Below are positions 1-64,000 of a stretch of 64,000 nt of DNA, one piece after another. This stretch comes from Eledone cirrhosa. Taxonomy: Eukaryota. The translations under genes were made by a program, and so were the position numbers. Where the stretch lies: positions 46,872,001-46,936,000 of the forward strand of contig OZ024741.1 in NCBI GenBank assembly GCA_964016885.1. Reading direction: 5' to 3'. The notes below the pieces were generated by a model that saw only the letters and a program-made list of their open reading frames with translations, made no database searches and was not told the origin of the DNA. Positions within the stretch are counted from its first letter, which is position 1, and every line of letters starts with the position of its first letter.

Positions 1-15769: not shown

Positions 15770-18700
15770 AATGTGCAAGGACCCCATTCAAATCATTACC
15801 TCCTATCTAGCTACCCAACACCCCCCCCCCCGCCCCCACGCACCACCATTGCTATTACGTGGACCAATCATAAGCCAGAGCCCCCACGCATCACCAGTAT
15901 TATTAGGCGGACCAATCAGAAGCCAGAGGCCTATACTATCGCTTGCCTGGTTGCCTTTCAATATATGATGGATGGAATCCTGGAGAGTTGAGGAGAGAGA
16001 GAGAAAAATCTGGACGCTCAGCGACAATGCCAAAGATAAAGACAAATTCACCTCTTGGACGAGAATGCGAGCACTCCTCATTGTTTCGACCGTGGACGGC
16101 TAACATAACCCCATCGCCCCCCGCCCCCCACCCCCAAACGCAATCAAAAACTTCAGAGTTGGTACCATAAATGTAGGCACCCTAAAGGGTCGCGCTAACG
16201 AGGTTGTAGAAATGCTTGAACGTAAGGAGGTCGATGTTTGTTGTATTCAAGAGACCAGGTGGAGGGGTGGGTCTGCTAGGTTCATTGAGGGTAAAAAACG
16301 ATGTTATAAGCTTTTCTGGGTGGGAAACGACGATGGGCTGGGTGGAGTAGGAATCATGGTAGCAGAAAAGTGGGCAGATAAGATAATAGACGTAAATAGA
16401 ATGAACGACAGAATAATTAAAATACGACTTGTCCTCAATAGAACTACGGTGACAGTAATATCTGCGTACGCACCCCAATCCGGACTGCCCGGCACTATAA
16501 AATACGGATTCTATGAGACACTGATGCTAACTACCTCCCAAATATCCGACAGTGACTATATAATTATCGCAGGCGACCTAAATGGTCACGTTGGACAACA
16601 TTGTGACGGCTACGACGAAATCCATGGAGGCTATGGGTTTGGTACTAGAAATGAGGAAGGCTCCAGAATCCTGGAATTCTGTGATGCAAATAACCTAACT
16701 ATCTGTAACACTAACTTCAAAAAACGTGACAATCACCTGATCACCTATAGATCCGGGGAACACACAAGCCAGGTAGATTATATCCTTACCAGAAGACGTG
16801 ACAGAGTGTCTGTTGTAAACACTAAATCCCTCCCCCATGAAGAATGCACCTCCCAACATAGACTGATAATTAGCGACCTCATAGTCAGGACGAGACGTAC
16901 TCGACAGCAGAAGAGGACTATCCTCAGGAGAAAAATATGGAAGCTAAAGGACCCCACAGCCAGGAATAAATTTCAAAGCATATTACTTGATGCTTTCGAC
17001 AGTAAGGAAGAACATTTAGAGTCGGACAATATAGAGGGAGAGTGGGAATTTCTGAAAGCAAACCTGCTGTTGGCGACAGACGAAGTCTGTGGCTGGAGCA
17101 GGCCTGTAGGCAGGAGGAGAGTAACATGGTGGTGGAACAGTAAGGTGGAGGGGTCAATTAAGGCCAAAAAGCAGGCTTGGAAAGTATGGCGGGATGGGGG
17201 AAGTAGAGAAGACTATCAAGTGGCCAGGAGGGAAGCTAGGAGACAAGTGTACTTAGCAAGAAGGGAAGCTGAGGAAAGAAAGTTCAAGCATGTTCTACAA
17301 CGCGATGACCAAAAACGTGAGGTGTTCAGGATTGCCAGGCAATGCGTCAAGGAAAACCGTGATATTGTCGGGGAGAAGTGTGTACTTAACGATGATGGCA
17401 TACTTGCCATCACCGACACTGATAAGAAGGTAGATTGGAAGTGTCACTATGAAAGGCTACTAAATGAGGAGAATAAATGGGAGAAAGACAGTCTCCCCCA
17501 TATCGACCCGATAGAGGGACCAGCAGTGTTAGTCGAGGGGAGTATAATAAGTAAGGCAATCAAGGATATGAAGACGGGTAAGGCGGCTGGGCCTTCGGAA
17601 ATAGTTGCTGAGATGCTGAAGGCATCTGGCACGGTGGGACACACCATGGTCACCCGCATAGTTAACCAAGTCGTACAGAATGGGGTTGTTCCGAAGGACT
17701 GGCATAGCAGCATCATCGTTAACTGTTATAAGGGTAAAGGAGACGCCCTAGATAGGAGTAACTATAGAGGCATTAAATTAATCGACCAGGTCATGAAGGT
17801 CACGGAAAAAGTAATAGCGCAACTAATCAGAGAGAGAATTGACCTAGATGAAATGCAGTTCGGGTTTGTGTCAGGCAAAAGTACCACAGACGCTCTTTTC
17901 ATAGTACGACAACTACAGGAGAAGTACCTAGCTAAAGGTAAACCCCTCTACTTAGCTTTTGTCGACTTGGAGAAAGCCTTCGACAGAGTCCCCCGCTCCA
18001 TTATCTGGTGGGCTCTTAGAAAACTAGGCGTTGACGAATGGCTTGTGAGGGCTATACAAGCCATGTATAAAGAAACAGTCAGCAAGGTTAGAATTAACAA
18101 CGAATATAGTGAAGAGTTTAGCGTAAAAGTTGGCGTCCATCAGGGCTCTGTTCTCAGCCCCCTACTATTTATTATTGCCCTTCAGGCTATAACAGAGGAG
18201 TTCAAGACAGGCTGCCCATGGGAACTCCTATACGCAGACGACCTGACACTCATAGCGGAATCAATGGCCGAGCTAGAGAAGAAATTCCAAACATGGAAGC
18301 ACGGCCTAGAGTCAAAAGGACTTAAAATTAACCTGGCTAAGACCAAAGTACTAGTTTGTAGGAAAGAAAACAAGGCGGCGGTCCCTTCTGGGAAATGGTC
18401 GTGCTCGGTGTGTAGGAAAGGCGTAGGTAGAAACTCCATTTTATGTCCTAAATGCAAAGTATGGGTGCATAAAAGATGTAGTGGGATCACAGGTAAGCTA
18501 ACTAAGAACATAGATTTTACATGTGGCCGGTGTTCTGGTGCAATAAGTAGCAGCAAGTGCCCACAAAATACTAGCTCTTTCAACTGCGCAGAGGGTTCTA
18601 TAGAAATAGTGGACAGCTTCCGTTACCTGGGCGATAAAATCAGCAGTGGGGGAGGGTGCTCTGAAAGTACTGTAGCTAGAGTCAGAACTGGTTGGAAAAA

Positions 18701-19589
18701 GTTCAGAGAGCTTATACCACTATTAGCTGCTAAAGGGTTCTCCCTAAAAATGAAAGGCAGGTTGTACGATGCCTGCATACGAACAGCAATGCTGCATGGC
18801 AGTGAGACCTGGGCATTGTGTGCAGAGGACATACGCAGACTAGAGAGTAACGAAGCTTGCATGCTCCGCTGGATGTGTAGCAGTAATATACGTGAACGGC
18901 AAAGCATAAACGAACTAAGGAAAAAATTAGAGATAAGAGGGATCAGATGTTGTTTACTCGAGAGAAGGCTACGTCGGTATGGACACGTGATGCGCATGAA
19001 AGTCGATAGCTGTATAACAAAGTGCAGGGCAATAAAGATAGACGGTAGTCACGGAATAGGCAGACCTAGAAAAACCTGGGACGAGCTGATAAACTCCGAC
19101 ATCACACACTTACACCTCTCCAAGACAATGTCACTGGACCGAGACCTTTGGCGGTACTCAGTAACAGAGAAGACCCGCCTTACCTAAATATATAATAAAA
19201 CCTACTCCAGCCAGTAGGCATCTCTAACAAAATACACCCCGTCCCACCACCACCACCCCCACCCTATCCACACCACCCCGTTCTATGTAAAGTTATGTTG
19301 GTGCCGCGCCATCGAGGCCGAAACAAATGAGATCGTGTAGGTGTCACGACAAAAAAACACACAGTCCACGCTGTAATGTGGCCGTGTAGGCAACACGGTA
19401 AAAACCTCCCAGACCCACACTGTAAATGTGGTTGGTGTTAGGAAGGGCATCCAACTGTAGAAAACCTGCCAGACAGTCCTATGCGAGCAAGACAATCACT
19501 CTTGCCTCAAGTGGGACTACCCCCGTCCAAACCCATGCAAGCGTGGAACACAGACGTTAAACGTTGATGATGATGATGATGATGATGAT
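15770..19589 (+). mobile_element. RTE-clade LINE, near full length (family A1, copy 1), with (GAT)n tail
   Basis: 5'UTR with repeated CCAAT units, APE+RT ORF, 3'UTR ending GACGTTAAACGTT(GAT)8. The 5' boundary is uncertain and may reach 15421. Confidence 0.93.
16212..19187 (+). CDS. RTE ORF2: APE endonuclease, reverse transcriptase, PHD finger
   Basis: [64 protein letters not shown]. The ancestral start is probably the ATG at 16027, upstream of a poly-C frameshift. Confidence 0.93.
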   Translation: MLERKEVDVCCIQETRWRGGSARFIEGKKRCYKLFWVGNDDGLGGVGIMVAEKWADKIIDVNRMNDRIIKIRLVLNRTTVTVISAYAPQSGLPGTIKYGFYETLMLTTSQISDSDYIIIAGDLNGHVGQHCDGYDEIHGGYGFGTRNEEGSRILEFCDANNLTICNTNFKKRDNHLITYRSGEHTSQVDYILTRRRDRVSVVNTKSLPHEECTSQHRLIISDLIVRTRRTRQQKRTILRRKIWKLKDPTARNKFQSILLDAFDSKEEHLESDNIEGEWEFLKANLLLATDEVCGWSRPVGRRRVTWWWNSKVEGSIKAKKQAWKVWRDGGSREDYQVARREARRQVYLARREAEERKFKHVLQRDDQKREVFRIARQCVKENRDIVGEKCVLNDDGILAITDTDKKVDWKCHYERLLNEENKWEKDSLPHIDPIEGPAVLVEGSIISKAIKDMKTGKAAGPSEIVAEMLKASGTVGHTMVTRIVNQVVQNGVVPKDWHSSIIVNCYKGKGDALDRSNYRGIKLIDQVMKVTEKVIAQLIRERIDLDEMQFGFVSGKSTTDALFIVRQLQEKYLAKGKPLYLAFVDLEKAFDRVPRSIIWWALRKLGVDEWLVRAIQAMYKETVSKVRINNEYSEEFSVKVGVHQGSVLSPLLFIIALQAITEEFKTGCPWELLYADDLTLIAESMAELEKKFQTWKHGLESKGLKINLAKTKVLVCRKENKAAVPSGKWSCSVCRKGVGRNSILCPKCKVWVHKRCSGITGKLTKNIDFTCGRCSGAISSSKCPQNTSSFNCAEGSIEIVDSFRYLGDKISSGGGCSESTVARVRTGWKKFRELIPLLAAKGFSLKMKGRLYDACIRTAMLHGSETWALCAEDIRRLESNEACMLRWMCSSNIRERQSINELRKKLEIRGIRCCLLERRLRRYGHVMRMKVDSCITKCRAIKIDGSHGIGRPRKTWDELINSDITHLHLSKTMSLDRDLWRYSVTEKTRLT

Positions 19590-19656
19590 ATATACATACA
19601 TATATATATACATACATATATACATACATACATACATACATATATATATACATACA

Positions 19657-19710
<54 letters not shown>

Positions 19711-19936
19711 CATACATATATATATACATACATGTATATATACATACATGTATATATACATACACATATATATACATACATATATACATACATATATATA
19801 TACATACATATATACATACATATATATATACATACATATATATATACATACATATATATATACATACATATATATATACGTACATATAAATATACATACA
19901 TATAAATATACATACATATATATATACATATATATA

Positions 19937-20546
19937 TGGTGGCTGCCAACTCGTTTTCGAGTACGGCCACTACTTTATATCCATGTAGGAGAACCCCTAC
20001 CGATGCGCTGAACGAATGTGACTTTTTAGTCCAGTCAGCGACTTGAAAACTCTGGTACAAAGACTACACTTGTGACCATTATTGACACATAGTGCAGGGC
20101 CCATGGTACCATGTGATGACAAGTGCAGAGAGATCTCCAGATATAAAGCAATGCCTGTGCTGTGAAGCTTTTATAGTGAGCAAAGGCACTGCACAAAGCC
20201 AGTCCCACTCTCTTAACCAAGATGATATTTACCAAAAAGAAGAACAAGTCAACATCATTGGATACCATCAGGGTTGCAGGTGTTATATCAGAGTTTTCCT
20301 TCTCCTAGAATTCTGCCTTGACAAAGGCTAAGGGGTCATCTCTCCCAGTGATTTTGGATGGCTATTGACTCTTAAGAGCTCCTTTGCGCTTTGACAGGTT
20401 TTGTTTTTAGTCCTGCAGGATGTCCAAAGTCACCCTCCTCACCAGGAAACCTTGGTGGGGTTGCCAGTTTAGTCGCCAACGACCCGACCATGAGACAGGT
20501 TGTACTGGGATACATGTTACCAGTAGCACCAACTGGTGACCTGACA
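19937..20546 (-). mobile_element. Bipartite RTE-derived non-autonomous element, copy 2
   Basis: Near-identical to 13489-14098; flanked by TA tracts. Confidence 0.82.
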
Positions 20547-20561
20547 TATATATATACATAC

Positions 20562-20598
<37 letters not shown>

Positions 20599-20663
20599 CA
20601 TACATATATATATACATACATGTATATATACATACACATATATATACATACACATATATATAC

Positions 20664-20694
<31 letters not shown>

Positions 20695-20761
20695 CATACA
20701 GACATATACATACATACATACATATATATATACATACATATATATATATATATATACATAC

Positions 20762-20795
<34 letters not shown>

Positions 20796-20799
20796 ATAC

Positions 20800-20894
<95 letters not shown>

Positions 20895-20907
20895 CATACA
20901 TATATAT

Positions 20908-20946
<39 letters not shown>

Positions 20947-20991
20947 CATATATATATACATACATATATATATACATACATACATATATAC

Positions 20992-21025
<34 letters not shown>

Positions 21026-21061
21026 ACATACATATATATATACATACATATATATATATAC

Positions 21062-21092
<31 letters not shown>

Positions 21093-21155
21093 CGTACATA
21101 TATATATATATACATACATATATATATATATATATACATACATATATATACATAT

Positions 21156-21186
<31 letters not shown>

Positions 21187-21191
21187 CATAC

Positions 21192-21222
<31 letters not shown>

Positions 21223-21247
21223 CATACATATATATATATATACATAC

Positions 21248-21295
<48 letters not shown>

Positions 21296-21299
21296 ATCT

Positions 21300-21472
21300 A
21301 AGGCGGGTAAAATACCCGAGATCCATGGACGAGTTCTCTCCAGCGGTCTCTGTCCCTCATTATCGCTGGCATATCCTGCATCTCCAACAAACCAGTGTCT
21401 GTCCTTAGGGCATCAACATATGTTAACCTTGGTCTTCCTCTTCTAGTGTGTCCATGTAGGGGCTCCCAAAGC
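21300..21472 (-). mobile_element. 3'-terminal fragment of an RTEX-like LINE
   Basis: Encodes [37 protein letters not shown]; matches 43387-43560. Confidence 0.85.
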
Positions 21473-21532
21473 ATACATACATACATATATATATATACAT
21501 ACATATATATATATATACATACATATATATAT

Positions 21533-21563
<31 letters not shown>

Positions 21564-21652
21564 CATACAAATATATATATATATATATATATACATACAA
21601 ATATATATACATATATATATATATACATACAAATATATATATATACATACAA

Positions 21653-21689
<37 letters not shown>

Positions 21690-21765
21690 CAAATATATAT
21701 ACATATATATATATATCATATATATACTAGTAAGTATATATATACTAGTAAGTATATATACATAG

Positions 21766-22310
21766 ATACTAGTAAGTATAATATAGTGCGCATTAGGAAA
21801 AAGCTGCATAGTTTCTTTAAAACCTTTAATCTGTCCATTACTATGGATATAAATGATAGAACTGTTAACTTCCTTAATGTTACACTGGACTTGGATAACC
21901 ATACGTACACACCGTACCATAAGCCCAATGAATTGCTGACTTACGTGAATACCAACTCTAACCACCCTAGGTCGGTCATCAGCGGTATATTGAAGGGCGT
22001 ATTTAACAGAATAAGTTCACTCTCACATAGTGAGGAGGCGTTTGACTCGCAGGCTGATTACTATAATGATGCCTTAGCTAGATCCGGCTTTAGGGACAAA
22101 TTGCATTATACCCAGGGAAATAATAGTCCTAATAGTAGCTCTACCAGTGTTGTTATAACACATAATATGTCCATTGGTAATAAAGGTGTCTCGAATAGGA
22201 GGGTTCTAAATGCCGGTGAAATGAACCAGCAGGGTACCATTAGTCTAAGTAATAGCAATGGTAGGCCTCGCAGCTCCCCGCATAAATTAGGTGAGCATAG
22301 TAACCGTAGA

Positions 22311-22354
<44 letters not shown>

Positions 22355-25300
22355 TGGAAATAAAAAGAATAGAAGAAGATTGAATACATATTTCAACCCC
22401 CCTTTTAACTCTGAAGTGGCTATAAATATTCCTAGGGCCTTCTTCTCTGTGTTAGAAAGGAACTTCCCTCCTGGTAATAGGTACCACTCTATCCTCAATA
22501 AGAATGTTGTTAAACTTTCGTATTCTACAACCCAAAATCTGGCCTCTCATCTAGCCAATACTAATAATAGGAAAATTAAGGAAGGCCTGGACAACCTAAG
22601 CCTAGGGGAAAACACGGTAGTGGACAGAGGGAGCCTGGACACACGTGGTCAGCAAGCTGGTGATCATTCTGAGAATAGCATCACCAGAAATTGTAACTGT
22701 AGAAGGGCTTCGGGCTGCTCCCTGAATGGTTTCTGCCTTATTAGAAACATAGTTTACGCGTGTGATGTGGTAACTACGGAGTCCACTAAAACTTATACAG
22801 GATCAACTTCCACCCCCTTTAAGACCAGGTTTAACTCTCACCAGTGCACTTTTAGACACAATAAACTGAGGAATTCCACCTCCTTGGCAGCGTACGTCCA
22901 CAATTTAAAAAATGCACGAACACATTACACACTTACTTGGCGGCAGGTTGCTAAATCCCATCCATATACTCCTCATAATAGAGTATGTAACCTATGCCTT
23001 GCCGAATCCCACTCTATTATATTTGCTAAATGCCCTCTACTAAATAGAAAGTCTGAAATATTTTCCTCTTGCCCCCACCGAATATTAAGCTCTTTCTTCT
23101 ACTTTAAACCTATTAGCTAGCACTTTCTTAATTCTCCAGTTGGGCTATCTTGTGTAACTGTCTCTTATTGTGTGTAATTGTTTCCTATTGTTTGTCTTCT
23201 ATGTATATGAGTCTGTGTGTGTATATGTATGCCTGCGGGAGAATATTGATCTGGATATTGAGGTGTACAGGTGAGTTGGTGTGTATGTTAATAAGCACCC
23301 CTGTTTGGCACAGTGGATGTGACCCATCCACGCTCGCCTAGCCACCCTTAGTGCATTGGTGGGTCTATCCCAACGTGTATTTTACGGATCTGTACCTCTG
23401 TATGCGCATGAGTTATGATGCAATATATCTATGTAGAGCGTGTACTGCGCTATAAGTTGCACAAATGGAAATCTAGCCTGTAACTGTGAGCGGACCTGTG
23501 CCATCTCGCCGTGAGCAGTAGATACGTAGCACATGCACGTGTTACCCTCCTATTCTGTGGTTTAAGATCTACAGGCTGACTTCGGGGAGCTCTTGCCCGG
23601 TGTTGTAGTCTTTCTAGCACAATCGGCCTTCCATATATTGACGGTCGTTGTTATTATCCCAAAAATAACGTTTTGGCCCCGATAGCCCTCCGTAGTTATT
23701 AACGGTCTGTTTACACTTGAATCGGGCGACTACACGTGTGGACATGCATCTCTTCGTAAGAATTTACTTTGATTAATTTTGCTGGGAAAAAATATATTAT
23801 CTGTGACCAGTGTGAGCGACTGTTGTGGGTTCTGCCTTTTGTTAGCCTAATATGATATTTCTGTGTATTATATCCGCTTTGACCCGGGTGTCCTACGCTG
23901 TGTGTGTGTGCGTGTGTGTCTATATACATTTATATGTGTATGAGTGTAGGTGGTTTTATATGTCTATATATATATATATATATATATATACCGTCTCTGC
24001 ATATGCATGTGGTGTGTGTATATGCATATACGTACTAACCATATTGTTGTGTATATTCTTGGGATGCCTCAATGTTGTGATTTCATGGATATTGGCTTTT
24101 GAAGCTATTTTTTATATGCGCTGTTGAGTCTCATATATTAAATGGTATGCATATTAACCCGCCTAACCCAACTGTATTTGCTTGCTTTCGGCTAGCCCAC
24201 CTGCACTTGCTTGCTTTCGCCCCACTTATCTGCCTCTTGATGTTCATGTTGATGTAAACGAATTTGCTTGCTACCTTGTGACGTTGTGGCCCTCAGTTAT
24301 CTGCCCATGGATGTTCCTGCTGCTGCATGTGAATTTACCTACCTTCCTTGCATACGTCCTTGCTAGTGATGTGGATATACCTCTGTTGACCAATAGATTC
24401 CTGCCCGAGTGTGAACCTTTTGTGATTGCCCCACCGCTCAACTGTGTGAATGCACACCCGTGACTTTAGAGTGTGAACTTCTGTGACTGCCCAACCTGGG
24501 ATGTCTTCATTGCATTGCAATGGTAAACTCAATCGAGTGTGGACATAGCACCTGTTGATTATAAATCTCATTTGAACATTTGATTGTTGTGATATGGCTA
24601 ACTGTAACACTTAAGGCGTTCGTGTGCCCCTGATATATTCAAGAAATATATTCAAAAAATATATATCTTATCTCACTTTACTTTATTTTATTTTATTTCA
24701 TTGTATTTTATTTTATATAATTTTATTTTATTTTATTCTTTACCCTTTATCACTATTATCTGTATATTTTTTATATATATATTTTTTATATTTTTTATAT
24801 ACATTATTTGTCTATTTTTTATCTATTTTTATCTACTCTTATCTATCTTATCTATTCCTTATCTATTCTCTATCTCTTATCCATGGTTAATCTATTTTTT
24901 ATCTATGGTTAATCTATTTTTATCCTTTGTTTATCTTACTTTTACCCATTGTATTTTTACCCACTGTATATCCACCATTCATCTCTTAGCTTTTGTATAC
25001 TCGTCCATGATATGTTATTTGTATTAGTCTATACTATATGTGTTGCATATGGCTGCCTGTTGTGTGGTTGCATGCGGGTGCTCATGCTTATGCGTATGCT
25101 TGTATGTAACTGTATGTTAACAGCACCCTGCCCAACTGTGACTGATAGCACCTCTTATTTTTCAATGCTTATTTTTCAATGTTTATTTTTTATTTCTTCA
25201 ATGTTTATTTTTTACTTTTCACTATTCTTTATCCTCCAATTTTATTTTCTACACTCTATTTACTCTACTCTTTAAACTCCCCCCCAACTTATGGCATCCC

Positions 25301-25446
25301 CATATATATTCTTCTGTCTTGGCTTTGTTATTGCTTGTGTAATATGTAATCACTCTTTATGCTCTGATGAGTCCCACTTATAGTGTGGACGAAACACTGT
25401 TAGCAAGTAAAGATATACCTATGCTCTACGCGTTCTTTGTTGTTAA
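21766..25446 (+). mobile_element. 5'-truncated Hydra-like PLE (family B, copy 1): RT thumb + GIY-YIG (ORF to 23120) and ~2.3-kb 3' region
   Basis: [50 protein letters not shown]; poly-Asn from (AAT)n. Homologous to 30986-35085. Confidence 0.9.
25360..25405 (+). ncRNA. Type I hammerhead ribozyme motif
   Basis: TGCT-CTGATGA-GTCC-CACTTATAGTGT-GGAC-GAAAC-ACT-GTT-AGCA. Confidence 0.8.
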
Positions 25447-25492
25447 TTATATATATATATATATACACATACATATATATATACATACATAC

Positions 25493-25526
<34 letters not shown>

Positions 25527-25619
25527 GTAGATAAATCTACCAAGAGTTTACGGTAGTGTCCAATCCGTATGAAGAACTCAATGTATTCCGGATATCATGG
25601 AAAGAACTATATACATATA

Positions 25620-25651
<32 letters not shown>

Positions 25652-25842
25652 CATACATATATATATATACATACATATATATATATATACATACATATAT
25701 ACATACATATATATATACATACATATATACATACATATATATATACATACATATATACATACATATATACATACATATATACATATATATATACATACAT
25801 ATATATATATACATACATATATATATATATACATACATATAT

Positions 25843-28713
25843 ATGGAGGAGGTTATAGACACAACACCTACACCGCACGCTACAACATCACATACGGACT
25901 ATTTCCAGCCTTGTACCACAACTCGTTGAAACCCCAGAACCTCTCTCCAGGGTCATCTCCACCGCTATAGACAGGTCATACCACCACCGCCGAGACTACG
26001 AGAAAATACGTCTAACGCAAAAATTTCTCAAACTCAGGACGGCCAACTGTCTTAACAACATCCCAACGCTAAACACCAACAGAGGCGAACAATACGTTAC
26101 CAACACCGAACCTAGTGGCACCCCGACCAACAACACACCTGACGCAAAACACCTCGTCACAGACTTGACAGGATCCCTCTCCCGAGAGGAATTAGACCTC
26201 CTCAGCCTGGGTCCCAAGTTCATATTGAAACAGAGACTGGACGACAGACTATGGCTCGACATAGAAACGAATTTCTGTCGGGCTGCCTACCAACTGAAAT
26301 GGATATCGACTCTCGACAACAACACCACGGAATCCACCACACCCAGATTCCCGATATACCAACTAGATCGCCCACTCTATCCACCGCCCGCCAACCGCGA
26401 GCTGGAAGAAAAACTCTCGAGAGAAAACATTCCGTATTTAACATCTTACGGAAACAGAAGAAGATGGCCCCAAACCTCTCCAGGACACAACAACTCACCC
26501 TGAAGAACCTACGGAATAAGGAACTTATTTACTTACCATCCGACAAAGGTAAAGAGTTCTGCGTCATCTCTCAAGCCACATACAACAACCTAGCCTTCGA
26601 ACACCTTAGCGACAGTGAATTATACACAGAGATCCCGGACATGACTGCAGCCCAAATCGAAAAACAGACCAACTCCATCTGGTTCGATATCTGTAGGAGA
26701 AGACAACTCCCGAATAAAGTTAAGCTCAACTACACCACTAGAAATAGCAGACTGCCCACTTTCTACCACCTCATCAAGACCCACAAGAATAGTACTAAGA
26801 CGCAAATAAGACCCATCGTCTCTAGCATAGAAGGACCCCTATACAAAATTTCCTGGCTTCTCTCCCAGGTCCTCAAGCCTCTACTCTCCACCTTCCCCGG
26901 GCATGTCAGTAGCTCCGACGAAGTTATACGTAGGCTACACCAACTCCAGCCAGAACAACTTAAACTAAATAAATACGCTTTTAGCCTCGAGGTTGTCTCC
27001 CTCTACACTACTGTCCCCGCTCATCCAGCTGTCGATTTATTGACGGACTGCGTGGTCGCAGAGAACATCCACTGCTACGGCCTCCACCCGACGGACATAC
27101 ACCAGCTTTTGTCCTTCACAGTAGACAACACGTACTTCACCTTCCACCACCACACAGACAGACAACAGGATTACCCATGGGATCCAGCCTTTCGGGCCTG
27201 CTGGCCATCACCTACATGAACCAGCTAGAATGGCGAGCCCTCAACACCTGCCATTCCCATGCATTCTTCACCCGATATGTAGATGACATACTCATCCTTA
27301 CATCATCCCGTGAGGAGGCAGAGAAAATATACACAACATTCTCCAGCATGGACGCCAGTATAAAGTTCAGCATGGAACACCCCAATGACCGCGGATCCCT
27401 ATCCCTACTGGACTTCCAACTCAGGGTAACAGAGGAAGGCAACATCCACACCTGCTTCTATAAAAAATCCGCCAGCAGGGACCTGTTCGTACATTTCAGA
27501 TTGGCCCTCCCACTCGGTGCCAAGTTCGGATACATAAAGAACGAACTGGCACGTATCAAGAACAAATGCACCGACGCCAGAGACCGAGACACACACACCA
27601 CACATTTCCTGGAAGTACTCAAACTGAACGGATACACGACATCCACCACAAACCGTGCCAGAAAGAACAGAGGACACCACACCCGAGGCACTAACACTTG
27701 CTTCCTGAAGCTCCCACACTTCAGTGAAGAAACAACAACAGCCATCCGCAGAGCCATCAGACGAGAGGGACTGGATATCCAACTGGCCCACTCGGGTCCT
27801 TCTCTACGCGGACGGCTGGCCAAGAGACACTCCACCAGACATGACAACTGCTGCAGACTAGCCAACTGCCCCATCAACGACACAGACCTATGCCACCAGG
27901 CTTACGTAGTATACAGACTAGAGTGTGACAAATGCAACAACTTCTACGTAGGTAGCACCACCAGACCACTCCACATAAGAATAAAAGAACCCCTCAATAC
28001 TAACGCTTCCTCATTTAAGAAACACCGATAAAAACATAACAGTTAGGATAGAAACTAAGGAAAGAAACCTCGGCAATCTTAGAATTAAGGAAGCACTTAT
28101 TATAGATAAAACACATCCACCAATCAATAATAGACTAGAGCTCAACACCCAATTTATAACCTGATAAGGCCTCTAGCCCTATATTTACACACCCCACACA
28201 CGCACGCGCACACGCTTACACCTCCACTTATTCTCTCTCACACATACACACACAAAACCAGTTCTAACACCAGATAACACCTACCCCCCACTTTTACGAT
28301 TAGACCTATCTGCCCACACTCACACACACACACCCACATACCTTCTCCCACACACATATACAGGCACGTATATAAAATTTAGAAGAAAAAAATAAAATAA
28401 AAATAAATAAATAAATAAATAAACCCTAAACAAACCCCTCTTAAAGGGAGACTACTCTTTATCCACCTAATTTTAATTCTTTGATATTAGAGTTAGAACA
28501 GATACTCTATACTATTTCCGGTCAGCATGGCTTGGCTAGAGATTTAAGACGCTGGTTTGAGACCTTTACTTCTCTCCGAAGAAGAGATATTATCTCGAAA
28601 ATTAAGGACATTTAAATAAATTCAAGATGAAAGACGAATTCTTTTACTATTGCATTCTTTTTTCTATGTCCATACCTGCATTGTTTTGGCCTTATTACAC
28701 ATATTCAAACGTT
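25843..28713 (+). mobile_element. Penelope-like element (family D, copy 1; possibly Nematis-like), frameshifted RT + GIY-YIG
   Basis: LSLGPKF, PSDKG, RPIVS, SLEVVSLYTTVP, GLPMGS, RYVDDI, LSLLDF, VVYRLECDKC..YVGSTTRPLHIRIKE. Degenerate hammerhead-like CCGAAGA..GAAA at ~28575-28605. Confidence 0.9.
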
Positions 28714-29058
28714 TATACATATATATATACATACATATATATATATACATACATATATATATACATATATATATACATACACATATATATACATATATAT
28801 ATACATACACATATATATACATATATATATACATACACATATATACATGTATATATACATACACATATATATACATACATATATATATACATACATATAT
28901 ATATACATACATATATATATATATATATACATATATATATACATACATATATATATATACATATATATATACATACATATATATATATATATATATACAT
29001 ATATATATACATACATATATATATACATATATATATACATACATATATATATACATAC

Positions 29059-29109
<51 letters not shown>

Positions 29110-29114
29110 TATAC

Positions 29115-29161
<47 letters not shown>

Positions 29162-29162
29162 C

Positions 29163-29196
<34 letters not shown>

Positions 29197-29228
29197 ATAT
29201 ACATACATATACATATATATATATATAC

Positions 29229-29262
<34 letters not shown>

Positions 29263-29282
29263 ATATACATACATATATATAT

Positions 29283-29321
<39 letters not shown>

Positions 29322-30383
29322 CATACATATATATATATACATACATACATACATATATATATATATACATACATATATATATATATATACATACATACAT
29401 ATATATATATATATACATACAAATATATATATATACATACAAATATATATATATATATATACATACAAATATATATATACATACAAATATATATACACAT
29501 ATATATATATATATACACATATATATACATATATACATACATATATATATATATATACATACATATATATATATATACATACATACATATATATATGTAT
29601 GTATGTATATATGTATATATATACCCATGTGGAGGTATGAGTAGATATTCGTGTGTGTACGTATGTGTATGTGTGTTTTTATATGTGTCTCTATATGTTT
29701 TTGTGTATGTATGTGGATGTATTTGTACATGGGTGTGTGATTGATGGTGTGTGCCTATATATTCCTTCATATGCCCGTGTGTGTATGTACGTATATGCGC
29801 ACATATGTGTGTGTTGAACAAAGGACTAACTTTGGGATGGACGTAGAAACTTGACAGGTGCGATTTGCCTGTGACCATTCTCAACACAAAAGCAATACTA
29901 AAAGCTTTTTCCCCTGAATAAAAGAATTTTCGAGAATGACCGGGGCAGGCCGCACTTGCTACATTTCTCCCCACCCAACCCTACTCACCGTCTCAACTCA
30001 TTACTGCTATGAACACTTTTTCAACACACCTACACCCATGCACTTATTAAAGGGGGAGAAAAGAAACCCCCACCACACCACAGACATGTTAAATCCCTAT
30101 ATATAGAACAACACACCACATACACATCAGTTTGACAAGCGCACCTCAGCGTGAAAGGTCTTTCTAAAAACGAAACAATACATCCTACGTTAACCAAGAA
30201 CTCCTAAGACCTAACCAACAACCAACAACTTAATTTATAAAATAAATTTTTTTTAAGAAAAATTCTTTTTGGATTTTGTGAAGAAAATAAATTTGTTGAA
30301 AGCAAAAGTGAAGCCATTTTTTCTTCCCCCCTGTCTTAATATACCTAACTGTACCAAGGATTACACACATTTTCCAATATGTA

Positions 30384-30511
<128 letters not shown>

Positions 30512-30604
30512 TATATGTATATATATATATGTATATATATATATAATGAAGTCGGTGTTATAACGGTATGTCGAATCTATTTATCTATAAAACTGTTTAT
30601 ATTG

Positions 30605-30670
30605 TATTTTGTCTGATGAAGGCATAGCATATTGTTAATATGATATCCCCGAAATATATATAATGAAATA
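30605..30670 (+). ncRNA. Hammerhead ribozyme motif in a short PLE-end fragment (30546-30720)
   Basis: TATTTTGT-CTGATGA-AGG..CCC-GAAA-TATATA-TA-ATGAAATA, then AATAAA; palindromic loop III. Confidence 0.6.
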
Positions 30671-30720
30671 AATATGGTTTTATAAATATAGTTTTCCATT
30701 TATTTAATATTGTAATATTG

Positions 30721-30877
<157 letters not shown>

Positions 30878-30878
30878 G

Positions 30879-30913
<35 letters not shown>

Positions 30914-30914
30914 G

Positions 30915-30950
<36 letters not shown>

Positions 30951-30985
30951 CATGTATGTGTATTTATATATATATATATATACAT

Positions 30986-33900
30986 GGTTAGAGAAAAAAC
31001 TTTCCTTGAGCTTTGGGGTAACACTAGTGAGGTCATTAGGTGGTTCTCTACGGATTGTGGTCGTGACTCACTCAAATTCATCCAATTTGATATTGATGCT
31101 TATTATACATCTATATCTCCTATTATCCTCAATAAGGCCCTCATCCTAGCCATGCAGAGGGGGGCAATTACAAGGCCACAGATAGATATTGTTCTCGCTG
31201 CACGTAAAACCATTATTATGTTTGAGGATAATCTATGGACGAGAAAAAACACACCTGATAATTTTGACATTACTATGGGGTCGAGTGACTCTGCTCAAGT
31301 CACCGACTTAGTTGGGCTATACCTCCTCAATGAACTGCATAGTAACTTCCCTTTCCTTAGGGGCGGGTTGTACCGGGATGACGCCCTACTCTCCATAGAT
31401 ACTAGTAAGTATAATATAGTGCGCATTAGGAAAAAGCTGCATAGTTTTTTTAAAACATTTAACCTATCCATTACTATGGATATAAATGATAGAACTGTGA
31501 ACTTCCTGGATGTTACATTGGACTTGGATAACCATACGCACACACCGTACCATAAGCCTAATGGATTGCTGACTTACGTGAATACCAACTCTAACCACCC
31601 TAGGTCGGTCATCAGCGGTATACTGAAGGGCGTATCTAACAGAATAAGTTCACTCTCACATAGTGAGGAGGCGTTTGACTCGCAGGCTGATTACTATAAT
31701 GATGCCTTAGCTAGATCCGGCTTTAGGGACAAATTGTATTACACCCAGGGAAATAATAGTCCTAATAGTAGCTCTACCAGTGTTGTTATAACACATAATA
31801 TGTCCATTGGTAATGGAGGTGTCGCGAATGGGAGGGTTCTAAATGCCGGTGGAATGAAGCAGCAGGGCACCATTAGTCTAAGTAATAGCAATAGAGGTGT
31901 CGCGAATGGGAGGTTTCTAAATGCCGGTGGAATGAACCAGCAGGCCACCATTAGTCTAAGTAATAGCAATGGTAGGCCTCGCAGCTCCCCGCATAAATTA
32001 GGTGAACATAGTAACCGTAGAAATAATAATGATAATAATAGTGATGGAAATAGAAAGAATAAAAAGAATAGAAGAAGATTGAATACATACTTCAACCCCC
32101 CTTTTAATTCTGAAGTGGCTATAAATATTCCTAGGGCCTTCTTCTCTGTGTTAGAAAGGAACTTCCCTCCTGGTAATAGGTACCACTCTATCCTCAATAA
32201 GAATGTTGTTAAACTTTCGTATTCTACAACCCAAAATCTGGCCTCTCATCTGGCCATTACTAATAATAAGAAAATAAAGGAAGGCCTGGACAACCTAAGC
32301 CTAGGGGAAAACACGGTAGTGGACAGAGTGGGCAGAAACACAAGTGGTGATCATTCTGAGAATAGCATCACCAGAGGTTGTAACTGTAGAAGGGCTTCAG
32401 GCTGCCCCCTGAATGGTTTCTGCCTTGTTAGAAACATAGTTTATGCGTGTGATGTGGTAACTACGGTGTCCAATAAAACCTATATAGGATCAACCTCCAC
32501 CCCCTTTAAGACCAGGTTTAACTTTCACCAATGCACTTTTAGACATAATAAACTGAGGAACTCCACCTCCTTGGCAGCGTACGTCCATAATTTAAAAAAT
32601 GCACGAACACATTACACACTTACTTGGCGGCAGGTTGCTAAATCCCATCCATATACTCCTCATAATAGAGTATGTAACCTATGCCTTGCCGAATCCCACT
32701 CTATTATATTTGCTAAATGCCCTCTACTAAATAGAAAGTCTGAAATATTTTCCTCTTGCCCCCACCGAATATTAAGCTCTTTCTTCTACTTTAAACCTGT
32801 TAGCTAGCACTTCCTTATTTCTCTATTTCTCCAGTTGGGCTATCTTGTGTAACTGTCTCTGATTGTGTGTAACTGTCTCCTATTGTTGGTCTTCTATGTA
32901 TATGAGTCGGTGAGTGTATACGTATGCCTGCGGGAGGATATTGATCTGGATATTGGGGTGTACAGGTGAGTGGGTGTGTATGTTAATAAGCATACCTGTT
33001 TGGCACAACGGATGTAACCCATCCACGCTCGCCTAACCACCATTGGTGCATTGGTGGGTCTATCCTGACGTATATCTTGTGGATCTGTACCTCTGTATGC
33101 ACATGAGTTGTGATGTAATGTATCTATGTAGAGCGTGTACTGTGATATAGGCTGCACTAATAGAAATTTAGCCTGTAACTGTGGGCGGACCCGTGCCATC
33201 CTGCCGTAAGCAGAGGATACGTGGCGCATGTACGTGTTGCCCTCATATTCTGTGGTTTAAGATCTACAGGCTGACTTCTGGGAGCTCTTGCCCGGGGTTG
33301 TAGTCTTTCTAGCACGATCGGCCTTCCATATATTGACGGTCGTTGTTATGATCCCGAAAGTAACGTTTTGGCCCCGATAGCCCTCCGTAGTTACTAACGG
33401 TCTGTGTACACTTGAATCGGGCAATGGCACGTGCGGACAAGATTATCTCCGTAGGAATTCAACTTTATTTTACTACATCTCATCGTATGTATTTATTTTG
33501 AATGTATTATCTGTGGTGGTGGGTCTGGTCTAATGTGGTATTTCGGTGTTTAATATCAGCTCTGACCCGGGTGTCCTACGCTGTGTGCGTGTGCGTGTGT
33601 GTCTGTGTATACATTTATATGTGTATGGGTGTAGGTGGTTGTATATGTCTGTGTATATATATAAAAAAATATGTATATATATATGTATACCGTCTCTGCA
33701 TATGCATGTGGTGTGTATATGTGCATATACGTGCTGAACATATTGATGTGTACAATCTTGTGATGTCCCAATGCGGTGACTTCATGGCTATTGAAGCTAT
33801 TTTTTATATATCTTTTGTCTTTTTATATATCTTTTGTATGCGCTCCAACTGTGTCTGCTTGCTTTGGCTAACCCGCCTGCACCTCGCTTGCTAATGCACG

Positions 33901-34412
33901 TGAATTCTCTTACCTTCCTTCGATGCACCTCTGTTTGACCATTGGACTCCTGCCCGGGTGTGAACCGGTTTGTGATTACCCCACCGCTCAACTGTGTGAA
34001 TGCACACCCGTGACTTTCGAGTGAACTTTTGGGACTGCCCAACCTGGGACGCCTCCATTGCCTTGCAATGGTCAAGTGATACTGCTGACTGTGACACTTA
34101 GTGCCTTCGTGGGCCCCTGATATTTTCAAGAAATATATTTTAAAAAAATGGTCAAGTGATACAGATAACTGTGACACTTAGTGCCTTTGTGGGCCCCCGA
34201 TATATTCAGGAGATATATTCTAAAAAAATATATATCTTATCTCAATTTACTTATTTCATTTTATTTTATTTTATTTCATTTTATTTTATTTTATTTTATT
34301 TCATTTCATTTTATCTAATTTTATTTATTTACTTATTTAATTTCATTTATTTATTTATTTACTTATTTATTTATTTATTTATTTAAATTTAATTTTAATT
34401 TTATTTATTAAT

Positions 34413-34452
<40 letters not shown>

Positions 34453-35085
34453 TTACATTTAATTATATCTTATATTATATTATTTTACTTTAGTCTATTT
34501 TATTTTACTTTAGTTTACCTTATTTTATCTTATTTTATGATTATATTATATTATGTTCTATTTTATATAATTTTAATTTTAATTTTATATTATTTTATTT
34601 CATTCCTTACCCTGTATCACTATTATCTGTATATTTTATATTTTATATGTAAGTTTGTTATATATTTCTTTATATTTTCTTATATATATTATAAGTCTGT
34701 TTTTCACCTATTTTTTACATACTCTTACCTAATCCTATCTATCTTATCTACTCTTGTCTGTTCTCTTATCCATGTGTATGCTTGTATGTAACTATATGTT
34801 GACAGCACCCCGCCCAACTGCGACTGATAGCACCCCTTATTTTTCATTGTTTATTTTATTATTTTATTTTTATTTTTATTTTTATTTTTATTCTTATTTT
34901 TACTTTTACTTCCTTAATATCCTTTATCTTCTATTATTTTTCATTCTTCAATGTCTTGGATTTGTTATTGCTTGTATGGTATGTAATTAACCTTTATGCT
35001 CTGATGAGTCCCACTTATAGTGCGGATGAAACAATGTTAGCAAGTAAAGATATGCATATGCTATAGGCGTTCTTTGTTATTTATT
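30986..35085 (+). mobile_element. 5'-truncated Hydra-like PLE (family B, copy 2); RT + GIY-YIG open from ~30986 to 32807
   Basis: [50 protein letters not shown]. In-frame tandem duplication in the linker (~31818-31973). Confidence 0.92.
34997..35042 (+). ncRNA. Type I hammerhead ribozyme motif
   Basis: TGCT-CTGATGA-GTCC..GGAT-GAAAC-AAT-GTT-AGCA. Confidence 0.75.
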
Positions 35086-36152
<1,067 letters not shown>

Positions 36153-36747
36153 TGGTGGCTGCCAACTCGTTTTCGAGTACGGCCACTACTTTATATCCAT
36201 GTAGGAGAACCCCTACTGATGCGCTGAACGAGTGTGACTTTTTAGTCCAGCCAGCGACTTGAAAACTTTGGTACAAACACTACACTTGTGACAATTACTG
36301 ACACATAGTGCTGGGCCCATGGTACCCTGTGATGACAAGTGCAGAGAGATCTCCAGATATAAAGCAATGCCTGTGCCGTGAAGCTTTTATAGTGAGCAAA
36401 GGCACTGCACAAAGCCAGTCCCACTCTCTTAACCAAGATGATATTTACCAAAAAGAAGAACAAGTCAACATCATTGGATACCATCAGGGTTGCAGGTGTT
36501 ATATCAGAGTTTTCCTTCTCCTAGAATTCTGCCTTGACAAAGGCTAAGGGGTCATCTCTCCCGGTGATTTTGGATGGCCATTGACTCTTAAGAGTTCCTT
36601 TGCCCTTTGACAGGTTTTGTTTTTAGTCCTGCAGGATGTGCAAAGTCACCCTCCTCACCAAGAAACCTTGGCGGGGTTGCCAGTTTAGTCGCCAACGACC
36701 CGACCATGGGACAGGTTGTACTGGGATACATGTTACCAGTAGCACCA
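36153..36747 (-). mobile_element. Bipartite RTE-derived non-autonomous element, copy 3 (5' end ~15 nt short)
   Basis: Near-identical to the other copies. Confidence 0.82.
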
Positions 36748-37017
36748 TATATACATACATATATACATATATATATATACATACATATATACATATATAT
36801 ATATACATACATATATACATATATATATATACATACATATATACATATATATATATACATACATATATACATATACATACATATATACATACATATATAC
36901 ATATACATACATATATACATATACATACATATATACATATATATACATATATACATATACATACATATATACATATATATATATACATACATGTATATAT
37001 ATATATATACATACATG

Positions 37018-37086
<69 letters not shown>

Positions 37087-37114
37087 ATACATGTATATAT
37101 ATATGTATATATAT

Positions 37115-37213
<99 letters not shown>

Positions 37214-37236
37214 CATATATATATACATATATATAC

Positions 37237-37267
<31 letters not shown>

Positions 37268-37307
37268 CATATATATATATATACATACATACATACATAC
37301 ATACATG

Positions 37308-40300
37308 TAAGCCAGAGCCCCCCACCCCCATGCATCACTATTATTATTATTACGCGGACCAAATCATAAGCCAGAGGCCTATACTATCGCTTGCCCTGTT
37401 GCCTTCGATATATGATGGATGGATGGATGGACGGACGGACTGCGGAATCCTGGAGAGTGGAAGGGAGAGAAAAATCTGGACGCTCAGAGCGAAAATGCCA
37501 AAGTTAAAGTCAAATTCACCTCGTGGACGAGAATGCGAGCACTCCTCTTTGTTTCGTCCGCGGATGGCTAACATAACCCTATCTCCTCCCGCCCCCCCAC
37601 CACCCCCACCCTCCAAACGCAACCCAAAACTTCAGAGTTGGTACCATAAATGTAGGCACCCTAAAGGGTCGCGCTAACGAGGTTGTAGAAATGCTTGAAC
37701 GTAAGGAGGTCGATGTTTGTTGTATTCAAGAGACCAGGTGGAGGGGTGGGTCTGCTAGATTCATTGAGGGTAAAAAACGATGTTATAAGCTTTTCTGGGT
37801 GGGAAACGACGATGGGCTGGGTGGAGTAGGAATCATGGTAGCAGAAAAGTGGGCAGATAAGATAATAGACGTAAATAGAGTGAACGACAGAATAATTAAA
37901 ATAAGACTTGTCCTCAATAGAGCTACGGTGACAGTAATATCTGCGTACGCACCCCAATCCGGACTGCCCGGCACTATAAAAGACAGATTCTATGAGACAC
38001 TGTTGCTAACTACCTCCCAAATATCTGACAGTGACTATATAATTATTGCAGGCGACCTAAATGGTCACGTTGGACAACATTGTGACGGCTACGACGAAAT
38101 CCATGGAGGCTATGGGTTTGGTACTAGAAATGAGGAAGGCTCCAGAATCCTGGAATACTGTGATGCAAATAACCTAACTATCTGTAACACTAACTTCAAA
38201 AAACGTGACAATCACCTGATCACCTATAGATCCGGGGAACACACAAGCCAGGTAGATTATATCCTTACCAGAAGACGTGACAGAGTGTCTGTTGTAAACA
38301 CTAAATCCCTCCCCCATGAAGAATGCACCTCCCAACATAGACTGATAATTAGCGACCTCATAGTCAGGACGAGACGTACTCGACAGCAGAAGAGGACTAT
38401 CCTCAGGAGGAAAATATGGAAACTAAAGGACCCCACAGCCAGAAATAAATATCAAAGCATATTACTTGATGCTTTCGACAGTAAGGAAGAGCATCTAGAA
38501 TCGGACAATATAGAGGGACAGTGGGAATTTCTGAAAGCAAACCTGCTGTTGGCGACAGACGAAGTCTGTGGCTGGAGCAGGCCTGTAGGCAGGAGGAGAG
38601 TAACATGGTGGTGGAACAGTAGGGTGGAGGGGTCAATTAAGGCCAAAAAGCAGGCTTGGAAAGTATGGCGGGATGGGGGAAGTAGAGTAGACTATCAAGT
38701 GGCCAGGAGGGAAGCTAGGAGAGAAGTGTACTTAGCAAGAAGGGAAGCTGAGGAAAGAAAGTTCAAGCATGTTCTACAACGCGATGACCAAAAACGTGAG
38801 GTGTTCAGGATTGCCAGGCAATGCGTCAAGGAAAACCGTGATATTGTCGGGGAGAAGTGTGTACTTAACGATGATGGCATACTTGCTATCACCGACACTG
38901 ATAAGAAGGTAGCTTGGAAGTGTCACTATGAAAGGCTACTAAATGAGGAGAATAAATGGGAGAAAGACAGTCTCCCCCATATCGACCCGATAGAGGGACC
39001 AGCAGTGTTAGTCGAGGGGAGTATAATAAGTAAGGCAATCAAGGATATGAAGACTGGTAAGGCGGCTGGGCCTTCGGAAATAGTTGCTGAGATGCTGAAG
39101 GCATCTGGCACGGTGGGACACACCATGGTCACCCGCATAGTTAACCAAGTCGTACAGAATGGGGTTGTTCCGAAGGACTGGCATAGCAGCATCATCGTTA
39201 ACTGTTATAAGGGTAAAGGAGACGCCCTAGATAGGAGTAACTATAGAGGCATTAAATTAATCGACCAGGTCATGAAGGTCACGGAAAAAGTAATAGCGCA
39301 ACTAATCAGAGAGAGAATTGATCTAGATGAAATGCAGTTCGGGTTTGTGTCAGGCAAAAGCACCACAGACGCTCTTTTCATAGTACGACAACTACAGGAG
39401 AAGTACCTAGCTAAAGGTAAACCCCTCTACTTAGCTTTTGTCGACCTGGAGAAAGCCTTCGACAGAGTCCCCCGCTCCATTATCTGGTGGGCTCTTAGAA
39501 AACTAGGCGTTGACGAATGGCTTGTGAGGGCTATACAAGCCATGTATAAAGAAACAGTCAGCAAGGTTAGAATTAACAACGAATATAGTGAAGAGTTTAG
39601 CGTAAAAGTTGGCGTCCATCAGGGCTCTGTTCTCAGCCCCCTACTATTTATTATTGCCCTTCAGGCTATAACAGAGGAGTTCAAGACAGGCTGCCCATGG
39701 GAACTCCTATACGCAGACGACCTGACACTCATAGCGGAATCAATGGCCGAGCTAGAGAAGAAATTCCAAACATGGAAGCACGGCCTAGAGTCAAAAGGAC
39801 TTAAAATTAACCTGGCTAAGACCAAAGTTCTAGTTTGTAGGAAAGAAAACAAGGCGGCGGTCCCTTCTGGGAAATGGTCGTGCTCGGTATGTAGGAAAGG
39901 CGTAGGTAGAAACTCCATCTTATGTCCTAAATGCAAAGTATGGGTGCATAAAAGATGTAGTGGGATCACAGGTAAGCTAACTAAGAACATAGACTTTACA
40001 TGTGGCCGGTGTTCTGGTGCAATAAGTAGCAGCAAGTGCCCACAAAATACTAGCTCTTTCAATTGCGCAGAGGGTTCTATAGAAATAGTGGACAGCTTCC
40101 GTTACCTGGGCGATAAAATCAGCAGTGGGGGAGGGTGCTCTGAAAGTACTGTAGCTGCTAAAGGGTTCTCCCTAAAAATGAAAGGCAGGTTGTACGATGC
40201 CTGCATACGAACAGCAATGTTGCATGGTAGTGAGACCTGGGCATTGTGTGCAGAGGATATACGCAGACTAGAGAGGAACGAAGCTTGCATGCTCCGCTGG

Positions 40301-40981
40301 ATGTGTAACAGTAATATACGTGAACGGCAAAGCATAAACGAACTAAGGAAAAAATTAGAGATAAGAGGGATCAGATGTTGTTTACTCGAGAGAAGGCTGC
40401 GTTGGTATGGACACGTGATGCGCATGAAAGTCGATAGCTGTATTACAAAGTGCAGGGCAATAAAGATAGACGGTAGCCACGGAATAGGCAGACCTAGAAA
40501 AACGATGGGATGAGCTGATAAACTCCGACCTCACACACTTACACCTCTCCAAGACAATGTCACTGGACTGTGACCTTTGGCGGTACTCAGTAACAGAGAA
40601 GACCCGCCTTGCCAGTAGGCATCTCTAACAAAATACACCCCGTCCCGCCACCACCCCCACCCCATCCACACCACCCCGTTCTATGTAAAGTTATGTTGGT
40701 GCCGCGCCATCCAGGCCGAAACAAATGAGATCGTGTAGGTGTCACGACAAAAAAACACACAGTCCACGCTGTAATGTGGCCGTGTAGGCAACACGGTAAA
40801 AACCTCCCAGACCCACACTGTAAATGTGGTTGGTGTTAGGAAGGGCATCAAACTGTAGAAAACCTGCCAGACAGTCCTATGCGAGCAAGACAATCACTCT
40901 TGCCTCAAGTGGGACTACCCCCGTCCAAACCCATGCAAGCGTGGAACACGGACGTTAAACGTTGATGATGATGATGATGAT
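37308..40981 (+). mobile_element. RTE-clade LINE (family A1, copy 2); ORF 37691-40513
   Basis: Highly similar to 15770-19589. In-frame loss of [17 protein letters not shown] between TAGCT microhomologies, terminal frameshift near 40503, (GAT)6 tail. Confidence 0.93.
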
Positions 40982-40983
40982 AT

Positions 40984-41017
<34 letters not shown>

Positions 41018-41025
41018 ATATACAT

Positions 41026-41118
<93 letters not shown>

Positions 41119-41139
41119 CATACATGTATATATATATAT

Positions 41140-41243
<104 letters not shown>

Positions 41244-41321
41244 ATGTATATATATATATATATATATATACATACATACATACATGTATATATATATATA
41301 TACATACATGTATATATATAT

Positions 41322-41707
41322 ATGTAAGTATGCATGTATACGTACATACATATATGTATACAGACGTACAGTAGCATGCACATATATATATATATATATA
41401 TACATATATACATACATATGCATACATATGAAAGCTAACAAGCTTGAAACTAGTACATCGTTCCTGTGTCAGTGTTGAACAAAAAGGTGACGTGGTTGCC
41501 TTAACACCGTATGGCATAAATTCAGGCTGTTCAGTTTGTTTACAAACGAACAAAGCGACGTTATAATAAGCGCCGCTAAACTGTTACGTGCATATATGTA
41601 TGTGTACCTGTATGCATATGTATGTATATATGTATATATATATATATGTGCATGCTACTGTACGTCTGTATACATATATGTATGTACGTATACATGCATA
41701 CTTACAT
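41322..41707. repeat. Fold-back structure: ~100-bp inverted arms around a ~180-bp core
   Basis: 41322-41426 is the reverse complement of 41609-41707, apart from TA-run length. Confidence 0.8.
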
Positions 41708-41791
41708 TTAAGTAAGTGCCATACTAAGAGTGAGAAATGAAATTTCGTTTTCATTTTGTTTCAATTTATATATATATATATATATATATAT

Positions 41792-41857
<66 letters not shown>

Positions 41858-41944
41858 ATATATACATACATATATATATATATACATACATGTATATATA
41901 TATATATACATACATGTATATATATATATATATCCATACATGTA

Positions 41945-41986
<42 letters not shown>

Positions 41987-42022
41987 CATATATGTATACA
42001 TATATGTATATATATACATACA

Positions 42023-42058
<36 letters not shown>

Positions 42059-42257
42059 CATATACATATATATATACATATATATATATACATATATATA
42101 TATACATATATATATACATATATATATATACATATATATATATACATATATATATACATATATATATATATACATATATACATATATATATATACATATA
42201 TATATACATATATATATACATATATATATATACATATATATATACATATATATATAC

Positions 42258-42358
<101 letters not shown>

Positions 42359-42361
42359 CAT

Positions 42362-42470
<109 letters not shown>

Positions 42471-42517
42471 CATACATGTATATATATATACATACATACA
42501 TGTATATATATATATAT

Positions 42518-42568
<51 letters not shown>

Positions 42569-42585
42569 CATGTATATATATATAT

Positions 42586-42674
<89 letters not shown>

Positions 42675-42724
42675 CATGTATATATATATATATACATACA
42701 TGTGTATATATATATATATATATA

Positions 42725-43330
42725 TGGTGGCTGCCAACTCGTTTTCGAGTACGGCCACTACTTTATATCCATGTAGGAGAACCCCTACTGATGCGCTGAA
42801 CGAGTGTGACTTTTTAGTCCAGCCAGCGACTTGAAAGCTCTGGTACAAACACTACACTTGTGACAATTATTGACACATAGTGCTGGGCCCATGGTACCAT
42901 GTGACGACAAGTGCAGAGAGATCTCCAGATATAAAGCAATGCCTGTGCCGTGAAACCTTTATAGTGAGCAAAGGCACTGCACAAAGCCAGTCCCACTCTC
43001 TTAACCAAGATGATATTTACCAAAAAGAAGAACAAGTCAACATCATTGGATACCATCAGGGTTGCAGGTGTTATATCAGAGTTTTCCTTCTAGAATTCTG
43101 CCTTGACAAAGGCTAAGGGGTCATCTCTCCCGGTGATTTTGGATGGCCATTGACTCTTAAGAGCTCCTTTGCCTTTTGACAGGTTTTGTTTTTAGTCCTG
43201 CAGGATGTCCAAAGTCACCCTCCTCACCAAGAAACCTTGGTGGGGTTGCCAGTTTAGTCGCCAACGACCCGACCATGGGACAGGTTGTACTGGAATACAT
43301 GTTACCAGTAGCACCAACTGGTGACCTGAC

Positions 43331-43331
<1 letters not shown>
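42725..43331 (-). mobile_element. Bipartite RTE-derived non-autonomous element, copy 4
   Basis: Near-identical to the other copies. Confidence 0.82.
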
Positions 43332-43367
<36 letters not shown>

Positions 43368-43386
43368 CATGTATATATACATATAT

Positions 43387-44420
43387 AAGGCGGGTAAAAT
43401 TCCCGAGATCCATGGACGAGTTCTCTCCAGCGGTCTCTGTCCCTCATTATCGCTGCTATGTCCTGCGTCTCCAACAGACCAGTGTCTGTCCTAAGGGCAT
43501 CAACATACGTTAACCTTGGTCTTCCTCTTCTAGTGTGTCCAAGTAGGGGCTCCCAAAGGAGCACTGAGTGCAATGTCAACTCTGGATGTCGGTGAGCATG
43601 TCCAGCTAACCTCAGTCTCCTCTGTGTCACTTTTGAGCTGACTTTTGGGATGCTCCCATACAGCCCTGAGTTTTTCATCCTCAGTGTATACTGATTAATG
43701 TTCAGAGCCATCCTCAACTTTCTCGTGTAGCACCCATCCACCATCTGAGTGAGTTTCTTGGTCAGTGTCCAAGTATCAGACCCATACGGCAGCATAGACT
43801 CCACTACAGCAATGAAGAGGCAGACTTTCAGGTCTCTACGAAGGTCCGACTTCCACACCGATCTCAAGCTGTGGCACGCCATCTTCCGTATTCCCAATCT
43901 TTGCTCCCAAATACAGGAGGCCCTCAACCAATTCTAGCGGCTTCCCGCCTACATTAGTGATCCCCTCTGGCTTCTCAACATTCTCTACCAGATATTTTGT
44001 TTTAGTCTCATTCATTCTCAACCCCACACTCATCGACACAGTCTCAACCTCCCGCATCAAATCATCTGCCTCCTTCACTGTATTTGTCACCAAAACTATG
44101 TCGTCGGCAAATTCAGGATCCGATACCTTTTTCGTCCTAACTCTCCTGCTCTGAGCCGGTGCTACAGTAAAGCCAGAGTCCTGGTGTTTCTCCAGTGCAA
44201 GGCGCATACAATAGTCCACTACGATGATAAAAAGGAAGGGAGCCAATGTATCTCCCTGGAGCACTCCAGCCAGTATCTCAAAGAACTCTGTCATCCCATC
44301 AGGTGTAATGACTTGGGCTTTGGTGTTGGTGTAGAGCAGTGATATCAGGTCCACTATCTTCTTGGGGATTCCATAAGCCTGTAAGATCATCAGGCAGTAA
44401 CGGTCCACAGAATCAAAGGT
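43387..44420 (-). mobile_element. RTEX-like LINE, 3' half (RT core to 3' end), frameshifted
   Basis: FDSVDR, YGIP, AGVLQGDTLAPFLFIIVVDY, FADD, YGSDTWTLT, LWEP..GRPRLTY; ends at TA tract. Confidence 0.88.
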
Positions 44421-46090
44421 CTGGGTATGACATTAAACTGAGTATGACATTAAACTGGGTATGACATTAAACTACATCCAGTGGCAAGGCTCCAGTTCGG
44501 GAGTTCAGGAGTTGTGGGGAATGTGGAGTTACCCCTTAGTTGTCATGACTCCCAGGTCTGCCCTAGCCCGGGGTGGTAGTACCTGTTAGGGCTCCATTTA
44601 TGGGTTAAATAACTACCTAATTCGAGTGGCGCCGGTAAGGTATTGTCACCCATTTGAAAAGAAATATGGAGAGTCGATCTAACAGCACTAGGGTTAGAGC
44701 CCTTAATTACACTGTCAAGGAGCAGCCTGGTCATTATGACTCTGCTGGCTTAGAGCCACAGAGAGGGCCAGTGGATGATGGATCAGCTGTCTCCGAGACA
44801 AATATAAAGAATGCAGTTTTGTCCTGCAGAAGAGCCATCAAAATGGGCACTTTGAATGTGAGGACTATTCGGACACTGGAGAAGAGAGAGGAGTTGGGAC
44901 ATCTGTTTGAGGAGAGTGGTTTACAGATACTTGCGATCCAAGAACACAGGATCCTACACGATGAGCCCGTGAGGAGTGTGATGATCGGGAAGAGGAGCCA
45001 GCTCATCACTACATCGGCAGTGAAGAACACAACAAATGCTGCAGTAGGAGGAGTGGGTTTTGTGTTCAGTGCAGGAACCAATCTGTTGGTGAGGGAAATA
45101 ATGCCTATCTCCCCGCGAGTGTTGAGGGTGACCTTCAATGGAAACCCAAGACTGACAGTCATCTCAGCCTATAGTCCAACCGAGGGGGACAGTGATGTGA
45201 GTGCGGAAGAGTTCCATGAGGAGGTGTGTAGAGCTGTCAACACCACTCAGGCACACAATATCCTGCTTGTTTTGGGGGACTTCAATGCACATCTGAGTAA
45301 GGAGGGCAGTGAAGATCCTTTCTGGTACTTCCATAACAACACCAACCGAAATGGAAGACTACTGAGAGACACCCTGCTGGAGGCGAACTTGATGGCGACC
45401 AACCTAAGCTTTAGGAAGAATCTGGGGAAGATGGGGACCTACATCTCAGATTGATTTCATTCTGGTGAGGAAAAAGTGGCGAAATAGTGTTCTGAACACA
45501 GAACCATAGTTATTTCAGTACACTGGGTAGTGACCACCGGCTTGTTATGAGTGAGGTCCGGGTGAGCTTAAGAAAGAGCAAGGCTCGGCACCGGAGAGCA
45601 ATCTATGACTGCTGAGCTTTCAAGGAAGATGATAAGCTACAGGAGAGGTTCACAGTGGAAGTGAGAAACAGGTTTAGTGCTCTGTGTGGAGAGTCAGAGG
45701 AGAGAGAGATTGGATGGACTGAGGAGAGTGTGACGAGGAGGTACGGGCACTTCACCAATGCAGTGGCGGAAGCAAGTGAAACCCTGGTGCCGAGGAAAAA
45801 GAACAAAGGGAAGCACGTCAGCTCTGCAAACCCAAAAGTGTGTGCAGCCAGAGAACACCTGAAGGCTGCCAAGGACCAATTCTATGCTGATCCTACGGAG
45901 GAGAGGATGGAGACTGTGGAGGTGATGAGGGAAGAACTCTGTACCGCTTACACTGAGGTCAGAGAGGAGGCACTGATAGAGAAGATCAGAAGTGTGGAGA
46001 GAGCGGTTGACAGATCTGGATGTAAGGAGAGCTAGATGATCATCAACGAGATCACAGGGAGGAAGAGAAGGTGTTCGAGTCAGATCCAGG
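44421..46090 (+). mobile_element. RTEX-like LINE, 5' half (5'UTR + APE endonuclease), inverted relative to 43387-44420
   Basis: GTLNVRT, LAIQEHR, GGVG, ISAYSPT, LGDFNAH, SDHR. Triple 17-bp repeat CTG(G/A)GTATGACATTAAA at the junction. Confidence 0.8.
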
Positions 46091-46585
46091 TAACGGGGCC
46101 CGTGCTAGAAGGATTAGATGGGGGAGGTGTGCTACTAGAGTAATTATTGGTGTAGTGGCGTGGTGTATTTGATAGGGGTGGTGGTACCGCGGTGTGGGAG
46201 TTATAGTGTCTTAGCTTATGATGGTTACTGAACGCGATGTGGCTAGCTAGGTTAGGTGTAGTGGAGAATGAGATTTTAATGTTTTTATTAAAGAGTTTGT
46301 AATATCTATGGTTAGGGGGGGAAGTGTTTGGATAGGATAGAGAAGAAGCGATTGGGGATATTAGTGGCTAGATTAGATGAGAATGGTGGGTTAAGCCAGG
46401 TGATATTTCTAGGCCTATTCTTTCTAGGGGTTCTAGTGGAGTTGGTAGAGGCCTTCCTAGGGTTATTATTACGTGGGGGTTTGTTATTTGTCATCCCATT
46501 TCTCATTCCTATTCTAGGGTTGATTCTTAGTTTGCTACTAGGAGTGGGGAGCAGGCCGCTGCCACCATTACAGTTCCCTGTATAG
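46091..46585 (-). mobile_element. Internal fragment of a Hydra-like PLE (RT-EN linker)
   Basis: [32 protein letters not shown], then (frameshift) KISFSTTPNLASH. Confidence 0.75.
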
Positions 46586-46710
46586 GTGCTTATTATTAAT
46601 ATTTTATTATTATTATTATTCTCTACATTCCTTACATCAAACTAAATATGTCGACAATCTTTTAATAATGTCTTCCTTGTGAAATTTGTGGTCTTGTTTT
46701 GCTTAACTAA

Positions 46711-46773
<63 letters not shown>

Positions 46774-46883
46774 GTATATATATATGTATATATACATGTA
46801 TATATACATATATATATATACATGTATATATACATATATATATATACATGTATATATACATATATATATACATGTATATATAC

Positions 46884-46945
<62 letters not shown>

Positions 46946-46963
46946 GTATATATATATATATAT

Positions 46964-47007
<44 letters not shown>

Positions 47008-47065
47008 ATATATATATATATATACATGTATATATATGTATATATACATGTATATATATATATAT

Positions 47066-47111
<46 letters not shown>

Positions 47112-50100
47112 GTAAATGCAAGAATCATTAAACTCAGACTAGTCCTGAATAAGACAATTACCACAATAATATCAGCTTACGCACCCCAATCGGGGCTGCC
47201 AGACGAACTTAAGGATAGGTTTTACGAGTCCCTAATACACACTACTGCTCTAACAGACGACAAGGACTTCCTAATCATTGCAGGAGATTTTAACGGACAC
47301 GTAGGTAAACACTGCGACGGCTTCAATAGAGTACATGGAGGCCATGGAGTTGGCACAAGGAATGAGGAAGGATTCAGACTTCTAGAATTCTGCGACGCCA
47401 ATGACATGTCGATATGTAACACAAACTTTAAAAAACCCGACAACCACCTGATCACCTATAGATCAGGGGAGCACTCTAGTCAGTTAGATTTTATCCTCAT
47501 CAGAGGACGTGACAGATGGACGGTCGTAAACACAAAAGCCTTCCCTAGTGAGGAATGTACATCCCAACATAGCTTAGTTGTCAGCGACCTCACGGTCAGA
47601 ACTAGACGAGCCCTGAAACAGAGGCCAACCTGGAGAAGAAAGATCTGGAAGCTGAAAGTCCCCTCAACCAGTAACAGATTTAAAGATATTTTACTCAACG
47701 CCTACGACAGTAAAGAAGAACAGATAGAGACATTTAACGTAGAAGAGAACTGGGAGTTCCTAAAAAATAACTTACTAGAGGCGACGGATGAGGTTTGTGG
47801 CTGGAGTAAGACCTCAAGCAGGAGGAGAGTGACTTGGTGGTGGAACAATAAGGTAGATGAAGCAGTCAAGGCCAAGAGACAGGCATGGAAAGAATGGAAG
47901 AACGGGGGGAGCAGGGTACATTACATAGAGACCAAGAGGGAAGCTAGGCGACAAGTATACTTAGCTAGGAGGGAAGCAGAGGATAGAAAATTCAAGCATG
48001 TTTTACAACGTGAGGACCAGAAACAGGAGGTATTCAAGATTGCGAGGCAGTGTGTCAGAGATAGTTGTGATGTCATTGGAGAGAAGTGTATCCGGAATGA
48101 TAAAGCTGAGCTTGCCCTCACAAGTGCTGAGAAGAAAGATGCATGGAAGAGTCATTATGATAGATTACTAAATGAGGAGAATGCATGGGAAGAAGAGACC
48201 CTACCCCACGTAGACCCTATAGAGGGACCAGCAGTACAAGTCAGCGGCAGCGTAGTAAGTAAGGCAATCAGAGATATGAAGATAGGGAAGGCAACCGGTC
48301 CATCGGGTATAGCTGCCGAGATGCTGAAGGCATCTGGGTCTGTAGGTCACACTATAACCACACGTATCGTTAACCAGGTAATACTAGAGGGGGCCATACC
48401 AAAAGATTGGTGCAGTAGCATCATTGTCAACTGCTACAAAGGTAAAGGCGATGCACTAGATAGAGGAAACTATAGAGGTATAAAGTTGATGGACCAGGTC
48501 ATGAAAGTAACAGAAAGAGTTATAGCACAGCTGATTAGGGACCGGGTGAATATAGACGAGATGCAATTTGGGTTTGTTCCAGGGAAAGGCACCACTGATG
48601 CGCTCTTCCTTGTGAGGCAATTACAGGAAAAGTACCTAGCTAAAAGTAAGCCACTCTACTTGGCATTTGTCGACCTTGAGAAAGCCTTTGACAGAGTTCC
48701 ACGTGCAGTAATCTGGTGGGCTCTTAGAAAACTAGGAGTAGATGAATGGCTTGTGAAAGCGGTACAAGCCATGTATAGGGGAGCAGTCAGCAAAGTTAGG
48801 ATTGGCAATGAGTATAGCGAGGAATTTAGCGTACAGGTTGGGGTCCACCAGGGCTCTGTTCTTAGCCCTCTCCTGTTCATCATAGTCCTGCAGGCAATAA
48901 CGGAGGAGTTTAAGACCGGATGCCCATGGGAACTCCTGTATGCTGATGACCTCGCACTCATAGCTGAATCTATGGTAGAACTAGAGAATAAATTCCAAAC
49001 CTGGAAGCAGGGACTAGAGAGAAAGGGCCTCAAAGTCAACATGACAAAGACTAAGGTCCTTATAAGTAGACGAGAAAACAGAACCCAGATCCCCTCAGGG
49101 AAATGGCCTTGCTCAGTATGTAGGAAAGGTGTAGGTAGGAACTCCATTCTTTGCCCCAAATGCAAACAATGGGTGCACAAGAGATGTAGCGGGATCTCAG
49201 GAAGCTTAATTAAGAATGTAGGATTCACATGCAGCAGCTGTGCTGAAACAGCAAGCAAACAGCCACAGGAAACAAGTACCACCAATCTCTGGGAGGGCCC
49301 TGTAGAAACAGTAGACAGCTTCTGCTACCTAGGTGACCGAATTAGCAACGGAGGTGGGTGCTCAGAAAGTACAATAACTAGGGTAAGAACGGGATGGAAG
49401 AAGTTTAGGGAACTACTACCACTGCTAGCTGCAAAAGGCTTCTCCCTCAGAATGAAAGGCAGACTGTATGATGCGTGTATCCGAACAGCGATGTTGCATG
49501 GTAGTGAGACCTGGGCGCTGAAGGTGGAAGACTTACGTAGATTAGAGAGAAACGAAGCCTGCATGCTCCGATGGATGTGTAACAGTAATATACGTGAACG
49601 ACAAAGCATAAATGAATTGAGAGAGAGACTGAGCATAAGAGGAATCAAATGCTGCGTGCAGGAGAGGCGGTTACGCTGGTATGGACATGTGATGCGTATG
49701 AAGGATGACAGCTGCATAAAAAGGTGCAGAGCACTAGAAGTTGATGGAAACCGCGGAGTGGGGAGACCCAAGATGACTTGGGATGAGGTGATAAAAGCCG
49801 ACCTTACCCAACTACACCTCTCAAAGTCAATGACACACGACCGTGACTTCTGGCGTCACGCAGTAATACAGGGTACCCGACCTCCCATGGGTACATGCTG
49901 AAGCATATAAACAATATGCCCCCCCCCCCCCACCGCAAGGTGGTCGTGGAGGTGCCACGGCAAAAAAGCACCCAGCCCACACTGTAAAGTGGACGTGTAG
50001 GCGCCACGAAAAAGCACCCAGCACTCACTGTAAATGAGGTTGGTGTTAGGAAGGGCATCCAGCTGTAGAAATCAAGCCAGATCAGTTCCTGTATGAGCAA

Positions 50101-50203
50101 GGCATGGTCAGCCGACCAGACACTGCCCACAACAGGACAACCCGTCTAACCCATGCTAGCGTGGAAGAACGGACGTAAAACGGTGATGATGATGATGATG
50201 ATG

Positions 50204-50205
<2 letters not shown>
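47112..50205 (+). mobile_element. 5'-truncated RTE LINE (family A2), ORF open 47112-49901, with PHD finger and (GAT)7 tail
   Basis: Same domain order as A1 but clearly diverged. The annotated ORF start at 46710 is microsatellite read-through. Confidence 0.93.
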
Positions 50206-50247
<42 letters not shown>

Positions 50248-50251
50248 ATAT

Positions 50252-50313
<62 letters not shown>

Positions 50314-50389
50314 ATATACATATATATATATATACACATGTATATATACATATATATATATATACATGTATATATACATATATATATAC

Positions 50390-50440
<51 letters not shown>

Positions 50441-50471
50441 GATATACATGTATATATACATATATATATAC

Positions 50472-50516
<45 letters not shown>

Positions 50517-50521
50517 TATAC

Positions 50522-50552
<31 letters not shown>

Positions 50553-50561
50553 CATGTATAT

Positions 50562-50628
<67 letters not shown>

Positions 50629-50637
50629 CATGTATAT

Positions 50638-50734
<97 letters not shown>

Positions 50735-50828
50735 CATATATATATATACATATATACATACATATATATATATATATATATACATACATATATATATACA
50801 TATATACATACATATATATATATATATA

Positions 50829-51489
50829 CGTTATTCCGGGTTGAATCGGAGGTAACCACAGTAAGTAAGGTACTCAATACATTGCAGAGTATAAAAGTTT
50901 TAATATAGATGAGATTCTACAGGACTAGAACTGTTTCATTCTTTAGAAATCATCAGGAATCTGGGTATCAAAAAATAAATATGGTATTTATAGGTCTCTA
51001 CAAGTGGTAGGAGAGGGTGGGGAGTGGGATGGGTGTAGGTCATTGGTTGATAGAAAAGGGAATTCATTAAAAGCTAATTCTACAAAGCTATAGTTTATTT
51101 TTAATTTTTGTTTTTAGAGTAACAAAGGCAGACAGAATTCTATAAACAGGTTCCGGATGGCATACCATTCCTTGTCATTAAGTTTCTCTTAAGCTAACAG
51201 ATGTCTATAAGATCAGTGGGGGGTCAGTCATGGTAGATAGAATTAAAGGAAAGGGAGATTCTTTAAAAGCTAAATTCATTAAGGTTCTACTAAGTGACAA
51301 AGGTTTAGAGAATTCTGTAGACAGATTCAAAATACTGAGTGCATATCTTACAATTATCTTCGAACTTCTCTTAAACTAATCAACTAGAGACCTATAAATA
51401 CCATATTTATTTTTTGATACCCAGATTCCTGATGATTTCTAAAGAATGAAACAGTTCTAGTCCTGTAGAATCTCATCTATATTAAAACT
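50829..51489 (-). mobile_element. Non-coding PLE-like unit with 105-bp inverted repeats, each holding a hammerhead
   Basis: 50896-51000 is the reverse complement of 51385-51489; a 67-nt tail 50829-50895 abuts the TA tract. Confidence 0.7.
51424..51472 (+). ncRNA. Canonical type I hammerhead ribozyme (mirror copy on minus strand at 50913-50961)
   Basis: GATTC-CTGATGA-TTTCTAAAGAAT-GAAACAG-TTCTAGTC-CTGTA-GAATC: 5-bp stem I, 4-bp stem III, GUA cleavage triplet. Confidence 0.8.
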
Positions 51490-51495
51490 ATATAC

Positions 51496-51526
<31 letters not shown>

Positions 51527-51543
51527 CATGTATATATATATAT

Positions 51544-51608
<65 letters not shown>

Positions 51609-51632
51609 CATACATGTATATATATATATACG

Positions 51633-51969
<337 letters not shown>

Positions 51970-52001
51970 TTACATGTATATATATATCTATATATACATA
52001 C

Positions 52002-52075
<74 letters not shown>

Positions 52076-52097
52076 ATATATATCTATATATACATAC

Positions 52098-52141
<44 letters not shown>

Positions 52142-52179
52142 GCATGTATATATACATATATATATATATATACACATAC

Positions 52180-52216
<37 letters not shown>

Positions 52217-52230
52217 CATGTATATATACA

Positions 52231-52840
52231 TGGTGGCTGCCAACTCGTTTTCGAGTACGGCCACTACTTTATATCCATGTAGGAGAACCCCTACCGATGC
52301 GCTGAACGAGTGTGACTTTTTAGTCCAGCCAGCGACTTGAAAACTCTGGTACAAACACTACACTTGTGACAATTATTGACACATAGTGCTGGGCCCATGG
52401 TACCATGTGACGACAAGTGCAGAGAGATCTCCAGATATAAAGCAATGCCTGTGCCGTGAAGCTTTTATAGTGAGCAAAGGCACTGCACAAAGCCAGTCCC
52501 ACTCTCTTAACCAAGATGATATTTACCAAAAAGAAGAACAAGTCAACATCATTGGATACCATCAGGGTTGCAGGTGTTATATCAGAGTTTTCCTTCTCCT
52601 AGAATTCTGCCTTGACAAAGGCTAAGGGGTCATCTCTCCCGGTGATTTTGGATGGTCATTGACTCTTACGAGCTCCTTTGCCCTTTGACAGGTTTTGTTT
52701 TTAGTCCTGCAGGATGTCCAAAGTCACCCTCCTCACCAAGAAACCTTGGTGGGGTTGCCAGTTTAGTCGCCAACGACCCGACCATGAGACAGGTTGTACT
52801 GGGATACATGTTACCAGTAGCACCAACTGGTGACCTGACA
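52231..52840 (-). mobile_element. Bipartite RTE-derived non-autonomous element, copy 5
   Basis: Near-identical to the other copies. Confidence 0.82.
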
Positions 52841-52919
52841 TATGTATATATACATATATATATATATACATACATGTATATATACATATATATATATACA
52901 TACATGTATATATACATAC

Positions 52920-52971
<52 letters not shown>

Positions 52972-52998
52972 ACATATATATATATACATACATACATG

Positions 52999-55413
52999 TG
53001 TAGTAAGACGCCTTACGCCCCCCCCCCCCTGTCGGATAATGGACCAGGCCTAGTTATCTCCCTCTGGTTGAGAACACTATTTAAGTAAGCAGCAGTATTA
53101 CTTTCTCAGACAAGCCACGGAGACAGCAAACAGCAGACGGCCTTTGTACCACGAAACAGCAGACAGCCTTTGGACCACGAGATCACACAGATGTCAATAC
53201 ACTGAACTCCTATGCCGAAGCCACAAGGATAGTGTTGGCCGAGCACTGGCTCATAACTGATTTCCCTTTACTGGTCCCGTCACATTGGTGACCCAGACAT
53301 GGGCGTTACATTGGTGACCCACGACAATTGTAATACATTGCCTTCATTTCAACTGATCACGTCTATATTGGTATGTTGTTTCATTTGTAATATAACAATA
53401 ATAGACAAAATAAACATCATCCTTATTTACATTGTTGAATAGAACTCTCGTTGTGGTTATTATCTTGTCTACACACACACACCCACTCACTTGTTATAAT
53501 TCTATGGAGTACCTATCCTCTCACTTACGAAAATGGTAAATAGACGAGGGACTTTCCCTCACGTCTATATTGATAAACTATCCAACAAGGATTATTCATT
53601 ACCATACTGGTAACCCCGACTAAAGAATTGTAAGTAGCCTTTTATTCATTTGAACTTAAATATTTCACTGTTATTACCACGTTGCCAACCTTTTCGCAAC
53701 TTACAAAAATACACACAAAAAAAAAGACAGAGAAATAATAATGTGTTTATACGGTATTGACAAAGTATACAAAAAACCAGCCAAAAATTTTTCCAATATG
53801 GTGTTGCTTTTCTCTTCCATTTTGCAATTTTCCCGCCAGGACAGGGACATTTTGAATTGCTTGTGTGTGTTTCATATTTGATCAAGAGAAAAACTGTTTT
53901 TGTGAACATTACTGCCCCGCTGGGGATACACATGCCTTACTTTTTTTCTAAGTGATTTTTAGCCACAGGCTACTATTGTTGATATCCAACGTGGATATAT
54001 TCTAAAACAAACATTTTTTTTTTTTCTTTCTCCTTTTCTCGGGTTATATGATTTGGCTTGCCCGTTGAAGCAACACAAGGGGACAGACGTTGAAGGAAAA
54101 AAATTTTTTTTTTAAAATATATATATGTACTTTGCTATTTCCTAATGTTTTGAATGTCTGTTTCTTTTTGACCTTTGATTTTTTTATTCTATTTTGGGTG
54201 TTTACTTTTCCCTGTATGAGGGAACATTAATTGCTGTTTCTATTTTTTTTTTTAGTCGTTTCACAATGAATACGCCACATTTGCCCGCCTTTACTGGAAA
54301 CCCTAAGCTGTGGTTCGCCCAGCTACAGGCGTATTTTACGGTCTGTAAGACCGAGTCTGACCAGCGCCTCGCTGTCTTGATTAGCGGACTTCCCCCTAAT
54401 TTAACAGATTCGGTCCAAGACCTAATTACAGACCCCCCCCCCCCCCTCTGACTTAATGTATGATTCTTTAAAAGGCGAGATCTTGAGAAGGAACTGTAAA
54501 TCGGTAGAGAGTCGTTTTCGGTCATTGATCGAGGACGAACGACTAGGTGACAGAACCCCTACCGCTTTTCTCCGGCATTTGCGGGAATTGAGTCATTCCC
54601 AAGATCAGGATAGTCCTTTCCTGAAGCAATTGTTCTTCTCTCGCCTACCTCAAGAGGTACAGGCGATCCTAGCCCATATGCTAGAGTTAAACACACTCGA
54701 CCACATTGCTGTCTCTGCCGACAAAATAGTAGAAGTGACGAGAGAGACACTTCGAAGCAAAAGTACGTTGCTTCTTCTTCTCTTCCTCAATCACGCTCAT
54801 CAGCGAGTGATGCGAAGTTGGTCAAAACTATGGAAGCCATGACTCGTCAAATGGCGGAGTTGTGCCAGGAACTCAGGTCTTTTGGACGGCAGAGGAGCCG
54901 CTCACGATCTTATTCAACTCCTCGCCGCCGTAGCCGTTCTAAATCTTCAAATCCATCATATTGTTATTACCATGACAAATATGGTGACAAAGCCCCCCGT
55001 TGTAGGCCTCCTTGTGCTTACAAGGGAAACGACGACCAGAGTCACTAACGGCAGATAGTGCGCTCTGCGAAACATCATCCAACCGCCACTTTTTTATTGA
55101 GGACCTGCTATCAGGTAGAGCCGTTCTGGTTGACACAGGTGCAACTTGTTCAATATGGCCTGTGTGTTGTATAAAGGAGACTCACCCTGAGTCACCTATT
55201 GAGTTGCAGGGAGTAAATTGTTCGCCCATTCGAACCTTCGGACAAATCTCGCTACCTTTGCAGTTCCGTAATCTGCGGCGTGAGTTTAAATGGATTTTTA
55301 CTGTCGATGCCTTGCCATATCCGATTTTAGGCGCGGATTTTCTCCACCATTTTTCATTGACGGTGGACCTCCGTCGTAAATGCCTAATTGATGACATCAC
55401 TGGTTTTTCTGTT
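52999..55413 (+). mobile_element. Ty3/Gypsy LTR retrotransposon (CsRn1-clade-like): 5' LTR, PBS, gag, protease; 3'-truncated
   Basis: LTR starts TGTAGT. tRNA-Trp-like PBS TGGTAACCCCGAC at 53608-53620. Frameshifted gag from 54266 (LPAF..PKLWFAQ, LGDRTP, CHCC motif CYYHDKYGDKAPRCRPPC). -1 slippery site GGGAAAC at 55024-55030. Protease LVDTGA, ILGADFL. Confidence 0.88.
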
Positions 55414-56790
55414 GTTAAAACTAATGTAGGCAAAAAATTCCTAGAGCTCTTAGATAAACATTTCCCTAGAACACATAGATACTATAAGATCTTCAATAGA
55501 AACTGTGTCAAAATTAGCTACTCATGCGGTCCCCCTATTAAATCTTATATCATCAACAAAAAATCACCTAGAGAACATCAAAATTGCTCCTGGAGAGTCA
55601 AAAGTGAATGCCCATTACAAGGTAAATGCAACACCAAAGCCATTGTATATGCGGCTAAAGTGACAACCATCAGCAACAACCAACCAGCTTCCAGTGAACG
55701 ATATGTGGGTATGACACAAGACAAATTCAAAACGCGTTATTACTCACATGTCGCATCCTTCCGACATCCAGAAAAAAGATTCACAACAGTTCTGGCTAGC
55801 AGAATATGGGATTGAAAGACCAAGGTATCCAATATAAATTGGATTGGTCAATTTTGAACCAATCTAAAGAATATGCAAGAGGAACCAGAAAATGCACACT
55901 CTGCATAAATGAAAAATATTGGATTTTACAAAACCTTAAATCACCAAAAACCTGCCTAAATACAAAGACAGAAATGTTCACCAGTTGCCCACACATGAAA
56001 TCACACTTGCTTTCCAGCTCATATAAACTTAACTCACTTTCAGATACTTATCCTCCATAAGCTCTTATTCTTCACTTAAATTATTCTCTCTAAAGACTAC
56101 TCTTTCTGATTTACTTTCATTTTCAACCTTATTATTAATTTTATTTTTATTTTTATTTTTATTTTTACTTCACATCCACTAGTAACCCCCCCCCCCCTTT
56201 ATTCTTTGATTCACTTACCTAATATCTTCACATTCCACATTTACTTCCCTATTTTCTTTACTACCTGATTACACAAGTCACTTGCGTTTTCCACTCCAGA
56301 TATTTTCTGTTATTTCGCAGCCAATTTTATATTTTTATACTATGTATTTATGTGTCTGAGCGTCTTTATGTGTGTATACGTTCTGTATATGTACACGAAC
56401 GCTTCCGCATGTGCGCGTGCGTGCGTGTATATATATGTGTATGTATGTGTGTTTCTTTATATCTGTGTTTTTATATCTACGTTTTTTACATTCTTATTTT
56501 TATGTGTGTGCATGTAAGCGGGTCAATGTACGTGAATATGTATGTGTGTATGTGTATATATATATATACATATTTGCATTTCTTGAGACTTTCCAAATAT
56601 TTCACTGTTTTATATTGCCTTGTCCGACGAACGAATGAGGACGTTTCTTTCGTATTCGTCTTATTCGGGAAACCTCTGGTAATGAGGTAATTATATTGTA
56701 TTGTTTATTATACATTAAATTTTGCTCTGGTACTTACATAGAGCACTCTTCACTCCTATGACTTTTTTCAATTTTCAACGGAACTTCAAT
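55414..56790 (+). mobile_element. 5'-truncated Hydra-like PLE (linker + GIY-YIG + 3' end)
   Basis: KTNVGKKFLELLDKHFP, ECPLQGKC, IVYAA..YVGMT..FKTRY, CTLC, TSCPH; frameshift near 55810. Confidence 0.87.
56614..56691 (+). ncRNA. Hammerhead motif with CCGACGA core variant
   Basis: ATTGCCTTGT-CCGACGA-A-CGAATGAGGACG..CGTCTTATTCG-G-GAAACC-TCT-GGTA-ATGAGGTAAT; 10-bp stem I including G-U pairs. Confidence 0.7.
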
Positions 56791-56941
56791 ACATATATAT
56801 ATATATATATATATATTTAACCTTTATATGTAAATTGCCATGCTATATCATTTGATGAATGTCACCCCACTGTTGATCAATATGCGCATATGTTTTATGT
56901 GTCTCTTGGGTTGAAAAGGAGGTCAAGTATGTTATAAATAG

Positions 56942-56990
56942 TTGCTCCGAAGAATCCAAACCTCGGTTTGGAGGAAACAATTGTAAGCAA
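56942..56990 (+). ncRNA. Minimal hammerhead motif (CCGAAGA core) in a PLE-end fragment (~56820-57030)
   Basis: TTGCT-CCGAAGA-ATCCAAACCTCGGTTTGGAG-GAAAC-AATT-GTA-AGCAA; palindromic loop III. Confidence 0.7.
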
Positions 56991-57057
56991 ATAAATGACT
57001 TAAACTGAACTTTGATTACTGTAATCTCTCTCTCTATATATATATATACATTCATGT

Positions 57058-57091
<34 letters not shown>

Positions 57092-57103
57092 ATATATATA
57101 TAT

Positions 57104-60100
57104 ATGGAGGAGGTTATAGTTCACTTGAAGCATTGTGTAATGAGGTATAAACGTTCAGCTATCTGAAAAGCGCGCCAAGGCCGGCAGCCAAATAAATTTC
57201 CTAAAACGATGCCTGAATAACAACATCATCCCAAAAACTATCAAAAATTTGCACCTACCAACATGCTTCAAATCACCAGGCCTCAAATGATCACTCAGTT
57301 ACATACAAAAATTCTGCCTAAGAAAACTCATACAACACCTACAACAACACATACGGACTATTTCCAGCCTTGTACCACAACTCGCTGAAACCCCAGAACC
57401 TCTGTCCAGAGTCATCTCCGCCGCTATAGACAGGTCATACCACCATCGCCGAGACTACGAGAAAATACGTCTAACGCAAAAATTTCTCAAACTCAGAACG
57501 GCCAACTGTCTTAATAACATCCCAACTCTAAACACCAACACCGAACCTAGCGGCACCCCGACCAACAACACACCTGACGCAAAACACCTCGTCACAGACT
57601 TGACAGGATCCCTCTCCCGAGAGGAATTAGACCTCCTCAGCCTGGGTCCCAAGTTCATATTGAAACAGAGACTGGACGACAGACTATGGCTCGACATGGA
57701 AACAAATTTCTGTCGGGCTGCCTATCAACTAAAATGGATATCGACTCTCGACAACAACACCACGGAATCTATCAAACCCAGATTCCCGATATACCAACTG
57801 GATTGCCCACTCTGTCCACCGCTTGCCAACCGCGAGCTTGAAGAAAAACTCTCGAGGCTAAAACATTCCGTATTTAACATCTTACGGAAACAGAAGAAGA
57901 TAGCCCCAAACCTCTCCAGGACACAACAACTCACCCTGAAGAACCTACGGAATAGGGAACTTATATACTTACCATCCGACAAAGGTAAAGAGTTTTGTGT
58001 CATCTCTCAAGCCACGTACAACAACCTAGCCTTTGAACACCTAAGCGACAATGAATTATACACAGAGATCCCGGACATGACTGCAGCCCAAATCGAAAAA
58101 CAGACCAACTCCATCTGGTTCGATATCTGTAGGAGAAGACAACTCCCGAATAAAGTTAAGCTCAACTACACCACTAGAAATAGCAGACTGCCCACTTTCT
58201 ACCACCTCATCAAGACCCACAAGAATAGCACTAAGACGCAAATAAGACCCATCGTCTCTAGCATAGAAGGACCCCTATACAAAATTTCCTGGCTTCTCTC
58301 CCAGGTCCTCAAGCCTCTACTCTCCACCTTCCCCGGGCATGTCAGTAGCTCCGATGAAGTTATACGTAGACTACACCAACTCCAGCCAGAACAACTTAAA
58401 CTAAATAAATACGCTTTTAGCCTCGACGTTGTCTCCCTCTACACTACTGTCCCCGCTCACCCAGCTGTCGATTTATTGACGGACTGCGTGGTCGCAGAGG
58501 ACATCCACTGCTACGGCCTCCACCCGACGGACATACACCAGCTTTTGTCCTTCACAGTAGACAACACGTACTTCACCTTCCACCACCACACATACAGACA
58601 GACAACAGGATTACCCATGGGATCCAGCCTTTCAGGCCTGCTGGCCATCACCTACATGAACCAGCTAGAATGCCGAGCCCTCAACACCTGCCATTCCCAT
58701 ACCTTCTTCACCTGGCAGAGGTGGGTGTTCAGAAAGTACAATAACTAGGGTAAGAACGGGATGGAAGAAGTTTAGGGAACTACTACCACTGCTAGCTGCA
58801 AAAGGCTTCTCCCTCAGAATGAAAGGCAGACTGTATGATGCGTGTATCCGAACAGCTATGTTGCATGGTAGTGAGACCTGGGCGCTGAAGGTGGAAGACT
58901 TACGTAGATTAGAGAGAAACGAAGCCTGCATGCTCCGATGGATGTGTAACAGTAATATACGTGATCGACAAAACATAAATGAATTGATAGAGAGACTGAG
59001 CATAAGAGGAATCAAATGCTGTGCGCAGGAGAGGCGGTTGCGCTGGTATGGACATGTAATGCGTATGAAGGATGACAGCTGCATAAAAAGGTACAGAGCA
59101 CTAGAAGTTGATGGAAACCGCGGAGTGGGGAGACCCAAGAAGACCTGGGATGAGGTGAGAAAAGCCGACCTTACCCAATTACACCTCTCAAAGTCAATGA
59201 CACACGACCGTGACTTCTGGCGTGACGCAGTAATACAGAGTACCCGACCTCCCACGGGTACAAGCTGAAGCATATAGACAATATGCCCCCACCGCAAGGT
59301 GGTCGTGGAGGTGCCACGGCAAAAAAGCACCCAGCCCACACTGTAAAGTGGACGTGTAGGTGCCACGAAAAAGCACCCAGCACTCACTGTAAATGAGGTT
59401 GGTGTTAGGAAGGGCATCCAGCTGTAGAAATCAAGCCAAATCAGTTCCTGTATGAGCAAGGCATGGTCAGCCGACCAGACACTGCCCACAACAGGACAAC
59501 CCGTCTAACCCATGCTAGCGTGGAAGAACGGACGTAAAACGGTGATGATGATGATGATACTCATCCTCACATCATCCCGTGAGGAGGCAGATAAAATATA
59601 CACAGCATTCTCCAGCATGGATGCTAGTATAAAGTTCAGCATGGAACACCCCGATGACCGCGGATCCCTATCCCTACTGGACTTCCAACTCAGGGTAACA
59701 GAGGAAGGCAACATCCACACCTGCTTCTATAAAAAAGCCGCCAGTTCGTACATTTCAGATCGGCCCTCCCACTCGGTGCCAAGTTCGGATACATAAGGAA
59801 TGAACTGGCACGTATCCGGAACAAATGCACCGACACTAGAGACCGAAACACACACACCACACATTTCCTGGAAGTACTCAAACTGAACGGATACACGACA
59901 TCCACCACAAACCGTGCCAGAAAGAACAGAGGACACCACACCCGAGGCACTAACACTTGCTTCCTGAAGCTCCCACACTTCAGTGAAGAAACAAAAACAG
60001 CCATCCGCAGAGCTATCAGACGAGAGGGACTAGATATCCAACTGGCCCACTCAGGTCCTTCTCTACGCGGACAGCTAACCAAAAGACACTCCACCAGACA

Positions 60101-60192
60101 TGACAACTGCTGCAGACTAGCCAACTGCCCCCTCAACGACACAGACCTATGCCACCAGGCTTACGTCGTATACAGACTAGAGTGTGACAAAT
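57104..60192 (+). mobile_element. Penelope-like element (family D, copy 2), interrupted by an RTE and truncated within the GIY-YIG domain
   Basis: High identity to 25843-27935; ORF 57600-58712 is RT. Confidence 0.9.
58715..59558 (+). mobile_element. 5'-truncated RTE (family A2) nested in the PLE RT gene
   Basis: Matches 49352-50205; (GAT)5 tail. Confidence 0.92.
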
Positions 60193-62732
60193 GAAAGCCA
60201 GGAGGCGCCTGACCGAAAAGGCGAATGAGAGAGTGAGAACTTAAAGTTGTTAGTTTTATAGGGTTCTGACCGGAAGTTACAGAAAGGGTTCTACTTCCTG
60301 TCTAGATGGTGTTAATCTATTGGGGTTGTGAGTGTCACAACAAGGGAGACAACTCCTGCTACATAACCTCCCGCCAGAATTTTAGAATATAAAAATCGAA
60401 TGAAATATGTAGCAAGTTGGCGAGAATGTTGTAACACGCATGAAAATTACGACAAAAGAATGTTTGCAAAAATCAAGGTAGCCAACCGCTCTTGGCCAGA
60501 GAACGACTGGACATCTATCTATCCATCACCCAAAGATACAATGTAATAAAGTAAGAGAAGAGCTCAAAGTTCAAATGTACAAAATATAGTTCACAGGTGT
60601 GCAATCACATGACAGCAGGAAAGAAAGTGTGTTCCAGAGAATGAATGCAGGTGGTTTCTGTTCTGTGGTATATCGTGAAATTTCCAACCTCCGAATGGAT
60701 TTTCTCACAGGGAGAGTGCTGCAAAAATAAATTCTCTGGCTTGTTCTGCTGGTTTTGGTTGTTGGTGAAGCTGTGTTGCTGTTGATGTTGTTGTCTCGCG
60801 GAGTGAGCGTATTCGGTGTTTAAATTCACAGTAAAAAAAATTTTTTCGGAAAAAATGAGTTGCGCAAAGTGCTAGAAATAACAGCCGAAGTTGATGGTCG
60901 ATGTTGAGAATGCGTTGACCTGGAAGGGTCAAGAGGCCAGCGACCAAAGAAATAAGCATTCTGAATAAATGCGCAGTTTTCAACGGCAAATTTACGTGGT
61001 AAATTTTTAAACCGGCAAATAGGAGAATATAGCTTAAGGCTGAAGAATCCTTGGCGAGAAACGTTATCTCTGGCGTGCGGCTATCTCTGTGAGTCGAGAT
61101 ATCTCTGTGAGTTGAGAATTTGTGCTGCCTACACGTGCCAATACAAGGTTAAGTTAGGTTGAAAAAATAATATTTCTAACACGCGAGAAAATGGCGCGAA
61201 AATGATAGTGCAACAGGTCGTTGGCAGCCATTTTGAAAAAATGTGTGTGAAAGTGACAATGATGAAAAATAAAGGCTTCACTTAGCATAATTATTGGTGT
61301 GAACTTTGAAAAAAAACTTGAACGATGAAGAAAACGATGAAAAAAAGGCAATGGTTGAGTTCATCGAAAATAAATGTTCCTGTTGAAATGTTTTTTTAAA
61401 AAAATCAAATTTCTTTTTTTTTTTTAAAGTGTTCGTTGTAAGAAACGAGAAACATATATATATATATATCGTGAAATGCGACAGTTAGTTGATGCGTGAG
61501 AGAAAAAGTCTGTCTGTGCGAAAATTTCACATGTGCGTTTCTTTGACTGCGTATTTTCATAGTTTGTCAATAAAATTTGCTGTGTATTCGTAATGTTACT
61601 CACACAACACCAGATTCTGCTATTTTTTTCTTTTTTCGGGGTCACTTTATAGTTTCCATTTTTTTTATTTTGAATCTCTGGCACAGGATGCAAAGGTTAA
61701 TTCCTTCCACAATCTGGGCTGTCACACCACATGGGACAGAGAAATAGAATTTGCTTTGAGTAAAACAACAAATATTTACTGTAGACTCATTCAAACCCCA
61801 GAAAGTGACGATTTTCTCAGGTGGGGATGTTAATGCCGCTTACACTTATATCACAACAAAGGCTAACACCCAAGAAATCTCTCCAAAGCACTTGATTCAC
61901 TTTATGATTCGATTTGCACAGACTTACATGGTTTTTGATAACTTTGCAGAGTTGCAACAATATGATTTCCTGAGAAATAAATCTAAAGTAAATGCTTCCG
62001 ATTTTTTTCAAATTCAAGAAAGTTCTACCTTCCCTACTCCTACAAGCATAGATTCAAGTTCTAATGATCACAATGGCCTCCTATTTTATATGGTTTCTCT
62101 CTATAAAGTAGAAAACGCCGGAAGTAGCGCAGAGGTATCAGACTACAAACAAACCTTAATCCGAGGATTTAATAACGACCGAATGACACACCCGTATAAA
62201 TATACTCAAGATATGATGCTAAGCGGACCATTATCTAAGATAATCAAAAACGATCAAGTGTTCCAAATCATGTCCGCGATGGACTTTTTCTTGTATGGAC
62301 AGAGCGATCATGAATTGTCACTACTGCGCAGAGGAACAGTGTTAACTAGGTTTGATGGGATGAACATCCTTGAAGTTCTGGATCATTTCCGTAAGACTTC
62401 AAGTTTGACTGTAGAAAATCTAATCTGCGCTATCGTGAATGAGACCGGTGCCACAGAGATGAGAAGGATTATCAAAGCCTTGAATACAGAAGCGTCTTTT
62501 ACAGAAATATTTCCGTATCAGAAGTCTCTGGGATTAGTGAAGAAGTGCGTCTTTTCAGCGAGTGCCTGGCGAAAGCCAGGAGGCGCCTGACCGAAAAGGC
62601 GAATGAGAGAGTGAGAACTTAGTTTTATAGGGTTCTGACCGGAAGTTACAGAAAGGGTTCTACTTCCTGTCTAGATGGTGTTAATCTATTGGGGTTGTGA
62701 GTGTCACAACAAGGGAGGCAATTCCTGCTACA
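60193..62732 (-). mobile_element. Small non-autonomous LTR element; 5' LTR (62732-61648) split by a viral insert, 3' LTR (60363-60193) truncated
   Basis: ~165-bp direct repeats starting TGTAGCAGG on minus. PPT GGCGGGAGG (60375-60367). LTR end CTATA at 61648, followed by tRNA-Trp PBS-like GTGACCCCGA (61645-61636). TATAAAA in both repeats. No gag/pol recognised. Confidence 0.72.
61683..62565 (+). pseudogene. Endogenous viral element: rhabdovirus-like nucleoprotein (N), N-terminal ~290 codons
   Basis: ORF 61805-62590 contains ISPKHLIHFM, IMSAMDFFL..HELSLLRRGTVLTRF and FPYQKSLGLVKKCVFSASA. These are colinear with rhabdovirus N motifs recalled from VSV (IVAAVDMFF..HECASFRYGTIVSRF; YMPYLIDFGLSSKSPYSS). 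In-frame ATG at 61688, with stops at 61745 and 61757. Confidence 0.82.
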
Positions 62733-64000
62733 TGTCCATTGTAATGCAATGAGGTGGCCAGCGGAATCTACCGGTATATGTTGCTCCAATGGAACGGTTA
62801 GATTGCCTTATTTACAAGTCGGTGCCGAACCTTTGAATTCTCTGCTGCTTGGAGACCACCCTGATTCTAAACACTTTTTCAGAAATATAAGAGCCTACAA
62901 TTCGGCTTTCCAAATGACAAGCTTTGGTCATACACCAATAAAAGATGGGAATTATATGCCCACATTTAAAGTGCAAGGCCAAATTTACCATCAAATAGGA
63001 TCACTTATTCCACAAGATGGCAAAGAACACAGTTTTCTCCAGATCTACTTTATGGGCAACGGACCTGAAGAAATTGCACGAAGGGCTTCAGTTGCTAAAG
63101 GAACAACACCTTCTCTTCTGCAGCCCCTTCAATATATGCTTCATTCCATAAACCCGTACATCACCATTTTCAAAACTGCTTTACAACGTAGAGATGCTAA
63201 CAACAATCAATACAAGGTTGTCATTCGAAATGACTGCGCCCCACCAGGACAGCATCAGGGTTGCTTTAATAGACCCCAAACCGATGAAGTTGCGGTGATT
63301 ATAACACGTCCTAATGAGAGCGCTTCAAACCGTGATATTGTTATTGAATGGCAGGACTCGCATCTTCAAAAAATAAATGAACTTCATCCCGCATATGATG
63401 CTCTCCAGTATCCATTGCTGTTCCCCTTTGGCGACGATGGCTACCGCATTGATTTGCAAAAGTGTAATCCTGTAAGTTGAATGCATCTTACACCAGGGAA
63501 AACCATTTCACAAATGGAATTTTATGCATTTAGACTTATGTTTCGCAAAAACGACGTCAACATTCTGCATAGAACACGGATGCTCCTCAATCAATACTGT
63601 GTAGACATATTTGCTAAGATTGACACTGAACGCCTCCAATGGATAAGACATCATCAAAAGGAACTGCGTTCAGAAGAATACGGCAATCTACGTGACGAAG
63701 TAAACCGAAATGATCAAGCTAATGCTTCGGATGTTGGGCTTTCTGTCATTCTCCCATCATCATACACTGGAGGCCCCCGTTACATGCATGAAAAAATGCA
63801 GGATGCTCTGACCTATGTCCGCCATTGTGGCCGTCCTGATCTTTTTATCACCTTTACATGCAATACAAAATGGTTTGACATCCAGTCTCATTTACTTCAT
63901 CCAGAGTGTTTCACATGAAGCTTATAAAAGTGATAGATGTTTTAAAATACGGACAACTTTTTGAACCAGTAAGGTGCTTCATGTACACAGTAGAATGGCA
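62733..64000 (+). mobile_element. Second Helitron Rep-helicase pseudogene fragment (N-terminal region), runs off the window
   Basis: HCNAMRW..CCSNG, FFRNIRAYNSAFQMTSFG, AYDALQYPLLFP.GDDGY, ILPSSYTGGPRYM, GRPDLFITFTCN; stop at 63478-63480. Confidence 0.92.

Follow-up and report, generated by a model that had tools for sequence, protein, structure and literature searches.

A rhabdovirus-derived nucleoprotein fragment replaces part of a non-autonomous LTR retrotransposon in the octopod Eledone cirrhosa

A stretch of 64,000 nucleotides from Eledone cirrhosa (contig OZ024741.1, hereafter the window) carries at positions 61653-62564 (plus strand) a 912-bp insert, which is a rhabdovirus-derived endogenous viral element. 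It holds part of a rhabdovirus-like nucleoprotein (N) gene and lies antisense to a small, non-coding LTR retrotransposon, about 240 bases of which were replaced by the 912 foreign ones. Across the genome at least 7 captures of N sequence by four LTR families were found, shared junctions being counted once. The interest of the finding comes mostly from this genome-wide pattern and not from the window copy, which is probably a neutral, decaying fossil.

Results

The viral insert and its junctions

The open frame at 61760-62590 (plus strand) matched the Pfam family Rhabdo_ncap (PF00945) above the cut-off (E 4.5e-15) and solved rhabdovirus nucleoproteins from the PDB (E 2e-7), which bears out the first-pass annotation of this DNA in its reading of a rhabdovirus-like N antisense to an LTR. 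The insert begins 35 nt before the start codon (61688), has a frameshift in its 5' coding end and is open in a single frame from 61760 onward, while the 3' third of the N gene is missing. The match to the element stops at LTR nt 177 (62565) and resumes at about nt 418 (61652); LTR nt 178-375, the poly(A) signal ATTAAA, the true primer binding site (PBS) and the spacer are gone. Hence, element sequence was replaced, and the insertion was not a clean one. The 35-nt leader showed no significant resemblance to related viral untranslated regions (UTRs) in any of 4 shuffle tests (p 0.08-0.84), for which the test string was one base too long at its 3' end.

The motifs named in the first-pass annotation (TGTAG, TATAAAA, TCATTC, the hairpin, AATAAA, and CTATA at 61652-61648 with the PBS-like GTGACCCCGA) had all been placed correctly. 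From them a cassette had been drawn, in which 883 nt of N between the TATA box and the poly(A) signal of one LTR formed a self-contained unit, and the removal of which would restore an LTR of ~200 bp. The upstream half of this layout stands: A non-retroviral viral insert is tied to an LTR element and follows immediately on a TATA box that all 29 copies keep. The downstream half does not. The foreign segment measures 912 nt instead of 883 nt, intact LTRs are ~375 bp long, and 28 other copies differ past the junction. All 28 copies besides the 3' LTR of the window continue with GCCAGGAGT or GCCAGGAAT and ~200 more LTR bases. None of the 29 copies runs on into 61682-61648, the comparison that had been set beforehand, and none of the 29 loci matches 61682-61664; GCCAGAGATTCAAAATAAA was absent from all of them, the best match having 6-9 mismatches in 19. 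The AATAAA (61664-61669, minus strand) belongs to the insert, 19-24 nt upstream of the N start codon, and is not LTR-derived; by its position it is likely the antisense of the viral 5' UTR. With the ATTAAA of the LTR deleted, and the 3' LTR ending ahead of its own, neither an LTR-derived poly(A) signal nor U5 lies downstream of the insert, and the cassette as originally described does not exist. A clean insertion into a ~200-bp LTR with GCCAG as target duplication was ruled out as well, as no LTR sequence follows the GCCAG repeat; the second GCCAG falls inside the insert, within the 35 nt upstream of the start codon.

The carrier element and its surroundings

The carrier is a non-autonomous LTR retrotransposon: Paired LTRs, 4-bp target duplications, a PBS and a purine tract were all found. 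From the 4-bp duplication, a PBS for tRNA-Trp and the gag-protease remnants of sister families we infer that it is of Gypsy type. No pol was found in the family copies examined, the one internal ORF tested had no Pfam match, and no reverse transcriptase was found for this LTR family. Read on the minus strand, the window copy starts with a 5' LTR remnant (62565-62732, nt 1-177 of the ~375-bp LTR, with TGTAG at 62732), continues with a non-coding interior of ~1.29 kb (60364-61652, 97% identity to the closest copy examined, L088), and ends with a 3' LTR remnant (60193-60363, nt 1-171), which stops 6 nt short of the equivalent of the viral junction. The purine tract GGCGGGAGG precedes the 3' LTR at 60375-60367. 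The two long terminal direct repeats (62732-62565 and 60363-60193) differ by 2 substitutions in 162 nt and a 9-bp gap; family pairs elsewhere lie 1.4-1.9 kb apart. This gap reflects the 9-bp deletion that the first-pass annotation had correctly noticed against the second LTR copy at 60363-60193. It lies downstream of the TATA box in the 5' LTR and is private to this LTR compared to 29 other loci.

TATAAAA (62623-62629, minus strand), kept in 29/29 LTR loci, presumably serves as promoter, and the Inr-like TCATTC (62601-62606, minus strand) is a candidate start site. Their spacing is 25 nt in the window copy versus 34 nt in 29/29 other loci. The hairpin CCTGGC-TTTC-GCCAGG (62565-62580, minus strand; core CTGGC-TTTC-GCCAG at 62579-62566) is found at the upstream insert junction, its stem being 8 bp long in intact LTRs. 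Folding of 62540-62605 gave a z-score of -2.3, but by pairing other than this hairpin. The hairpin looks prone to rearrangement, with the loop inverted in L030, the 3' LTR of the window cut inside it and the viral junction at its base.

For comparison, a genome search with the LTR yielded 1607 candidates, of which 40 were scored and the best 30 fetched; the 29 loci are these 30 minus the query, and the truncated 3' LTR of the window is one of them. The intact family LTR reaches over ~375 bp from TGTAG to TATA, with the poly(A) signal ATTAAA at LTR nt 287-313 in 26/29 loci and no AATAAA within the LTR. Clear 4-bp target duplications were observed at 7 of the 15 family insertions inspected, the others being located in TA repeats, truncated or ambiguous. 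An LTR ending at GCCA (TG...CA, ~175 bp) was also considered and ruled out; copies extend to ~375 bp, and target duplications flank that end.

The family PBS is complementary to the 3' end of host tRNA-Trp(CCA), the primer tRNA of at least two of these LTR families. Tandem gene arrays for this tRNA were detected with ARAGORN at L143 and L144, and no tRNA was detected by it at the first 4 pattern loci. Among 29 copies picked by internal sequence, the junction of LTR end and PBS is duplicated ~40 nt further inside the element in 23, and the LTR end joins the duplicate PBS copy directly in 5. The CTATA with its PBS-like site, taken earlier for the end of the LTR, is indeed present, but it is this duplicate junction inside the element (CTATA AA GTGACCCCGA, 61636-61652, minus strand) and not the true LTR end. 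It is 3 nt shorter than in sister copies; thus, the window copy keeps a damaged duplicate PBS only, the true tRNA-Trp PBS being lost.

The target of the element was a Helitron, a remnant of which (62733-64000, plus strand) differs by 1.3% from the nearest of 8 copies compared. Since the host Helitron is only 1.3% diverged, the insertion is young on a relative scale. On the other side, a Penelope-like element (57339-60193, plus strand), interrupted by a LINE fragment at 58718-59558, ends at the start of its GIY-YIG region and abuts the 3' LTR. The left flank was lost there, so neither a target duplication nor a normal 3' LTR is visible at the window copy. The upstream part of the Helitron, a second N piece and a continuation of the 3' LTR were not found elsewhere in the 64-kb window. 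The stretch 52998-55420 holds a second family of Gypsy type, recognized by its LTR, PBS and remnants of gag and protease; a further repeat truncates it, and it is related to the LTR beside L065 and L074. Long LINE ORFs with endonuclease and reverse transcriptase were observed at 16104-19187, 37577-40513 and 46707-49901, with a PHD-finger-like match after the reverse transcriptase domain.

Captured N sequences across the genome

A genome search with the window N protein gave 21 matches including itself, with 45-77% identity over the matched pieces and 54-63% for the longer ones. As all other matches are only 45-77% identical, the window insert is single-copy in this assembly search. Together with one locus from the family search, the 21 matches represent nine independent N loci, 7 of which abut Gypsy-type sequence. 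In 10-kb views, Gypsy-type LTR sequence of three other families adjoins 6 of the 8 other loci; the window LTR family was not matched at any of them. Sister loci lie at C4:337.14 Mb, C5:74.85 Mb and C2:55.89 Mb. Five captures are antisense to their carrier (window; L067 with L071; L068; L065 with L074; the L069/L070 tandem array) and two are sense (L072, L073), while L075 and L113 were left unoriented. This 5:2 ratio shows no significant excess over 50:50 (p 0.45). It would be unlikely under the same-polarity rate of Aedes, 543/614 (p 3.5e-4), a comparison of different measures at small n.

The layout of the window copy, a short 5' LTR followed by antisense N and the interior, recurs at L067, L071 and L068. 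There the 3' LTR is complete, and separate 4-bp target duplications flank the three copies (TATA, GAAC and CGCT, respectively). Altogether, three capture junctions (window, L067/L071, L068) join a shortened 5' LTR, ending at nt 132-181, straight to antisense N. L067 (4188-6573) and L071 (4133-5956) are the same chimera on different contigs, with the LTR junction at nt 132, both junctions in common and 2.7% divergence between the inserts; a junction search found no third copy. Their N is nearly full length, with a 393-codon open frame in L067. At the junction of this pair, the LTR has the 6 nt CAAATC in common with the viral 3' UTR, the latter taken from L068. In L068 (3816-6020) the LTR stub reaches nt 181, and the N gene end with 9 A's joins an A-run of the LTR; the CGCT duplication encloses this copy. 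In its simplest reading, the pair L067/L071 suggests that this chimera was transcribed and then re-transposed, for which germ-line RNA antisense to N would have been required; alternatively, gene conversion may have acted between copies already in place. For antisense expression, L067 and L071 are more promising candidates than the copy in the window.

L065 (6060-8456) and L074 (4081-7700) have 2.2 kb in common but different flanks; next to a single LTR they contain N, then a gene-end/gene-start signal and a P-like ORF. L065 lies ~117 kb away from the window insert and has on its two sides a 102-bp direct duplication, which an integrase would not usually produce. In L069 (5400-10000) and L070 (1-5700) five tandem 1.8-kb units were observed, every one of which combines a fragment of antisense N with sequence from the interior of an LTR element. 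This array looks as if templates had been switched repeatedly or the unit had been amplified in tandem later. No A-to-G editing bias was seen between sister inserts.

The viral lineage

A word-based protein search found nothing, while HMMER with the sister copy L032 gave matches. The best public relatives of L032 were proteins of Octopus bimaculoides (A0A0L8FVJ3) and Argonauta hians (GAB1603531.1, GAB1610042.1), which belong to the same N lineage as the window insert and are automatic annotations only. Named rhabdovirus N proteins were also among the matches, with at most about 25-32% identity to L032. In a tree of 20 rows, from which five distant rows and two short fragments of the C-terminus had been omitted, the 9 octopod rows formed one side of a branch with an SH-aLRT support of 100. 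At least three N lineages are present in the genome. Cephalopod rhabdoviruses have been reported, according to the title of Rey-Campos (2023). Besides N, a long broken insert of a mononegavirus L gene (Pfam PF00946, E 5e-146) was observed at L114 (7997-10000) and L115 (1-2829), and shorter L fragments on C23, C3 and C27; none of these is linked to the window N insert.

Discussion

How the N fragment was captured

We consider it probable that the N piece was captured by template switching of a borrowed reverse transcriptase onto viral RNA and back. This account is favored by the replacement structure, by the LTR pairs, 4-bp target duplications and tRNA-Trp PBS of the family, by the recurrence of the same layout in two other LTR families, and by the A-run junction of L068. 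Within it, we give about two thirds of the weight to a route via plus-strand DNA. In this route, plus-strand DNA primed at the purine tract would copy U3 and part of R up to nt 177, pause at the LTR hairpin and jump onto naked N mRNA. In rhabdoviruses, N encapsidates the genomic RNA but not the mRNA. Copying of the N mRNA towards its 5' end would yield the antisense orientation. Once the template was exhausted in the 5' UTR, the strand would re-anneal to the minus-strand DNA beside the primer site, the usual landing zone of the second strand transfer. The expected product would have a short 5' LTR, the antisense insert, internal sequence and a normal 3' LTR. Integrase would then have placed the chimera into the young Helitron, and a later deletion likely took the far end of the 3' LTR together with the left flank. 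The poly(A)-like junction of L068, the 6-nt match of L067/L071 and the end of the window insert in leader sequence near the primer site support this plus-strand mRNA route. In two related N copies a TTTAT.G occurs close to the gene start, and its position agrees to within 1 nt with that of the element's TTTATAG at the window insert, a likeness noticed post hoc. RNA-virus inserts are mostly mRNA-derived (PMC2987831), and a Gypsy-mediated copy-choice capture of rhabdovirus sequence has been proposed in Aedes (10.1101/127498, PMC5497376).

Several findings count against reverse-transcriptase capture. The closest N copies have only 54-63% amino-acid identity and are no source virus from which microhomology at the window junction could be read; the 3' LTR ends before the junction point, the left flank is gone, and 2 of the 7 captures are sense. 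In L065 and L074 the captured sequence runs past the end of the N gene into the following ORF, so that their template exceeded a single mRNA in length. The same structure as by the plus-strand route would also result if the minus strand had switched onto genomic-sense RNA; priming at the duplicate PBS is another alternative, for which the insert would be expected in both LTRs.

An unlikely origin is capture after integration, by which an element already in place would have broken at the LTR hairpin and the double-strand break been repaired with viral cDNA from any host reverse transcriptase, 240 bp being lost. It agrees with the rearrangements of the hairpin region (3' LTR cut, L030 loop inverted) and with at least one other deletion at the locus, and ectopic recombination has been proposed for mosquito inserts (PMC5497376). 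It leaves unexplained, however, why 7/9 N loci lie against Gypsy-type sequence, the three 5' LTR joins at nt 132-181 and the poly(A) junction of L068; moreover, the window copy shows no poly(A) tail or long target duplication, and the GCCAG repeat is not a target duplication. An assembly chimera or contamination with viral RNA is highly improbable despite the very repetitive region and the origin of the three public runs in one sample, maybe the source of the assembly, as in 3/3 runs a single contig of 979-980 nt spans 61616-62594 and crosses both junctions, with 37 nt of element sequence past the left one and 30 nt past the right one, the latter 1 nt below the 31-nt bar of the search tool. 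The N gene moreover carries a frameshift and a truncation, and clean target duplications flank the sister loci. In 2/3 runs the contig differs from the assembly by one base within the insert.

Antisense RNA and antiviral defense

With the TATA box directly upstream and N in antisense, LTR-driven RNA would be antisense to N; from the window copy, any such RNA would lack an LTR terminator. That the chimera is a retained antiviral unit, promoted by the LTR, ended at a chance AATAAA in the insert and processed to antisense piRNAs, appears very unlikely. The conserved TATA box does point into antisense N, and AATAAA lies close to the end of the insert (found within the last 40 nt in 3% of 2000 dinucleotide shuffles, and somewhere in the insert in 50%). 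Sister chimeras appear to have been transcribed, as judged from the target duplications of L067/L071. Molluscs are reported to express PIWI and piRNAs broadly (PMC6128900), and Trochozoa to be without the Dicer-2/siRNA route (PMC11114477). Against this stand the loss of the LTR's own poly(A) signal, the AATAAA being foreign to the LTR, and the private 9-bp promoter deletion; the insert is single-copy, young and embedded in repeat debris, and the 5:2 split of orientations does not differ from 50:50 (p 0.45). By their titles, two papers describe such inserts as dispensable for protection or for ping-pong piRNAs (PMC12112416, PMC7527727). In Aedes ovaries, restriction by such an insert is reported (PMC7522710), and heritable antisense viral piRNAs outside arthropods were already described in mammals (PMC4574747).

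A wider idea concerns octopod Gypsy-type elements as a group. The plus-strand switching route may place antisense N behind their own promoter, and chimeras transcribed in the germ line might then spread as a dispersed, self-copying source of antisense RNA or piRNA in a lineage lacking Dicer-2. In this view the window copy would belong to the group, its promoter deletion possibly having weakened it. We regard this as unlikely.

Relation to known systems and significance

The Ty3/Gypsy-associated inserts of Aedes are the closest parallel, with rhabdovirus N, a Gypsy-type carrier and a proposed copy-choice capture likewise reported (10.1101/127498, PMC5497376, PMC7161354). There, 543/614 nearest LTRs share the polarity of the insert, while 5/7 octopod captures are antisense, counts that were not measured alike. 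Antisense RNA arises in Aedes from a cluster promoter and piRNAs were shown, whereas three octopod captures lie directly behind a 5' LTR stub and piRNAs are candidates only. In mammals, EBLN-type inserts also brought mononegavirus N mRNA into a non-arthropod germ line, with antisense RNA proposed as inherited immunity. They are described as processed pseudogenes of LINE type, which carry poly(A) tails and are flanked by target duplications (PMC2987831), in contrast to the replacement inside an LTR element in the window, where N is 3'-truncated, no poly(A) tail was found and the flanks are deleted and not duplicated.

In the literature searched, which covered few subscription journals, no description of octopus or mollusc rhabdovirus inserts, of plus-strand capture or of a promoter-proximal antisense layout was found. 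In the mouse, IAP-LCMV recombination between retrotransposon and virus (Geuking et al. 2009) was reportedly somatic and experimental. It is likewise reported to involve the reverse transcriptase of an LTR element joining non-retroviral RNA virus sequence to element sequence; unlike it, the octopod captures are fixed in the germ line, extend across four LTR families, and in one case were apparently re-transposed.

So far, LTR capture of RNA-virus sequence was mostly inferred from proximity in repeat-dense mosquito clusters. Several young octopod chimeras keep base-level junctions, LTRs and target duplications, which makes the capture route readable and testable. The captures bear witness to repeated octopod infections with a rhabdovirus lineage without a close named member. 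Should piRNAs arise from the antisense chimeras, a candidate for inherited antiviral defense would be at hand in molluscs; if none arise, the captures would still provide a useful paleovirology record.

Follow-up and report, generated by a model that had tools for sequence, protein, structure and literature searches.

How did part of a rhabdovirus nucleoprotein (N) gene come to lie inside an LTR element of an octopod, and can it have any role there? The question is raised by a 64,000-nt stretch of the Eledone cirrhosa genome (contig OZ024741.1, positions 46,872,001 to 46,936,000), hereafter the window, in which a first-pass annotation had placed an endogenous rhabdovirus-like nucleoprotein at 61683..62565.

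Identity and lineage of the viral frame

The assignment to rhabdovirus N was borne out by a Pfam profile, PDB sequence matches and the fold. The frame concerned, P0001, runs for 276 codons without a stop and is, as had been claimed, the sole long ORF in the window that is neither TE nor repeat; by eye, the other frames of at least 200 codons were microsatellite translations, TE frames or antisense to TE frames. The earlier count of about 270 open codons also held, with 269 lying in the viral piece compared with at most 157 in base shuffles (n = 2000). In the profile search that had been suggested, P0001 matched PF00945 (Rhabdo_ncap) with an E-value of 4.5e-15 and 55.9 bits (curated cut-off 26), covering profile positions 29-284 of 410, with the C-terminal third absent; sibling N frames elsewhere in the genome scored 77-81 bits. 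All 12 matches in a PDB sequence search were rhabdovirus nucleoproteins, VSV N among them at 2e-7. An AlphaFold model from a 127-row alignment reached a pLDDT of 92 and a pTM of 0.90 and was used instead of one from a 10-row alignment (pLDDT 34), which was set aside. For this model, Foldseek ranked rabies and VSV N at the top with 15-20% identity and TM-scores of 0.78 for rabies N, 0.72-0.78 for rabies, VSV and SVCV N, and 0.41-0.53 for filovirus NP, evidence that is not fully independent, as the model was built from an alignment of N matches. A homology search with the single protein gave no match, whereas alignment-based searches did; a plasmid collection search and an Rfam gathering scan over 59000-64000 returned none.

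The N piece lies where it had been placed, but its limits were refined: the viral piece spans 61646/61653-62566, an ATG at 61688 opens the homology, whose first ~30 codons are split among three frames. In P0001, Met first appears at residue 49 and the final 7 codons are LTR-derived. A full two-lobed, RNA-encapsidating N is not encoded; the start is broken and the C-terminal third missing, and therefore the full protein cannot be made, which leaves the viral origin unaffected. Judged from sequence and structural model, the locus is a dead fragment of a rhabdovirus N gene. Two siblings open with an AAC start signal, and the T-rich stretch ahead of the ATG agrees with their UTRs in length and composition. 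A splice acceptor had been considered here and was dropped, the sibling UTRs being just as T-rich.

The RNA-binding signature noted previously, GLVKKCVFSASA, is present as a variant of the conserved G-L-x-x-K-S-P-Y-S motif, in which G, L, K and S are retained and S-P-Y is replaced by C-V-F in the window copy and two siblings. This replacement is rare in the 120 other alignment rows (consensus compared: G-L/I-x-x-K/R-S-P/A-Y-S). Because the siblings and the O. bimaculoides protein carry the same or a related form, the variant is, on sequence comparison, a lineage trait and not decay.

The alignment-based search yielded 230 representative matches at E 0.001, five of them at 80-292 bits and the rest at or below 72; O. 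bimaculoides and A. hians gene models are named among the top five. These named relatives and a genome of 3.0 Gb fit an octopod as the likely host, in line with the cephalopod considered earlier. A tree built from 126 of the 127 rows over 184 core columns united the two octopod proteins with the window copy and three siblings in one clade (support 0.97, long stem of 0.75). O. bimaculoides UniRef A0A0L8FVJ3 and Argonauta hians Ahia01_000634400 and Ahia01_001290100, all automatic annotations, belong to the same N clade as P0001 and are 38-51% identical to it. VSV, rabies, sigmaviruses, ledanteviruses and Killamcar virus 1 of mussels have the N fold in common with P0001, but their N identity is only 11-21%. 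Exogenous animal rhabdoviruses have the gene-end/CT/AAC-start junction found in the siblings, whereas their S-P-Y motif is replaced here. Together with its siblings, the fragment documents repeated germline infection of an octopod by rhabdoviruses of a deep lineage, for which the searched databases contain no named exogenous member.

The carrier element and its age

The viral piece is carried by a ~2.2-kb non-autonomous, tRNA-Trp-primed LTR element of Gypsy type (Table 1). The primer binding site (PBS) matches tRNA-Trp, and the element therefore lies on the minus strand; the Gypsy affiliation is deduced from a PBS common with a pol-bearing element at C2:336.02 Mb. The family PBS equals an 18-mer in the RSV PBS model, the whole model scoring below threshold, and host tRNA-Trp genes with a complementary 3' end were found at two of three loci scanned. 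A 172-nt repeat from the element had 1444 candidate places in the genome, of which 40 were scored. Most of ten family copies have LTRs of ~360-380 nt that stand ~1.4-1.85 kb apart, some are truncated, and 4-nt target-site duplications are visible in two. The virus-free copies show an LTR pair, PBS, polypurine tract, short target-site duplication and no coding frame; the longest frame of the internal region (60364..61636) in the window had no Pfam match. The family PBS is doubled at L033:1900-1970; the ~40 nt between its two copies look like the 3' half of tRNA-Trp, as though the reverse transcriptase had run on into the primer.

Table 1. Features around the viral piece (window positions)
Feature	Position	Strand	Evidence or remark
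Penelope-like fragment, cut at the start of the LTR piece	59557..60192	+	94.5% to the copy at 27288-27937
3' LTR, first 171 nt of ~375	60193..60363	-	98.8-99.4% to best family copies
Polypurine-tract-like stretch beside the 3' LTR (label tentative)	60364..60376	-	same place in virus-free copies
Non-coding internal region	60364..61636	-	88-95% to ten virus-free copies
tRNA-Trp PBS remnant and adjoining element letters, left junction	61637..61652	-	family comparison
T-rich stretch that probably makes up most of the viral N 5' UTR	61653..61687	+	inferred
N gene fragment, start broken, C-terminal third missing	61688..62566	+	PF00945 match, VSV N match
P0001, 276-codon open frame	61760..62587	+	AlphaFold, Foldseek
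Variant G-L-x-x-K-S-P-Y-S motif	62531..62566	+	alignment with siblings
5' LTR, first 177 nt with 9 nt missing; outer end at 62732 authentic	62565..62732	-	
Helitron coding region, with the LTR end inside its frame	62733..64000	+	Pfam Helitron_like_N, E 3e-34

At the left junction the family match stops at 61645 or 61652. The viral piece, single-copy as DNA, takes the place of ~236-241 nt that the element would otherwise have from the PBS to an R-region hairpin (z -2.5), so that ~240 nt of the 5' LTR are replaced. This hairpin holds both LTR breaks, that of the 3' LTR in the loop and that of the 5' LTR in the stem; the two are 6 nt apart in LTR coordinates, a near-coincidence that the capture model set out below explains only in part. 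A stretch near 61445, ACGAGAAAC, had been considered as viral leader and is element DNA.

As stated earlier, 2 substitutions and one indel, a 9-nt gap, separate the flanks reported as LTR copies (163 nt compared), but they are partial minus-strand LTRs and not an intact pair. They abut the Penelope and Helitron sequences, with no target-site duplication around the window copy and only ~2 letters common at the 3' join. The Penelope copy at 27288-27937 continues past the point where the fragment beside the element stops, with 1 letter common at the join, and the Helitron coding region runs on beyond the window end into the adjoining locus L043. With rates of 1e-8 to 2e-9 assumed, the 2 substitutions correspond to 0.6-3 Myr (95% range 0.07-11 Myr). 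The young event proposed earlier rests on them, and we place the insertion roughly 0.1-11 Myr ago at these assumed rates, a soft estimate because the LTRs are truncated and the target-site duplication is gone. The history of the window copy is thus partly borrowed from its siblings. Elsewhere in the window, at 54426-55815 (+), what is left of a Gypsy gag and protease is fused to a piece of Penelope; this Gypsy remnant is related to pol-bearing elements beside other N and L fragments.

Sibling sites and a proposed route of capture

The locus is not unique: the host genome search proposed as a check gave 21 N matches at ten sites on six contigs, a lower bound, or a copy number of 14 with a five-fold tandem array on C28 counted out. 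These fall into five groups (the short C25 piece excluded). Synonymous sites are saturated between groups (pS 0.83-0.96, pN 0.08-0.26) and pS is 0.18-0.48 within one of them, so the sites represent separate viruses and strains, from at least five lineages and about eight captures.

All ten sites were inspected. LTR-element DNA adjoins one or both viral ends at nine of them, in one case with 14 unassigned letters between; the tenth, C25, lacks an LTR neighbour. The N piece is antisense to the joined element at seven of the nine and sense at two. At C2:55.89 Mb, C2:47.05 Mb/C219, C4/C5 and C28, comparison with virus-free copies places the joins at the exact base, giving capture junctions of that resolution outside insects. 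Both sense siblings (C2:336.02 Mb and C5:61.19 Mb) begin at the AAC start signal, and in the antisense siblings at C2:55.89 Mb and C219 the gene-end A-run is fused to an element A-tract. Four siblings are bounded by 4-nt target-site duplications, as is a virus-free copy. The rhabdovirus N-P order was found in two siblings only, C2:47.05 Mb and C219, where the gene-end A-run, intergenic CT and AAC start are followed by a frame in the P position; these frames had no Pfam match, and the P label is by position. In locus coordinates, N, gene junction and acidic P-position frame occupy L044:5500-7700 (-) and L052:4770-7300 (+); an A-run closes the viral piece of L052, on either side of which stands a copy of a ~45-nt element stretch.

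Because sibling junctions coincide with the starts of mRNAs and with their poly(A) ends, we favor template switching onto viral mRNA: the reverse transcriptase of a non-autonomous Gypsy-type element switched to the N mRNA, and N was lodged antisense in the 5' LTR (probability roughly 0.7). Following the general scheme of retroelement replication, plus-strand DNA would begin at the polypurine tract and stall at the R-region hairpin, where the enzyme would switch to N mRNA near codon 290, copy almost to its 5' end, jump back at the PBS and complete the element. Such a plus-strand switch would place viral sequence antisense behind a partial 5' LTR, and the sense copies would arise by a switch in minus-strand synthesis that runs to the mRNA start. 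The chimera likely integrated as a unit; its cDNA would have entered the Helitron, and a later deletion would have taken away the now missing part of the 3' LTR together with the target-site copy on the left, creating the join to the Penelope fragment. The near-cap position of the 5' join in the window rests on the UTR length of siblings that are ~60% identical in protein.

The same element and enzyme could instead have copied viral genomic (minus) RNA in minus-strand synthesis, which we consider unlikely. This would produce the same antisense layout and would suit a ~4.8-kb L fragment beside Gypsy pol; the N-P junction with its intergenic CT in two siblings fits genome RNA as well as a read-through mRNA. 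It is at odds with sibling ends at mRNA starts and poly(A) ends and with the excess of N over L sites. The genome search for G, in which no control matched either, gave no match. Moreover, rhabdovirus genome RNA is normally encapsidated. The L fragments lie at four sites (C3:130.16 Mb, C23, C27 and C3:37.5 Mb). That at C3:130.16 Mb (L053:1384-5248, L150/L151) is ~4.8 kb of broken rhabdovirus-type L beside antisense Gypsy pol, with matches at 7e-137 to VSV L, 7e-108 to rabies and 1e-10 or weaker to other families; its link to the window N is tentative. It is 45-52% identical to the best 120 of 204 matches, and in a tree of these, built with no outgroup, it had a long branch with a sister support of 0.32 and did not group with Killamcar virus 1 of mussels.

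Slightly less probable still is that a LINE or Penelope reverse transcriptase made the viral cDNA, which was then patched into a resident LTR element in break repair. RTE and Penelope elements are abundant in the window, the window copy is without a target-site duplication, and a duplication of 102 nt, which an integrase would not make, flanks one sibling. However, nine of ten sites adjoin LTR families that are rare, covering 0.3% of the window flanks and 0 of 400 kb of control DNA, and not the far commoner LINEs, and the 4-nt duplications around the whole chimera in four siblings are of integrase type.

Mobility after capture is indicated by pairs of siblings. The chimeras at C4:337.14 Mb and C5:74.85 Mb (the L045/L049 pair, on two chromosomes) have both joins identical, unrelated flanks and different 4-nt duplications, one of them weaker as it lies within a TA run; C2:47.05 Mb and C219 have the 5' join in common and no common flank. 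From joins shared at unlinked sites without shared flanks, and from the separate target-site duplications of the C4/C5 pair, we infer that chimeras moved again after capture. The C5:74.85 Mb chimera may lie inside a host intron; a short frame at L049:8029-8391 (+) resembles what we take to be an exon of a dihydrodipicolinate-synthase-like aldolase.

With four multi-change codons set aside, 13 of 23 single-change codons between C4 and C5 are synonymous, where 5.9 would be expected (p 0.0016). The last C28 copy differs from the tandem unit at 17 of 687 viral letters and 2 of 1116 element letters, with 8 of 14 changes synonymous compared with 3.9 expected (p 0.019); a third pair gave a non-significant 6 of 15 (p 0.14). 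This excess could reflect strain uptake by homologous switching, or selection. In the C28 array (C28:117.476-117.485 Mb, L047/L048), a 1796-bp unit that combines element internal region with an N fragment is repeated five times in tandem; the array lies upstream of a Gypsy gag-pol, and the TE region around it is plus-biased.

A further explanation, that the frame is a co-opted host gene making a truncated N protein, we regard as very improbable. The 269 codons that are still open, an O. bimaculoides gene model annotated with an N domain and the synonymous excess at the other sites are in its favor, but the frame breaks cut off the start, the first Met comes at residue 49, the C-terminal third is gone, and open frames are expected in young insertions.

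Reads from four of seven runs were compared with 61560-62760. The junctions, for which genomic reads had been named as a check, are covered by a 979-nt short-read contig of run X1 that equals 61616-62594 with zero differences and extends 30-37 letters into the left element and 28-30 into the right LTR, slightly short of the 31 letters that the tool asks for; the frame breaks and the viral-element joins are therefore present in reads. With its place on a 416-Mb contig, this shows chromosomal DNA joined to host sequence, as expected of a non-retroviral endogenous viral element (EVE). X1 is likely the assembled individual. Run X5, a sparse library from another study, had a depth of 0.5-0.6 over 61683-61764 (about one read), and the sparse libraries X4 and X6 had no reads on the viral piece. 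An assembly artefact or contaminating virus sequence, which the repeat-rich region, flanks that show no clean insertion and outer joins to Penelope and Helitron unbridged by the compared reads might suggest, is hardly credible and largely refuted by the identical short-read contig of X1, by frame breaks unexpected in a live virus, by the ten sites on six contigs and by relatives in two other octopod assemblies.

Strand-biased surroundings and precedents

Non-repetitive frames of at least 200 aa in 410 kb of flanks number 97 on the plus and 29 on the minus strand, compared with 30 and 27 in 400 kb of control (four hand-picked 100-kb stretches; Fisher p 0.0016). Merged into elements with the window excluded, the counts are 38 to 15 (p 0.002) and 15 to 11 in the control. 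Local tandem duplications inflate such counts, and the scan would miss short host exons; Pfam matches among the 126 flank frames were to TE-associated domains and one more N, which is oriented oppositely to that of the window. Seven consecutive 50-kb bins from C2:46.77 Mb are plus-biased and two upstream bins lean minus. The stretch C2:46.77-47.12 Mb, TE-dense with a bias that turns to minus upstream of ~46.77 Mb, could also be a bidirectional small-RNA locus.

The TE density and one-strand bias expected of a uni-strand cluster were both found, and the ~350-kb domain is a possible uni-strand piRNA cluster; the intron of a minus-strand gene would show a similar bias. Two observations weigh against a piRNA role: the opposite orientation of the second N in the domain, and a bias that was clear at only one of six other N sites tested (C28, 15 to 3). 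The proposal that all N sites lie in strand-biased clusters failed on the latter. The window N is on the majority strand of the domain, and minus-strand transcription would therefore be antisense to N. Tentatively, at somewhat less than even odds, the fragment, if active now, may act as RNA through such transcription into antisense-to-N small RNA. It is doubtful, though conceivable, that this forms part of an LTR-driven antiviral archive in octopods, in which tRNA-Trp Gypsy elements would capture mRNA of octopod-specific rhabdoviruses, mostly antisense, mobile chimeras would refresh their cargo from circulating strains, and cluster copies would feed antiviral piRNAs; within this reading, cargo refresh by recombination is proposed because copies with identical junctions show the synonymous excess. 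The locus offers a concrete place for testing piRNA-based antiviral memory in cephalopods.

The earlier remark that little is known of rhabdoviruses in cephalopods needs revision, since cephalopod rhabdoviruses and a gastropod N EVE are already published. Rey-Campos et al. 2023 reportedly describe rhabdoviruses in cephalopod transcriptomes, the same host class and virus family as in the window, and rhabdoviruses of freshwater mussels are said to be published. Such transcriptome reads may derive from endogenous copies. Our literature search, confined to main texts that came mostly from outside subscription journals, found no report of a rhabdovirus EVE in a cephalopod genome. In the dog whelk, according to the accessible text, a probable rhabdovirus N EVE has antisense transcripts and 5'U small RNAs and resembles the Eledone case in mollusc host, restriction to the nucleoprotein and DNA form; that text makes no mention of cephalopods. 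Mollusc soma is described as expressing piRNAs, and mollusc piRNA clusters as favoring young Gypsy copies, in the portions consulted of PMC6128900.

The closest precedent is in Aedes. As far as the accessible parts of the sources go (10.1101/127498; PMC5497376), N-biased rhabdovirus EVEs lie beside Ty3/Gypsy elements with template switching proposed, and they cluster in unidirectional TE regions and piRNA clusters. The N bias, Gypsy neighbors, unidirectional TE regions and near-identical copies at unlinked sites recur in Eledone. In those parts, 543 of 614 nearest LTRs have the polarity of the EVE, whereas seven of nine joined elements are opposite in Eledone; P fragments were not found in Aedes, whereas a P-position frame occurs here at two sites. 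The unlinked Eledone twins with both junctions shared and separate target-site duplications are unlike the Aedes copies described, and the piRNAs shown in Aedes have only a candidate counterpart here. The EVE is ordinary in kind; what is unusual is the host, the depth of the lineage, the capture in antisense and the re-mobilisation.

Additionally, open frames of 220-840 aa were observed at L070:5001-9482 (+), L081:4809-7340 (+), L086:3-2072 (-) and L094:593-2593 (-). They had no Pfam match at 1e-6, and some are Penelope-like by tblastn.
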